Shown: one piece after another, positions 1-64,000 of the stretch
Layout of the letters: every line of letters starts with the position of its first letter
Position numbering within the stretch: the first letter of the stretch is position 1
Assembly (NCBI GenBank): GCA_963781885.1
Contig: CAWAHW010000002.1
Location: 800,001-864,000 of the forward strand
DNA from: an uncultured Spirochaetota bacterium
GTDB taxonomy: Bacteria; Spirochaetota; Spirochaetia; SZUA-6; Fen-1364
Length of the DNA stretch: 64,000 bases
Direction: 5' to 3'
Program-made: the position numbers and the translations under genes
The notes under the pieces: model-generated
Databases searched by the model: none
The model's input: only the letters and a program-made list of their open reading frames with translations
Told to the model about the DNA's origin: nothing

Positions 1-1304
1 TCCACGGCTGCGCGGCTCTGCGCCATCCGTGAGGTGAGGGAGGCGGGGATCTCCCGCTTGAGAATGTCGTCGATCACGCGCTCGCCGCGCCGCAGCGCCT
101 GCACGAGACTCACGCCGAGCCGCGCCTGCAGCCGGCCCATCTTTTCGTCCATCAGGGTGAAGGAGGAGCGGGGCATCATGATCGGCATGGGGATGCCCAT
201 GCGGTCGTAGGCGAGCGTGAGCTGCGCCCAATAGGCGATCTCGGACGGCCCCAGCACGGCGGCAAGCGTGGGGAAGACCGCGTCCTGGAAGAGGGGACGC
301 AGCATCGCGTTCGGCGTGAATGCGTCGGGATCGGATTCGAACAGGTCCGCAAGCTCGCGCGGGGAAAAACGCCTGCCCGCGGACTTGAGCTGGTAGCCGT
401 CGCCGGCAGTCAGGATCGCGTCGCGGCCGGGGGCCTGGTGGAAAAGGGTGAGGAAGCCCTGCCGCAGCTCGATCTGGGCGTGGAAACCGGCCTTCTCCAG
501 ACGCGCGGTCTGCTCGAGGGCGGCATTCGTGACGGGGCTCTTCTCCAATATCTCCCGCCGGAAAAGGGGCATCGCCATTCTCTTCAGCCGCGCATCCGAG
601 GGATCGACGAGCACGAGCCCCGTGCCGATGAAGAGACGCTTCATCCATGCCTTGAAAGCCTCGGTGTAGGTGCGTCCGGCAGCGTAGGCAACGCGCAGGT
701 CGGCAATCATCTCGGCGGAGAATCCACCTTCCGGCAGCGCGGCGGAAAGCCCGTCGATCAGGGTGTCGACCTCCGCGCCCAGCGTGACGCGGGAAACGGG
801 AATCTTTGCCGCGCCTCCACCAGGCATGCGCAGCTCCTGCAGCGCACCGTCACGGTCCGTGATCCACGCGTGATTGATCTCCTCCAGATCGCTGTCCTCC
901 GAGGCGATCCAGAAGATCGGTATCACGGGCCGGCCGAGCTTCTTCTCCCGGCTGCGGGCAAGGGAAAGGATCGTGGCCGCCTTGTGAATGGTGTAGAGCG
1001 GCCCGCCGAACAAACCTGCCTGCTGGCCGCCGATCACCACGAGTGATTCCGGCTGCTCCAAGCGGGCGATGTTTTCCCCGACCGCCGTGTCGGCGTCCGC
1101 GCCCCCATTCTGATCGCGCAGGATGCCACAAAGCGACCTCCTGTCGTACGTCGCCGCATCCACCCGGCGCGCCTGCCGTTCGAAGACCCCCGGGTCCTGG
1201 AAGTGATGCGGCAGGAGGGCCGTCACGTCGGGACGCGCTTCCCAGAATCCGGCGTACAGACCGGTCGTGGAGGGGATGTCGCGCAGGGAGATGCTTTGAA
1301 CCAT
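1..1304 (-). CDS. bshC: Bacillithiol biosynthesis cysteine-adding enzyme BshC (3' end runs off the window)
   Basis: Manual translation from ATG at 1304 (absent from the ORF track because no stop lies in the window) gives VVIGGQQAGLFGGPLYTIHKA, PIFWIASEDSDLEEINH and FTPNAMLRPLFQDAVFPTLAAVLGPSEIAYWAQL, the conserved BshC blocks. Confidence 0.85.
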   Translation of the reverse strand, partial: MVQSISLRDIPSTTGLYAGFWEARPDVTALLPHHFQDPGVFERQARRVDAATYDRRSLCGILRDQNGGADADTAVGENIARLEQPESLVVIGGQQAGLFGGPLYTIHKAATILSLARSREKKLGRPVIPIFWIASEDSDLEEINHAWITDRDGALQELRMPGGGAAKIPVSRVTLGAEVDTLIDGLSAALPEGGFSAEMIADLRVAYAAGRTYTEAFKAWMKRLFIGTGLVLVDPSDARLKRMAMPLFRREILEKSPVTNAALEQTARLEKAGFHAQIELRQGFLTLFHQAPGRDAILTAGDGYQLKSAGRRFSPRELADLFESDPDAFTPNAMLRPLFQDAVFPTLAAVLGPSEIAYWAQLTLAYDRMGIPMPIMMPRSSFTLMDEKMGRLQARLGVSLVQALRRGERVIDDILKREIPASLTSRMAQSRAAV

Positions 1305-1310
1305 GCCACT

Positions 1311-1339
1311 ATCCTACCCAAAGCGCGGAGCAGAGGCAA
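1311..1339 (-). promoter_or_regulatory. Sigma70-type promoter of bshC, probably leaderless
   Basis: TTGCCT-17 nt-TAGGAT on the minus strand; the -10 box ends 6 nt before the ATG and there is no Shine-Dalgarno. Confidence 0.5.
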
Positions 1340-1371
1340 TCTTGCCCCTGCTCCACCCCCGCCGCCTGCCG

Positions 1372-1399
1372 TTGATTTCCCCCGGCTGCACATTATACT
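1372..1399 (+). promoter_or_regulatory. Sigma70-type promoter of the P83/100 gene, probably leaderless
   Basis: TTGATT-16 nt-TATACT, 6 nt before ATG 1406. Confidence 0.5.
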
Positions 1400-1405
1400 A
1401 GGAGC

Positions 1406-3064
1406 ATGAAGCTGACCCGCCCCGTCTTCGCGATCCTCCCCGCGGTCTTCGCATTCACTCTCCTTGCCGCGGCATCGGCCTCCGCCGCCGCGCTCGGCGT
1501 CGACACGAACGAGCTGAAAACGGCCCCGAAGATCGATTTCGTGAACTACACCGGGTCCGTGAACATATTCGACACCGACCTGGACATCCGCGGCATCGGC
1601 ATGAATCTTGCCCGCCAGATACACGGCGGCCAGCCCGTCGCGAGCTTCTGGACCAAGTATTCAGCGATCCACGCCACCGACACGGCGGAGCCTGACAAGC
1701 TGAGCGCGGACATCATCTCTTTCGACAAGGACGCGAAGATCGACCACATCGACAACGTGCGCCGCGTCGTCTCCGCGTACCTTTCTTCGCTCTACCAGTA
1801 CCCGCGGCGGGACTCCGATCTCCTGGCGCTTTTCGTGTCCTACTACAATGCCGCCAACCGCGGCATCCTCGCCTATTTCACCGGCAAGTACAAGAACGTC
1901 GTGCTCTCCCACCTCACCGCGGACAAGGTGGGGCTTTCCACGAAGTACTTCGACTGGCCCGGGAAGACCCAGATCGTCATCCCCCTCAATGAGAGCGCGA
2001 CGAAGGACATCTTCGGCGCCCTCAACTCCTCGGAGATCTCCAACAAGGCGGTGATCGACCAGCTCAAGGCGCAGGACAACAAGGGCATCCCCGAGCGCAC
2101 GGCCATCAACACCCTGAAGCAGCAGGAGGTGAACCAGGGCCAGGCGGTCATCAACCAGGAGGCGAAGAAGCTCGCCGACCAGCAGCAGCAGACCGCGCAG
2201 GCCCAGGCAGCCCTGGATGCCGCCCGCAAGGCGGCGGAGCAGGCAACGACCGACCAGCAGAAGCAGGCGGCGCAGCAGCAGGTGGCGCAGCAGCAGCAGG
2301 TGGTGGACCAGAAGCAGGCGCAGCAGCAGGCCACGGAGCAGAAGATCGCGACGCAGGAAGCCGCCGTGCAGCAGAAGCAGCAGGAAGTCCAGCAGGAAAA
2401 GAAGGACATCGCCGCCGACCAGACGGCGCAGAGCGCGGCGCAGAACCCCGCGCAGGCGCAGAAGGATCTCGCCGCGCAGCAGGCGCAGGTGGCGCAGCGG
2501 GAAGCGACGGTCGCGGCCGCCGAGCAGTCGCTGAAGAACAAGCAGACCGACCAGGCGATCTTCGCCGGCAAGCTCTACTACCTGAAGATCAAGGAATACC
2601 TGACGGGCGGGCACTACAACAACGACATGCTCGTCATCGACGCCGCCACGGGCGCGGTGCTGCTGAAGTCCACCGAGGCGCAGATCTGCGGCCGCAAGTT
2701 CGACCTTTTCACCAACGGCGTCGTGGTGATCACGTACAAGACCAACCACAATGAAGGCCACTACCTGACGCTGCTCGACCTGGATACGCTCCAGCGCAAG
2801 GCCATCAGCGACGAAGCGGTCTTCTTCCGCAGCTTCGTGGAGACGCGCGACAATTTCACCTATGTCGTCGTCCAGCGCGACAACTCGTATTACCTGGGCA
2901 AGTTCAGCTCCGACATGAAGCTCGCGGCCATCTCCAAGGAGGAGGTTGACCCGGATTCCTTCATCAGCTTCTTCAACGACCTGGTGTACATCAACGGCAA
3001 GGACAAGAACATCCTGGTCCTGAACAAGGCGGACCTGACGACGAAGAAGGCGATCACGCCGTAG
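1406..3064 (+). CDS. P83/100-family spirochaete exported protein with a central Gln/Ala-rich coiled coil
   Basis: Signal peptide; N-terminal IDFVNYTG...ADIISF..DAKIDHIDNVRRVVSAYL...KVGLSTKYFDWPGKTQIVIPL block typical of Borrelia P83/100 homologs; Q/A-rich middle; beta-rich C-terminus. Confidence 0.75.
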   Translation: MKLTRPVFAILPAVFAFTLLAAASASAAALGVDTNELKTAPKIDFVNYTGSVNIFDTDLDIRGIGMNLARQIHGGQPVASFWTKYSAIHATDTAEPDKLSADIISFDKDAKIDHIDNVRRVVSAYLSSLYQYPRRDSDLLALFVSYYNAANRGILAYFTGKYKNVVLSHLTADKVGLSTKYFDWPGKTQIVIPLNESATKDIFGALNSSEISNKAVIDQLKAQDNKGIPERTAINTLKQQEVNQGQAVINQEAKKLADQQQQTAQAQAALDAARKAAEQATTDQQKQAAQQQVAQQQQVVDQKQAQQQATEQKIATQEAAVQQKQQEVQQEKKDIAADQTAQSAAQNPAQAQKDLAAQQAQVAQREATVAAAEQSLKNKQTDQAIFAGKLYYLKIKEYLTGGHYNNDMLVIDAATGAVLLKSTEAQICGRKFDLFTNGVVVITYKTNHNEGHYLTLLDLDTLQRKAISDEAVFFRSFVETRDNFTYVVVQRDNSYYLGKFSSDMKLAAISKEEVDPDSFISFFNDLVYINGKDKNILVLNKADLTTKKAITP

Positions 3065-3126
3065 CCAGGGAAGGCGAGGGCGAGCGAGTGCAGGGATGCA
3101 CGGGAGCGAGTCCATAGCCAGGGAAG
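3062..3126. repeat. 12-bp direct repeat (TAGCCAGGGAAG) around small CAGGGA-core hairpins
   Basis: Copies at 3062-3073 and 3115-3126; GTGCA-GGGA-TGCAC hairpin at 3088-3101, between convergent genes. Confidence 0.45.
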
Positions 3127-3182
3127 CGTCGTGCGCCGAAGGCGCGCGGACGGCGAGAGCCGTGACGGCACCGTCGGCCGGC

Positions 3183-5102
3183 CTATTTCGCGAAGATGGC
3201 CGCGATCTCCTTCTTGTACATGTCGTTCACGACGTCGCGCTTCAGCTTCAGCGTCCCGACGGTGAGCTCGCAGCCGACCTCGAAGTGCCGCGGGATGAGG
3301 GTGAAGCGGAACACGCGCTCGAAGAGGCGGAAGCCCTTCTTCTCGTTCACCCGTGAGTTGATCTCGTCAGAGTAGTGTTCAAGGATCTGCGGATTGGCCA
3401 TGAGGTCCTCGCGGGCCACCCAGTCGATGTCGTTTTCCTTCGCGTACTTTTCCAGCGCGTCGATATTGGGGATCACGAGGGCGCCAAGGAATTTCTGGTC
3501 CTGTCCGACCACCATGACCTGGTCGATGAGCTCGCTCTGGAGGATCGTGTCCTCGATGGGAACCGGCTCGACGTTTTCACCGCCCAGGAGCACGATCGTC
3601 TCCTTGGTCCTCCCGAGGATGCGGAGCTCGCCCCGGTGCGTCATCATGCCCACGTCGCCCGTGTTCAGCCAGCCATCCGGGGAGAGAACCTCCGCGGTCT
3701 TGTCGGGGCTCTTGTAATAGCCCTTCATCACGTTGGGGCCCTTGCAGAAGAGCACGCCCTTTTTCCCCGGCCCGACCTCGGCTCCGGTGTCCGCGTCCAG
3801 GAGCTTGATCTGCATCTCGTCGAGCGCGGGTCCGATGGTCCCCACGACGGGCCTTTTCTCCAGTCGGACCGAAACCACGGGCGCGGTCTCCGTGAGCCCG
3901 TAACCTTCGAGGAGAAGGATACCGACGGCCTGGAAGAAGCGGTCGACGTAGGGCGGCAGCGCACCGCCACCGGACACCGAGAAGCGGAACTTCCCGCCGA
4001 AAAGCGCCTTCACCTTCTTGAATACCAGGACATTGCCCAGCGCCTTGAAGGGGCTGAGGAGCAGGTAGGGGATGATACCCATCAGGAAGTCCGTCACGCG
4101 GAAACGACGGCGAAACTGCAGGGCCCATCCGCGGACGAGCGCGCGCATCATGGTGTGCGCCTCTCCCACTTTCACGAAGAATGAAAACAGGGAAGCCTTG
4201 ATCCCACCCTCTTCCCGGATCTTGCGGAATATGCCCGCGCTGACGTTCTCCCAGATCCGGGGGGCGCCCGCCATGACGGTGGGCCGCACGTCGATCATGT
4301 CGGCCATGAGCACCTTGCCGATGAGCTTGGAGTAGGCAAGTGAAGCGCCATTGCGGAACACGATGTACTCCACGATCCGCTCGAAGGAATGCCAGACCGG
4401 CAGCACGGAGAGGAAGCAGTCCCTGTTGTCGACCGTAATGCACTGGGGAACCGTGGTTCGCAGGTTGTGCAGGAAGTTCTCATTGGAGAGCATGACGCCC
4501 TTGGGCTCGCCCGTGGTGCCCGAGGTATAAATGAGCGTGGCAAGCTCGTCGCGCGTTCCCTTCTCCACCTCCCGCATGTAGACCGGGGGATCCTTTGCGA
4601 TCGCTGTCTTTCCCCTTTCCATCACGTCAGCAAAAGCATGGAGGATCACGCCGGCCGTGGCTTCCGTGAACTGTGAGGGCGCGAATTCGCCGTCCATGAC
4701 GATGATGGACTTCAAGGCCGGAAGCCCTTTCTTCTGGGAGAATATCTTTCTCACCTGCTCGGCGTTTTCCGCCACGACGAGCGCGCATTCGGCGTGGGCC
4801 AGGATGTAGCGCATTTCCTCCGGCAGGGTATCGGCTCCGCGCGGCGTGTCCGCGGCGCCGATGCCCAGTATGCCCTGGTCGGCGATGATCCATTCCTTGC
4901 GGTTGTCCGCGATGATGCCGACGTGGTCGCCGCGCTTGACGCCCAGGGTGAGGAGACCGGCACCGAAGCACGCGGAGAGCTCCGCAAACTCGGCATAAGT
5001 GACGGTTTCCCATGCGCCGCTTTTATTCTTGCTGATGAGCGCCGGTTTGTCCGGCTGACGAGCGGCGACGGCGCGAATGACCTTGACGACCGTATCTTCC
5101 AT
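3183..5102 (-). CDS. Long-chain-fatty-acid--CoA ligase (AMP-binding enzyme)
   Basis: AMP-binding motif IYTSGTTGEPKGVMLS, plus EGYGLTET, GPNVMKGYY and DGWLNTGD; start placed at ATG 5102 behind GAGG. Confidence 0.9.
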   Translation of the reverse strand: MEDTVVKVIRAVAARQPDKPALISKNKSGAWETVTYAEFAELSACFGAGLLTLGVKRGDHVGIIADNRKEWIIADQGILGIGAADTPRGADTLPEEMRYILAHAECALVVAENAEQVRKIFSQKKGLPALKSIIVMDGEFAPSQFTEATAGVILHAFADVMERGKTAIAKDPPVYMREVEKGTRDELATLIYTSGTTGEPKGVMLSNENFLHNLRTTVPQCITVDNRDCFLSVLPVWHSFERIVEYIVFRNGASLAYSKLIGKVLMADMIDVRPTVMAGAPRIWENVSAGIFRKIREEGGIKASLFSFFVKVGEAHTMMRALVRGWALQFRRRFRVTDFLMGIIPYLLLSPFKALGNVLVFKKVKALFGGKFRFSVSGGGALPPYVDRFFQAVGILLLEGYGLTETAPVVSVRLEKRPVVGTIGPALDEMQIKLLDADTGAEVGPGKKGVLFCKGPNVMKGYYKSPDKTAEVLSPDGWLNTGDVGMMTHRGELRILGRTKETIVLLGGENVEPVPIEDTILQSELIDQVMVVGQDQKFLGALVIPNIDALEKYAKENDIDWVAREDLMANPQILEHYSDEINSRVNEKKGFRLFERVFRFTLIPRHFEVGCELTVGTLKLKRDVVNDMYKKEIAAIFAK

Positions 5103-5232
5103 GGCCTGCCTCTTCAAATGCGCGAAAATCAGGTTAATTGCCCAACGATCCTAACATAGCTGACTATTGCGGTCAAGAAATTTTCGCAGCGTTTGGCATG
5201 CCCGGACGCGGGAGTCGCCCGTCGGGGCGACC

Positions 5233-6426
5233 CTATGTGAGGACCTTGAGCCTTTTGCCGACTCGCGTGAATGCGCCGACGCACGCCCGAAGATCGTCCT
5301 CGGTGTGCAGCGCGGAGACCTGCACCCTGATGCGCGCCTGGCCTTTGGGCACGACGGGATGGCTGAACCCGACAACGTAAATACCCTCGTCAAGCAGCTG
5401 CCGCGCCATGTCCACCGCGCGACGCTCGTCGTACAGCATGATGGGGACGATGGGATGGATGCCGGGCTTGATGTCAAAGCCTGCCGCGGAAATCTCGCGG
5501 CGGAAAAAGGCCGTGTTGCGCTCCAGGGTGTCGCGAAGCTCCGTGCTCCGGGAGAGCAGGTCGATCACCGCGATGCTCGTCGCGGCGACCACGGGCGCGA
5601 GGGTGTTGGAGAACAGGTAGGGCCTGCTGCGCTGCCGCAGCAGCTCCACGATCTGGGCGCGCCCGGCGACGCAGCCGCCCGTGGCCCCGCCAAGGGCCTT
5701 GCCGAATGTCGTGGAGATGAGGTCCACCCTGCCCATGACGCCGCAGTGCTCGGCCGTGCCGCGCCCCGTCTTCCCCATGAATCCCGTTGCGTGGCTGTCG
5801 TCGACCATGACCAGCGCGTGATGCTTCTCCGCGAGACCGCAGATTTCCGCGAGCTTCGCGATATCCCCGTCCATGGAAAAGACGCCATCGGTCACGACGA
5901 GCTTCAGGCGCGCCGTCGCCGCGAGGGTGAGCTTCGCATCGAGGTCCGCCATGTCGCCGTGCGCGTAGATGTGGCGCGCAGCCTTGCACAGCCGCGTGCC
6001 GTCGATGATGGACGCATGGTTGAGCTGATCGGTGATGAGGGCGCAGTCGCCGTCCAGCAGGGGCTCGAAGACCCCGCCGTTGGCATCGAAGCAGGATGAG
6101 AAAAGGATGCATGCATCGGTGCCGAGGAATGCCGCCATGCGCTTTTCAAGCGTTTCGTGCACCTCCTGGGTGCCGCAGATGAAGCGCACGGATGCCATGC
6201 CGTATCCCCAACGGTCCAGCGCCTCGTGGGCGGCCGCGACGACGGCGGGGTGCGACGCGAGCCCGAGGTAATTGTTCGCGCAGAAGTTGAGGACCTCCCG
6301 ATCGGGTCGGACCCGGATGCGCGCCCCCTGGGGCGTAGCGATCGCGTGCTCTTCCTTGTAGGTGCCGGCCGCGTGGATCTCGGCAAGACGCGCCGCGACC
6401 AGATGCCGGGATTCCTCGTCAAACAT
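5233..6426 (-). CDS. kbl: Glycine C-acetyltransferase (2-amino-3-ketobutyrate CoA ligase)
   Basis: [43 protein letters not shown] and [11 protein letters not shown]; directly downstream of tdh. Confidence 0.93.
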
Positions 6427-7460
6427 GGTCGGCCTCCCCGGCGAGCTCCAGGATCACCTTGCCGCATTCGCCGCTCTGCATGACGGCGAATCCTTCCGCG
6501 AAGCGTTCAAGCGGGTAGCGATGGGTGAGCACGGGCCGCACGTCCAGACCGCTCTGCAGCATCGTCTGCATCTTGTACCACGTCTCGAATATCTCCCGCC
6601 CGTAGATTCCCTTGATGACGAGCCCTTTGAAGATGACCTGGTCCCCACCGGATGCCCGTCGAGTTCGGCAGGATGCCCAGCAGCGCGATCCTGCCGCCGT
6701 GGTGCATGTTCTCCAGCATCGTCTCGAAAGCCGTCCCATTGCCCGACATCTCGAGGCCGATGTCGAAACCGATGATGCCCAGCCGCGTGCGCGCCTCCTC
6801 GATGCTCTCCCGGCGCACGTTTACCGTCAGCGTCGCCCCCATCTTTGCGGCGAGCGCGAGCCGGTAGTCGTTGACGTCGGTGACGACGATGCGCTGGGCG
6901 CCGCAGTGCCGGCAGATCGCCGCGGCCATGATGCCGATGGGGCCGGCCCCGGTGATGAGGATGTCCTCGCCGACAAGGTCGAAGGAGAGGGCCGAATGGG
7001 TGGCATTGCCCAGCGGGTCGAGGAAGCAGGCGATCTCCGAGGGAATCTTCGGATGCACGTGCCACGCGTTTGACGCGGGCAGGGAGAGGTATTCCGCGAA
7101 GCAGCCGTCACGGTTCACGCCGATGCCCACGGTGTTCGTGCAGAGATGGCGCCGCCCGGCGCGGCAGCTCCGACAGACGCCGCAGACGATGTGCCCTTCG
7201 CCGGACACGCGCTCCCCGATCTGGTACCCGCTCACGTTCGCGCCCTTGTCCACGATGATGCCGACGAACTCGTGCCCCGTGATCAGGGGCGGCTTCAGGG
7301 TCCGCTGCGACCACTCGTCCCAGTTCCAGATGTGGAGGTCCGTGCCGCAGATCGCGGCTTTCGTGACCTTCACCATCAGGTCGTTGCCTCCGATGCGGGG
7401 CAGCGGCGCTTCCACCAGCTCCAGTCCCGGACCGGAGCGCCTCTTCATGAGCGCTTTCAT
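6419..7460 (-). CDS. tdh: L-threonine 3-dehydrogenase (one extra G at about 6643-6646, probably a sequence error)
   Basis: [29 protein letters not shown] and GAGPIG motifs. The C-terminus [24 protein letters not shown]...GKVIL is in another frame; removing one G from TGGGGAC restores a single ORF. Confidence 0.9.
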
Positions 7461-7467
7461 GCGGCTG

Positions 7468-7496
7468 AGTATACGGCCGGGCCGGCCCTTGCGCAA
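7468..7496 (-). promoter_or_regulatory. Sigma70-type promoter of tdh-kbl, probably leaderless
   Basis: TTGCGC-17 nt-TATACT, 7 nt before ATG 7460, no Shine-Dalgarno. Confidence 0.55.
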
Positions 7497-7526
7497 TTCG
7501 CGTGATGCTGCTATGACAACCGACCG

Positions 7527-8621
7527 ATGAGCACGGAACTACTTTTTGCAAGCTATCTGCCCGCGACGCTCGAGCCGAAGAACTCCATCGGCGCCAAGTG
7601 GACGCGTCTCCTGGCGGGGCTCGACCTGGCCCGGGTCGTGCGGGGAAAGCGGACGGCGATCAAGGTCCACCTGGGCGGCGGGTCGGGATTCACGACCATC
7701 CATCCCTACTTCATGCGCAGCCTCGTGGCGGCCGTGAAGGAGGCCGGCGCGCGCGACGTTTTCGTCACCGACACGCATTCCGGCGTGAAGAGCGCCATCG
7801 ACCGGGGCTACACCGCCGAAGTGCTCGGGTGTCCGATCCTTTCCATGTCCGGCCCGGACGACACCGACCTCGTGAATCTGCCCGTGGAACCGGCCTTTCG
7901 CGCGCTCTCCGGCATCTCGCTGGGCGCCGAGATCATGCGGGCGGAGGCCCTCATCGACTTTTCCCACCTGAAGGGCCACGGCTCCTGCGGCTTCGGCGGC
8001 GCGGCGAAGAATCTCTCCATGGGATGCGTGAACGAAAAGACGCGCAGCGTGCTGCATTCGCTGGAGGGCGGGCTGGAGTGGGATGCCGAGGGGTGCACGC
8101 TGTGCAAGACGTGCGAGGAGAACTGCCCGAACAAGGCCATCTCCTTCCCCGAAGACACCTTCACGGTCTTCTATCACAACTGCAAGCTCTGCCAGCACTG
8201 CGCCCTCATCTGTCCGCAGAAGGCCATCACGATGACCGGCGGCGCCTTTGCCGATTTCCAGAAGGGGCTCGCGCTCGCCGCCGACGTCGTGCTGAAGCAT
8301 TTCCCCCGTGAGAACCAGCTCTTCATCACGATGCTCATGAATATCACGGTGTTCTGCGACTGCTGGGGCATGACGACGCCGGCGCTCGTTCCTGACGTCG
8401 GCATCCTCGCCGGCAGGGACATCGTGGCAATGGAGCAGGCATCGCTGGACATGGTGCGCACGGAGAAGCTCATCCCGGGCTCCCTGCCCGCCGGCTGGGA
8501 GCTGCGACCGGGGGATCACCTTTTCGAGCGCGTGCACGGCAAGAACCCCTTTGTGATCGTGGGTGAGCTCCAGAAGCTGGGCTGGGGGCACCGCGCCTAC
8601 ACGCTCACGGAGATCGCATAG
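7527..8621 (+). CDS. DUF362-domain protein with inserted 2x[4Fe-4S] ferredoxin domain
   Basis: AIKVHLG, SHLKGH..CGFGGAAKNLSMGC, CxxCxxCxxxCP twice, and CDC...PDVGILAG.D.VA.EQASLD. Confidence 0.8.
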   Translation: MSTELLFASYLPATLEPKNSIGAKWTRLLAGLDLARVVRGKRTAIKVHLGGGSGFTTIHPYFMRSLVAAVKEAGARDVFVTDTHSGVKSAIDRGYTAEVLGCPILSMSGPDDTDLVNLPVEPAFRALSGISLGAEIMRAEALIDFSHLKGHGSCGFGGAAKNLSMGCVNEKTRSVLHSLEGGLEWDAEGCTLCKTCEENCPNKAISFPEDTFTVFYHNCKLCQHCALICPQKAITMTGGAFADFQKGLALAADVVLKHFPRENQLFITMLMNITVFCDCWGMTTPALVPDVGILAGRDIVAMEQASLDMVRTEKLIPGSLPAGWELRPGDHLFERVHGKNPFVIVGELQKLGWGHRAYTLTEIA

Positions 8622-8632
8622 CCGTCTCCCTT

Positions 8633-9433
8633 TCAGCCCGCGAGATCGAATCTCCGCGCCATGATCGCCGCCACCACGCCGCGCGGCAGGTGGCGGGCAA
8701 GAAAGCCCTGCACGCGTGCGAATCGTCCGGTAAAAGAGAGCGGCCTCGGGTTGCGCGCGCGCAGGAGGGAGAGCACCGTGCGCGCGACGACCGCGGGGGC
8801 GGAAGCTGCGGCGGTCTGGCGCGCCCGGCTCGCTCCCACGCGCGCCACCGCCGCCGCATACGGTGAGTCGGGCTTCATGACGAGCGTCTGGCCGAGCCCG
8901 GTCCGGATGAAGGTCGGCGCAACGACGCAGACCTTGATGCCGTACTCCGCGACCTCCATCCTGAGGCACTCGGCAAAGGCCCGGATGGCGGCCTTGCTCG
9001 CGGAGTAGAGCGAGGAAAAGGGGGAGGGGGCCTCGCTGCGCATCGATCCGATGAAGATCACCGTGCCCTGGCGCCTCTCCCGCATGCCCGCCAGCACCGC
9101 CTGCGTGAGCTGGATCGAGCTGAAAAGGTTGAGCTGAAAAAGCTCGCGCACCTTTTCCGGGCCCGCCTCTTCCGCGGGCCCGAGGGGGCTCGCCCCGGCA
9201 TTGTTGATCAGGACATCGACCTCGCCCGCCTGCCGCGCGAGCTCGGCGGTGGACTGCGGATCGGTTGCCTCGAAGGGGAGATACGTCACGCCATCCAGCC
9301 TGTCGGCCGGGGAAAGCTTCTCCGGAGCCCGGCAGGTCGCCACGACCCCCCATCCCTCCGCGAGCATCCCCTCCGCGATCGCCCGCCCGATGCCCTGTGA
9401 CCCGCCGGTAACGAGCACTCTGCCGTATGCCAT
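8633..9433 (-). CDS. Short-chain dehydrogenase/reductase
   Basis: TGGSQGIG, INNAG and catalytic YSASK. Confidence 0.88.
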   Translation of the reverse strand: MAYGRVLVTGGSQGIGRAIAEGMLAEGWGVVATCRAPEKLSPADRLDGVTYLPFEATDPQSTAELARQAGEVDVLINNAGASPLGPAEEAGPEKVRELFQLNLFSSIQLTQAVLAGMRERRQGTVIFIGSMRSEAPSPFSSLYSASKAAIRAFAECLRMEVAEYGIKVCVVAPTFIRTGLGQTLVMKPDSPYAAAVARVGASRARQTAAASAPAVVARTVLSLLRARNPRPLSFTGRFARVQGFLARHLPRGVVAAIMARRFDLAG

Positions 9434-9442
9434 GGTGTGCCG

Positions 9443-10852
9443 CTATTCCAACGCGTCGACGAGCCGGCCGAAAGCCGCGACCGCCGCGTCGTTGTCCCGG
9501 GTGGTGTGGACGCAGGAGACCATGTCCCTCCCGTTGCGCGTGAGAACGCCCTGCGCGTGCACCATCATCGAGTACTCCTCGAGGAGTCCGCGGCGGTGCA
9601 GGATTTCCTGCATCGACTCGGGGCCGACGATCGGCACCGCGTGTGCCGCCGTCATCTCGATGCGGACGATGCCGCCGAAGTTGTAGGCGAAAAAGCCGCA
9701 CCCGCGGGCGGCGAACATGCCGTTGAGCTTGTCGACGTAGTCCGAGGCGACGGCGAACATCCGCTCGATGACGCCGGGCTTTTCGAGCTCCAGGATCGTG
9801 TAATACGCGGCCGCAGCCGACAGGGTATTGCCCGGCAGCGTGCCGGCAATGTAGGCGAAAGGCTTGCCGTCGGGTATGACCCCCACGGTTGCCGTGTCGA
9901 TCACGTCCGCCCGGCCGCCGACGGCGCCGGCAGAGGGCCATCCCCCCATCAGCGCCTTGCCCAGAAGCGTGAGGTCCGGCGTCACGTTCAGCGCCGCCTG
10001 CGCCCCGCCAAGCCCCATGCGCAGACCCGTCACCACCTCGTCGAAGACGTAGAGGGCGCCGTGACGATGCGCGATGTCGATCGCGGCGGCGTGGAAGCCA
10101 TCGGCAAAAGGCACGAGGCCCGACTCCGCGCCCATCGGCTCGCAGAACACCGCGGCGATTCCCCCGTCGGCATCGTGCTCCACGAAGGCTCTCTCCAGCG
10201 CGTCCAGGTCGTTCGGCGGAACCAGGACGAGAAGATCGAGGACCTCGTCGGGCACGCCGTACGAGATGAAGCGCCCGCTGCCCGGCACCTCGAGGTCCGT
10301 GAGGAACTGGTCGCTCCAGCCGTGGTAGCCGGCGAGAAACTTGACGATGCGCTTCTTTCCGGTGTAGGACCGCGCGATTTTCGCCGCGGCGGCGGCCGCC
10401 TCCGTGCCCGAGCAGGTGAAGCGGACCCGGTCGATGCCGGGGAAATGCCGCACGATCTTCTCCGCGGCCTTCACTTCCATCTCGTCGCAGTAGCCGTGGA
10501 AATACGTCCGCTTCCCGATGACATCGAGCATGCTGCGCCGCAGTCCCTCGTGGTTGTGCCCGAGGATGAGCGGTCCGCCCGCGAGGATGTAGTCGACATA
10601 TTCGTTGCCGTCGACGTCCCAGACACGGCTCGCCTTGCCGCGCTCCATGAAGAGGGGGTAGGGGTAACTGGGTGCCCATGCGTGGCCGCACCCCCGCGGA
10701 ATCACCTTGCCCGCCTGCTCGAAGAGACGGGCGGAGCGTGTCGTGCGCGCCGTGATGTCGGCAAGCGCGGCCTTTTTCTTTTCCGGGTGGAGCCCTCGCA
10801 CGGGGCTCGACGCGATGGCCTTCGTCCGGCTGACGATATCCTGGTGCTTCAT
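9443..10852 (-). CDS. Class III PLP aminotransferase (glutamate-1-semialdehyde aminomutase-like, substrate unknown)
   Basis: WDVDGNEYVDY, RFTCSGTEA, YHGWSD, FDEVVTGLR and PLP lysine in LGKALMGG; ATG 10852 preceded by GAGGAGG. Confidence 0.82.
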   Translation of the reverse strand: MKHQDIVSRTKAIASSPVRGLHPEKKKAALADITARTTRSARLFEQAGKVIPRGCGHAWAPSYPYPLFMERGKASRVWDVDGNEYVDYILAGGPLILGHNHEGLRRSMLDVIGKRTYFHGYCDEMEVKAAEKIVRHFPGIDRVRFTCSGTEAAAAAAKIARSYTGKKRIVKFLAGYHGWSDQFLTDLEVPGSGRFISYGVPDEVLDLLVLVPPNDLDALERAFVEHDADGGIAAVFCEPMGAESGLVPFADGFHAAAIDIAHRHGALYVFDEVVTGLRMGLGGAQAALNVTPDLTLLGKALMGGWPSAGAVGGRADVIDTATVGVIPDGKPFAYIAGTLPGNTLSAAAAYYTILELEKPGVIERMFAVASDYVDKLNGMFAARGCGFFAYNFGGIVRIEMTAAHAVPIVGPESMQEILHRRGLLEEYSMMVHAQGVLTRNGRDMVSCVHTTRDNDAAVAAFGRLVDALE

Positions 10853-10923
10853 GAGGCCTCCTCGTGACGACCCCGGAGTATAGGGAAGCCGCTCGGGTCT
10901 TTCCAGAGCACGGGCGGGCGCAG

Positions 10924-10952
10924 TTGAAGGCATGCACGGCGGAGGCTACACT
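10924..10952 (+). promoter_or_regulatory. Sigma70-type promoter of the PfkB-HAD gene
   Basis: TTGAAG-17 nt-TACACT, 8 nt before ATG 10961. Confidence 0.45.
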
Positions 10953-10960
10953 GCGCAGAA

Positions 10961-12862
10961 ATGGATGCCACCGGGCTCGAACGGCTTCTCTCCGACATCC
11001 GGCGCGCGCGCATCGGCGTGATCGGGGACTTCTGCCTCGATGGCTACTGGACCATCGATACATCGCTCTCTGAAATCTCCGTGGAGACGGGCCGGGCCAC
11101 CCGGTCGGTGCGCCGGCAGCGCTACTCCCTGGGCGGGGCAGGGAATGTCGTGGCGAATCTTGCCGCGCTGGGTGTCGCGCGTATCGCGGCTCTCGGCGTC
11201 ATCGGGCCCGATCCTTTCGGCCGCGAGGTGCTGCGCATACTTGGGGAATGGGGCGCGGACATGAGCGGCATGCTCGTCCAGGACGACGGCTGGGACACGC
11301 CGGTGTATCTCAAGCCCATGGAGGGCGATGTCGAGCAGGGCCGTATCGATTTCGGCAATGCCAACTGTGCTCTGGCCTGAAATCGGCGCCCGGCTTGTTG
11401 CGATGGCGGCCACCGCCCTCACGGAGCTCGACGTCGCTGATCGTCAACCAGCAGCTCCTGCACGGCATCCACACGGAAGCCGTGCGCGCGGGTCTTGCCG
11501 CCGTCATCCGCGGGGCGCACATCCCCGTGGTCTGCGACAGCAGGACCTGGAGCGACAGCTACGACGGGGCGCTGCGCAAGCTGAACGGCCGGGAGGCGCT
11601 CCGGCTGTGCGGCGCACAGGGGGAGGCCGGGGACACCATCGGGCTTGCCGATGCCGAACGCGCGGCTGACGCCCTCTACGCCCGCTGGCAGAAGCCTCTT
11701 TTCCTCACGCGCGGCGAGCAGGGCATCCTCGTACGCGACGAGCGCGGCGCGCATGGCGTGCCCGGGCTCCAGGTACTCGGCCGGACGGACACCGTGGGCG
11801 CAGGGGACAGCGCGCTCGCCGGCATCGCCGCGGCGCTCGCCGCGGGCAGCCGACCCGGTCACCGCCGCGACGCTGGGCAACTTCGTGGCCGGCGTGACGG
11901 TGCAGAAGCTCTTCGTCACGGGCACCGCGACACCGGAGGAGGTCCTGGCGATCGGCCGGGAACCGGACTACGTCTTCAACCCCGAGCTTGCCGACGACCC
12001 GCGCGCGGCGCGCTTTCTCCCCGGCGCGGACATCGAGGTCGTGAGCGCACCGCCGCGCGCCCGGTTCCTGCACGCGATATTCGACAACGACGGCACCATC
12101 TCCACGCTGCGCGAGGGGTGGGAAGGAATCATGGCGCCCGTCATGATCCGCGCCATCCTCGGCAGCGACTGGAAGACCGCGAACCGGGGTCTTTACGACC
12201 AGGTGAGCGGGCGCGTGTATGCCTACATCGACAGGACCACCGGCGTGCAGACACTCGTGCAGATGCACGGACTCGTGGAGATGGTAAAGGAGTTCGGCAT
12301 CGTTCCTGCATCGGACGTGAAGGACGCCGCGGGCTACAAGGAGCAGTACAACACGGAGCTCCTGGCCCTCGTCGCGGGGCGCATCGCGAAGCTTGCAGCC
12401 GGGGAGCTGTGCGTGGACGACCTCACCGTCAAGGGCGCCCTGCCATTCCTGCGCGCGCTGGCCGCGGCGGGCGTCACGCTGCACCTCGCAAGCGGCTCAG
12501 ACGAACCTGACGTGATCGCCGAGGCGCGCGCCCTGGGCTATGTCGATCTTTTCAAGGGGCACATCCGCGGGGCCGTGGGCGACGTGAAGGTCGAGGCGAA
12601 GAAAATCGTATTGGAGAAGATCCTTGCGGAAGCCGGGAGCGCGGGCCGCGGCGCATTCGTCACGTTTGGCGATGGCCCGCTGGAAATGAGAGAAACGGGG
12701 CGGCGCGGAGGCTTCACCGTGGGCGTGGCAAGCGACGAGCTGCGCAGGTTCGGGTGGAACATGAGGAAGCGCGCGCGGCTGATCCGCGCCGGGGCGGACC
12801 TGGTCGTGCCGGATTTTTCCCAGTGGCAGGCCCTGATCGGCGTGCTGGGGATGGGACAATGA
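10961..12862 (+). CDS. PfkB/RfaE-like sugar kinase fused to a C-terminal HAD hydrolase (three apparent +1 indels near 11365, 11436 and 11850)
   Basis: N-terminal GVIGDFCLDGYW...SLGGAGNVVANLAALG; PfkB signature DTVGAGDSA in the middle frame; HAD motifs FDNDGTISTLR, LASG and FGDGP in the last frame, which equals the first frame. Confidence 0.72.
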
Positions 12863-13961
12863 GCTTTCCACTTTTCGACAGGAAGCGGCTTGTCTTCAGG
12901 CCCCTTTCGGAGCGCGCCAACAAGGTGCGCTTCCCGGAGAATGCCATTTCACCCGACGCCGTGCCCGCCGCGCTCTCAGTGAAAGCCGCGCAGACGCTCG
13001 CCGACACCGTGGAGAAGATCAGGAGTGCCCGTGCCGGGGGAAGACCCGTGATCTGCGCGTTCGGCGCGCACACGATCAAGAACGGATTGGGCCCCGTTCT
13101 CATCCGGCTGATCGAAGACGGGTGGATCACGCACCTGGCCACAAATGGCGCCGGTATCATCCACGACTGGGAGCTCGCCTTCCAGGGACGCACGAGCGAA
13201 GACGTGCGGGTGAATGTCGCGCGCGGCGAGTTCGGGATCTGGGAGGAAACGGGCCGGTACATCAACCTTGCGCTGCTTGTCGGCGCCGCGGAGGCAAAAG
13301 GATACGGCCAATCCATCGGCGCGCTGATCGCGACGCAGGGCCTCGACATACCGTCCCGTGCAGAGCTGCACCGGCAGGCCGCCGCGCTTCTGGACGCCGA
13401 TCCTGAAAGGGCGGCCGCTGCCGCGGACCTCCTTGCAGCGGTGCAGGATTTCGACATCCCGGCGGCCGGCTGGAGGTGCCGCATCCCTTCCGCGCGTCGA
13501 GCCCGCAGGCCGCGGCATACGCGCGGGGCGTGCCATTCACCGGCCACCCGATGATCGGCCACGACATCATTTACACGCATCCGCTCAACAGCGGCGCCGC
13601 CGTCGGCCGAACGGCGCTGCGGGATTTCCTCCTGTACGCCGAGGCGGTGAGCAGGATCGAGGGCGGGGTCTACCTTTCCGTGGGCTCGGCCGTCATGTCG
13701 CCCATGATATTCGAAAAATCCCTCTCCATGGCCCAGAACATCGCGCGCCAGGAGGGGAGGTCCATCACCACTCACTACATCCTGGTCGTCGATCTTGCCG
13801 AATCCGCCTGGGATTGGAAGAGGGACGGGGAGCCGCCGGCCGACAATCCCGCCTATTACCTGCGTTACGCCAAGAGCTTTGCGCGCATGGGCGGGACGCT
13901 GGCTTTCCTCCCGGCGGACAACAGGGATTTCTTTCTCTCGCTCCTGCACGCGCTGGCGTGA
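12859..13961 (+). CDS. Conserved hypothetical protein, deoxyhypusine-synthase-like fold (one base missing at about 13460)
   Basis: FGAHTIKNGLGP, HLATNGAGIIHDWE..FQG.TSEDV and LSVGSAVMSPMIFEKSLSMA resemble DHS-like NAD-binding proteins. The ATG overlaps the previous stop; adding one C in the run at 13458-13460 joins the two ORF halves. Confidence 0.55.
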
Positions 13962-14051
13962 CGGGCGGGCGCGCCGGGTCAGCAGTTCTGATATGATGTG
14001 CCCCCGTCAAGCTCTAAAAGCCTCCTTTTTTCTTTAGAACTCCTTCTGAAC

Positions 14052-14256
14052 ATCGAGGCCAACCCGAAGAGATGGAGAAGGGCATAACCGACGATCGACC
14101 AGTCTGATATGCGTGGATTGGTTACCGCAGGCCAATGTGATCGTCAGGAGCTTGCCTCCGTCTCATTACCAGGATCAGACCATAGTCTGCCTGCAGAACC
14201 GCTCGAGGATTCTCCGTTCGCCACGAACCTTCCCCATCCGTCCCGGTTGCCTCGAT
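14052..14256 (-). ncRNA. Predicted bridge/seek RNA of the IS element
   Basis: An imperfect closing stem of about 30 bp (14052-14081 with 14228-14256) encloses two stem-internal loop-stem modules. The loop strands match the target (AATGAGA; AGCGGTTCT) and the circle junction (CATATCAGAC). Confidence 0.8.
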
Positions 14257-14272
14257 TGCATACGCAGCCTCC

Positions 14273-15367
14273 TCAAGCCACCCGATCAACCATCGCGCCC
14301 CACAGGAACCCCGAGAGCTCTCGCGCCACCGCCGTCACCACGGTCTGAGAAGCTTTGCCGCGAAAAAGCAGACGCAGAAATTTCTTGTTTAGCCGCCTGC
14401 ACGCACGGTTGGCATAGCTGACCAAGGATGGAGAAAGACCCTCGCGTCGTTTCATCAACCGAGTGCTACTGGGATGGTAGCTGCGGTATTGCCAGGCGGC
14501 CTCCACCAGAAGTTTGCGCAGGTGGGAATTACCCGCCTTTGTGATTCCTCCCAAGCGCCTCTTGTTTCCGCTGGATCGCTCGGAGGGCACCAACCCCAAA
14601 AACGCCATGAATTGATCCGCACCTGCAAAGCGCCGAAAGTCCCCGATCTCCGAAACAAGCGACAAGGCGATCAGCGTCTCCACGCCCTTGAACGCCTTCA
14701 GCTTGGCTACAGGTTCGGCATAGCTTTTACGTGCCGCGATCTCTTCGATGCCCGCCTTGATCCGCCGACACTTCTCCTCCAGCTCGTCGACTTGGCAGCG
14801 GTACTCGGTGAGAGTCAACTGCTCCAGCGGATCCTCCAACTCAAGAGCCTGCAACCATGCTCGATGCGGCTGCGTCCATGTGGCTCCTTGTTCATAACGT
14901 ATCCGCCTCCGCAGAAGAAAACCCAGCACGCGCTGCTTGGCCTTGCGCAGATCGGACTTCATGTCCTCCAGCATTCGTAGATAGTCGCGAACCGCTTCGT
15001 CTTCCCGCGTGGGTACATGAACGGCACTCACATCCCCGCTCCGAAGTGCGCGAGCAAGCATCACAGCGTCCCTTCTATCGGTCTTTATGCGATCTCCCGG
15101 ACGATGTGGAATCTGAGACGGAGCCAGCACCGCACACGGCACACCCAGTTCCGTCAATTGTCGATACAGGGAATACCCTAGACATCCCGCCTCGTAGCAT
15201 GTCACCAGGTCCCCCGCGGACTGGAGCTTCTTGAAATAGGCCTGGATTACGCTCTTTTCATTGCGAATCACCGTCTCGGCCCTCGGCTTCTGATCGCGCC
15301 CGCTCAGGATCGCTATGGCGATCTTTTCTTTGTCGACGTCCATGCCAACGTAATGTACAATACCCAT
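14273..15367 (-). CDS. IS110-family DEDD recombinase/transposase (364 aa)
   Basis: RuvC-like DEDD residues in YVGMDV, CYEAG and KTDRRDA; C-terminal EIGDFRRF...AFLGLVPSERSSG...GITKAGNSHLRKLLVEAAW with the conserved serine; the ORF is intact. Confidence 0.95.
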   Translation of the reverse strand: MGIVHYVGMDVDKEKIAIAILSGRDQKPRAETVIRNEKSVIQAYFKKLQSAGDLVTCYEAGCLGYSLYRQLTELGVPCAVLAPSQIPHRPGDRIKTDRRDAVMLARALRSGDVSAVHVPTREDEAVRDYLRMLEDMKSDLRKAKQRVLGFLLRRRIRYEQGATWTQPHRAWLQALELEDPLEQLTLTEYRCQVDELEEKCRRIKAGIEEIAARKSYAEPVAKLKAFKGVETLIALSLVSEIGDFRRFAGADQFMAFLGLVPSERSSGNKRRLGGITKAGNSHLRKLLVEAAWQYRSYHPSSTRLMKRREGLSPSLVSYANRACRRLNKKFLRLLFRGKASQTVVTAVARELSGFLWGAMVDRVA

Positions 15368-15594
15368 GACTGCCCCCTTGTGCGTTGTTTGTGGCGTGCC
15401 GCATCGAGACGCCAATCTCATGATACGGCCGATCCACGTTGTAGCAACCACCTGGGGGCACTTCATATTGTCTCATTTTGGACCTTTCTGAGGTCTGGAA
15501 CGTATGCAGACTTGGAAAACGGCCTTTCATTAAGGGACAAAATGAGAACTGCATCATTCAGTCACCATACTGAGAATTGCTGGCGCCGGGTTTC

Positions 15595-15623
15595 TTGTCA
15601 CAACCGGCGATTTGCGATAGTAT
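15595..15623 (+). promoter_or_regulatory. Sigma70-type promoter of nifJ
   Basis: TTGTCA-17 nt-TAGTAT upstream of ATG 15670. Confidence 0.5.
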
Positions 15624-15669
15624 CCCTGTCAAAGTCCTCAACACCCTTTCACGAAAGAAGGTTTCACAT

Positions 15670-19241
<3,572 letters not shown>

Positions 19242-19245
<4 letters not shown>

Positions 19246-20714
19246 CGTCCGCCCCCGGGCGCGGCGCGGAGTCCGGCGATACGCCCGACCACGCGCGCGC
19301 CCTGCCTTCCTGGTACGACGATGCGAAGCTCGGCATCATTGTCCACTGGGGTCCGTACTCGGTGCCCGCGTGGGCCCCGGCGATCGGGGAGATGCCGCGG
19401 GTCGTCGCCGAGCAGGGCTGGGACTACTGGTTTTCCCACAATTCCTACGCCGAATGGTACGCGAACAGCATGGCCGTTCCCGGCAGTCCCACCCAGGCGC
19501 ATCACCGCGCCTCCTGGCACCGGCTCACGCGCTACGACACGTTCGGGCGCACCTTTCGTCAGGGTCTGAAGGAATGGGATCCGGCGCCGCTGCTCGACGC
19601 CCTTGCCGCAAGCGGCGCCCGCTACGCGATCCTCGCGGCAAAGCACCACGACGGCTTCCTGCTCTGGAACGCGCGCAGCCGGCATCCCCGCAAGCGCGGC
19701 TGGCAGGTGACACGCGACCTCATCGGTGAGATCGCCTCTGGCGTGCGGGCCCGCGGCCTCCGCTTCGGCCTGTACTACTCCAGCGGCCTCGACTGGACGT
19801 TCCGCGGCGCGACGATCAGGAGCCACGAGGACCTGGCCGCGGCCATGCCGCGGACGCGCGCCTACGCCGGCTACGTGAACGCTCACTGGCGCGAGCTCAT
19901 TGCCCGCTACGAGCCTTCGATCCTGTGGAACGATCGCGGGTGTCCTCCCGGCCTGGACGTGCGCGGTCTTTTCTCCACCTACTACGCGGCGGTGCCCGAT
20001 GGCGTCGTCAACGACCGGTTCGGACAGACGGATTTCGCCGACGCGGGTGGATTCGTGCAGCGCACGGTGCGCGCCGCGCTGCGCGCATTTCGCGGCGGCC
20101 GCACGCCTGCCCGCGCAAAGGCGGGCTTGCAGCAGGGACATGCCGATTTTACCACCGCCGAGTACGAGCTCGCGCCCGGCGATGGCACCACCAAGTGGGA
20201 GCACGTGCGCGCCCTCGGGCGCTCGTTTGCTCTCAACACGGAAGAGACCGACGAGCACATGCTGTCCACGACGTCGCTCGTGAGGCTGCTGGTCCAGGTC
20301 GTCTCGGAGGGCGGGAACCTGCTCCTCGGCGTCGGCCCGAACGCGGACGGCTCGCTGGGCGAGCTGCAGAGAACGCGCCTCGAGGGCCTCGGGAAGTGGC
20401 TTTCCCAGAACGGCGTGGCGATTTACGGCTCGCGACCATGGGGGCCCGGGGAAAGCGCCACGGAGGACGGCATCGAGCTGCGGTTCACGACCCGCGGCAT
20501 GACCACCTACGCCATACTCCTGGGCACGCCCGCCGGACGCACGATCGTTCTCCCGTCCCTGCGGCTGCTACCCTACGCGGGTCTTCGCATCATCGGCTCG
20601 ATCGGCTACGTGGCATGGTTCCAGGAAGGAAAGGACGTGCACATCCGGCTCACGGAGCCGCTGCGGGAATCCCCCGCCCACGTCATCAGCATCACGCCCC
20701 CGCCGCGCTCCTGA
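19242..20714 (+). CDS. Alpha-L-fucosidase (GH29)
   Basis: WYDDAKLGIIVHWG, KHHDGFLLW, GLYYS, nucleophile motif LWND, VVNDRF and GGNLLLGVGP. Confidence 0.85.
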
Positions 20715-20772
20715 GCGCGGGCCGCACGCGCTTCGCCGCGCCCGGCGCCGCCGCAGAGGACCGCCGCGGCCG

Positions 20773-22203
20773 CTACAGGGCAAGACCGCGAAATGTCCCC
20801 CCCATCTCCGCGCATGCCTTCATGAAGAGACGAAAAAGCTCGTCGTAGGCGTCGCGCGTGCGCTCATTCGGCATGAACACCTTCTGGAAGCGCACGAGGT
20901 GGTCGGCCGCGTGCGCCGGACTGTCGAACTCCTCCAGGCCGAAAAAGCCGACGCAGGCATTGCCGACCAGGTCGGCCTCTTCCTGCTCGGGCAGCAGGAC
21001 CTTCTTGCCCGTGACGTCGGCCCGGGCCTGGCACCAGCGGGGAAATCGCGCGAGGCCTCCAGTGACGCGCAGGTCCGCGATCTGGCAGCCGGCGTCCTCC
21101 ATCAGCGCGATGACCGACCGCACGGCGAAACCGCTTGATTCGAGCACCGCGCGCATCATCTCGCGCCTGCCGTGCTCGATCGTGAGCCCGAGGAACGCGC
21201 CCCGCATGTGGGGGTCCCAGATGGGGAAGGGCTCGGGCGTGAGAAAGGGCAGGAAGAGGAGCCGACCTGCGCCCGGCGCGACCGCGGCCGTCTCTTCCAG
21301 GATTTCTTCCATGCCCTCCGCGGGCGCCCCGAAGGTGCGCACCGCCCAGTCGAGCGCCGAGCCCGACGAGGAGATGATTGCGGAGATGTTGTAGGCGCCT
21401 CGTACGACGTGCGGGAAGCAGAGCAGGCGCTTGTCCTTGACGGGCGCCGACCAGCAGAGATTCACGCCTTCGGAGGTGCCGGCGCGGTCGCAGACGCGGC
21501 CCGGCTGCGTGCTTGCCGCGCCAATGATGGACATGATGTAGTCGGGCCCGCCGGCGATCACCGGGAGCCCTGCCGGCACGCCGAGTGTTTCCTCCGCTTC
21601 GGCACGCACGGTTCCCAGCAGGTCCCCGATCTCCACGAGCGGCGGAAACTTGTCCTGGTCCATCCGCAGGTGCGGGATGGCGGCCTCGTTCCAGAAGAAG
21701 TCCTTGAACACCTGCGTCGGCACGACACGCACCGCGTTGCCCGTGAGGAAATACGAGACATACTCCGCGCAGGGCAGGAAATGCCGCGTGCGCTCGTAGA
21801 TGTCCGGCTTGTGGCGCATGATCCAGAACGCCTTGGGAAGGTAGAAGGAGGCGTCCAGCGGGGTGTCGGAAAACTCCGCCACGATATCGGCCTCTTCCTG
21901 CGCCCGCCGATCCATCCACGTCATGGCGAAGTCCAGCGGCTCGCCGTCGCGGTCCACCGGCACGAGGGTCGGCCCGTTCGCGCTCACGACGACGCCGCGG
22001 ATGCGACCGAGCTCCCGCAGCCGCAGCTGCGCCGTGGTCATGGCGATTCCGGACAGCCACGTATTCGCGTCGCATTCGCGGCGCGCGGGATCGTTCGTCT
22101 CCACCATGCGGATCGGGATGCGCGCGCTGGCCAGGATCTTGCCGTCGATGCTCACCACAGCCGCCTTCAAGTACGTCGTGCCGATGTCGTAGGCGAGGAT
22201 CAT
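20773..22203 (-). CDS. FGGY-family carbohydrate kinase (xylulokinase-like)
   Basis: LAYDIGTT, WMDRRA, GGPD, GTS, RGAFLGL, RAVLES and VTGG. Confidence 0.85.
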   Translation of the reverse strand: MILAYDIGTTYLKAAVVSIDGKILASARIPIRMVETNDPARRECDANTWLSGIAMTTAQLRLRELGRIRGVVVSANGPTLVPVDRDGEPLDFAMTWMDRRAQEEADIVAEFSDTPLDASFYLPKAFWIMRHKPDIYERTRHFLPCAEYVSYFLTGNAVRVVPTQVFKDFFWNEAAIPHLRMDQDKFPPLVEIGDLLGTVRAEAEETLGVPAGLPVIAGGPDYIMSIIGAASTQPGRVCDRAGTSEGVNLCWSAPVKDKRLLCFPHVVRGAYNISAIISSSGSALDWAVRTFGAPAEGMEEILEETAAVAPGAGRLLFLPFLTPEPFPIWDPHMRGAFLGLTIEHGRREMMRAVLESSGFAVRSVIALMEDAGCQIADLRVTGGLARFPRWCQARADVTGKKVLLPEQEEADLVGNACVGFFGLEEFDSPAHAADHLVRFQKVFMPNERTRDAYDELFRLFMKACAEMGGTFRGLAL

Positions 22204-22333
22204 GGTTGCCCAGCATAACACAAGCGGCGGGGCTCATCCATGGCGCGGGGCGCCGCACGGCCCGCAGGCGCCGGGTTCGGCCGGCGAGGCGCCACGGGCC
22301 GCCGGCGCCGGCGGCAGGGCACCCTGCCGTGAC

Positions 22334-22361
22334 TTGACTTTCGACCGATTTATCGCATTCT
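22334..22361 (+). promoter_or_regulatory. Putative promoter upstream of the FMN riboswitch
   Basis: TTGACT-16 nt-CATTCT just before the aptamer. Confidence 0.4.
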
Positions 22362-22372
22362 TATATCCATAC

Positions 22373-22503
22373 TTTTCTTCGAGGCAGGGAGCATTTCCCG
22401 ACCGGCGGTAGAGCCCGCAACCTGGATCGCGACCGCGCGCGGCGCGTGAAGGTGGAAACGGTGTGATTCCGTTGCCGACAGTACAGTCTGGATGGGAGAA
22501 GGA
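22373..22503 (+). promoter_or_regulatory. FMN riboswitch (RFN element)
   Basis: Consensus blocks TCGAGGCAGGG, TTCCCGACCGGCGGT, AGCCCGC, CGGTG.GATTCCG..GCCGACAGT and AGTCTGGATGGGAGAAG in order; the 3' strand of P1 runs into the ribosome-binding site of ATG 22510. Confidence 0.92.
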
Positions 22504-22509
22504 AGGAAC

Positions 22510-24078
22510 ATGCCGGAACCGTTGATCGAGGCGCGAAGCCTCGGATTTTCCTACCCGAACATGGACGTGCTGGACACGCTCACTTTCACCGTGGAGACGG
22601 GGAGCTTCGTGTCGTTTCTGGGCCCGTCGGGCTGCGGGAAGAGCACGCTCCTGAACCTGATCGCCGGCATCCTCCACCCGTCGCGCGGCGAGCTGCGCGT
22701 CAACCCTTCGCGGATCTCCTTCGTCTTCCAGAACGATACGCTGCTGCCGTGGCGCTCGTCGATCGCCAACGTGCTCCTTCCCTTTGACCTGCTGGGATTG
22801 CCCGCATCCGACGAGCTTCGCGGCCGCGGCATGCGCCTCCTTGCGGACCTTGGCCTCGCGGGGAGTGAAGAGCTTTTCCCGTCCCAGCTTTCGGGGGGCA
22901 TGAAGAAGCGCGTGGAGCTTGCGCGGGCGCTCGTGACGGAGCCCGAGCTTCTCATCCTCGACGAGCCATTCTCATCGCTGGACATCATGACGCGCGAAAG
23001 ACTGAACGTCATGGTCCGCGCGCTTCACCGGCGGACGGGCGGAAGCGTCGTGATGGTGACCCATTCGGTTGAAGAGGCATGCTTTCTGTCGGACCGCCTC
23101 TTCGTGCTCTCCTCCGCCCCTGCCCGCATCATCGAGGCCCATGAGCTGTCGAAAAATGGAGAGGAGCTTCCGGCCCATTATCTGCTCTCCCGGACGGAGA
23201 GGGGTGTTGCAGAGGACGTCCGCAGGAATGCAAATGCGCTCTGGACGGTTCCGTTTGAGAAGGTCGTTTTGCAGAAACGAGACAAGGAAGAAACGGGCGC
23301 GGGTCGCGCGACGGGGCGAGATTTTCTCCGCCGCCACTACGGCTGGGTGCTGGTGCCCGCGGAGCTCGCGGCGATCTTTTTCGTGCTGGTCTTCCTCAAG
23401 GTGCGCATTCCCATTCCCGACTACATCCTTCCGCATCCGTGGGGCGTGCTCACGCGCTTTGCCACGACATTGTGGCGCGGCACCATACTTCCCGACGTCG
23501 GCATGACGGTCTATGAATCCCTCGCCGGTTTCGGGATCGCATTCGCCGCATCGCTCGTGCTGGGCTACGGCATCGCGAAGTCGCGTCTCGCATCACGCCT
23601 CCTCATGCCGTACCTCATCGCGGCCAACACCATCCCCACCATTGCGCTTGCACCTTTCCTGGTGCTGTGGCTGGGTTTCGGGGCGGCTCCCCGTATCGTG
23701 ACGTCGGCCATCGTGATCTTCTTCCCGATGCTGGTCACCACGATTTCCGCGATCGGCATCGCCGAGCGGGAGATGAGCCAGCTCATTTCTTTCTTCCGGC
23801 CTCCCCGCCTGCGGCGTTTCGCGTATTTCGAGCTGCCTGCCTCCCTGCCGATGATCGCGAGCGGTGTGAAGGTGTCGATCACGCTTTCGGTGATCGGCGC
23901 CGTCGTCGGGGAGTTCGTCGCGGGCAATCGGGGGCTGGGGGCTCTCGTGAGCATCGCGAAGGCCAATTTTGACGTGGAGCTGATGTTCGTGGGTTTGATC
24001 TGGCTCGTGCTGCTCGGCCTTGCGTATTACGCGGCCGCGGGCCTTGCCCACAGGCTGGTGGCACGCTCGCTTCGATAG
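22510..24078 (+). CDS. Fused ABC ATPase-permease, NitT/TauT type; probable riboflavin importer subunit
   Basis: Walker A GPSGCGKST, LSGGMKKR and LILDEPF, then a SsuC/TauC-type membrane domain (LPHP..V, IPTIALAP, ELPASLP, GAVVGEF) in one ORF; lies under the FMN riboswitch. Confidence 0.8.
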   Translation: MPEPLIEARSLGFSYPNMDVLDTLTFTVETGSFVSFLGPSGCGKSTLLNLIAGILHPSRGELRVNPSRISFVFQNDTLLPWRSSIANVLLPFDLLGLPASDELRGRGMRLLADLGLAGSEELFPSQLSGGMKKRVELARALVTEPELLILDEPFSSLDIMTRERLNVMVRALHRRTGGSVVMVTHSVEEACFLSDRLFVLSSAPARIIEAHELSKNGEELPAHYLLSRTERGVAEDVRRNANALWTVPFEKVVLQKRDKEETGAGRATGRDFLRRHYGWVLVPAELAAIFFVLVFLKVRIPIPDYILPHPWGVLTRFATTLWRGTILPDVGMTVYESLAGFGIAFAASLVLGYGIAKSRLASRLLMPYLIAANTIPTIALAPFLVLWLGFGAAPRIVTSAIVIFFPMLVTTISAIGIAEREMSQLISFFRPPRLRRFAYFELPASLPMIASGVKVSITLSVIGAVVGEFVAGNRGLGALVSIAKANFDVELMFVGLIWLVLLGLAYYAAAGLAHRLVARSLR

Positions 24079-24089
24079 GAGGATTTCCG

Positions 24090-25031
24090 ATGAAAAGGTT
24101 CCTGTTTTCCCTGCTTGTCATTCTTTTCGCTGTCGGCACTGGCGCCGCGGCTGCGGAAAAGGTGCGTCTGGCAATCGGATACATCCCGCACGTCCAGTTC
24201 ACGCCGCTGTACGTCGGCATCGACAAGGGATTCTACCGCGACGAGGGGATCGACCTGGAGTTGAGCTTCGGTTTCCAGTACGACGTCTTCTCGCTCCTGG
24301 CCGCGGGCAAGATCGACATCGGGCTGTCGGACTCGGACCAGCTCATCCTCTCCGGCGCCAAGAACATGGGCCTGAGCGCGATCTTCCAGTACTACCAGAA
24401 GTATCCCGTGGCAATCGTCGCAAAGGCCGATGCCGTGAAGGTCCCGGGCGACCTGAAGGGAAAGATCATCGGCACGCCGGAGATGTCGGGAAGCTCCTAC
24501 ATCGGTCTGGAGCTCTTCCTGCGCAAGTACGGCCTGACGGACAGCGTCCAGGTGGAAAAGATCGGCTATACCCAGGAGGCAACGCTCCTCAGCGGCAAGG
24601 CGGATGCCGTTGTCTGCTTCTCCAACAACGAGCCCGTGGTCTTCCGATCCGAAGGGGTCGCCATCCGCCAGTGGAATGTGAATGACTTCAGCGACATGGT
24701 GGGCGCGTCCTTCATCAGCTCGAAGGCGATCGTCGCCGCGCGGGGGGATGTGATTGCCCGTTTCGTGCGGGCGACGCAGAAGGCCATGGCATATACCATG
24801 GATCACCGCGACGAGGCGGCGCAGATCGCGCTTCGCAACGTGGGCAACGTGAAGAAGGAGGACGAGCCGCTTTTCCGACAGCGTCTGGACGCCACGTGCG
24901 AGCTTTTCCCCAGTGCCCATGGATACGGCTACCTGGACCAGGAGCGGTACGCGCGCTCAATCGCCGAGCTTGCCTCCCTGGGGCTCATTCCCGCAGTGTT
25001 CCCGGCGCGGGACATCCTGCAGCAATTCTAG
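24090..25031 (+). CDS. ABC substrate-binding protein, NMT1/THI5-like (RibY-like)
   Basis: Signal peptide, GYIPHVQFTPLYVG.DKGFYRDEGID and DLKGKIIG; AGGAGG ribosome-binding site; cotranscribed with the fused transporter. Confidence 0.8.
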   Translation: MKRFLFSLLVILFAVGTGAAAAEKVRLAIGYIPHVQFTPLYVGIDKGFYRDEGIDLELSFGFQYDVFSLLAAGKIDIGLSDSDQLILSGAKNMGLSAIFQYYQKYPVAIVAKADAVKVPGDLKGKIIGTPEMSGSSYIGLELFLRKYGLTDSVQVEKIGYTQEATLLSGKADAVVCFSNNEPVVFRSEGVAIRQWNVNDFSDMVGASFISSKAIVAARGDVIARFVRATQKAMAYTMDHRDEAAQIALRNVGNVKKEDEPLFRQRLDATCELFPSAHGYGYLDQERYARSIAELASLGLIPAVFPARDILQQF

Positions 25032-25075
25032 CGCCGTCCGTGCCTACGGGCGGGCCGTGCCGGGGCGGCCCTCGC

Positions 25076-25425
25076 CTACAGCCGCGCGCCCATCCTGTTT
25101 CCCGATTCATAGGCCCGAAGGCCGAGGCGGAAGGTCCCCCAGGCGACAAGCGCGACGACTGCATCGGCGCCGACGAGGACCAGGAGCCGGAGCGGATCGA
25201 ACGACTTCCAGAGCGCCATGGGGATGTAGGCGATCAGCGCGGCCGGGATAAGCGTGTGCAGAAGGATTGTCGCGGGCCCCTGGAATATGGAGCCAGGACG
25301 ACCGCGTTCACGGTCCGATAATGGGGGGCGAAGAAATCCCGCAGCAGCCCGGTCCGGCCGGCGGCATTCTTCTTACGCGCGACAAAAGTTTTCCGCAGGT
25401 TTGTGACGGTGAGGACTGTTTCCAT
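25076..25425 (-). pseudogene. Deletion remnant: 5' end of an ABC ATPase gene joined to the 3' end of an ABC-2 (DUF990-like) permease gene
   Basis: METVLTVTNLRKTF...RDFFAPHYRTVNAV breaks off at about 25299 and is followed, in another frame, by PGSIFQG...LIPAALIAYIP...FRLGLRAYESGNRMGARL-stop. Confidence 0.65.
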
Positions 25426-25549
25426 GGCACATTCTATCGAAGCTCGACATTTTGGAAAAGAGCGGAGGCATGAGTGCCGTGGAGCCCGCGGGAGCGGACG
25501 GCGTCCGCAAGCGGCCGGTGGCGCGCGGGGCGGCGCGCGGAATCCGGCC

Positions 25550-26140
25550 TTATGCGGCGCGCCCGCGGAGCTTTGCGGCTGCCAGGGCAACGACGCTGAG
25601 CAGGCCCCACCCCGCGGCGATCTTCAACGCATCCCCGACGATGAAGGGAACAAGGCCGAGGGAGATTGCCTTGCTCATGCCGGTGAATGCCCCGAGCCAC
25701 ACGACGCCCGGGACATAGGTCGCGAGGTCGCCGACGACAAGCGCCAGGAGCCTTCCCGGCCACTTCACGCAGAGCCCGCGCTCGGCGAACAGCCCGACGA
25801 TGAAAGCGCACAGAGCGAAGCCCAGCAGGTAGCCTCCCGTGGGACCGAGAAGGTGCGCAATACCCGACGTGCCGCCGGAAAAGAAGGGAAGACCGATGCT
25901 GCCTTCGGCAACGTAGGCCACGACCGACAGGGCTCCCCGGCCGCTGCCGAGCAGACAGCCCGCCAGAAGTATTGCGAACGTCTGGAGCGTCACGGGCACC
26001 GGCGTGAAGGGCAGGGGAATGGCGACCTGGGAACAAAGAGCGATCAAAAGGGAGAATCCGGCGATGAGCGACGCATCGTAGAGCACGGCGATGCTGCGGC
26101 GCGTCGGCCGGATGAGGTCAACGTAGACCGAAGAGCTCAT
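25550..26140 (-). CDS. bioY: Biotin transporter BioY
   Basis: IPLPFTPVPVTLQTF, GLPFFSGG, GPTGGYLLGF and PFIVGDALK; GGAGGT ribosome-binding site. Confidence 0.92.
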   Translation of the reverse strand: MSSSVYVDLIRPTRRSIAVLYDASLIAGFSLLIALCSQVAIPLPFTPVPVTLQTFAILLAGCLLGSGRGALSVVAYVAEGSIGLPFFSGGTSGIAHLLGPTGGYLLGFALCAFIVGLFAERGLCVKWPGRLLALVVGDLATYVPGVVWLGAFTGMSKAISLGLVPFIVGDALKIAAGWGLLSVVALAAAKLRGRAA

Positions 26141-26288
26141 TCTGTACCTCCACACAAAGTGACGGAAGGATAGCGGGAAAAATGGGGCCTTTTCAAGGCC
26201 GATGCGCGCCGCAGCCTTCTTCCGCGGGCGCGTCGTATTGACAATCCCGGAAGGCCGGGCGATCATCCCATCCTGAACTGGGATTAAA

Positions 26289-27743
26289 ATGGCCGAAAAG
26301 AACCTCACACTGAGGCTCGCGAGAACGGAGCGTGCCGGGTATTTTTCTCTTCGCCCCGTCCGACCCGGCGAGCTGCCCTCGCTCATGAACAAACATATCC
26401 TGAGCGGCTGCCTGGGAGCGATCTGGGCCAACCTCATCACGGGCATCATCTACATCTACTTCGGGAATGCCATCGGCATGACCCAGCTCGAGTGGGGCAT
26501 CCTGGGCGGCGTCAGCTCCTGGGTCGTGGCCGCGCAAGTATTCGGTGCGGTCCTGGGCGAGCGGGTGAAATCGCGGAAGGTCGTCTGGTTCTGGTTCGCC
26601 ATCGCCGACCGGGTCGTACGGCTCATCGGCATTGCCTTCGCGTATATGATCTGGCGCGCGGGAAACCATGCCGGCTATCTCGTCTTCATGATGGCAATCT
26701 GCGTCGGGACGCTGATAGGGACAGTCGCCAACGGCCCGTGGTACGGCTGGCTTGCCACCATCATCCCGCAGCAGGTGCAGGGCACGTTCTGGGGACGTCG
26801 GGACAGCCGTATCGCGCTGGCGACGGTCGTCGTGCTGCTGCCTTCGGGTCTCCTCATGGACCTGATCCCGGAGGCGGGAAAGCTCGATGCCGCCTTCGCC
26901 ATCCTTGTGGCCGCCAGCTTCATCGGCTTCACGGACCTGATCATCCACGGTACCATCCCCGAGCCGCCGCACGAGACCAGCCCCGCGCGCGGGTCGCTCT
27001 CGAACATCATGAATCCATTGCGCGACACGCGCTTCCGACCGTGGCTGGTTTTCACCGCTTCCTGGAACTTCGCCATGTCCCTTGCCGGGGCGCTGTGCAC
27101 CCTGTACTTCATGCAAAACCTGGGCTTCAACAACGACCTGCTGGGCGGCATGATCGCCATCAACGGGGTCGGGTTGGTCGGCACGCTCCTCGGCGCGCGC
27201 CGCGTGGGGCGCATGGTCGACCGTCTCGGCATCAAGCGGATGCTCATGCTGGGGTACCTGTTCTGGTCGACCCTGCCGTTGATCTGGCTGCTGGCGACGC
27301 CGCGGACGGCCATCCTGTGGGTGGGCCTCGCGAGCCTCGTGGGCGGTGTGTTCCCCGCGGCGGCGAACAACGCAGGCATCAAGCTGGTAACGAGGTTTCG
27401 CCGGCCGGAAGAGAGCTCCATGTACATGGCCGTGTCCACGACCGTCGGGGGCATCGCGGGCGGATTCGGCTCGATTGCCGCGGGATTGTTCGTGAGCGCG
27501 ATGGGGAGCCGCTCCTTCGGCGTATTCGGTCTCGTCGTCAGCGCTTTCCCCCTCCTTTTCATCATCTCCTCGGCGCTCCGTTTCACGACTTGTTTCCTCA
27601 TCATTCCGCGCATCCGGGTCATGGAGAGACCGGTCGAGGAGAACAGGCCCTTCCTCCTGCCTCTCTTCTTCGAGGCGGTGCCGGGCATCAGCAGGATCAT
27701 GCGGGGAAGCGGCCGGCAAAATGCCGCCAGGAGCGGCCGGTGA
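26289..27743 (+). CDS. MFS transporter
   Basis: About 12 hydrophobic segments with a central loop; MFS motif GRMVDRLGIKR. Confidence 0.78.
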   Translation: MAEKNLTLRLARTERAGYFSLRPVRPGELPSLMNKHILSGCLGAIWANLITGIIYIYFGNAIGMTQLEWGILGGVSSWVVAAQVFGAVLGERVKSRKVVWFWFAIADRVVRLIGIAFAYMIWRAGNHAGYLVFMMAICVGTLIGTVANGPWYGWLATIIPQQVQGTFWGRRDSRIALATVVVLLPSGLLMDLIPEAGKLDAAFAILVAASFIGFTDLIIHGTIPEPPHETSPARGSLSNIMNPLRDTRFRPWLVFTASWNFAMSLAGALCTLYFMQNLGFNNDLLGGMIAINGVGLVGTLLGARRVGRMVDRLGIKRMLMLGYLFWSTLPLIWLLATPRTAILWVGLASLVGGVFPAAANNAGIKLVTRFRRPEESSMYMAVSTTVGGIAGGFGSIAAGLFVSAMGSRSFGVFGLVVSAFPLLFIISSALRFTTCFLIIPRIRVMERPVEENRPFLLPLFFEAVPGISRIMRGSGRQNAARSGR

Positions 27744-27944
27744 GCGCGAGGGAGAGGCCGCGCAGGCCGGGGAAAAAAGGGACGCGGCGGCGGTCCCTGT
27801 GACGAAAGGCAAGTCACCGCAGAAGGCAGCGGGCAAGACATCGGTTGTCAGGCGCAAAGGCAAGACGGACAAGTTGCCACCGGCATCGGCCGGTCGGTCC
27901 GAGGGCTCCAGGGATCCGAAGCGCCGGCGGTGAGCCCGCCGGCC

Positions 27945-29243
27945 TTACTCTCGTGTATAGGGTTTTCCGTCCGCGGCGGGCGGCAGCACTTTTCCTACCA
28001 GTCCTGCCACGGCAAGTATCGTGGCGAGATAAGGGAACATCGTCAGGAATGACGACGGTATGGGGACATTCAGGATTGAGAGCGCGAACTGCAGCGCGTC
28101 CGTGAATCCGAAGAGGAGCGCCGCGCCTAGCGCCCCCAGCGGGCGCCATCTGCCGAATATCATGGCGGCAAGGGCGATGTAGCCCAACCCCGAGGTCATG
28201 TTCGGCGCGAACTGCCCGGTCGATCCGATGGTGAATGACGCGCCGCCGATGCCGGCGACGATGCCGCCGAGGATGACGTTGCGGTAGCGGACCCGTTGCA
28301 CGTTGATGCCGACCGTGTCGGCGGCGCGGGGATGCTCGCCGACGGCGCGCACCCGCAGGCCCCAGCGCGTGCGGAAAAGCGCCACTTGCACGGCGACGAG
28401 GATGGCGATCGTCAGGTAGACGAAGATGTTCTGGTTGAAGATCAGCGGCCCGACGACGGGAATCCGGTCCAGCAGCGGCAGAGGGATGGGGGAGAACACG
28501 GCGGGGCTGTTCAACGTGTCCTGGTGGGGCGCGAGGAGGCTCTGCAGGAAGAAGCTCGTGAGACCGAGCGCGAACGCGTCCAGCACGACGCCCACGATGA
28601 TCTGGTCCGCGGCATAGGTGATCGTGAACACGGCGAGCACGAGCCCCACAAGCGCGCCCGCCGTGGCGCCGGCAATGAGACCAAGGTACAGATTGTGGCT
28701 TGCGCTTCCGACCAGGGCCCCGAGGAAAGCCGAGACGAGGAACTGGCCTTCTATGGCGATGTTGATGACCCCGGCACGCTCGCACAGGAGACCGGAAAGG
28801 GCACCGAGGGTGAGCGGCACGGCCTCGATGAGCGACGTCATCAGGAGGCCCTCGACGTCGACCGTCGCGCCCCTGCCCGACCAGGCGAGAAATGCCACGC
28901 CCGTCAGGGCGAGCCCAATGCCCAGCAGGAGGTATATCCGCTTGTTCCCTTTCCAGAGGATCTGCAGCACGCCCAGGAGCGCACAGACGATGCCCAGCCC
29001 CAACAGCACGGGAAGAGCGCGGAAGGGCAGGGGCGGCAAGGAGGGCGCGGGAGGCGCGGAGAACTGAAATGTCGTGCGCGCATCCGGAGTGGTTCCGCGC
29101 GCAAAAAGGAGAAGGATGATGGCCGCCAGCACGAAGAGGGCGATGCCGAACCCGCGCCGTCGCGCCGCCGCCACGTCCCGGCGCAACTCGCCCTGCTGGC
29201 TTGCCGGATCGCTGCGCGCTCCTCCGTTCACCGTATCGCTCAT
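27945..29243 (-). CDS. ABC permease 2 (nucleoside/BMP-associated, BPD_transp_2)
   Basis: CERAGVINIAIEG, RTRWGLRVRAVGEHPRAADTVGINV and GYIALAAMIFGRWRP. Confidence 0.88.
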   Translation of the reverse strand: MSDTVNGGARSDPASQQGELRRDVAAARRRGFGIALFVLAAIILLLFARGTTPDARTTFQFSAPPAPSLPPLPFRALPVLLGLGIVCALLGVLQILWKGNKRIYLLLGIGLALTGVAFLAWSGRGATVDVEGLLMTSLIEAVPLTLGALSGLLCERAGVINIAIEGQFLVSAFLGALVGSASHNLYLGLIAGATAGALVGLVLAVFTITYAADQIIVGVVLDAFALGLTSFFLQSLLAPHQDTLNSPAVFSPIPLPLLDRIPVVGPLIFNQNIFVYLTIAILVAVQVALFRTRWGLRVRAVGEHPRAADTVGINVQRVRYRNVILGGIVAGIGGASFTIGSTGQFAPNMTSGLGYIALAAMIFGRWRPLGALGAALLFGFTDALQFALSILNVPIPSSFLTMFPYLATILAVAGLVGKVLPPAADGKPYTRE

Positions 29244-30505
29244 CCTGCCCACCCTCCAAACACGCGGCCGCCGGCTCGCGTGAGCCTGATTCGATAGATG
29301 GTGCGGATGACGCCCGGAGCAGCCACGAAGAGCACCAGCACGGCCTGCAGCACCTGCACGAGCTGCAGGGGAATGCTCGTGTTCACCTGCATCGTACGGC
29401 CGCCCGCGGTGAATGCCCCGAACAGAAGCGCCGAAAGCCCCACTCCTAGGGGCGTGCCGCGGCCGAGTATCGCCACCGTGATGCCGTCAAAGCCGATGGT
29501 TCCGCTGTACAGCGGCGACAGGCGGAAGTCCACGCCGAGCACCATGAAGGCGCCGCCCAGCCCCACGAGCATGCCGGCAAGGGTCATGGCGATGGTGAAG
29601 TGCCGCTCGATCTGCACGCCGGCAACGCGCGCCGCCTCGCGATTGGCGCCCAGCATCCGGAACCTGAACCCCAGTGTGCTGCGGTTCAGGAGCCAGCCGA
29701 CTCCCAGGACAAGGAGCACGGCCAGGACGATGCCCAGGTTGACGCGCAGCGATGATCCCGTGATGGACGGAAGCCGCGCGGCGGCGACAACGATCTTGGA
29801 GATGGCCTGGTTGCGGGGCGGCGCCTGCACCAAGCCGGTGGTCAGGAGCCACGTGAGGAGGTTCATGCCGACGTAGTTGAGCATCATCGAGGTGATCACC
29901 TCGTGCGCTCCTGTTCGCGCCTTGAGCACGCCGGGGATGAATCCCCAGGCCGCGCCGAAGGCCGCGCCCCCGAGGATCGCAAGCGGAAGATGAAGGACCG
30001 CGGGAAGGGAGGGGAAGGAGAAGCCGACGATGGTCGCGCCGATCGCTCCCAGCACGAGCTGGCCCTGGCCGCCGATGTCGAAAAGTCCCGCGCGAAACGC
30101 CAGCGCGATGCCGAGGCCTGCCATCATCAGCGGGGTCGTTGACACGAGGGTTTCCGAAAGGGGGATGAAGGCGGCGACGACGGCCGTTGCGTTCCCGGAC
30201 CGCAGCGCCTCCACGATGCCGCGCGGGCTGCCGATGGAGCCCAGGAAAAGCGAGCTGTATGCATTGGCAATGGCCATCCAGCTCTGGAGGAAGGCCTGGC
30301 CGGGCGCGTGCCCGAACTCATGCCAGGCGCGTGTTGCCGCCGGCGTGGCCAGGATGATGATGAGCCCTCCGACGACCAGCGCGCTCACGAACGCGAGGAA
30401 TGTCACCGTGAAGGTGTTGCCGCTCACGATGAAATCGAGTGCCCGGCGGAGAGACGGGCGGCGCGGGTCCTTTCCCGTCGCTGCAGACGTTGCATTCCCG
30501 CTCAT
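29240..30505 (-). CDS. ABC permease 1 (nucleoside/BMP-associated)
   Basis: AFRAGLFDIGGQGQ, AHEVITSMMLNY and GFDGITVAILG. Confidence 0.88.
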   Translation of the reverse strand: MSGNATSAATGKDPRRPSLRRALDFIVSGNTFTVTFLAFVSALVVGGLIIILATPAATRAWHEFGHAPGQAFLQSWMAIANAYSSLFLGSIGSPRGIVEALRSGNATAVVAAFIPLSETLVSTTPLMMAGLGIALAFRAGLFDIGGQGQLVLGAIGATIVGFSFPSLPAVLHLPLAILGGAAFGAAWGFIPGVLKARTGAHEVITSMMLNYVGMNLLTWLLTTGLVQAPPRNQAISKIVVAAARLPSITGSSLRVNLGIVLAVLLVLGVGWLLNRSTLGFRFRMLGANREAARVAGVQIERHFTIAMTLAGMLVGLGGAFMVLGVDFRLSPLYSGTIGFDGITVAILGRGTPLGVGLSALLFGAFTAGGRTMQVNTSIPLQLVQVLQAVLVLFVAAPGVIRTIYRIRLTRAGGRVFGGWAG

Positions 30506-32031
30506 GCGGTCTCCCCCCCGTGTGTCGCCGGCCCGCTTCCCGCCATCAAAAGCCCGATCTGCTCGCGGCTCAGGCTGGCTGCCTCGAACGGGCCGGTCAG
30601 GCGGCCGCGGTACATGACGACGATGCGGTCCGCCAGGGCCATCACCTCGTCCAGCTCGGATGAGATGAGGAGCACCGCCACCCCTGCATCGCGCGCCGCC
30701 ACCAGCCGGTTGTGCACGTATTCGATGGAGCCGATGTCCAGACCCCGGGTCGGCTGCGCGGCGAGGATGAGACGGATGTCCCGCGGCAGCTCGCGCGCGA
30801 CGATCACCTTCTGCTGGTTGCCGCCGGAGAGCGTCTTCACCGGCGCATGCACGGACTGCGCGCGGATGTCGAAGTCTTTCAGCCTTTCCTTTGCGACGCC
30901 GAAGATCGATTGCCAGCGGAGAGCGCCCCCGCGCGAATACGGGACCTCGTCGTGCACGTCCAGGACGATGTTTTCCGCGATCTCGAAATCCCCCACGAGG
31001 CCGTCACGCTGACGGTCCTCGGGGATGTTCGCCACGCCCGCACGCAAAATGGCCTTGGGCGATGCCCCCGTCAGGTCGCGGCCGGCAATGCGGACCGATC
31101 CGCCGATGACCAGCGCAAGGCCGGTAATGCCCTCCGAGAGCTCGGTCTGGCCGTTTCCCTGGACACCCGCCACGGCCACGATCTCCCCGGCCCGCACCTC
31201 GAGGTTGAGCCCGTCGACGGCGATGCGCCCGGACTTGTCGAGGACGGTCAGGTTGTGCACCTGCAGGATCGGCTCCCGGGGGTGCGCCACGCCTTTTTTC
31301 ACCTGAAGGTCGACGCCGCGGCCGACCATCATCGAGGCGAGGTCCTGCTCCGTGGTCTGTGCGGGGGTCGTCGTTCCGATCACCCTGCCCTGGCGGATCA
31401 CGGTGATGCGGTCCGCGATGGCAAGGACCTCCTTCAGCTTGTGCGTGATGAAGAGGATGGTGCGGCCCGACACGCGAAGGCTTCGCATGACGGCGAAAAG
31501 CTCGTCGGTTTCCTGGGGCGTGAGAACCGCGGTCGGCTCGTCGAGGATCAGGAGGTGCGCCTCCCGCGCCAGCGCCTTCACGATTTCCACGCGCTGCTGC
31601 TGCCCGACGGAAAGCTCCCCCACCACGGCATCGGGATTCACCTCGAGGCCGAAGCGCCGCGACAGCTCGGCGATCTCCTGGCGCGCGCGCCTTTGATCCA
31701 GGAACCCCAGGCGGCTTGTCCGTTCGAATCCGAGCATGACGTTTTCGGAAACGGTGAAGACGGGGATCAGCATGAAGTTCTGGTGCACCATGCCGATGCC
31801 GGCCTTGATGGCCTCCCCGGGATTGGCGAAATGAACGGGCGCGCCGTCGATCAGGATGACACCGTCGTCCGGCCGGTACAGCCCGTCGAGCACGTTCATC
31901 AGGGTGGTTTTGCCCGCCCCATTTTCGCCGAGGAGGGCATGAATTTCGCCCTCCTCGGCTGTGAGACTGATGCGGTCGTTGGCCACAAGGTCTCCAAACC
32001 TCTTCGAGATCCCTTGAAGCTCCAGCCGCAT
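30502..32031 (-). CDS. ABC ATP-binding protein with two nucleotide-binding domains (CUT2 type)
   Basis: GENGAGKTT, LILDEPTAVL, LSGGNQQK and AQPTRGLD; start at MRLELQGISKRFG. Confidence 0.92.
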   Translation of the reverse strand: MRLELQGISKRFGDLVANDRISLTAEEGEIHALLGENGAGKTTLMNVLDGLYRPDDGVILIDGAPVHFANPGEAIKAGIGMVHQNFMLIPVFTVSENVMLGFERTSRLGFLDQRRARQEIAELSRRFGLEVNPDAVVGELSVGQQQRVEIVKALAREAHLLILDEPTAVLTPQETDELFAVMRSLRVSGRTILFITHKLKEVLAIADRITVIRQGRVIGTTTPAQTTEQDLASMMVGRGVDLQVKKGVAHPREPILQVHNLTVLDKSGRIAVDGLNLEVRAGEIVAVAGVQGNGQTELSEGITGLALVIGGSVRIAGRDLTGASPKAILRAGVANIPEDRQRDGLVGDFEIAENIVLDVHDEVPYSRGGALRWQSIFGVAKERLKDFDIRAQSVHAPVKTLSGGNQQKVIVARELPRDIRLILAAQPTRGLDIGSIEYVHNRLVAARDAGVAVLLISSELDEVMALADRIVVMYRGRLTGPFEAASLSREQIGLLMAGSGPATHGGETA

Positions 32032-32045
32032 CGTCGCGATTTTCG

Positions 32046-33113
32046 CTACGGCTTCGGGTAGCTCTTCGGATCGACGGAGATCGTACCGGCGATGATGGCT
32101 GCCTTGATCGTCTCGATGTCGGCCTTCAGCTTTGCCGGGATCTTGCTGTCGTAGTCGTGGTACGGAGCAATGGCCACGCCCTTGTTGGCGAGCGTCCCGA
32201 CGTAGTTGCCGCCCTTGAACGTGCCGTTCAGGGCTTCCGTGGCCGCTTCCTTCACCGAGGCATCGATGCCCTTCATGACGCTGGTGAGGAGCAGGCTTCC
32301 GTACTGGGGCGCGGACACGTAGCCGTCCGTATCGACCCAGATCAGGTACACGGGCTTGCTCGGGCTGGCCTGATTGTGCTGCTGCACCGCCGCGGCCGCG
32401 CCCAGGCCGACTGACCCTGCCACGGGCAGGATCACGTCTGCGCCCTGGTTCATGAGAGCGGACGTCACCGTCTTGCCCTTTTCCTGGTTGGTGAAGTCGT
32501 TGGTGAAGGTCCCCGAGGCGGCGTTGGAATCCCATCCCAGCACCTGCACCTTGGCCTTGTTCTTCTGGTCGTAGTAGCGCACGCCCGCGTCAAAACCGTT
32601 CATGAAGATGGTGACCGTCGGGATGTTCATTCCGCCGAAGGATCCCACCTTGCCGGTCTTCGACATGCCTGCGGCCAGATAGCCTGCCAGGAACGCGGCC
32701 TGGTCGGTCTGGTAGGTGAGGGCAAGGACGTTCGGCAGCGCCGGGTCGTAGGCATAGTCGACGATGGCGAACTTCTGATTCGGGTTGGCCTTCGCGGCCG
32801 CCGCGGTATCATCGCCCATCAGGAAGCCGACGGTGACGATGATATCGGCCTGCTTCGTCACGAACTGCTGGATGTTCGGGGCATAGTCGCTCTGGTTGGT
32901 GGACCCGAGGTACTGGATCTGGATGCCCAGGTCCGTCTGCGCCTGCTGCAGCCCGCGCCACGCCGACGCGTTGAATGAGCGGTCATCGATGCCGCCGGTA
33001 TCGGTCACCTCACCCGCGACAAAGCTCGCCGCTGCTTTGGTCGACGCGGCGCCGAGTGCGAGGAACACGCAGACGACGATTGCCGCGAGTGAAAGGATTG
33101 AAACCTTTCTCAT
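32046..33113 (-). CDS. BMP-family ABC substrate-binding protein (probably nucleoside)
   Basis: VTDTGGIDDRSFNASAWRG, AAFLAGYLAA, IWVDTD and LLTSVMK; signal peptide. Confidence 0.88.
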   Translation of the reverse strand: MRKVSILSLAAIVVCVFLALGAASTKAAASFVAGEVTDTGGIDDRSFNASAWRGLQQAQTDLGIQIQYLGSTNQSDYAPNIQQFVTKQADIIVTVGFLMGDDTAAAAKANPNQKFAIVDYAYDPALPNVLALTYQTDQAAFLAGYLAAGMSKTGKVGSFGGMNIPTVTIFMNGFDAGVRYYDQKNKAKVQVLGWDSNAASGTFTNDFTNQEKGKTVTSALMNQGADVILPVAGSVGLGAAAAVQQHNQASPSKPVYLIWVDTDGYVSAPQYGSLLLTSVMKGIDASVKEAATEALNGTFKGGNYVGTLANKGVAIAPYHDYDSKIPAKLKADIETIKAAIIAGTISVDPKSYPKP

Positions 33114-33281
33114 GGGAACCTCCTTGATCGTTTCAGGAATAGGGGAGCAACCAGAACCGCACCCGACCGCCCCGGCGACGCCGCATCGGTCAAGGGCGAC
33201 CCGCATCTTGTCCTTCTGCCCCCTTTTCCGCCGTGCATTGTAGGGTGGGCATCTGCGCCTGTCAATGCGCCAAGGGGCTAT

Positions 33282-35324
33282 TCAGCCGAGCAGGGAAAGA
33301 AACTCTGCCTCGCTCACGACCCGCACGCCGAGGCTGCGCGCCTTTTCCAGCTTGCTGCCGGCACCCGCGCCGGCGAGCAGGTGCGTGGTCTTTGCGCTCA
33401 CGGAAGAGGTCACCTTGCCGCCCCGGCGCGCCACCTCCTCCATGGCTTTTTCGCGCGGGGAGAATCCCTCGAAGCTTCCCGTGATGCACCACGTTTGACC
33501 GGAAAAGATCTGGGCAGGGCCGTCGGCCGTGCGGCGCCCCGATTCCTTCATCTGTATGCCGGCCTCCCGGAGGCGTTGAATGCGCGTCCGCACCCCGGGG
33601 CGCCGCAGCTCTTCGATGAGCGTCGCTGCGGTCCGCTCTCCCACGCCGCGGATGGCGAGCAGGGGGGCAGGGTCGCCCGCGTCGGACACGGCGAGCAGGG
33701 AGTCGATGTCGGAAAAGCCCGCCTCGATGAGGATCTCAGCCGCCTTCTGACCGATCTCCGGTATTCCGAGGGCCGGAAGCACGACGTGGAATGGCTTTTC
33801 CCTGCTCTTCTGCAGGCCTTCCTCGATCTGGGCCACCTTCTTGTCGCCGAAGCCGGGCAGCTCCCGCAGCTTCTCCGGATCGAAGGAATAGAGATCTTCC
33901 ACGTTGTGGACCAGCCCGTTCTGGATCAGCGCCTCGATGGTCTCCGGCCCGATGCCTTCGATGTCCATCTGGCCCCTGCCGACGAAGAACACGAGCCTTC
34001 CCTTGACCTGATCGGGGCAATCCGCGTTCGGGCAGAAGTGATGCGCACCCTGGCGTACGAGGCCGGTCGCGCAGGTCGGACACGCAGGCGGCAGCTTCCA
34101 GGTCGTCTCCCCCGTCTCGTTTTTTTCCAGCACCCTCTCCACCGCGGGGATGACATCGCCGCGGCGGGAAACGGCAACGCGGTCGCCAACGGCGAGCTCC
34201 AGCAGGTCGATGTATTCCTGGTTGTGCAGCGTGACGTTGGAGATGGTGGCTCCCGAGATCTTCACCGGCTCCACCCGCGCGACCGGTGTGACGCGACCGG
34301 TGCGGCCTACCTGGACCTCGATTGCCTTCACTGTCGTCACTCCCTCAGGGGACTCGAACTTGTAGGCGATGGCCCATCGCGGGTGATGACCCGTGTAGCC
34401 GAGGCTTTCTCGGACGGCGATCTCATCGACCTTCACCACGATGCCGTCGATCTCGTAGTCCAGGCCCTTCCTCTCGTCACGCTCCGCCTCGAGGAAGGTG
34501 CCGATCTCTCCGAGCGCGCCCGTCTTCCAGGCCGGGTGCCGTCGGGCGACCTCCGCGCGGATCGCATCGTCGGCGAAATATGCCGTCCGCGGGTTGAGCG
34601 GGAGCCCCAGGTCTTTCAGCTCCTCCAGGATTTCAGTATGCGTCGCCCTCTTGTCGGCAAAAAAACCCTCGTAGACAAAGATGCTGAGGGGTATGCCGGC
34701 TGCCTCGCTGCTTTTCACCCTGCGCAGCGTGCCGGAAGCGAGATTGCGCGGGTTTGCGTAGGGGTCCTCCAACGTGGCGTTGATCGTGGAAAAGAGACTG
34801 CGGGCGAGAAACACCTCGCCGCGGACTGCCACCGTCACCGGCCGCGTGAGCCGGAGAGGCACGGTGCCGATTGTCCGGACATTGCCGGTCACGTCGTTTC
34901 CGACGATGCCGTTTCCACGGGTCACCGCTCTCAACAACAGGCCTTTTTCGTAATAGAGCACCATGGAGGCGCCATCGATCTTTTCCTCACAGACGAATGA
35001 AAGCGGGCGGCCGGCATTCCGCTCCGTTTTCGCCATCCAGGCCGTGAGATCCTCCGTCGTGTACGACTTGTCGAGGCTGAGGACGGGAATCGTATGCGCC
35101 ACCTCGGGAAGCTCCTGCGTGATGTCGGAGCCGACGCGCCGGGTCGGCGAATCGGGCAGGGCGAGGTCGGGGTAATCGCGCTCGATCGCGGAGAGCTCGT
35201 CGAAAAGCCCGTCGTATTCCGCATCGGATACCAGCGGCTTGCTTTCCACGAAATAGGCGTGCTGATAGCGCTCGAGGAGGCGTGAGAGCTCTCTGACGCG
35301 CGCGTCCGCTTCCCGGTGGGTCAT
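33282..35324 (-). CDS. ligA: NAD-dependent DNA ligase
   Basis: KIDG adenylation motif, TRGNG, NPRNLASG, zinc finger CPTC...CPNADC and BRCT domain. Confidence 0.96.
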   Translation of the reverse strand: MTHREADARVRELSRLLERYQHAYFVESKPLVSDAEYDGLFDELSAIERDYPDLALPDSPTRRVGSDITQELPEVAHTIPVLSLDKSYTTEDLTAWMAKTERNAGRPLSFVCEEKIDGASMVLYYEKGLLLRAVTRGNGIVGNDVTGNVRTIGTVPLRLTRPVTVAVRGEVFLARSLFSTINATLEDPYANPRNLASGTLRRVKSSEAAGIPLSIFVYEGFFADKRATHTEILEELKDLGLPLNPRTAYFADDAIRAEVARRHPAWKTGALGEIGTFLEAERDERKGLDYEIDGIVVKVDEIAVRESLGYTGHHPRWAIAYKFESPEGVTTVKAIEVQVGRTGRVTPVARVEPVKISGATISNVTLHNQEYIDLLELAVGDRVAVSRRGDVIPAVERVLEKNETGETTWKLPPACPTCATGLVRQGAHHFCPNADCPDQVKGRLVFFVGRGQMDIEGIGPETIEALIQNGLVHNVEDLYSFDPEKLRELPGFGDKKVAQIEEGLQKSREKPFHVVLPALGIPEIGQKAAEILIEAGFSDIDSLLAVSDAGDPAPLLAIRGVGERTAATLIEELRRPGVRTRIQRLREAGIQMKESGRRTADGPAQIFSGQTWCITGSFEGFSPREKAMEEVARRGGKVTSSVSAKTTHLLAGAGAGSKLEKARSLGVRVVSEAEFLSLLG

Positions 35325-35345
35325 CTCCGCCGCGGCCGGGTTCCG

Positions 35346-37370
35346 CTACTCCTGCTGGAGGAATGCGTCAGGGAAGCCGCGGTAGCGGAACCAGGTGAGC
35401 AGCGTCCCGCTTTCGGCCCTGTTGAGCGGACCGATGACGACCCTGAATATCGGCGTGCCGGAGCCCGCAGGACCCTGGACGAGGGCAGGGTAGGTGGCGG
35501 CCAGCTTTGCCGCCAGGTCGCGAGCCATCTTCTCCGCGGCGTATGCCCCGAGCTGCAGGAAATACGTATCGGCCTTGCCGCTGCGCGGGAGGGATGCGAC
35601 CACCGTGACGGGAGGCGCCGCCGGTGTTGCCGTGCCGGCGGAAGAAGCCGCCGCCGCTGCAACGGTCGTTGCCGCCGCGGGGGTCTTTGTGGCGGTTGTG
35701 GACGCTGTCGTTGCCACGGGGCTCGTAACGGCGGCCGTCGCGGGCACCTGTATCGGCGGCGGCTCGGGAGCCGCCATTGCGAGCCTCGGCGCCGGGGACG
35801 ACGGCGGGAGCACGCCGGGATCTGTCACGTCCGTCTGGACCGGTTCGGGCACGACCGGCGCCTGCTGCTCGGGAGCCGGTTCGGGCGCCGCAAGGGCGAT
35901 GGCGGCCGGCTGCTGCGCCGCGGGCGGGTTTGCCTCCGTGCCCACGATCTCCGTGGCCATGGACTCTTCCGGGGCTGCCGGCTCGGCGAGCGCAACCGCG
36001 GGGCTCTGCGTACCGGCGCCGGCGGCCGCCGTGGTATCCGTGCCGACGATCTCAAGCGGCTGCGATTCGTCGGGCGCAATCGCGTCGGTCATCGCCACGG
36101 CAGAGGGAGCCGCGGCAGGCGGCGCCGCCGGCTGGTCGCTCACGTCGGTCTGGACGGGTTCCGTGACGGCAGGCGCCTGAGTCTCCGGCAGCGGCTCGGG
36201 TGCGGCAAGCGCAACCTCGGCGGAGGGCTGTGCGGCGGGTGCGGAGGTCGGATTGGTGCCGACGATCTCCAGCGGCTGCGAGTCCTCGGGCGCCAATGCA
36301 TCGGGCAGGGCAATTGTCGGCTCTGCGGCGACCGGTGCAGGGGCGGGCTTTTCGTCGACGGAGGTGATCTGGGGAGGCGCGGGCTGCGCGGGCGTCGCCA
36401 CGGGGGTCTGCGTATTTTGCGGTGCAGCGGTTGCGACTGCCGTCTGGGTGGTCTCCGCGGGCTTCTTATAGGCGAATTTCTGGTCCTCACGGGGCGGCTG
36501 GAATACCTGCTTCTGGGGGAGCCGCGCGGCGGCCGCGGCAACAATCGCCGCATTCTGGGCATCTGCGGCAGCGGCTTGCTGTCGCGCCGCTTCGGCCTGC
36601 GCGGCAGCCTGGGCTGCAGATTGCGCCGCCGCCTGTATCGCGGCCGTGTCAACGGGGGTCTGCACCGGGGTCGCGGGGGGCGCTGCCTGCTGCGGCGCCG
36701 GCGCAGGCTCGACGGGCGCGCTCAACTGCGGTTGCGGAGCGGCAGGAGTTGCAGGTGCCGTGGGGCCGGGCAGGCTGGCATCGACCGGTTGGGGCGTCTG
36801 TGCCGCGGCCTGATCGGGCTGTTTGGTCGCATCAGGAGGCAAGGGGCTCGTCGGAGCCGGGGTTTCCGGGGCGGCTTGGCTGGCTGCTGCGGTTGCCGGG
36901 GCCTGGCTGCTTGCCGCCTGGGTCGACTGCGCCGCGCCGCTCGCCGTGCTTGAGGCGGCCTGGGTGACGTTGCCATACACGGCCCCGGGATTGAGGTCGG
37001 GGTCCATGCTGATCGTCTGCTCGCCGGTGCCGGCGGCTGACGCGGCCGGGGCGCGCGCGGCAATCGTGACACGGACACGGGCGAGCGTTCCCTGGCTGAT
37101 CCCCAAAGCCGCGGCGGTCATGGGGGAGAGGAGGACGAGGATGTCCGGCTGGCCGTCGATCTGTTTGGTAATCGTGGCAGTCGTCGATTTGCCGGAATCG
37201 AGATTCTCGATGGCGATCTGGGTGTCTTGCGGAAAGGAGTTCGAAGCGGCATACATGCCGCCCTCGAAGGTGGCATCGCCCCTCTGAAGCGCCGCGTTCC
37301 CGTCCCAGAAGCTCGCCGCGGACGCAAGGACAGGGACGAGGAGCAGGCAGAGGCTGATCCATCTCTTCAT
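35346..37370 (-). CDS. Exported SPOR-domain protein with an RlpA-like N-terminus and a long Pro/Ala/Gln-rich repeat linker
   Basis: Signal peptide; WDGNA...YAASNSFP N-domain; C-terminal YFLQLGAY...FRVVIGPL...GFPDAFL SPOR motif. Confidence 0.75.
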   Translation of the reverse strand: MKRWISLCLLLVPVLASAASFWDGNAALQRGDATFEGGMYAASNSFPQDTQIAIENLDSGKSTTATITKQIDGQPDILVLLSPMTAAALGISQGTLARVRVTIAARAPAASAAGTGEQTISMDPDLNPGAVYGNVTQAASSTASGAAQSTQAASSQAPATAAASQAAPETPAPTSPLPPDATKQPDQAAAQTPQPVDASLPGPTAPATPAAPQPQLSAPVEPAPAPQQAAPPATPVQTPVDTAAIQAAAQSAAQAAAQAEAARQQAAAADAQNAAIVAAAAARLPQKQVFQPPREDQKFAYKKPAETTQTAVATAAPQNTQTPVATPAQPAPPQITSVDEKPAPAPVAAEPTIALPDALAPEDSQPLEIVGTNPTSAPAAQPSAEVALAAPEPLPETQAPAVTEPVQTDVSDQPAAPPAAAPSAVAMTDAIAPDESQPLEIVGTDTTAAAGAGTQSPAVALAEPAAPEESMATEIVGTEANPPAAQQPAAIALAAPEPAPEQQAPVVPEPVQTDVTDPGVLPPSSPAPRLAMAAPEPPPIQVPATAAVTSPVATTASTTATKTPAAATTVAAAAASSAGTATPAAPPVTVVASLPRSGKADTYFLQLGAYAAEKMARDLAAKLAATYPALVQGPAGSGTPIFRVVIGPLNRAESGTLLTWFRYRGFPDAFLQQE

Positions 37371-37500
37371 ACGATAGTTCTCCTCCCTTTATGATCGGAC
37401 AAAAAGGGAAGGGTCTGACCATATTTTTCCCCGCGCATGGTCACCACTCTTCTATGATAGCAAAGTTTCGGGCCGCAAGCGAGAGCGATCTTTTCGCCCG

Positions 37501-38007
37501 TCATGGGGACGGAACCCGGGCCGCAAGGGCATTGCTGACCTCTTCGGCAATGGGAGCGGCGATCGCCGCTCCCAGCGCCGCCCTGTCCATGTCACGCTCG
37601 TGACCGTTGTTTGACCCGTCGCGCGACCCGGAAACGATCACCGCTCCGGTGCCCGTCGCGACGAGGCTCCAGGTGACATGCACCGCGATCCCGGTGGTCC
37701 CGCCGGCCGGCGTGTCCGTGTAGTCGGCCTGCGCCGTGAGAATCAGGTCCGCGCCGGCGCTCTGTGCCAGTCGGGACAGCTCTGGCCCGCTCGCGGCCGG
37801 AGTGACCCCCGGAAGGTCGAATACAATGACGCCGGCATCGAAGAGGCGCGCGGCAAGGCCTTCGCCCAGGGGCAGGGGAGCGCTGAGGGGGTGCCCGCCG
37901 ACGGTCTCCTGAATTGCAAGCAGTATCGTCTGCGCCGTGGCGGGAACCGCTGCGCCCCAGGATGCGGCGAAGATCGCGGCAAAGAGAAAAATGCGCACTC
38001 CCTTCAT
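37501..38007 (-). CDS. Hypothetical exported protein
   Basis: ORF with a signal peptide (MKGVRIFLFAAIFAASWGAAVPATA) filling the gap upstream of the SPOR gene. Confidence 0.6.
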   Translation of the reverse strand: MKGVRIFLFAAIFAASWGAAVPATAQTILLAIQETVGGHPLSAPLPLGEGLAARLFDAGVIVFDLPGVTPAASGPELSRLAQSAGADLILTAQADYTDTPAGGTTGIAVHVTWSLVATGTGAVIVSGSRDGSNNGHERDMDRAALGAAIAAPIAEEVSNALAARVPSP

Positions 38008-38087
38008 GCATACCATTGTCGGCATCGCCACCCATACGCCGTGGGCTTGATGAAGCACCCCCACGATGATACGTTTCTGGTATACTT

Positions 38088-39368
38088 ATGAATGATATGA
38101 ACAACAACGACCGCGCCGGCCCCGAGCGCCCGGATGACACCATCTCGTTGCTCGATCTCATCGCGGTCGTCGTCAGACGGCGTTGGATGATCATCATCAT
38201 CACGGCGATTGTTGCGCTGGTGACACTAGGCGTGCTGGTTGCGTCAATTGTCCTGCCCCCCACGTCGAGATGGAACTATTTTCCTACCAAGTTCAAGCCT
38301 ACGGTGAAAGTCCTCGTCCAGGACTCTTCCGCATCCAGCAGCCTCGCATCGGCGCTGAACCAGTCGGGGCTGAGCGCGCTTTCCGGGCTGCTCGGATCGA
38401 GCGGTCTCGCGACGCACGGCACAAGCGCGGATCTTGCCCAGGCATTGCTGAAGAGCAAGATCGTCGAGGATGGCGTCGCGGAGAAGTTCGACTTCGCCAA
38501 CCGCTACAAGATCAAGATGAATCCGAAGACGTCGGCGCGGAAGATTTTCGAGAGCTCTCTGAAGGTGAAATACGATGACAAGAGCGGCATCCTCGAGATC
38601 GGCTATGAGGACATCGACCGGGTATTCGCGACGGGCGTCATCAACGACGTCGCCGATCGGCTGCAGGACGAGTTCCGCCGGCTGACCCTTGAGAAGGTGA
38701 TCACGAAGAGGGATTACCTTGAAAACGCCGTCGCGGAGACGGAAAAGGAAGCGGCCGCCACGTCCGCCCAGCTCGTTGCATTCCAGAACAAATACCAGAT
38801 CTACGATCTGACCGCGCAGGCACAGTCGAATATCGCGGCGTATGCCAACGTGCAGGCCGAGCTTGTGCAAAGGCAGATGGACCTGGACCTGCAGCGCAAG
38901 TATCTCCCCGAGACGGATACGCACATCGTCCTTCTCAAGGACCAGATCGCGCAGCTCCAGAAGCAGCTGGAGCAGATGAAGGGCGTTGCGGGGGATTCCT
39001 CCGCCGGCGGCGCCGTCACCTTGTCGCGTCTTCCCCAGTTGTCCGTACAGTACCTCAACCTCCAGCGCGACGTGCAAGGTGAACAGGCGATCCTGACGGT
39101 GCTGAAGCAGCAATACGAGACGGCAAAGCTGGAGGAGATGGATACCTCGCAGACATTCCAGGTGGTGGAAAAGGCCGAGGTGCCGGAAGTGCGCTCGGCG
39201 CCGAGTCGGTCGAAGACCGAGATCATCGCGACCCTCATCGGATTTTTCATCGCCGTGCTCGCGGCTTTTGTCGCGGAGTACTTCGAGCGCGCACGGCGCG
39301 ACCCCGTGGAAGCGGAAAAGCTCGCCGCGATCCGCGCGTCGTTCCGGGGCGAAGGCAGGCGTCGCTAG
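38088..39368 (+). CDS. Wzz/GumC-type polysaccharide co-polymerase (chain-length determinant)
   Basis: DDTISLLDLIAVV N-terminus, two transmembrane helices flanking a coiled coil, and QVVEKAEVPEVRSAPSR. Confidence 0.85.
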   Translation: MNDMNNNDRAGPERPDDTISLLDLIAVVVRRRWMIIIITAIVALVTLGVLVASIVLPPTSRWNYFPTKFKPTVKVLVQDSSASSSLASALNQSGLSALSGLLGSSGLATHGTSADLAQALLKSKIVEDGVAEKFDFANRYKIKMNPKTSARKIFESSLKVKYDDKSGILEIGYEDIDRVFATGVINDVADRLQDEFRRLTLEKVITKRDYLENAVAETEKEAAATSAQLVAFQNKYQIYDLTAQAQSNIAAYANVQAELVQRQMDLDLQRKYLPETDTHIVLLKDQIAQLQKQLEQMKGVAGDSSAGGAVTLSRLPQLSVQYLNLQRDVQGEQAILTVLKQQYETAKLEEMDTSQTFQVVEKAEVPEVRSAPSRSKTEIIATLIGFFIAVLAAFVAEYFERARRDPVEAEKLAAIRASFRGEGRRR

Positions 39369-39392
39369 GACGCGCCCGCCGACAGGACCCAG

Positions 39393-39929
39393 ATGGCCTT
39401 CTACGCGCTGCAGGTCTGGACGGGGAATGAGGATCGGTTCCGCGCTTTTGCGGAGAGATGGCTGTCCGGCCACGAGGCGGAGGTGTTCTGGCCGCGCAGG
39501 AGCCTGCGTATCCGCAAGGCGGGGACGTGGCGCGACACGGTTGCCGCGATATTTCCCGGTTACCTTTTCCTGCAGACCCAGGAGGTCACCCCTTCCCTCT
39601 ATGCCGATGTGAAGAGGACCCCCGGCTTTGTCCGTTTCCTTCCCTCCAATGACGCGGTTGCCCCGATGGATCGCGCGGACCAGGACCTCCTGGGACATTT
39701 CCTCAGCTTCGGGGAGATCGTGAAGAAATCGACCGCCTTCTTCGACGAAAACCACCGCATCCGCATCGTGGCCGGTCCGCTGAAGAATCTCGAGGGAAGG
39801 ATCGTCCGCGTGGACCGGCGCAAGGGAAGGGCCCGCGTGCGCCTGGAGCTGTACGAGGACTCCTTCGAGGTGGACTTCGGTTTCGAGGCCCTCGACGCGG
39901 CCCCCCGCCCCCCGTCGTCCGTGTCATGA
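39393..39929 (+). CDS. loaP: NusG paralog, LoaP-type antiterminator
   Basis: NGN domain (YALQVWTGNE, WPRRSL, IFPGYLFL) and KOW domain preceded by KSTAFFDENHRIRIVAGPLKNLEG.IVRVDRRKGRARV. Confidence 0.78.
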   Translation: MAFYALQVWTGNEDRFRAFAERWLSGHEAEVFWPRRSLRIRKAGTWRDTVAAIFPGYLFLQTQEVTPSLYADVKRTPGFVRFLPSNDAVAPMDRADQDLLGHFLSFGEIVKKSTAFFDENHRIRIVAGPLKNLEGRIVRVDRRKGRARVRLELYEDSFEVDFGFEALDAAPRPPSSVS

Positions 39930-39959
39930 AGCGCGCGAATCGATCCGACATTCATTGTA

Positions 39960-41438
39960 GTGGCGGACGAATCGCGAACGAAAATCTACATCATCGGCGC
40001 CGGCTTCACGGGAACCACGATCGCCGCGGAGATACGCGCGAAGCGGGTCTTCGGTCACGTCGTCGCTTTTCTCGATGACGACCCGGCCAAGGTCGGCTCG
40101 GAGATCGACGGCATCCCGGTGCTCGGGCCGATCGAGGCCGTTGCCCGCATCCTGACGACAACCCCGGCCGACGAGGCGATCATCGCCATTCCCGGGGCGA
40201 CCCGCGAGCAGCTCGCGCGCATCTACGCCACCCTCCGCCGGGCGCGCTTCGCGCGCATCCGCATCGTGCCGCAGGTTTCACAGGTCCTCGACGGCGAGGC
40301 GCACCTCATCCAGGCGCGCGAGATCGATCCCGAGGACTTCCTCGCGCGCAGCCCCGTGCGGGTGAACCTGAAAAAGAGCCTCGCGTACCTGCGCGGCAAG
40401 CGCGTGCTCGTGTCGGGCGCGGGGGGGAGCATCGGGTCGGAGCTGTGCCGGCAGCTCCTCGAAGGGGGCGCCGAACGGCTCTACCTTTTCGGTCACGGCG
40501 AGAACAGCATCTACGAGATCGAGCGCGAGCTGCGCCTCCTCCAGGGGGCAGGGGTGGGGGAGAAGGCGACGATCGTCCCCATCATCGGGGAGCTGCAGGA
40601 CCGGGACTACCTCCAGTTCATCCTGTCGCGCACGCGGGCGAATGTCGTCTTCCACGCCGCCGCCCACAAGCACGTGCCTCTCATGGAGTCCAATCCCGTG
40701 GAGGCCGTGAAGAACAACGTGTTCGGCACGAAGAATATCGTGGAGGCGGCGAAGAAGGGCGGCGCGGAGCGCTTCGTGCTCATCTCCACGGACAAGGCCG
40801 TCGACCCGCGCAGCGTGTACGGCGCCTCCAAGCTGCTGGCAGAAGAGATCGTGCTGCGCGAAGGAAAGGGCGGGCACCACTACCTTGTCGTGCGCTTCGG
40901 AAATGTGCTGGGCTCGCGCGGAAGCATCCTTCCCCTGTTCAGACGCCAGATCCTCACCGGTGGGCCCGTCACCGTCACGCATCCCGAGACGCGGCGCTAT
41001 TTCATGACGATACCCGAGGCGTCCTCTCTCGTGCTGAAGGCGGGGGGCGTGGGCGCCGGCGGCGAGGTCTATCTCCTGGACATGGGGGAGAGCGTTTCCA
41101 TCAAGGAGCTCGCCGAGCAGATGATACGCTTCTACGGTTTTGAGCCTGGTGTGGACATCCCCATTGCCTATACGGGTCTTCGCAAGGGGGAAAAGCTCCT
41201 GGAGAACCTGCACGCGGAGTCGGAGACGCCTGAGCCCACGGAGCACCCGAAGATCCTCAAGCTGCGCCGAAAGACCCTCATCAACGGCAGGATCGTCTCC
41301 GTGCTGGAAAGGCTGCGTCCCATCTGCTACCGCGACCCGGAATGCCCGGCCGTGTTCCGCAACCGCAGGGCGCTGCGCTCGATACTCGAAGAGGTCATCC
41401 CCGGCATAGGACCCACTCATGAAGAACCAGAGTTCTAG
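39960..41438 (+). CDS. Nucleotide-sugar 4,6-dehydratase (CapD/PglF-like) lacking the N-terminal membrane domain
   Basis: GAGGSIGSELCRQ, FHAAAHKHVP, ISTDKAV, YGASK and VRFGNVLGSRGS. Confidence 0.88.
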   Translation: MADESRTKIYIIGAGFTGTTIAAEIRAKRVFGHVVAFLDDDPAKVGSEIDGIPVLGPIEAVARILTTTPADEAIIAIPGATREQLARIYATLRRARFARIRIVPQVSQVLDGEAHLIQAREIDPEDFLARSPVRVNLKKSLAYLRGKRVLVSGAGGSIGSELCRQLLEGGAERLYLFGHGENSIYEIERELRLLQGAGVGEKATIVPIIGELQDRDYLQFILSRTRANVVFHAAAHKHVPLMESNPVEAVKNNVFGTKNIVEAAKKGGAERFVLISTDKAVDPRSVYGASKLLAEEIVLREGKGGHHYLVVRFGNVLGSRGSILPLFRRQILTGGPVTVTHPETRRYFMTIPEASSLVLKAGGVGAGGEVYLLDMGESVSIKELAEQMIRFYGFEPGVDIPIAYTGLRKGEKLLENLHAESETPEPTEHPKILKLRRKTLINGRIVSVLERLRPICYRDPECPAVFRNRRALRSILEEVIPGIGPTHEEPEF

Positions 41439-42636
41439 GGCCGCGCCTGACCAGGCAGGACCGCAGACCCATTTCGTTCCCTTTGCGCGGCCGTCCATCG
41501 CCGCCGAGGAGGAGGAAGCCGTCCTGGCGGTCCTCCGCTCGGGTTGGCTCACGACGGGGGAGGTGACGGCCCACTTCGAAAAGGAGTTCGCGGCCGCGGT
41601 CGGCACGCGCCATGCGCTTGCGGTCAACTCCGCCACCGCGGGTCTCCATCTCGCGCTGGAGGCGCTGGGAGTCGGCCCGGGGAGCGTCGTGCTCACGACG
41701 CCCTACACCTTTGCGGCGACCGCGGAGGTGGCGCGCTATCTCGGCGCCGACCCGGTCTTCGTCGACATCGACCGCGCCACGCTGAATATCGACCCGGCAC
41801 TCCTCCAGTCGACCCTGGAACGCCTGCTGAAGGCCGGCCGCAAGGTATCCGCCATGATGCCTGTGCACGTGGCAGGGCTTCCCTGCGACATGGACGCGAT
41901 CGGCCACTTGTCCCTTCGCTACGGCGTGCCGATCGTGGAGGACGCGGCGCATGCGTTCCCCGTGCGACACGGCGCGCGATTCGCGGGCACCCTCGGGGAC
42001 GCCGGGGTCTACTCCTTCTATCCGACGAAATCCATCACGACGGGCGAGGGGGGAATGGTCGTCACCGATCGCGACGAAGTGGCAAAGCGCGTCCGCGTCA
42101 TGCGCCTGCACGGCATCGACCGCGAGGTGTGGAACCGGTACGCGGAGCCCGGCGCCTCGTGGAAATACGACATCGTTGCCCCGGGATACAAGTACAACAT
42201 GCCCGACATGGCATCGGCCATAGGGCGGGTGCAGTTGCGCAAGGCCGACGTCTTCTGGGAGCGCCGGCGGTCGATCGTCCGTCGTTACCTCACGGCCCTG
42301 AATGGGCTCGATTACCTCTCCCTCCCGGGCTGGGTGGAAAACCACGCATGGCACCTTTTCATCCTGCGCGTGAAGCCCGCGGCGCTCTCGATCGACCGAG
42401 ACGCGTTCATCGTGGAGCTGCAGCGCCGCGGCATCGGCGCGTCGGTCCACTTCATCCCGCTCCATACCATGAGTTACTACCGCGAGCGCTATGGGCTGAA
42501 GCCTGAGGACTTCCCTGTCGCGCTGGAATGCTACCAGGCGGCGGTGAGCCTCCCGCTCTCCGCGTCCCTCACCGATGAGGACGTGGAGCAGGTGATCGAG
42601 GCAGTGGTCGAGGTCGGCGCCGCGTTCCGGGCATAG
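41419..42636 (+). CDS. DegT/DnrJ/EryC1/StrS sugar aminotransferase
   Basis: VLRSGWLTTG, NSATAGLH, EDAAHA and SFYPTKSITTGEGG. Confidence 0.92.
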   Translation: MKNQSSRAAPDQAGPQTHFVPFARPSIAAEEEEAVLAVLRSGWLTTGEVTAHFEKEFAAAVGTRHALAVNSATAGLHLALEALGVGPGSVVLTTPYTFAATAEVARYLGADPVFVDIDRATLNIDPALLQSTLERLLKAGRKVSAMMPVHVAGLPCDMDAIGHLSLRYGVPIVEDAAHAFPVRHGARFAGTLGDAGVYSFYPTKSITTGEGGMVVTDRDEVAKRVRVMRLHGIDREVWNRYAEPGASWKYDIVAPGYKYNMPDMASAIGRVQLRKADVFWERRRSIVRRYLTALNGLDYLSLPGWVENHAWHLFILRVKPAALSIDRDAFIVELQRRGIGASVHFIPLHTMSYYRERYGLKPEDFPVALECYQAAVSLPLSASLTDEDVEQVIEAVVEVGAAFRA

Positions 42637-42644
42637 TTCAACGG

Positions 42645-43742
42645 CTATCGACCGGCGAGCGCCCGGGCTTCTTTTTCCACCCCTTCGAGCTTCTCCACGG
42701 AATCCACAACCTCGACGTCGATGGTCACGGTGTACGTCGCCTGGCCGTCGATCATGGGCAGCTCACCCTTCTGACGTAGAACGCCGCGTCCGACGGGTGT
42801 GACGGTCCCGGGCTCGAGCCCCGTGACGTAGAAACCTTTTCGGGGCATCTTCCACTGGGTGAAGTGCGGCAGCTCCCTGCGGTTCCACCGAAGGACCACG
42901 CCCAGCGGCTGGCCGCCACCGGCGTCACGGGTCAGGAGCGACATGAATGTCGCCCCGTCGGGGCGCGCCGCGAGTGAATGGAAGAACACCTTCTCCTCCC
43001 AGCCCGGCACGGGCTCGGGACAGGAAAGGCATTCCTCCAGGCCTCGGTCGGCGCGTGCGTTCTCGTCACGGGGCTCCGTCTTGAGGATCGGGCCGACGAT
43101 GCGCGCCGATGGGCTCAGGAGGGGGAATCCGAAGTTGAAATGGTACAGGAGCATGAGCGGCTGCGCGGTGAAGCCGCGATTGACCACGGTGTCGCGGATG
43201 CGGAAACCCGCGGCGCCCAGGCGCGTCTCGATGCAGCGCGTCAGGGTCAGGTTTTCCGCCATCGCTTCCGTCTCGCGCATCGTGCCCTTGAGACGGATGA
43301 GAAACTCATCGCCCTCCCATTCCTGCTCCACGCAGAGGTTTTCCGCGGCGGCATTCGACAGCCTTCCATGGAGACCGAAAGGCCTGCCCTGGTCCGTGCT
43401 CGGCGCGCCGGCGTTGGTGATGCCGCACGTCGTGAGGAGGCCGGCGGAGAAGCCGCGCAGCCAGCCCATGCTCGGCTCTTCATAGTAGGCAGGGGAAGTG
43501 ATGCCCGTGCCGGAAAAGAAGCCCAGCGAGGTGCCCCGATGGGAGGCGAAGGGGATGTCCATGCCTCGACCGGGAAGGACCGTGAACCGAAGACCGCCGC
43601 CCGTCTCCACGTCGAAAGCGCGGACGCCGTCCGCCTTGCCGTCGGTGAGAATGCAGCCGCGTACCCCCGCGGCCTGGAGAGGGTCTCCAATGCGCGCCAG
43701 GAGCTCCGCCCTCTTCCACGCCCTGCCTGCGTACCACGCCAT
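42645..43742 (-). CDS. Aldose 1-epimerase family protein (DUF4432-like)
   Basis: GLRFTVLPGRGMDI, GLLTTCG, GLHGRLSN, MLLYHFNFGFP and YVTGLEP; GGAGG ribosome-binding site. Confidence 0.8.
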   Translation of the reverse strand: MAWYAGRAWKRAELLARIGDPLQAAGVRGCILTDGKADGVRAFDVETGGGLRFTVLPGRGMDIPFASHRGTSLGFFSGTGITSPAYYEEPSMGWLRGFSAGLLTTCGITNAGAPSTDQGRPFGLHGRLSNAAAENLCVEQEWEGDEFLIRLKGTMRETEAMAENLTLTRCIETRLGAAGFRIRDTVVNRGFTAQPLMLLYHFNFGFPLLSPSARIVGPILKTEPRDENARADRGLEECLSCPEPVPGWEEKVFFHSLAARPDGATFMSLLTRDAGGGQPLGVVLRWNRRELPHFTQWKMPRKGFYVTGLEPGTVTPVGRGVLRQKGELPMIDGQATYTVTIDVEVVDSVEKLEGVEKEARALAGR

Positions 43743-43851
43743 GATGCCTCCCTCCATGCTTCTGTTTCGTGCACCGTAGCATGGAAATACCCCATATTTA
43801 CAGATCCACTGCTCCCGGCTATCATCCTCCCTGGGGGAGGGGGCGCGCCGC

Positions 43852-46800
43852 GTGACACCGTTCGTGCATCTGCATTGCCATTCCGATTTTTCCCTCCTCG
43901 ACGGCGCGTCGTCGATCGAGGCTCTCGTCGCCAAAGCGAAAGAGCTCCGGATGGAGCGGCTGGCCCTCACCGATCATGGGAACATGTTCGGCGCGCTCGC
44001 GTTCTACAAGGAATGCCGTGCGCAGGGTATCACGCCGATCATCGGCACCGAAGCGTACGTGGCCCCGGGGTCACGCCTGGAGAAGAGCGGCAGCGAGAAG
44101 GGGACGCGCCATCACCACCTCGTGCTGCTCGCGCGCAACACGACCGGCTACGCGAATCTCATCGAGCTGAGCTCCCGGGGCTACACCGAAGGCTTCTATT
44201 ACAAACCGCGCATCGACGACGAGCTCCTGGAGCATCACCACGAGGGCCTGATCGCGCTGAGCGCATGCCTCGCGGGCGCCATCCCCTCTGCCATCCTCAA
44301 TGGGCAGGCCGTGGAGGCGCGCTCCCACGCCCTGTACTACCGCGAGCTCTTCGGACCCGACGGCTTCTACCTCGAGGTGCAGGACCACGGCATCCCCGAG
44401 CAGGCGGTCGTGAACCGGGAGCTCCTGAAGCTCTCCGGCGAGACGGGCATCCCGCTCGTCGCCACCAACGACATCCACTACAGCGACCGGGCGGACGCCC
44501 GCGCGCAGGACGTGCTCATCTGCATCGGGACCGGCAAGAAGGTTTCCGAGGGCAAGCGGATGAAGTTCGAGCATCCCGAGTTCTACTTCAAGTCCGGTGA
44601 CGAGATGGCGCAGCGCTTCTCCGCGCTGCCGGAGGCCGTGGCGAACACGGTGCGCATCGGGGAGGCGTGCAATCTCGAGCTGCCCGCGCTGCGCCCGCAG
44701 TTTCCCCTCTACGAGGTTCCGCCCGGCTCCACCCCCGAGGGGTACCTCTCCGACCTTGCACGCAAGGGACTCGCGGAGCGCTTCTCTCCCGTGCCGCCGG
44801 AAGCCGCGAAGCGGCTGGAGTACGAGCTTTCGGTCATCACCTCCATGGGCTTCACCGGGTATTTCCTCATCGTGTGGGACTTCATCCACTTCGCGAAAGA
44901 GCACGGCATTGCGGTGGGTCCCGGGCGCGGTTCGGGCGCAGGATCGCTCGTGGCATACAGCCTTTCGATCACCGACATCGATCCGCTGAAGTACGGTCTT
45001 CTCTTCGAGCGCTTTCTCAACCCCGAGCGCGTCTCCATGCCTGACTTCGATATCGATTTCTGCCACCGCCGACGTGAAGAGGTGATCACGTATGTCACGC
45101 GGAAGTACGGCGCCGACAAGGTGGGCCAGATCATCACCTTCGGGACGCTGAAGGCGCGCGCGGTCATCCGTGACGTCGCGCGCGTCCTCGACCTGCCCTA
45201 CGACGAGGCGGACGCCATCGCGAAGCTCGTGCCAGAAGGCCCCAAGATCGATCTTGACACCGCGCTGAAGGACAACCCAAAGCTCGTGGAGGCCACCAGC
45301 CGCGGCCCCCAGTACAAGGAGCTCCTGGACATCAGCCTGAAGCTCGAGGGGCTCCATCGACACGCATCCACCCACGCGGCGGGCATCGTCATCGGCCGGG
45401 AGCAGCTCACGCGCTACGTGCCGCTCTATCGCGATCCCAAGACCGGCGCGGTCTCCACGCAGTTCACGATGGACTACCTGGAGGAATGCGGCCTCGTGAA
45501 GATGGACTTCCTGGGCCTGAAGACGCTCACCATAATCGAGGATGCCCTGGCGCTCGTGCGGAAGAAGGGCGTGCAAATTGAGCTGAAGACCATCCCCGAG
45601 GACGACCCGGCGACATTCAAGATGTTCTGCGAAGGGAAGAGCACGGGCGCCTTCCAGTTTGAAAGCTCCGGCATGCAGGGGGTCTTGAAGAAGGCGCAAC
45701 CCAACCGCATCGAGGATCTCATCGCTCTCAACGCCCTCTACCGGCCCGGCCCCATGGAGCATCTGGACACCTATATCCAGAACAAGTCGGGCAAGAAGGC
45801 CATCGAGTATCCGCTTCCCGAGCTCGAAAACGTGCTGAAGGAGACCTACGGCGTTCCCGTCTACCAGGAGCAGGTCATGCAAATGGCGCAGGTCGTTGCA
45901 GGTTTCAGCCTCGGGCAGGCCGATATCCTGCGGCGCGCCATGGGGAAGAAGAAGCCCGAGGAAATGCTCAAGATGAAGGAGCTTTTCCTCACGGGCGCCA
46001 AGGCCAAGGGCTACGACCACAAGACGGGGGAGCGGATCTTCGAGCTCCTCTTCGCGTTCAGCGGGTACGGCTTCAACAAGAGCCATTCGGCGGCCTACGC
46101 CATCCCGGCCTACCATACCATCTGGCTGAAGGCGAACCATCCGGCGGAATTCATTGCGGCAAACTGCACGAACGACATGAACGACACCGACCGCCTGGCG
46201 CAGCTCATCCGCGAGGCGCGCGACATGGGCATCGAGGTGCTGCCGCCCGACGTGAACCTTTCGCAGAAGGAGTTCTCCGTCGAGAACGGCAGGATCGTCT
46301 TCGGCCTCCTGGGCATCAAGAACGTGGGCTCGGGGGCCGTGGATGCCATCATCAGGGAGCGCGAGGAGCACGGGCCTTTCACGAGCGTCCTGGATTTTTT
46401 CGACCGCGTCGATTCCCACGAGGTCAACCGAAAGATGGTGGAAGGCCTCGTCATCACGGGTGCCTTCGATCGCCTGGGCGAAACGCGCGCCACGCTCCTG
46501 CACAACCTCGACCGTGTGCTGGAGGCCGCCTCCAAGGCCCGTGAGGCGAAACGCTATGGCCAGGTCTCGCTCTTCGAGGGGGCCGCAGACGTGCCCTCCG
46601 TTGCCCCCGAGCTGGAGCGGCTGCCCGAGCTTCCGCCGGCCCAGCTCCTGGAGTCCGAGCGCCAGAACCTCGGCTTCTTCTTTTCAGGGCATCCCCTGGA
46701 TCCCTGGCGGAGCCTGATGGAACGCGCCGTCACGGTGGACCTCTCGCGCAAGGAGTCCCTTTCCAATGACCGTTCCTGCACCCTCGTGGGAATCATGAGC

Positions 46801-47271
46801 GACCTGCGGGAGATCCGCACCCGCAACGGGCGCAGCATGGCCTTCGCGCAGCTTGCAGATTTCAATGGATCGATCGAGCTGATCCTTTTCTCCGATATCT
46901 ATGACAGCAAGCGGTCCCTGATCGCGAATGACGCGATCGTCGGGGTGCAGGGCACGATCGACACGACGCGCGGGGACCCGAAAGTGAAGGTGGTCGACAT
47001 CATGGAACCGGGACATCTGCCGCAGAGGGCCGCGCAGGCGGTGCACGTGAGACTCAGGGATGAAGTGGGGACCGAGGAAAGCCTGCACGCCATGCGGGAA
47101 TATCTGCTGGATCGGCGGGGAGGCTGCTCGCTGTACTTCCACGTGGGATCCGGCAACGGGGGCGGGGAGATCGTCGTGCAGGCATCCACCCAGATCCGCG
47201 TCGTCGGCTCGCAGGAGGTGCTCGCGGGGCTTCGCGCGTACCCGCAAGTGGCGGACGTATGGACCGAGTAA
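43852..47271 (+). CDS. dnaE: DNA polymerase III alpha subunit
   Basis: HLHCHSDFSLLDG PHP domain, GPGRGSGAGS, MPDFDIDF, KMDFLGL, YGFNKSH and OB fold. Confidence 0.97.
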   Translation: MTPFVHLHCHSDFSLLDGASSIEALVAKAKELRMERLALTDHGNMFGALAFYKECRAQGITPIIGTEAYVAPGSRLEKSGSEKGTRHHHLVLLARNTTGYANLIELSSRGYTEGFYYKPRIDDELLEHHHEGLIALSACLAGAIPSAILNGQAVEARSHALYYRELFGPDGFYLEVQDHGIPEQAVVNRELLKLSGETGIPLVATNDIHYSDRADARAQDVLICIGTGKKVSEGKRMKFEHPEFYFKSGDEMAQRFSALPEAVANTVRIGEACNLELPALRPQFPLYEVPPGSTPEGYLSDLARKGLAERFSPVPPEAAKRLEYELSVITSMGFTGYFLIVWDFIHFAKEHGIAVGPGRGSGAGSLVAYSLSITDIDPLKYGLLFERFLNPERVSMPDFDIDFCHRRREEVITYVTRKYGADKVGQIITFGTLKARAVIRDVARVLDLPYDEADAIAKLVPEGPKIDLDTALKDNPKLVEATSRGPQYKELLDISLKLEGLHRHASTHAAGIVIGREQLTRYVPLYRDPKTGAVSTQFTMDYLEECGLVKMDFLGLKTLTIIEDALALVRKKGVQIELKTIPEDDPATFKMFCEGKSTGAFQFESSGMQGVLKKAQPNRIEDLIALNALYRPGPMEHLDTYIQNKSGKKAIEYPLPELENVLKETYGVPVYQEQVMQMAQVVAGFSLGQADILRRAMGKKKPEEMLKMKELFLTGAKAKGYDHKTGERIFELLFAFSGYGFNKSHSAAYAIPAYHTIWLKANHPAEFIAANCTNDMNDTDRLAQLIREARDMGIEVLPPDVNLSQKEFSVENGRIVFGLLGIKNVGSGAVDAIIREREEHGPFTSVLDFFDRVDSHEVNRKMVEGLVITGAFDRLGETRATLLHNLDRVLEAASKAREAKRYGQVSLFEGAADVPSVAPELERLPELPPAQLLESERQNLGFFFSGHPLDPWRSLMERAVTVDLSRKESLSNDRSCTLVGIMSDLREIRTRNGRSMAFAQLADFNGSIELILFSDIYDSKRSLIANDAIVGVQGTIDTTRGDPKVKVVDIMEPGHLPQRAAQAVHVRLRDEVGTEESLHAMREYLLDRRGGCSLYFHVGSGNGGGEIVVQASTQIRVVGSQEVLAGLRAYPQVADVWTE

Positions 47272-48563
47272 GGATCGGCCTCGTCGGTTTCGGCACGGTG
47301 GGGGAAAGCTTCTACCGTCTCCTGACGGCGAACGCGGGGGAGTTCGCCCGGCGGCTGGGCGTCGCCGTTGACGTGCCATGGCTCGCCGTGCGCGACGCTT
47401 CCCGGCCGCGCAAAGTCGCCCCGGGGACCCGGGTGGTCCAGGGCTGGCAGGCGATCCTGGACGACAAGGACGTGCCGATCGTGGTGGAGCTTGCCGGCGG
47501 CGCCGAGGAACCGCTCCCGCTCATCCGCGAGGCGCTTGCCCGCAAAAAACACGTCATCACGGCCAACAAGGCCCTTCTTTCCGCCCACGGCCGCGAGCTC
47601 CTTGCCCTTGCCGCGGAGAACGGCGTGGAGCTGAAATTTGAAGCTGCTGTCTGCGGCGGCATCCCCATCATCAAGGTGCTGAGCGAAAGCCTCCTGGGAA
47701 ACAGGGTGCGCAGCATCGTCGGCATCGTGAATGGCACGACGAATTACATCCTCACGCGCATGACGGAGGACCGGCTCTCATTTGCCGATGCGCTCGCCCA
47801 GGCGCAGAAGAGAGGCTTCGCGGAGGCCGACCCCTCGCTCGACGTGAGCGGCGGCGACGCGGCGCAGAAAATCGGGCTTCTCGGGAGCCTCGCCTTCGGC
47901 TGCTGGATCGATCCCTCCTGCATCCTCACGGAGGGAATCACGACCGTCGAGCAAAAGGACATCGAGTTCTGCCAGGCGAGCGGTTTCCAGATCAAGCTCG
48001 TCGCGCAGGCGCGCATGTTGGACGGCGTTCCGCTGGTGACGGTCTTCCCGGCCCTCGTGCCCCTGGACCATCCGCTTGCCGGCGTCCGCGACGAGTTCAA
48101 CGGCGTCCTCGTGGACTCGGACTATCTGGGCCCCTCCATGTATGAGGGCAGGGGAGCCGGCGGCAATCCCACGGCCTCCTCCGTCGCGTCCGACCTCGGG
48201 GACCTGCTCAAGGGCATCCTTTCGAAGCAGGTGCGCCGACCCTTCGCGGGGGCGCTCCCCCTTGCGGGCGTCTTTCCGCAGGGCCGGATGCGCAGCCGCT
48301 ACTATTTTCATTTCGTGACGGCGAACAGGCCGGGCATCTGGGCACTGGTCACGGGTGTCTGCGCGGAGACGGGCATCAATATCGAAAGCGTGCATCAGAA
48401 GTGGGAGGACAAGTCCAAGCCTTCCGACCTCTACGTCCTGGTGGACGAGGCCGAGGAATCACAGGTGCGCCTGGCATTCTCCCGCATCACCGCCGCGGAC
48501 GGCATCCAGCCCGCGTCCCATTACTTCCGGATCGTGCCGAGTCCGGCGGGGGGGCAGTCATGA
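47259..48563 (+). CDS. hom: Homoserine dehydrogenase with C-terminal ACT domain
   Basis: GFGTVG, VITANKA, FEAAVCGGIP, NGTTNYIL, GFAEADP and GRGAGGNPTAS. Confidence 0.92.
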   Translation: MDRVRIGLVGFGTVGESFYRLLTANAGEFARRLGVAVDVPWLAVRDASRPRKVAPGTRVVQGWQAILDDKDVPIVVELAGGAEEPLPLIREALARKKHVITANKALLSAHGRELLALAAENGVELKFEAAVCGGIPIIKVLSESLLGNRVRSIVGIVNGTTNYILTRMTEDRLSFADALAQAQKRGFAEADPSLDVSGGDAAQKIGLLGSLAFGCWIDPSCILTEGITTVEQKDIEFCQASGFQIKLVAQARMLDGVPLVTVFPALVPLDHPLAGVRDEFNGVLVDSDYLGPSMYEGRGAGGNPTASSVASDLGDLLKGILSKQVRRPFAGALPLAGVFPQGRMRSRYYFHFVTANRPGIWALVTGVCAETGINIESVHQKWEDKSKPSDLYVLVDEAEESQVRLAFSRITAADGIQPASHYFRIVPSPAGGQS

Positions 48564-49225
48564 TCGACCTGCATACGCATACATTCCTGAGCGACGGGCT
48601 GCTCGGTCCCGCGGAGCTCGTGCGCCGGGCGGAGCACGCGGGTTATCGCGCCATTGGCATCACCGACCATGCTGACGCATCGAATCTCGACGACCTGATT
48701 TCCGCCACGGTTCAGTTCGTGCGCGAGACGCAGCCCTACCTGAAGATCCGCATCGTCCCGGGGGTCGAGCTCACCCACGTGCCGCCCGGCCAGATCGCGG
48801 GACTCGTGCGGCGCGCGCGGCAGCTGGGCGCCCGGCTGGTCGTGCTCCACGGCGAAACGATCTGCGAGCCCGTTGCCCTGGGCACGAATCGCGCGGGCAT
48901 CGAGGCGGGCGTTGACATCCTGGCCCATCCGGGGCTCATCTCGGAGGAGGAGGTGCGCCTTGCCGCGGCAAACGGCGTGCACCTGGAGATCTCGGCGCGC
49001 TCCTCCCACGGGTTGGGCAATGGCAGGATCGTCGCGCTGGCGCGCGAGGCGGGGGCGCCCATGGTCATCGACTCCGACGCGCATGCCCCCGGCGACATCC
49101 TCACGCCGCATTGGCGCGAGCAGGTGGCCTTCGGCTCCGGTCTCACGGCCGAGGAGATGGAGCGGATCAACAAGACGATGATCTCCCTCGTGGAGAAGCT
49201 CGTCCCCTCCACCTTTTTCACCTGA
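48560..49225 (+). CDS. Stand-alone PHP-domain protein (histidinol-phosphatase-like)
   Basis: IDLHTHTFLSDG, ITDH, GVELTHVPP, HGET, LAHPG and DSDAH; ATG overlaps the hom stop. Confidence 0.85.
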   Translation: MIDLHTHTFLSDGLLGPAELVRRAEHAGYRAIGITDHADASNLDDLISATVQFVRETQPYLKIRIVPGVELTHVPPGQIAGLVRRARQLGARLVVLHGETICEPVALGTNRAGIEAGVDILAHPGLISEEEVRLAAANGVHLEISARSSHGLGNGRIVALAREAGAPMVIDSDAHAPGDILTPHWREQVAFGSGLTAEEMERINKTMISLVEKLVPSTFFT

Positions 49226-49252
49226 CCACACCCTGCAGGAAAGGAGGCCTCC

Positions 49253-49844
49253 ATGCTTCTGATTGTGCTTACCATCGTGAACATCCTCCTGATCGCCTAT
49301 CTCTTCATCCTTTCGATGCGCATTGTCCTGGGCTGGTTCGCTCCGCGGGCCCTCGGCCGCGCCTGGGACATCCTCACGGCAGCCACGGACCCCTACCTGG
49401 GGCTTTTCGCCCGGATACGATTTCTCCGGGGCAACCTGTTCGACTTCTCTCCCATTGCCGCCATCCTGGCGCTCGTGGTCGTCCTGGACCTCGTGAACAA
49501 GATCCTCTACTACGGCCGCATCACGCTGGGGTTTTTTCTCGCTTCGGTATTCTCCGCAGCCTGGTCGGGCGCGCGGTTCCTGCTCCTGCTTTTCCTCATC
49601 GTCGGGCTTCTGCGCACCGTACCGCTCGCGTTCCGATCCACCGCGGGGGCGAGCCTCTGGCGGGTGGTCGACACCATCATGCAGCCCATTGTCACCTGGG
49701 TCGATGAAGATCTTCCGTCTCGGCCGCAGGTCGGGATACACGCAGCACCTCCTCCTCACGGTGGGGCTCCTTTTCGTGGCATGGCTGCTGGGGGAGGTGC
49801 TCGTCGGGCAGATCGTCTCGCTCCTCCAGATGCTGCCGATCTAG
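49253..49844 (+). CDS. YggT-family membrane protein (one extra base near 49703)
   Basis: RIVLGWF...ATDPYLGLF...FDFSPI. Removing one base lets the frame continue as MKIFRLGRRSGYTQHLLLTVGLLFVAWLL...LPI-stop, which also removes the overlap with recG. Confidence 0.75.
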
Positions 49845-49866
49845 CCCCGACCGAAGGTTCCCCCGG

Positions 49867-51945
49867 GTGCTCCTGTCAGAGCTGACGACCGACATCTCCA
49901 CACTTCGCGGCGTGGGTCCTGCCATGGCGTCGCGGCTGGAGCGCGTGGGCGTGAGGAGCCTCCGCGATCTTCTGCTTTTCCTGCCCCGCGGCTACGAGGA
50001 CCGCACGGCGGTGGTGCCGCTCGCACAGGCCGCGCGGACGGAAAAGGCCTGCGTCCTGGTCACCGTGGGTGCCGTCACCGACATCGGCTGGGGGAGGTCG
50101 AAGACGTTGAAGGCATACGTCACCGACGACTCCGGCGAAGCATCGCTTGTCTGCTTCGGCAGGCCTTTCCTGCGCCGCACGCTGGTGCCAGGAAGCAGGT
50201 TCTACGCGGCGGGCAGCTTCCACACGAAGCATGGCGAATTGCAGTGCTCCGACTTCGAGCTGGAGCCGTGGAGCGAGACGCCGGCGGGATTCGGCAAGGT
50301 GCTTCCCGTCTATCCCCTCACGGAAGGGCTCACCCAGGCCGCCGTTCGCCGTATCATGTCCCACGCGCTTTCCGCATCTCTGCCCCCGCTGGAGAGCGGC
50401 CTTCCCTCCGCACTCGCGCGGAGCAGGAAGCTTCCCCCGCCTGACGCCGCCCTGCGGGCGGTTCACTTTCCCGAGTCGCTTGCATCAGCCGAGGAGGCGC
50501 GCGCGGCGCTCGCGTATGAGGAGCTCTTCCAGTTCGAGCTGGCCGTGCTGCGGCGGAAAAGGTCCCTTGCCGCCGCGCGCCCCCGCACCAGGAAGTCCGA
50601 CACCCACTTGCGCGATGCCCTTGTCGGCCGTTTGCCCTTTGCGCTCACAAAGGACCAGACCGAGGTGGTGGCCGAGATCGAGGCTGATCTCCTGTCGCCC
50701 GTGCCGATGGCGCGGCTCCTCCAGGGCGATGTCGGCTGCGGGAAGACGCTGGTGGCGCTCGCCTCCGCGCTTCTTGTAATCGCCGTGGCGGAGCAGGCGG
50801 CCTTTCTCGCGCCGACGGAGCTCCTGGCCCGGCAGCACGCGGAGAATGCCGCCCTGCTCCTGGAGCCGCTGGGCGTGCGGATTGCATTTCTGTCAGGCTC
50901 TGTCACGGGGGAGGCGCGGTCCCTGCTTCTGGCGGCCCTCGCGGCCGGAGAAATCGACCTGCTTTTCGGAACCCACGCGCTTTTTTCGGAAGACGTCGCG
51001 TTCCACGATCTGGGGCTCGTCATCGTCGATGAACAGCATCGTTTCGGCGTCCTGCAGCGCGAAGCGGTGCTGAAAAAGGGGCAGGACCCGGACCTTCTCC
51101 TCATGACCGCTACGCCCATTCCACGGACGCTGGCCCTCACGGCGTTCGGCGACCTGGACGTCTCCACGATCAGGACGATGCCCGCCGGCAGACGGCCAGT
51201 CGTCACGCACCTCGCGCGCGAAGGCAACGAGGAGAAGGTCTACCGCAGGGTGCGCGAGGAGCTGGACAAGGGCCGACAGGCCTATTTCGTTTATCCGCTC
51301 ATCGAAGAGTCGGAATCGCTATCCGTCAAGGATGCCGAGACGGCGTTTCGCACCCTGCAGAAATCGGTCTACCCCGGGCTGCCGCTTGCTCTCATCCATT
51401 CCCGCGTCCCTGAGGAAGAAAAAGAGAAGGCCATGGCGGGCTTCGCATCGGGGAGGGTGAAGGTTCTCGTTGCAACGAGCGTCGTGGAGGTGGGCGTCGA
51501 TGTCGCCAACGCCACGTGCATGGTCGTGGAGCACGCGGAGCGCTTCGGCTTGTCGACGCTCCACCAGCTCCGCGGCCGGGTGGGCCGCGGCAGCGACCAG
51601 TCCTATGCCTTCCTTGTCTATGGGGGCAAGCTCACACCGGAGGGGATCGAGAGGCTGAAGATCATGAAGGAGACAAGCGATGGCTTTGCAATCGCCGAAC
51701 GGGACCTCCGCCTGCGAGGCCCGGGAGAGCTGCTCGGCATCCGCCAGAGCGGCTTCCTGAGCTTCAGAGTCGCCAATCTTCTCGTCCACGGACCCCTGCT
51801 TCTTCAGGCGCGCGATGACGCGAAGGCGCTTCTCCAGCAGGACCCGGGCCTTCTCCAGCCGGGGAACGCGGCGGTGGCGCGGGCATTGGCGCTTGCCGCC
51901 TCTGACGGCACAGGGGGCATGTTCGTCCCCCGCGAAGGAGGATAA
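49867..51945 (+). CDS. recG: ATP-dependent DNA helicase RecG
   Basis: RLLQGDVGCGKT, DEQHRFG, MTATPIPR, QLRGRVGRG and DLRLRGPGE. Confidence 0.96.
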   Translation: MLLSELTTDISTLRGVGPAMASRLERVGVRSLRDLLLFLPRGYEDRTAVVPLAQAARTEKACVLVTVGAVTDIGWGRSKTLKAYVTDDSGEASLVCFGRPFLRRTLVPGSRFYAAGSFHTKHGELQCSDFELEPWSETPAGFGKVLPVYPLTEGLTQAAVRRIMSHALSASLPPLESGLPSALARSRKLPPPDAALRAVHFPESLASAEEARAALAYEELFQFELAVLRRKRSLAAARPRTRKSDTHLRDALVGRLPFALTKDQTEVVAEIEADLLSPVPMARLLQGDVGCGKTLVALASALLVIAVAEQAAFLAPTELLARQHAENAALLLEPLGVRIAFLSGSVTGEARSLLLAALAAGEIDLLFGTHALFSEDVAFHDLGLVIVDEQHRFGVLQREAVLKKGQDPDLLLMTATPIPRTLALTAFGDLDVSTIRTMPAGRRPVVTHLAREGNEEKVYRRVREELDKGRQAYFVYPLIEESESLSVKDAETAFRTLQKSVYPGLPLALIHSRVPEEEKEKAMAGFASGRVKVLVATSVVEVGVDVANATCMVVEHAERFGLSTLHQLRGRVGRGSDQSYAFLVYGGKLTPEGIERLKIMKETSDGFAIAERDLRLRGPGELLGIRQSGFLSFRVANLLVHGPLLLQARDDAKALLQQDPGLLQPGNAAVARALALAASDGTGGMFVPREGG

Positions 51946-51946
51946 G

Positions 51947-52489
51947 CTGCGCATCACGGGAGGTCTGTACCGCGGTCGCACGATACTCTGTCCGCCGGGC
52001 GTGATCCGGCCGTCGATGGACAGGATGCGCCAGTCGCTTTTTTCGATACTCGGCGACCTTGACGGAATCAGCTTTCTCGACCTTTTCAGCGGTTCTGGCA
52101 TACTCGGCGTGGAGGCCGCGTCGCGTAATGCCGCCCCGGTCCTTCTCGTGGAAAAGGACCCGCGCAAGAGGCAGACGATACTGAAAAACATCAGCTTCGT
52201 CGAATCCGCCGTCGAGCTCATCACGGCCCCGGTCGAGCGCTTCCTCCGCTCAAACCAGCGCTCCTGGGACGTGATCTTTCTCGACCCGCCATTCGACTAC
52301 GAGACAAAGGGAGCCGTCCTCGATGCCGCGTGTGAAGCGCCGCATCTCTCCCCCGGGGGCCTTGCGATCATGCACCTGCACTCGGCGGAGAAGCTCTCCG
52401 AGGAGCGCCGCGGCCTCACGCTCGTGGACCGCAGGGAGTACGGACAGTCGCTCCTCCTTTTCTTCCGGCGGACGGGGGAAACAGGCTGA
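51947..52489 (+). CDS. rsmD: 16S rRNA m2G966 methyltransferase (apparent CTG start)
   Basis: (L)RITGG.YRGR, RPSMDRMRQSLFSIL, LDLFSGSG and IFLDPPF; AAGGAGG 5 nt upstream of the CTG. Confidence 0.88.
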   Translation: MRITGGLYRGRTILCPPGVIRPSMDRMRQSLFSILGDLDGISFLDLFSGSGILGVEAASRNAAPVLLVEKDPRKRQTILKNISFVESAVELITAPVERFLRSNQRSWDVIFLDPPFDYETKGAVLDAACEAPHLSPGGLAIMHLHSAEKLSEERRGLTLVDRREYGQSLLLFFRRTGETG

Positions 52490-52498
52490 AGGTGCGGC

Positions 52499-52527
52499 TT
52501 GACGCTCCTCCGAAGCGCTGATAGGAT
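52499..52527 (+). promoter_or_regulatory. Sigma70 promoter upstream of tRNA-Thr
   Basis: TTGACG-17 nt-TAGGAT with a TGn extension. Confidence 0.65.
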
Positions 52528-52657
52528 GCGCCGAATCGCCCACAGGTGCGCAAGCCGTTCCCCATGGCTCCCGCTGCCTGCCCTAGCACGGTAGACCGTG
52601 CGGAAGGCAGCCAGTTGCCGCCATGGGGCCCCGCTCGCACGACATGCGGTCGTGCTC

Positions 52658-52730
52658 GCCCTTGTAGCTCAGCTGGTAGAGCACGTCCTTGGTAAGGACG
52701 GGGTCACCGGTTCAAATCCGGTCGAGGGCT
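52658..52730 (+). tRNA. tRNA-Thr (GGT)
   Basis: Cloverleaf GCCCTTG...CGAGGGCT, D-arm AGCTCAGCTGGTAGAGC, anticodon arm GTCCT-TGGTA-AGGAC and T-loop GGTTCAAATCC; CCA not encoded. Confidence 0.96.
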
Positions 52731-52793
52731 TTTGTCGAACGGTTTCGGGGGGACTCGCCCCGGGCCCGTTATAGTGTAGGCGCGTCAACGCAC

Positions 52794-52823
52794 TTGACAT
52801 GAGGGCGGCGAAATGTGTAAATT
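52794..52823 (+). promoter_or_regulatory. Putative promoter of rpmG-tRNA-Trp-secE-nusG
   Basis: TTGACA-18 nt-TAAATT. Confidence 0.5.
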
Positions 52824-52853
52824 TGCCGTTCAACTACCAGCAGGGAGACCCAG

Positions 52854-53030
52854 ATGGCCAAAGGCAAAGCGAAAAACCTTGAACTTGTAGCTCTGCAGTG
52901 CACGGAATGCGACCGGCGCAACTACACGACGACGAAGAATCGCAAGAATACCCAGGGCAAGCTGGAGTTTTCAAAGTACTGCAAGTGGGACAGGAAGCAC
53001 ACCCTGCACAAGGAAGCGAAGGTAAAGTAG
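52854..53030 (+). CDS. rpmG: 50S ribosomal protein L33
   Basis: Manual translation [58 protein letters not shown]; too short for the ORF track. Confidence 0.95.
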
Positions 53031-53037
53031 GACGCAT

Positions 53038-53110
53038 AGGCCAGTAGCTCTAATGGTAGAGCGCCGGTCTCCAAAACCGGATGTTGCGGGTTCGAGTCCT
53101 GCCTGGCCTG
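53038..53110 (+). tRNA. tRNA-Trp (CCA)
   Basis: Cloverleaf AGGCCAG...CTGGCCTG with anticodon arm CCGGT-CTCCAAA-ACCGG, in the canonical position before secE. Confidence 0.96.
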
Positions 53111-53144
53111 AACCGGGGAAGGGAAGAGCCGAGGGACGGAGGAC

Positions 53145-53324
53145 ATGAGAAGAATCATCACGTTTTTCCAGGAAAGCTTCGCGGAGCTGAAGAAGGTCAC
53201 CTGGCCCAGCAGGGAGGAGGCCGTCTCGTCGACGAAGGTCGTTCTCGTGTCGACCATCATCATCGCGGTCATGCTCGGCGTCGTCGATCTTCTGCTCTTC
53301 AAGATCGTGGACTGGATCTTCTAG
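53145..53324 (+). CDS. secE: Preprotein translocase subunit SecE
   Basis: MRRIITFFQESFAELKKVTWPSREE plus one transmembrane helix; GGAGG ribosome-binding site. Confidence 0.95.
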   Translation: MRRIITFFQESFAELKKVTWPSREEAVSSTKVVLVSTIIIAVMLGVVDLLLFKIVDWIF

Positions 53325-53336
53325 GCGCGAGGCTGC

Positions 53337-53891
53337 ATGGCAAAAGCCTGGTACGTCCTGCATACCTACTCGGGGTATGAGAATAAAGTACAGAAGCACG
53401 TGCGGATGCTCGTCGACAAGGGCACGCTGAAGGAGCATGTCTTCGACGTGAAGGTGCCCGCGGAAGAGGTCGTGGAGGTGAAGGACGGGCACAAGAGGGT
53501 GTCCTCCAAGAAGTTCCTTCCCGGCTACATCATGATGGAAATGGACCTGCCCGATCTCGGGTGGAAAGAGGTATGCCAGGAGATACGGAAGATTCCGGGC
53601 GTCACCGGTTTCGTGGGGTCCAATCGGAATCAGAAGCCGCAGCCCATCTCGCAGGACGAGGCGCGCGGCATCCTCCAGAAGGCGGGGGAGATCAAGGCGG
53701 ACCGTCTCCTCAAGCCGCGGCAGAGCTTTTCGGTGGGCGAGATGGTGCGCATCATCGACGGCCCCTTCGATTCCTTCACGGGCAGCATCGAAGAGGTGAA
53801 CACGGAGAAGGGAAAGCTCCGCGTCATGGTCGGCATCTTCGGCAGGTCGACACCCGTGGAGGTGGACTTCCTGCAGGTGGAAAAGATTTAG
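53337..53891 (+). CDS. nusG: Transcription termination/antitermination factor NusG
   Basis: WYVLHTYSGYENKV, FLPGYI, KOW VRIIDGPF and IFGRSTPVE. Confidence 0.97.
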   Translation: MAKAWYVLHTYSGYENKVQKHVRMLVDKGTLKEHVFDVKVPAEEVVEVKDGHKRVSSKKFLPGYIMMEMDLPDLGWKEVCQEIRKIPGVTGFVGSNRNQKPQPISQDEARGILQKAGEIKADRLLKPRQSFSVGEMVRIIDGPFDSFTGSIEEVNTEKGKLRVMVGIFGRSTPVEVDFLQVEKI

Positions 53892-53979
53892 GAGGGCGCT
53901 CGGTCGAGCGCTATGCGGGCCGCGCCTGGCGCGGCCTTGAGATACTGAAACCCTCTTGGGGCGCCGCTCAGGGCCCGAT

Positions 53980-54054
53980 TGGGAGCTCTTCAGCGCGGTT
54001 GAAACACCGCGGGATACCGCGGAAGGCCGCGGCCTGAAGGGCGATTGCACCACG
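53980..54054 (+). promoter_or_regulatory. Putative L1-binding autoregulatory leader of rplK-rplA
   Basis: GGGAG-CTCTTCAG...CTGAAGGGC-GAT..ACCAC stem immediately upstream of the rplK ribosome-binding site, with two inserted hairpins. Confidence 0.4.
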
Positions 54055-54068
54055 GAGGTAGAGGCGAG

Positions 54069-54499
54069 ATGGCGAAAAAGACAGTCAAGGCAATCGTCAA
54101 GCTGCAGGTACCTGCCGGCAAGGCCACGCCGGCCCCCCGGTCGGACCGGCACTGGGACCGCACGGCGTGCAGGCCGCGCAGTTCTGCCAGCAGTTCAATG
54201 AAAGGACCCGCAAGCAGGAAGAAGGCGTTCTGATTCCGGTGGTCATCACGATCTACACGGACAAGAGCTTCACCTTCATCACGAAGACCCCGCCGGCGGC
54301 CGTTCTCATCAAGAAGGCGCTGGGGCTGGAGAAGGGCAGCGGCGAGCCGAACAAGACGAAGGTCGGCGCGCTCACGCGCGACAAGCTGCGCGCCATCGCG
54401 GAGCAGAAGATGCCCGACCTCACCGCGAAGGACATCGACGCGGCGATGAAGATCATCGCCGGCACCGCCCGCAGCATGGGCGTGACGGTGGAGGGCTGA
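54069..54499 (+). CDS. rplK: 50S ribosomal protein L11 (one C missing in the run at 54133-54138)
   Basis: [13 protein letters not shown] joins [11 protein letters not shown]...FCQQFNERT...KTPPAA...IAGTARSMG when one C is added. Confidence 0.93.
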
Positions 54500-54502
54500 C
54501 CC

Positions 54503-55192
54503 ATGACGCACGGAAAGAAGTACCGCGCATCGGTTGAGAAGTTCGACCGCGCGGAGACCTACACGCTGGACAAGGCCGTGGATCTCGTGAAGGAGCTCGC
54601 CTTCGCGAAGTTCGATGAGACCGTGGAAGTCTCCATGAAGCTCAACATCAAGAGCAAGCATACCATCCGCGACGTCATGGCCCTCCCGCACCTCTTCGGC
54701 AAGGAGAAGCAGATCCTCGTCTTCGCCAAGGGCGACAAGGCGGAGGAGGCGAAAAAGGCGGGCGCCGCCTACGTGGGCGACGCGGACCTGATTGAGAAGA
54801 TCAAGGGCGGCTGGTTGGACTTCGACATCGCGGTGGCCACCCCGGACATGATGAAGGACGTCGGCAAGCTCGGCCAGATCCTCGGCCGCCGCGGCCTCAT
54901 GCCCAACCCCAAGACCCAGACGGTCACCTTCAACATCAAGGAAGCGCTCGACGAGCTGAAAAAGGGGCGCGTGGAATATCGGGCGGACAAGGGCGGCGTC
55001 GTGCACCTTGCGGTGGCGAAGCTTTCCATGGGCAAGGAACAGATCGCGGCGAACGCGGCCGCGTTCATCCAGGAAGTGGTCCGCAAGCGGCCCAGCGACC
55101 TGAAGGGGGACTACGTGCAGTCCATCGTCCTTTCGTCCACCATGGGGCCGGGCATCCGCCTGTCCCCGAAGGACAAGACCTTCGTCGCATAA
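54503..55192 (+). CDS. rplA: 50S ribosomal protein L1
   Basis: KFDETVE, LGRRGLMPNPK and SSTMGPG. Confidence 0.97.
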   Translation: MTHGKKYRASVEKFDRAETYTLDKAVDLVKELAFAKFDETVEVSMKLNIKSKHTIRDVMALPHLFGKEKQILVFAKGDKAEEAKKAGAAYVGDADLIEKIKGGWLDFDIAVATPDMMKDVGKLGQILGRRGLMPNPKTQTVTFNIKEALDELKKGRVEYRADKGGVVHLAVAKLSMGKEQIAANAAAFIQEVVRKRPSDLKGDYVQSIVLSSTMGPGIRLSPKDKTFVA

Positions 55193-55205
55193 GGAGCTGA
55201 ATGAC

Positions 55206-55754
55206 ATGGCACAGACGACAAAGAAGATCCAGCAGTACAAGGCGGATGCCGTGACGAAGCTCCGGGAGTACTTCGGCGCGACGCCGGACCTGATATTCTC
55301 GGATTTCCGCGGTCTCACCTTCCCGCAGATGATCGATCTGCGCAACAAGCTCACGGAGAAGGGCACGTCCTACCGGGTCGTGCGCAACTCCTTCGCGCGC
55401 ATCGCCATGAAGGAGGTCGGGCTTCCCGACGCCTCCGCGATGCTGGAAGGGCCCACGGCGCTTGCGTTCCTCGGCAAGGACCCCAGCCCCGCGGCGAAGG
55501 TGATGATGGATTTCACGAAGGCGGCGCCCCTGAAGATCAAGGGCGGCGTGATCAGCGGCAAGATGTTCACCGCCCAGGAGGTGGAGGCGCTCTCCAGGCT
55601 CCCCGGACGGCTGGACCTCCTGGCCATGCTCATGGGCACGATGAACGCGCCCCTTCGGAACATGATGTACGCGATGAACGGCGTCGCATCCAAGCTGGTG
55701 CGCACCCTCGCGGCGGTCGCCGACAAGATGGGCGGCGAAGGAAAGACGGCATAA
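55206..55754 (+). CDS. rplJ: 50S ribosomal protein L10
   Basis: DFRGLT, RVVRNS, GPTALAF and LSRLP; synteny with rplA and rplL. Confidence 0.94.
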   Translation: MAQTTKKIQQYKADAVTKLREYFGATPDLIFSDFRGLTFPQMIDLRNKLTEKGTSYRVVRNSFARIAMKEVGLPDASAMLEGPTALAFLGKDPSPAAKVMMDFTKAAPLKIKGGVISGKMFTAQEVEALSRLPGRLDLLAMLMGTMNAPLRNMMYAMNGVASKLVRTLAAVADKMGGEGKTA

Positions 55755-55817
55755 TAACGGCACCAGTCTTCACGACACGCCAGCTGGTACCGTAAAAAAA
55801 CAGGAAGGAGAAGATAA

Positions 55818-56201
55818 ATGGCAGCACTTTCGAAAGATCAGATTCTCGACGCGATCGCCTCGATGACGGTTCTCGAGGTCTCCGAGCTCGTCAAGGCGAT
55901 GGAGGAGAAGTTCGGCGTCACCGCGGCTGCGCCCGTGGCAATGGCGGCGGGACCCGCGGCAGCGGCAGGACCCGCGGCGGAGGAAAAGACGGAGTTCACC
56001 GTGGTCCTCAAGAGCTTCGACGAGACGAAGAAGATCCCGGTGATCAAGGAAGTCCGCGGCATCACGGGTCTCGGCCTCAAGGAGGCGAAGGACCTGGTGG
56101 AGGCGGGCGGCAAGACCCTCAAGGAGAACATCTCCAAGGAGGAAGCCGCGAAGATCAAGCAGCAGCTCGAGGCGGCCGGCGCGGTTGTCGAGATCCAGTA
56201 A
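55818..56201 (+). CDS. rplL: 50S ribosomal protein L7/L12
   Basis: [16 protein letters not shown] and [24 protein letters not shown]. Confidence 0.97.
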
Positions 56202-56283
56202 CGCCCGCACGGGCCACGGGACGGCCGACCCGGTGCGCACCGCGTCGGCGCGATCCCGTCCAATTCAATTGTCTCGTGAGAAC

Positions 56284-56316
56284 GCCACCGGGGGGAGCCC
56301 CGGTGGTCTGTTCTTT
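56284..56316 (+). terminator. Possible intrinsic terminator/attenuator between rplL and rpoB
   Basis: GCCACCGGGG-GGAG-CCCCGGTGGT hairpin followed by CTGTTCTTT. Confidence 0.45.
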
Positions 56317-56385
56317 GCATATGGGTACGCGTTCTCCCCGCAGGCGCTTTCGGCGTCCGCGAGGGCACGGAGTGAGGGGGACTGA

Positions 56386-59300
56386 ATGATTCTGGACAAG
56401 AACCGCAAGATCAAGCGCATCCTTTTCGGCAGGGGCTACGAGGATGTCATGGAGATCCCCAATCTGGTCGACATCCAGCTTTCGTCGTACGAGCGGTTCC
56501 TCCAGAGAAAAACGATGCAGAAGGGCGAGCCCCCTCTGAAGCAGGGGCTGGAGGAGGTCTTCCAGTCCACGTTCCCCATCGAGAGCCCCAACGGGGACAT
56601 GCTGCTGGAATACTGCGGCTACACGCTGGACGAGCCGAATATCAAGTTCGGCGAGCAGGAGTGCAAGCAGAAGGGACTGACGTACGCCATCCCCTTGAAG
56701 GCGAAGATCAATCTCATCTTCCTCAACACCGGCGAGATCCGTCAGAAGGAAATCTACATGGGGGACATCCCCATCATGACGGACAAGGGCACCTTCGTGG
56801 TCAACGGCGCGGAGCGCGTGGTCGTGAGCCAGATCCACCGTTCGCCCGGCGTCATCTTCTCCCATGAGAAGGGCATCTACTCCTCGCGCATCATTCCCTA
56901 CCGCGGCTCCTGGCTGGAGTTCGAGATCGACCAGAAGAAGGAGCTCATCTACGCGAAGATCGACCGCAAGAAGAGGATCCTCGCCACCATCTTCCTCCGC
57001 GCGCTGGGCTATGAGACGCGCGAATCCATCATCGAGCTTTTCTACAAGGTGGAGAAGGTGAAGATCAGCGACACCCGCGAGGACAAGGAGCGGCTGGTCG
57101 GGCGCAACTTCGCGCGGGGCGTCACCGTGAAGGACGGGGAGGTGCAGAAGAAGCTCTACCGCGCGGGGGACAAGATCCACCCGCACGACATGGAAGAGCT
57201 CGTCCACGCGGGCGTGAAAGAGATCTTCGTCATCGACTTCGAGCACGAAAGCTCCCTGCATTCGCCGATCATCCTCAACTGCTTCGAGCGCGAAGAGATG
57301 AAGTTCACGAAGGAGGCGCCCGAGCAGGACGAGATCTCCAAGGACGATGCCATCCTGCGCGTCTATTCGGTCATCAAGCCGGGAGAACCGATCACCATCG
57401 AAAACGCGGAGAAGGACCTGCACTCGATGTTCTTCTCCAGCCGCCGCTACGACCTGGGCCGGGTGGGCCGCTACAAGCTCAACAAGAAGTTCGACTACAA
57501 GGAGCAGGTGAAGACCCACACGCTGATCAAGGAAGACATCATCAACACGATGACCTGGCTCATCCGGGTCTACATCGGCGAGATGAACGTTGACGACATC
57601 GACCACCTGGGCAACAGGCGCGTGCGGTCCGTCGGGGAGCTCCTCACCAACCAGTTGAAGGTCGCCTTCACCCGCATGGAGAGAATCGCCAAGGAGCGCA
57701 TGTCCCTGAAGGAAGCGGACACGATCAAGCCGCAGGACCTGATCTCCATCAAGCCGATCGTCGCCACGATCAAGGAGTTCTTCGGCTCCAGCCAGCTTTC
57801 CCAGTTCATGGACCAGGTCAACCCCCTGGCCGAGCTCACGCACAAGCGCAGGCTGAACGCGCTGGGACCCGGCGGTCTCTCGCGCGACCGCGCCGGCTTC
57901 GAGGTGCGCGACGTGCACTACACCCACTATGGGCGCATGTGCCCGATCGAGACCCCCGAAGGTCCGAACATCGGCCTGATCGTGTCGCTTGCGAACTACA
58001 CGCGCGTGAACGAGTACGGCTTCCTGGAGACGCCGTACCGCAAGGTGAAGAACGGCAAGGTGAGCACCGACATCGAATACCTCTCCGCCATGGACGAGGA
58101 GCGCTTCTACATCGCCCAGGCCAACGCGCCCCTGTCCCCGAAGGGGGAGTTCCAGGAGAAACAGGTCTCCGTGCGCAAGGGCGGGGATTACATCACCCGG
58201 CCGCCGGAGGACATCCAGTACATGGACGTCTCCCCGAAGCAGATCATCTCGGTGTCCGCGTCGCTCATCCCCTTCCTGGAGCACGACGATGCCAACCGCG
58301 CCCTCATGGGATCCAACATGCAGCGCCAGGCGGTGCCCCTCATCGCCCCCGAGCCGCCGCGCGTCGGGACGGGCATGGAGGGGAGGACGGCCTACGATTC
58401 GGGCGTCGTGGTGATCGCGAAACGGGGCGGCACGATCTCCTATGTCACGTCGGTGGAGATCCGCATCAAGCCCGACGAGGCGAAGCGGGAGGAGGACGTC
58501 TATACGCTCCTGAAGTACCAGCGCACGAACCAGGACACCTGCTACACCCAGAAGCCCATCGTTCTCCCCGGGCAGCACGTCGACGACGGGGAAGTGATTG
58601 CTGACGGGCCGGCGACATTCCGCGGCGAGCTCGCGCTGGGCAGGAACCTCCTGTGCGCCTTCATGCCGTGGAACGGCTACAACTACGAGGACGCCATCCT
58701 CATCTCGGAGAAGGTCGTCCAGGACGACGCGTTCAGCTCCATCCACATCAAGGAGTTCTCCATAGAGGTCCGGGAGACGAAGCTCGGACCGGAAAAGATC
58801 ACCCGCGACATCCCCAACACCAACGAGCATGCCTTCGAGCAGCTCGACGAGGAGGGGATCATCCGGGTCGGCGCGAGCGTGAAGGCGGGGTCCATCCTCG
58901 TCGGCAAGGTCACGCCCAAGAGCGAGACCGACTCCACGCCCGAGTTCAAGCTCCTGAACTCCATCTTCGGTGAGAAGGCGAAAGAGGTGCGGGACACGTC
59001 GCTCCGCGTTCCCCACGGCGTGGAAGGCACCATCATCGACGTGCAGCGCCTGAAGAGGACGAATGGCGACGAGCTGGATCCCGGCGTGGAAGAGGTCGTG
59101 AAGGTGCTCATCGCGGCCAAGCGCAAACTGCAGGAGGGCGACAAGCTCGCCGGGCGGCACGGCAACAAGGGCGTCGTCGCGCGCGTGCTCCCGCTGGAAG
59201 AGATGCCGTACATGGAAGACGGCACGCCGATCGACATCATCCTCAATCCCCTCGGCGTCCCTTCGCGTATGAATCTCGGGCAGATCATGGAGACCGAGCT

Positions 59301-59883
59301 GGGATGGGCCGCCACGATGCTCGACGAATGGTATGCGACCCCGGTCTTCCAGTCCGCTTCGAATGAAATGATCGAGTCGAAGCTGAAAGAAGCCAACCTG
59401 CCCACGTCGTCCAAGGTGCCGCTCTTCGACGGGCACACGGGCGAGCCGTTTGAGAACCAGATCACCTGTGGCACGATCTACATCCTGAAGCTCCACCACC
59501 TCGTGGACGACAAGATGCACGCGCGCTCCACGGGGCCCTATTCCCTGGTGACGCAGCAGCCCCTGGGCGGGAAGGCCCAGTTCGGCGGGCAGCGGCTCGG
59601 GGAGATGGAGGTCTGGGCGCTGGAGGCCTACGGGGCGTCCAACGTGCTCCAGGAGCTCCTCACGATCAAGAGCGACGATATGATCGGCCGCGCGAAGATC
59701 TACGAAAGCATCGTCAAGGGTGAGGTGTCCACGGCGCCGGACATCCCCGAATCGTTCAACGTGCTCGTGCAGGAGATGCGGGGGCTGGCGCTCGACGTGA
59801 GCATCTTCGACGTGAAGAACAAGCAGATCGCGCTCACCGAGCGCGACGAGGAATTGATCGACAGGCAGATGTCTCGCTTCTAG
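56386..59883 (+). CDS. rpoB: RNA polymerase beta subunit
   Basis: [35 protein letters not shown] and [18 protein letters not shown]. Confidence 0.98.
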
Positions 59884-59983
59884 CGCGCCGTCGAAGACGG
59901 CGCCAGAAGCGAAAGCGCGCTAGCGGGAGCGCGTCGCGAAGCGGCGCGCGGCAGCTGCGCGCTGGCGAAAGAAGGGGCAGGAA

Positions 59984-64000
<4,017 letters not shown>

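Follow-up and report, generated by a model that had tools for sequence, protein, structure and literature searches.

The window, a stretch of 64,000 nucleotides (C2:800001-864000, a contig of genome G000; all positions are given as window coordinates), carries on its plus strand nifJ, which starts at 15670 and was identified by its pyruvate:ferredoxin oxidoreductase domains. Upstream of nifJ lies a segment of 1603 bp (13980-15582). As the initial annotation had noted, this segment is bracketed by a perfect 9-bp direct repeat, GCGCCGGGT, at 13971-13979 and 15583-15591; the chance of a perfect 9-bp match at two fixed junctions is about 4e-6 to 7e-6. The segment starts with CAGCAGTTCT (13980-13989) and ends with TGAGAATTGCTG (15571-15582), the final bases to 15582 being GAGAATTGCTG. 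It consists of a 119-bp MITE and a 1484-bp IS1111-type element (13990-15473), and the insertion point of the latter is 10 bp from the left tip of the MITE. The features of the locus are as follows.

13971-13979, no strand: left copy of the 9-bp target-site duplication of the MITE, GCGCCGGGT, with a single GCGCCAGGT at the empty site in the relative G005.
13980-13989, plus strand: outer 10 bp of the left terminal inverted repeat of the MITE, CAGCAGTTCT, identical in 8 of 8 readable IS-bearing copies.
13990-15473, minus strand: IS1111-type insertion sequence, 1484 bp including one copy of the core dinucleotide, with 9 copies in the genome and boundaries that equal the conserved ends of its relatives.
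13991-14005, minus strand: right-end subterminal inverted repeat of the IS (in transposase orientation), with an adjacent TTGAC conserved in relatives.
14064-14241, minus strand: predicted conserved structured RNA in the 3' noncoding region, with a scaffold like that of a seekRNA or bridge RNA (RNAalifold on 8 sequences).
14102-14111, minus strand: candidate donor guide CAUAUCAGAC, equal to the predicted circle junction CATATC-AG-AC and conserved in relatives.
14161-14167, minus strand: putative 3' target guide AAUGAGA, predicted to pair with TCTCATT on the other target strand and covarying with the flank.
14195-14203, minus strand: putative 5' target guide AGCGGUUCU, predicted to pair with the target AGAACTGCT through 8 Watson-Crick pairs and one G:T pair and covarying with the flank.
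14273-15367, minus strand: gene of the DEDD transposase, 364 amino acids, with PF01548, PF02371, and GLVPSERSSG.
15454-15468, minus strand: left-end subterminal inverted repeat of the IS, upstream of the transposase gene.
15474-15582, plus strand: remaining 109 bp of the MITE, with the inner left repeat CATTTTGG, an internal repeat copy (15537-15554), and the right terminal repeat (15565-15582).
15583-15591, no strand: right copy of the 9-bp target-site duplication.
15595-15623, plus strand: promoter-like TTGTCA-17-TAGTAT ahead of nifJ (ATG at 15670), found by consensus scan only, in a stretch conserved in G005.

The MITE inserted between the upstream gene and nifJ, 10 bp past the stop codon of the former and 78 bp ahead of the start of the latter, and the core promoter of nifJ seems to have been left intact, judging by the promoter-like match. 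Because the insertion lies just upstream of this match, it may matter for nifJ.

Excision of 13990-15473 in silico restores a left end that reads CAGCAGTTCT followed by CATTTTG. This restored end had been described as inverted relative to the right end of the segment. At the right terminus proper (15565-15582), this holds for 15 of 18 positions, giving imperfect 18-bp terminal inverted repeats, but the perfect inverted partner, GCAGTTCTCATTTTG (15/15), is a subterminal repeat at 15538-15552. The description of the 119-bp remainder as free of open reading frames and AT-richer than its flanks was accurate: its GC content is 0.437, whereas the 500-bp flanks have 0.66 and 0.61 and the window as a whole has 0.646, and its longest stop-free stretch has 39 codons. 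A profile search recovered 14 copies in the genome, 9 with the IS and 5 solo. The full IS-bearing copies contain 119 to 122 bp of MITE. Each solo copy has its own duplication (four perfect, one at 8/9), and of the 13 MITE copies in this genome with readable duplications, 12 have 9-mers that agree at 8 or 9 positions. The small element thus fits a MITE by every structural criterion.

The IS reads from AGACAATATGAAGTGCCCCC to GGGGGCACATCATATC in transposase orientation. Close to both ends it has a 15-bp subterminal inverted repeat, ATATGA(A/T)GTGCCCCC, which matches at 14 of 15 positions between the ends, is conserved in 8 relatives, and agrees in length with the 11 to 13 bp or more expected for the IS1111 group, and its noncoding regions measure 283 nucleotides downstream and 106 nucleotides upstream of the transposase gene. 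The transposase scored 50 bits with PF01548 (cutoff, 29), 78.6 bits with PF02371 (cutoff, 21.3), and 237 bits with NCBIfam NF033542, the IS110-family RNA-guided transposase (cutoff, 140). We favor its start at 15367 over that at 15466 because the homologues have 364 amino acids. The names of its database neighbors are generic only, and its only relatives with solved structures, IS621 and ISCro4, are distant (E = 1e-7). The sequence GLVPSERSSG agrees with the motif GL-P----S(t)G of the IS1111 type, and GL-P----SG is the motif given for IS1111-type transposases in the available part of PMC11187229. The only dinucleotide common to both junctions is CT (AG in transposase orientation), and there is no duplication beyond this core. 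As expected, CT, the last two bases of CAGCAGTTCT, would then be the crossover core shared with the IS. The subterminal repeats, the long downstream noncoding region, the GL-P----SG motif, and the core-only duplication together assign the IS to the IS1111 type. Outside the subterminal repeats, the IS extends by 3 bp at each end if the core is assigned to the right, and by 5 and 1 bp if it is assigned to the left; the 7 (or 6) and 3 bp given in the same source are the usual lengths for the type and not its definition. The TTGAC beside the right-end repeat could possibly serve as the −35 element of a circle-junction promoter.

A BLAST search of the genome with the 1603 bp found 7 full IS copies, one interrupted by a run of N, and one with an internal deletion, as well as several further matches that cover the last 110 bp of the unit alone. 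These counts, like those of the MITE, refer to a genome with 92.55% completeness, minus 16,000 masked bases, and further copies may exist. All nine IS copies sit at the same position and in the same orientation in a MITE, and none lies outside a MITE end in this genome. With a slash at the junction, all nine are joined to the MITE at TGTCT/CATTTTGG; the other junction, readable in eight of them, is CAGCAGTTCT/GATATG. The arrangement CAGCAGTTCT/IS/CATTTTG recurs in a single orientation across the copies. When the full copies were split at TGTCT/CATTTTG and the two parts compared separately, the seven IS parts, each of 1484 bp, proved to be 99.87 to 100% identical, whereas their host MITEs are only 71 to 95% identical (mean, 80%). 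The duplications flanking the IS-bearing MITEs differ from copy to copy, and the eight readable pairs comprise six perfect 9-mers, one match at 8/9, and one pair that does not match, so that this last copy, on contig C7, has no duplication.

Because the IS parts are nearly identical and the MITE parts are diverged and have their own duplications, these copies represent independent site-specific insertions and not one composite that moved. The data establish the nesting, the specificity for site and orientation, the independence of the insertions, and the order of events: the MITE is older and was later struck repeatedly by a young IS. The initial annotation had seen from the single locus that the IS is nested in a MITE terminal repeat, and the further copies with different 9-bp duplications that it had anticipated are present in this genome; IS copies outside MITE ends, which would have spoken against it, were looked for in the same genome and none was found.

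The genus provides the same order of events from another side. In the nearest relative, G005, the two flanks are joined through a single GCGCCAGGT, which is the empty allele upstream of nifJ that had been predicted; because this site is empty, the insertion of the MITE upstream of nifJ postdates the split from G005. Further members of the genus are without the insert as well, to judge from the distance between their two flank matches. A search of 41 genomes, G000 and 40 others, found close copies of the IS in G000 alone, and more distant relatives, with 68 to 74% DNA identity, are present in four genomes of the genus. The sister species G005 and G019 have 14 MITE copies and 8 plus 3 partial copies, respectively. 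All 18 copies examined from these two species are complete at about 121 bp and unoccupied, with duplications that match at 8 or more of 9 positions when one base of slack is allowed at the ends, and the target is intact in 15 of the 18. Since unoccupied MITEs are numerous in both species, where no such IS was found, the MITE family is older in the genus than the IS.

How does the IS find the MITE end? The initial annotation had suggested an RNA guide programmed against it, and our comparison of relatives supports this idea: two noncoding blocks correspond to the two target strands and change in step with the flanks. A protein search provided 12 related loci, 8 of which were aligned. Among these eight, the IS ends stop exactly at the positions of 13990 and 15473, and the ends and the scaffold in the 3' region are conserved around two short variable blocks. 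The first block, when reverse-complemented, gives the core together with the right flank (AGCAGTTCT here, AGGAATTCT in L024, AGCAATTCT in L025, and AACTGAACT in L026); the second block (AAUGAG here) has the sequence of the left flank and the core. The structure predicted by RNAalifold from eight sequences has 38 pairs, 7 of them with compensatory changes, and both guide blocks lie in one of its internal loops. A single-sequence fold of the 3' noncoding region was no better than shuffled sequences (z = −0.74), and an Rfam search of 13800-15800 returned no family, the only hit being a chance match to an IRES (E = 0.52). The predicted joined IS ends (the circle junction) read CATATC-AG-ACAATATG, and CAUAUCAGAC, which matches them, presumably acts as the donor guide.

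A pattern search with the left end extended the comparison to 26 genome loci and to 116 metagenome stretches, 80 of which were taken as loci. In the distinct loci that were readable, agreement with the flank of the same locus averages 7.31 of 9 positions for the 5' guide, compared with 5.34 after permutation (26 loci), and 4.80 of 7 for the 3' guide, compared with 3.81 (20 loci); none of 5,000 permutations reached either value, although the permutations ignore the relatedness among loci and so overstate the significance. Across these loci, the putative guides and their targets covary. The 3' guide is short (4 to 5 nucleotides plus the core), and its match is imperfect in several relatives.

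The left end is not the only place in the MITE with this target sequence. Every MITE has a further copy of the 12-mer GCAGTTCTCATT toward its right end, in the internal repeat (ATGCAGTTCTCATTTTGT here), and in this genome the IS occupies 9 of the 12 left-end sites that have the 12-mer, compared with 0 of 13 internal copies (Fisher P = 1e-4). In the internal copies, TGCAG replaces the AGCAG of the left end, so that the ninth pair of the first guide is lost; this loss could, at a stretch, explain why the internal repeat is not used. Three left-end sites that retain AGCAGTTCTCATT are empty in this genome.

What moved the MITE in the first place? The initial annotation had expected an autonomous element with the same ends, and a search of the genome for end-like sequences found a DDE IS of 1653 bp with ends that are similar and not identical. 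Its three copies in the genome are identical and are individually flanked by 9-bp duplications of their own; it has the ends CAGCAATTCGCATTATGG and CAGCAATTCTAACTATGG, and encodes a DDE transposase of 446 (437) amino acids. Its ends match those of the MITE at 14 to 16 of 18 positions, with no similarity past about 22 bp. With models for IS4/ISAs1-like (DDE_Tnp_1) transposases, the DDE transposase scored below threshold: PF01609 (19.9 bits; cutoff, 23), PF13808 (20.1 bits; cutoff, 32.3), and the NCBIfam IS4 model (16.8 bits; cutoff, 115). In precomputed annotation, some of its homologues are assigned to PF01609 and PF13808. The family, which has no name, has many members in metagenomes. Seven of 21 genomes of the genus contain the 1653-bp IS; its transposase was not found in G005 or G019, the former genome being 69% complete. 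We regard this IS as a candidate for the mobilizer or parent of the MITE. None of its copies is occupied at either end; at one end there is a mismatch to the second guide, and at the other the CT core is replaced by CG.

Our preferred explanation, to which we give a probability of about 0.88, is that a MITE inserted first and that an IS1111-type element then inserted in its left repeat by RNA-guided targeting. After the split from the nearest sampled relative, a MITE of about 120 bp inserted upstream of nifJ and made the 9-bp duplication, and a recently arrived IS1111-type element then inserted 10 bp inside its left terminal repeat. This element would encode, in addition to its DEDD recombinase of 364 amino acids, a structured RNA from the 283-nucleotide 3' noncoding region. 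Within one internal loop of the RNA, AGCGGUUCU would pair with one strand of AGCAGTTCT (the core plus the outer flank), and AAUGAG(A) with the other strand of CT-CATT, while a second loop bears the block that putatively matches the circle junction. After excision as a circle, the IS would recombine at the CT core of sites that fit, which in this genome would be the left ends of the MITE family, and would so gain many dispersed intergenic landing sites. Each insertion would cut the terminal 10 bp off the MITE and probably block its further movement. We infer that the RNA is expressed, that a circular intermediate exists, that the MITE loses its mobility, and that the IS benefits from the landing sites.

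Could the whole 1603-bp unit instead be one composite that is moved by a DDE transposase in trans? The full copies do align across all 1603 bp, most of them with 9-bp duplications, and the genome does contain a DDE IS whose ends are similar and whose duplications are also of 9 bp. Joint movement, however, predicts equal similarity of the two parts, and the IS part is 99.9 to 100% identical whereas the MITE part is 71 to 95% identical; solo MITEs exist in this genome and, without the IS, in two sister species; and related IS in other phyla end exactly at 13990 and 15473, with flanks that differ beyond these points. We therefore consider movement in trans very improbable. A composite unit, or a single IS with terminal repeats, was ruled out as a candidate structure by the contrast between IS and MITE identity. 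The reverse relationship, in which the solo MITEs would be internal-deletion derivatives of the 1603-bp unit left after loss of the IS, is the least probable of all. Excision by IS110-type elements restores the target precisely, and the solo MITE at C1:386452, which has an intact target, could be a former host; but even precise excision needs a MITE that was there before, G005 and G019 have many diverged MITEs and no such IS, and MITE diversity (71 to 95% identity) is far above that of the IS. Moreover, according to the available text of PMC11187229, 9-bp duplications are not made by DEDD recombinases.

The remaining alternative accepts the nesting and concerns only the mode of recognition. 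The recombinase protein itself could recognize the MITE end, for example by DNA shape or a hairpin, with the matches in the noncoding region being incidental. For this element, the RNA guide rests on sequence comparison, the 3' match is short, and the internal 12-mer copy is never used, which hints at determinants beyond the mapped guides. Yet two blocks covary with the flanks over 20 to 26 distinct relatives while the scaffold around them stays constant, and the layout is the one demonstrated experimentally for IS1111-type seekRNAs (PMC11187229, in the part available). Recognition by the protein is therefore unlikely, though less so than either of the two readings above, and RNA-guided insertion into an older MITE is the explanation that we carry forward.

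Relatives of the IS outside this genome suggest that the choice of target may not be confined to it. In L023 and L051 (Spirochaetaceae), L025 and L063 (Pirellulales), and L121 (a metagenome), the flank on the left-end side encodes a homologue of the DDE transposase that is 46 to 57% identical, with the gene starting about 70 to 100 bp from the junction; L095 and L112 have the same junction as L051 and were counted with it as one event. Because these flanks encode the DDE homologue, the related IS appears to sit in the transposase-proximal end of a full-length DDE IS, 10 bp from the tip. L056 has a 152-bp element with the 10-mer CAGCAATTCT at both tips and no duplication, and it is the only related locus with a convincing inverted partner of the target within about 1 to 2 kb. 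Four loci (L043, L058, L119, and L135) have similar tips, and no DDE homologue was found in the 1.8 to 2 kb of their left flanks. A second, larger clade targets CAACTGAACT/CTATGTTA, and in G018 it adjoins a small gene of 114 amino acids and not a DDE IS. We tentatively consider, as a possibility that we would not bet on, that an IS1111-type lineage has specialized across phyla on the transposase-proximal repeat of one unnamed DDE IS family and its MITEs, with the guide tracking the variants CAGCAGTTCT, CAGCAATTCT, and CAGGAATTCT. In the present genome, the three active-looking copies of the 1653-bp IS have end variants that mismatch the guide or the core, and the old MITE ends match. If the specialization is real, this would fit a conflict of IS against IS, in which the autonomous DDE copies escape and the MITEs absorb the insertions.

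The habit of IS1111-type elements of inserting in the ends of other elements is already published, for IS4321/IS5075 in Tn21 ends and for IS1111 in QMITE2 of Coxiella. IS4321 and IS5075 are also of the IS1111 type, with subterminal inverted repeats and a downstream noncoding region, and they likewise target the terminal inverted repeat of a transposable element in one orientation. Their host element is a Tn3-family transposon with 5-bp duplications, whereas the host here is a small MITE, and in other phyla a DDE IS of about 1.65 kb, with 9-bp duplications. In Coxiella burnetii, 20 of 21 IS1111 copies lie inside QMITE2 (Wachter et al. 2018, PMC5896051). As described in the available part of that paper, the resemblance is close: nearly all copies occupy one position near the MITE end, the duplications of QMITE2 are variable (7 to 11 nucleotides, mostly 9), and IS-free copies represent empty sites between strains. 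The phylum and the MITE sequence differ, however, and the target in Coxiella is a GTAG REP palindrome inside the MITE (PMC5896051), whereas the present IS strikes the MITE's own terminal inverted repeat, 10 bp in from its tip. The guides mapped here have no counterpart in the available part of that paper. A literature search on MITE or IS ends as targets of IS110/IS1111 elements returned the Coxiella precedent and nothing on this DDE family.

The targets listed for the IS1111 family in the accessible portion of PMC11187229 include Tn21 ends, attC sites, and REPs. ISEc11, ISPa11, ISKpn4, and IS621 share with the present element a DEDD recombinase and a structured noncoding RNA; in seekRNAs and bridge RNAs, as in the RNA proposed here, two short segments match both target strands and overlap at the core, and in IS1111-type seekRNAs the segment that pairs with the top strand comes first, 5' of the one for the bottom strand (PMC11187229). 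These four elements target a REP, an attC, or a short linear site, according to the same portion of the source, and the terminal extensions found here are shorter than 7 and 3 bp. IS621 (structure 8wt6) also differs in its protein, with a match of E = 1e-7 over the C-terminal 68 residues only.

New in the present case are the host MITE with its DDE family, the mapping of the guides, and a hint that such elements have specialized across phyla. A recent burst of the IS into old MITEs, with empty sites in sister species, provides a very clean natural record of RNA-guided site choice. The mapped guide pair belongs to a compact IS1111-type recombinase of 364 amino acids and, together with more than 20 natural guide-target pairs, could help the development of programmable recombinases. 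The locus also illustrates how one mobile element uses, and probably disables, another.

The MITE that carries the IS lies directly upstream of a promoter-like site of nifJ:

15595-15623, nifJ promoter-like site, TTGTCA-17-TAGTAT, starting 4 bp past the right duplication

Because the site starts so close to the duplication, all sequence 5' of the -35 element has been displaced by the insertion of the MITE plus IS. Within the MITE, the left end is present a second time as an inverted internal copy, ATGCAGTTCTCATTTTGT (15537-15554), which the other MITE copies carry at the same position. This internal repeat holds the complete 12-nt guide match, yet it is occupied by the IS in none of 13 cases.

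Three further loci of the same genome, all outside the window, concern the history of individual copies. On contig C1 (278052-281318), a copy of the 1653-bp DDE IS and an IS-bearing MITE lie 10 bp apart, and GCTTCTCGG occurs three times, namely, before the DDE IS, in the gap between the elements, and past the MITE. The second element thus appears to have used the first element's duplication as its insertion site, with a one-base offset. On contig C2, some 24 kb ahead of the window (775866-776873), a MITE-nested IS copy has an internal deletion of IS positions 893-1488, so that the transposase gene lacks most of its 5' part; the 9-bp duplication of this copy, GTTTCATCA, remains intact. Only one IS-bearing MITE (contig C7, 155153-156758) lacks a matching duplication (CGCACGCCT versus GGTCCCGCC); it may be the product of recombination between two copies, for which no partner was found.

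The 20-nt left-end motif of the IS also occurs at L041, L042, L046, L047, L050, L052-L055, L057, L060-L062, L064, and L065, mostly in Treponema MAGs. A pattern search of these loci found neither the right end nor the scaffold, and they may represent another element type with a common left end. Three separate records (L051, L095, and L112) contain identical junctions between an IS1111-type element and a DDE IS. At these junctions, the outer 10 bp (GTAAGCTTCT) mismatch the guide (UGCAAUUCU).

The IS has a sister clade whose members insert between CAACTGAACT and CTATG(T/C)TA. This clade comprises L026, L045, L049, and many of the metagenome loci L066-L145, as well as loci in two other genomes, G009 and G018 (L002 and L003). 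The hosts of this CAACTGAACT-targeting clade are Terriglobales, NC10, and Spirochaetota, in addition to many metagenome contigs. Its target is widespread, and its first guide follows the target variants TGAACT, TTAACT, and TCAACT.

Follow-up and report, generated by a model that had tools for sequence, protein, structure and literature searches.

An apparently intact IS1111-type insertion sequence with a probable target-guiding RNA downstream of its transposase gene

An IS1111-type element at the locus

The window, that is, the whole 64,000-nucleotide stretch analysed here from an uncultured Spirochaetota bacterium, holds a 1.48-kb IS1111-type insertion sequence (IS) on its minus strand (13990..15471). 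The IS body is 1482 bp long and reads ACAATATG...CATATC, with boundaries common to all copies, and it is bordered on each side by a core AG (15473-15472 and 13989-13988, minus strand) that was placed by means of relatives. Its transposase gene (14273..15367, minus strand) begins with an ATG that follows GGGGG, a ribosome-binding-like run, and encodes a protein of 364 aa. Noncoding DNA amounts to 283 nt downstream of the gene (14272-13990) versus 104 nt upstream of it (15471-15368). The window copy lies immediately upstream of a pyruvate:ferredoxin oxidoreductase-like gene.

The transposase scores above the cut-offs of the Pfam models PF01548 (DEDD_Tnp_IS110, 50.3 bits, cut-off 29) and PF02371 (Transposase_20, 78.8 bits, cut-off 21.3), as well as of the NCBIfam model NF033542, “IS110 family RNA-guided transposase” (237.3 bits, cut-off 140). 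Its alignment to the solved IS621 transposase (8wt6) is weak but significant (E = 1.1e-7), and GMDVD, CYEA, KTDRRDA and SSG line up with matching IS621 stretches, including the Ser-Gly; the catalytic serine of IS621 is S241. Two 11-nt subterminal inverted repeats, complementary to each other at 10 of 11 positions, lie 7 nt inside the left end (GAAGTGCCCCC, 15454..15464) and 5 nt inside the right end (GGGGGCACATC, 13995..14005, both minus strand), and in relatives the left and right repeats vary jointly (GTGCCCCC, GTACCTCC, AAACCTCC and their complements). According to PMC11187229 and PMC11208160, IS1111 elements are told apart from the IS110 type by subterminal repeats, a downstream noncoding region and the motif GL-P----S(t)G, the inverted repeats being defined there as 7-17 bp long and a few bases inside the ends. 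The window transposase carries GLVPSERSSG, which fits this motif. By these sequence features, we assign the element to the IS1111 branch of the IS110 family, with a DEDD/Ser recombinase, the one misfit being the length of 364 aa, which lies outside the 330-350 aa quoted for IS1111 transposases in PMC11187229.

Possible promoter sequences occur toward both ends of the element. TTGACG (14010-14005) overlaps the right subterminal repeat, and TTGAC[A/G] is kept at the same place in relatives, where its distance from the IS end varies by 15-17 nt; it is a possible -35 hexamer of a junction promoter, for which the best -10-like hexamer of the left end, CAATAT, agrees with the consensus at 3/6 positions as read by eye. 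A sigma-70-like site within the left end (15447-15420, minus strand, 9/12 positions) could also drive the transposase gene. Contigs assembled from four DNA runs break at the repeat and contain, over 13900-15600, none of the joints, circle junction or empty-site form.

Nine copies at one point of a MITE terminal repeat

The genome holds nine copies of the IS, seven of them full-length, one seen in part and one minus about 595 bp at its 5' end. The seven full copies measure 1481 bp between anchor motifs and differ from one another by 0-2 nt, all within the gene. With its reading frame open, its Ser-Gly aligned and these nearly identical sister copies in the genome, the window copy is apparently intact, in agreement with what had been proposed from the letters of the window. 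All nine copies are inserted between CAAAATGAG(A) and (AG)AACTGCTG, so that every one of them occupies an identical position in a shared repeat. In the window, the left half of the target plus core, CAAAATG + AG, occupies 15472..15480, and the core plus right half, AG + AACTGCTG, occupies 13980..13989 (both minus strand). The empty target predicted by removing the IS, CAAAATGAGAACTGC, is indeed present uninterrupted elsewhere in the same genome. The sequence-only reading had also set copies with identical loops in unrelated sites against RNA guidance; since nine of nine copies sit in the same site, this comparison does not refute the guide reading. As judged from the assembly, the copies document strict site-specific insertion with recent spread.

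Rather than a simple palindrome, the shared site represents the tip of a terminal repeat, the right one of a miniature inverted-repeat element (MITE) of about 130 bp; the last bases of the right target half belong to this tip. We found 13 copies of this MITE, 72-100% alike, with terminal repeats CAGCA[A/G]TTCTCA and an internal copy of the repeat arm. Most copies shown are bounded by direct repeats of 8-13 bp whose sequence differs from copy to copy. The main part of the host MITE lies to the left of the IS (15474..15582, minus strand) and includes the left terminal repeat CAGCAATTCTCA (15582-15571) and the internal arm GCAGTTCTCATTTTG (15552-15538), and the whole MITE is flanked by the 9-bp direct repeat ACCCGGCGC (15591-15583 and 13979-13971, minus strand).

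The arms of the MITE differ in occupancy. Nine of the 13 terminal arms carry the IS, three are intact and empty, and one (C6:136262) is shorter by 1 nt at precisely the place of insertion, versus none of the 13 internal arms occupied (Fisher p = 4.6e-4). The internal arms have 15 nt in common with the target, and in position 9 of the right half they carry A or G in place of T. This contrast fits a 9-nt guide for the top strand, as described below; other differences in context may also play a part.

Every IS copy has a MITE around it, and the 8-13-bp direct repeat is a different one for each MITE, as would be seen if the nine copies were passengers of the MITE, moved by a MITE transposase and not inserted individually under RNA guidance. 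However, differences among the IS copies amount to 0-2 nt in 1481 bp while the surrounding MITEs are 72-99% alike, four MITE copies are without the IS, and the 92.55%-complete assembly yielded no parent element, that is, no full-length element with the same terminal repeats. On this evidence we regard the passenger explanation as very improbable.

A covarying RNA fold around two modules

Relatives were collected from three sources. A scan of genome contigs gave 11 loci, 8 of them full-length at 59-67% protein identity and 3 weaker or partial at 41-51%, and a metagenome pattern scan for the conserved junction of the two RNA modules gave 19 further loci (the labels L010, L022, L023 and L028 denote a single locus). 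In a plasmid collection, the closest relative reaches 46.5% identity, and among the four plasmid relatives L045, from a Leptospira plasmid and 46% identical, is the informative one; L046 is interrupted by an IS630-family gene, and L047 and L048 are too divergent for alignment by eye. Relatives occupy sites other than the MITE repeat with the RNA scaffold unchanged.

Within the 283 nt that follow the gene, two stem-loop modules are enclosed by a long closing stem in a three-way junction. The two strands of the closing stem (5' strand 14228..14256, 3' strand 14052..14081, minus strand) pair in both the minimum free energy (MFE) and centroid structures of RNAfold, as does a small hairpin, CAGAC/GTCTG. 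Module 1, the target-binding loop (14147..14215, minus strand), consists of GGAG/CTCC and CCTC/GAGG stems, a large internal loop and an inner hairpin (14193-14170), and module 2, the candidate donor-binding loop (14090..14145, minus strand), of a GACGATC/GATCGTC stem and an inner TGCG.../...CGCA stem. The closing stem had been recognised in the sequence-only reading, whose coordinates and strings are all present on the minus strand, including AGCGGTTCT (14203-14195), AATGAGA (14167-14161) and CATATCAGAC (14111-14102). An Rfam scan of 13500-16000 at E ≤ 1 returned no matching family for this structure; its sole match is a weak sX7 (15794-15893) that lies below the gathering score and outside the element.

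Taken singly, the window sequence folds weakly better than its shuffles (z = -1.63; 11/200 shuffles fold as well), a result that would also suit a mere structured 3' untranslated region or terminator, in which the target matches arise by chance and the site is chosen by the protein or by the DNA structure of the palindromic repeat. Against a terminator, no intrinsic terminator is found after the RNA on the minus strand in 13800-15700. Comparative evidence supports the fold. When 23 distinct RNA regions are aligned (mean column identity 79%, consensus structure of 41 pairs), 96.3% of cells are paired, versus 40.3-50.8% when the partners are slid by 1-3 columns. Changes on both sides are seen in 14/41 pairs, 12 of which belong to the 16 pairs of the closing stem (helix 1), and the covariation score is reached by 0/500 shuffles. 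The outer stems of the modules contribute as well: column pair 46/116 of module 1 is CG in 13 sequences and GC in 10, and column pair 125/168 of module 2 is UA in 15 and CG in 7. Folded individually, 22 distinct sequences (21 relatives and the window) have the same plan of module 1, with an inner hairpin that varies in sequence and keeps its pairing. In module 2, RNAalifold is also able to pair the two strands with each other (helix 5, invariant), which limits the reading of this module as a donor loop.

Compensatory changes affect 12 of the 16 pairs of the closing stem, which is kept throughout this IS lineage. Its length, called unusual in the sequence-only reading, is a trait of the lineage and does not set this copy apart.

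Module 1 follows both flanks of the insertion site

The core dinucleotide can be placed by relatives with the same IS ends, whose right flanks begin AGT, AGG, AGC and AGA. Because these flanks differ after AG, the shared core is AG and not the AGA that had been read from the window; the third A in the window copy either belongs to the left end as its first base (ACAATATG) or occurs in this target by coincidence.

Around this core, the two strands of the internal loop of module 1 can be read against the two target strands. The 5' strand holds the top-strand guide AGCGGTTCT (14195..14203, minus strand), which pairs with AG + AACTGCT through eight Watson-Crick pairs and one G:T. A T stands opposite this guide G in each of the 13 target copies, so the guide is not perfectly matched to its own site. 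The 3' strand holds the bottom-strand guide AATGAG(A) (14161..14167, minus strand), which reproduces the four nucleotides on the left side of the core, followed by AG and a further A. In the window RNA, the top-strand match stands 5' of the bottom-strand match, the order published for IS1111 seekRNAs in PMC11187229.

How far such matches could arise by chance depends on what is demanded of them. When the search is loose, asking for ≥7 nt of same-sense identity and a 9-nt pairing (G:T allowed) anywhere in the 283 nt, 34/1000 shuffles pass, a weak result that is compatible with chance matches in an untranslated region. A strict search, in which both matches must span the insertion point, keep the order seen in the element and be separated by 15-60 nt, is passed by 5/20000 shuffles, which speaks against chance matches.

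The decisive support for module 1 is comparative. The 5' strand was compared with the right flank at the seven positions outside the core in 23 distinct pairs of loop and flank: ten agree at 7/7 positions, nine at 6/7, two at 5/7 and two at 3/7, versus a mean of 3.43 of 7 for 478 non-cognate pairs. With one representative per loop class, and with L033 and L036 dropped, the 17 classes agree at 6.12/7 positions on average versus 3.78 +/- 0.32 when permuted, and 0/20000 permutations score as high. The two cases at 3/7 are of different kinds: in L033, module 1 is diverged and the script took the wrong stretch, and L010 is a genuine misfit to its right flank. For the 3' strand and the left flank, contiguous runs past the core average 2.19 in 16 distinct pairs versus 0.42 in non-cognate pairs, and in nine loop classes they average 2.33 versus 0.63 permuted, again with 0/20000 permutations as high. 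Few nucleotides make up the bottom-strand guide, 4 plus core in the window and 0-3 in relatives, and L012 and L029, with a left-flank run of 0, do not fit. On this comparative reading, module 1 is a target-binding loop whose strands follow both flanks. The sequence-only reading had proposed that the loops read both strands of the target and that, in a covariance comparison of relatives, guide columns should vary with the flanking targets, and on each side of the insertion point they do.

The same tests bear on the view that the region is a mere structured 3' untranslated region or terminator. The target does lie within an inverted-repeat element able to form hairpins, and the weak single-sequence fold and the loose search have been given above. 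However, loops that follow their flanks in 17 and in 9 classes, a register that few shuffles reproduce and relatives that keep the scaffold while inserting outside the MITE repeat are hard to reconcile with chance matches or with a site chosen through hairpin structure, and we consider that view very improbable.

We conclude that the window very probably contains an intact-looking IS1111-type element with a structured guide RNA of the seekRNA/bridge RNA kind 3' of its gene, the target being read by module 1. This agrees with the original identification of an IS110/IS1111 recombinase accompanied by a bridge- or seek-type RNA 3' of the gene: the protein passes the family models and the RNA fold covaries.

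Module 2 and recognition of the donor

Module 2 had been read as pairing with the joined IS ends, and the evidence divides between its strands. The 3' strand, CATATCAG (14111-14104, minus strand), is identical to the right IS end plus core. Within it, ATATCAG, the last five bases of the right end followed by the core, is invariant in 23/23 sequences, and the match goes no further than the core, after which two bases vary among AC, TC, GG and AG. Moreover, ATATCAG occupies the place in module 2 that the bottom-strand guide occupies in module 1. This position, together with the match to right end and core, supports a candidate role as donor guide, in line with the original reading for this strand. 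For the 5' strand, ACATTGGCC (14138-14130, minus strand), that reading is not supported: the strand is partly complementary to the left end, with ATTG alone conserved and matching, and in L045, whose left end reads ACAAAATG, it shows no matching change. Relatives with as little as 41-46% protein identity share the IS ends, and with ends and loop both invariant, covariation lends the donor reading no support.

Two further ideas about the loops were tried and rejected. Within module 2, ATTGG and CCAAT might form a pseudoknot, but this is ruled out by geometry, the strands having no linker, and no compensatory changes are seen. The idea that each loop carries a “handshake” base behind its core finds agreement with the partner DNA in about 5/13 classes as counted by eye, which is not above chance.

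A narrower seekRNA could account for part of these observations: the RNA would guide the target alone, module 2 would be a protein-binding scaffold, the transposase would recognise the IS ends through the subterminal repeats, and ATATCAG would be conserved for some other reason. In PMC11187229, a short seekRNA of 82 nt was enough for movement, and its authors suggest that the two families may differ in end recognition. The restriction of the 5' strand to ATTG and its failure to follow the altered left end of L045 also suit this explanation, and the joint change of both subterminal repeats is consistent with a single protein surface recognising both ends. It leaves unaccounted for why ATATCAG should be invariant in all 23 sequences and end exactly at the core with variable bases behind it, and why it should stand where the bottom-strand guide stands in module 1. 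We therefore treat target-only guidance as a real possibility that we do not favour. A donor-guide role of module 2 seems to us the better account of the sequences, and we keep it at a moderate level of confidence because Siddiquee et al. found an 82-nt RNA to suffice and suggest that end recognition may differ.

More speculatively, the RNA might represent a distinct bridge RNA architecture, a three-way junction with a closing stem of about 30 bp in which one strand per DNA partner is read at length. Nine nucleotides of the target top strand and 7 nt of the donor bottom strand would be read in this way, the other strands would contribute ≤4 nt, and the repeats and the protein may supply the remaining donor recognition. 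At least 13 natural target guides occur on one nearly invariant scaffold, and a single base at guide position 9 appears to separate the used from the unused arms of the MITE repeat, so that the lineage could be a ready-made series of IS1111-type programmable recombinases. We regard this whole reading as doubtful.

A working model and its significance

With module 1 taken as target guide and module 2 as probable donor guide, the following cycle can be proposed. Excision would yield a circle that joins the right end, AG and the left end. The gene and the RNA would be transcribed, possibly from a junction promoter that includes the conserved TTGACG, and the RNA would be bound by the transposase in an assembled complex. 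The 5' strand of module 1 (AGCGGUUCU) would pair with the top strand of the target over the core AG and the 7 nt to its right, and the 3' strand (AAUGAG) with the bottom strand over the 4 nt to the left and the core. Module 2 would probably hold the donor, that is, the joined IS ends, through AUAUCAG, which matches the right end and core, with the rest of donor recognition perhaps falling to the protein and the subterminal repeats. Recombination, with strand exchange, would then take place at AG.

Downstream guide RNAs of IS1111 elements, their reversed guide order and natural retargeting are already published (PMC11187229, PMC11208160), and so is IS1111 insertion into the repeats of other mobile elements (PMC5896051). 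What appears to be new is the lineage itself, with its AG core, a long closing stem that covaries, a MITE as its target and a contrast of one base between the two arms. The published picture is unchanged, and the element is a clean, ordinary instance of it.

RNA-guided IS110/IS1111 recombinases are under development as genome-editing tools, with most work on IS110-group enzymes, and the present element adds a well-delimited, recently active example of the IS1111 type. It also brings a natural series of relatives with different target guides on the same scaffold, and a specificity contrast within one genome, in which arms with 15 nt in common are distinguished and only those matching at guide position 9 are used. 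Moreover, the element shows that an IS of this type is able to fill most copies of a MITE.

Comparison with known systems

IS4321 and IS5075, to which the window transposase is about 26-27% identical, reportedly insert in the terminal repeats of Tn21-family transposons. The closest parallels to the RNA are the seekRNA elements ISEc11, ISKpn4, ISPa11 and ISPst6 (Siddiquee et al. 2024, PMC11187229), in which a DEDD gene is likewise followed by a long noncoding region. The IS1111 elements of that source also share with the window element the subterminal inverted repeats, the order of top-strand match 5' of bottom-strand match and the natural retargeting of close relatives with a conserved stem. 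Unlike in those systems, the transposase of the window element has 364 aa versus 330-350 aa. Its RNA structure spans 205 nt, versus 148-172 nt for the published long forms as tabulated in a review.

The IS621 bridge RNA, as described by Durrant et al. (2024, PMC11208160) and Hiraizumi et al. (2024, PMC11208158), resembles the window RNA in having two modules per RNA, with two strands per loop that read both DNA strands around a 2-nt core, and guides of unequal length; natural G:T pairs in guides are seen in the IS621 structures as well. The catalytic Ser-Gly motif aligns, yet the similarity of the proteins is weak, as noted above. In contrast to IS621, the window RNA lies 3' and not 5' of the gene, its guide order is reversed and its core is AG, not CT. 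The long guide of 9 nt reads the top strand in the window element and the bottom strand in IS621 (PMC11208160, PMC11208158). Moreover, unlike in IS621, the modules are set in a three-way junction with a long closing stem, an arrangement that fits the “multi-loop” note made for IS1111 elements.

With respect to its target, the element is most like IS1111 in the Coxiella repeat QMITE2 (PMC5896051), for which that source likewise describes a fixed point of another mobile element's repeat as the insertion site and an accumulation of copies in a small nonautonomous repeat with direct repeats of 7-11 nt. It differs from that case in the MITE family (CAGCA[A/G]TTCTCA, about 130 bp, 13 copies), in the IS itself and in the host, and here 9/13 sites are filled.

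The insertion sequence is housed in a MITE copy adjacent to a large ORF

In the source genome assembly, G000, the MITE targeted by the insertion sequence (IS) belongs to a family of 13 copies of about 130 bp each, the window copy included, with terminal repeats reading CAGCA[A/G]TTCTCA and a third arm inside the element. The window copy is split by the IS (13990-15471, minus strand) into segments at 15582-15474 and 13987-13980, and it is flanked by direct repeats at 15591-15583 and 13979-13971. Most copies are bordered by direct repeats of 8-13 bp, whose sequence varies from copy to copy. We found no parent element carrying the terminal ends of the MITE in the G000 assembly.

Next to the window MITE lies an ORF of 1,222 amino acids (15577-19245, plus strand; likely ATG at about 15668), which its sequence motifs mark as a candidate pyruvate:ferredoxin oxidoreductase. 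Since this ORF starts about 85 bp past the left end of the MITE, the MITE and IS are located directly upstream of its promoter region, and a promoter-like site is predicted at 15595-15623 on the plus strand.

Variant copies of both elements occur in the same genome. One IS copy (L009, G000:C2:775896-776873) has a 5' deletion of about 595 bp that removed the start of the transposase gene; it keeps the first few left-end bases and then resumes at about position 600 of the IS. One MITE copy without the IS (L043, G000:C6:136169-136292) reads CAAAATGAGACTGCTG, with one A fewer than the usual target precisely at the insertion point; this shorter site could be a scar left by excision, or else a variant that resists insertion.

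Conserved ends and divergent insertion sites among relatives

Across the window copy and relatives L010-L039, the subterminal repeats of the left and right IS ends covary, with the variants GTGCCCCC, GTACCTCC, and AAACCTCC each paired with its complement, and the 5-8 terminal bases outside these repeats are invariant.

In the metagenome relative L029, the bases adjoining the left IS junction, CATATCAG, are identical to its own IS right end plus the core and have no match to the target loop, and the sequence farther upstream is not IS-like; this may represent insertion at a donor-mimicking half-site. At a single locus represented by L010, L022, L023, and L028, the right flank matches the top-strand guide, the 5' strand of module 1, at only 3 of 7 noncore positions, while the left side fits; the IS may have inserted here off target or at a site that its guides match only in half.

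Other relatives (L013, L014, L015, L024-L026, L030, L031, and L037-L039) are inserted in imperfect palindromes, which start with ...TAACATAGAG and end with ...CAACTGCAACGATTTGTTA. These palindromes resemble the integron attC-type targets given for ISKpn4 and ISPst6 in a review table, and are themselves putative attC sites.
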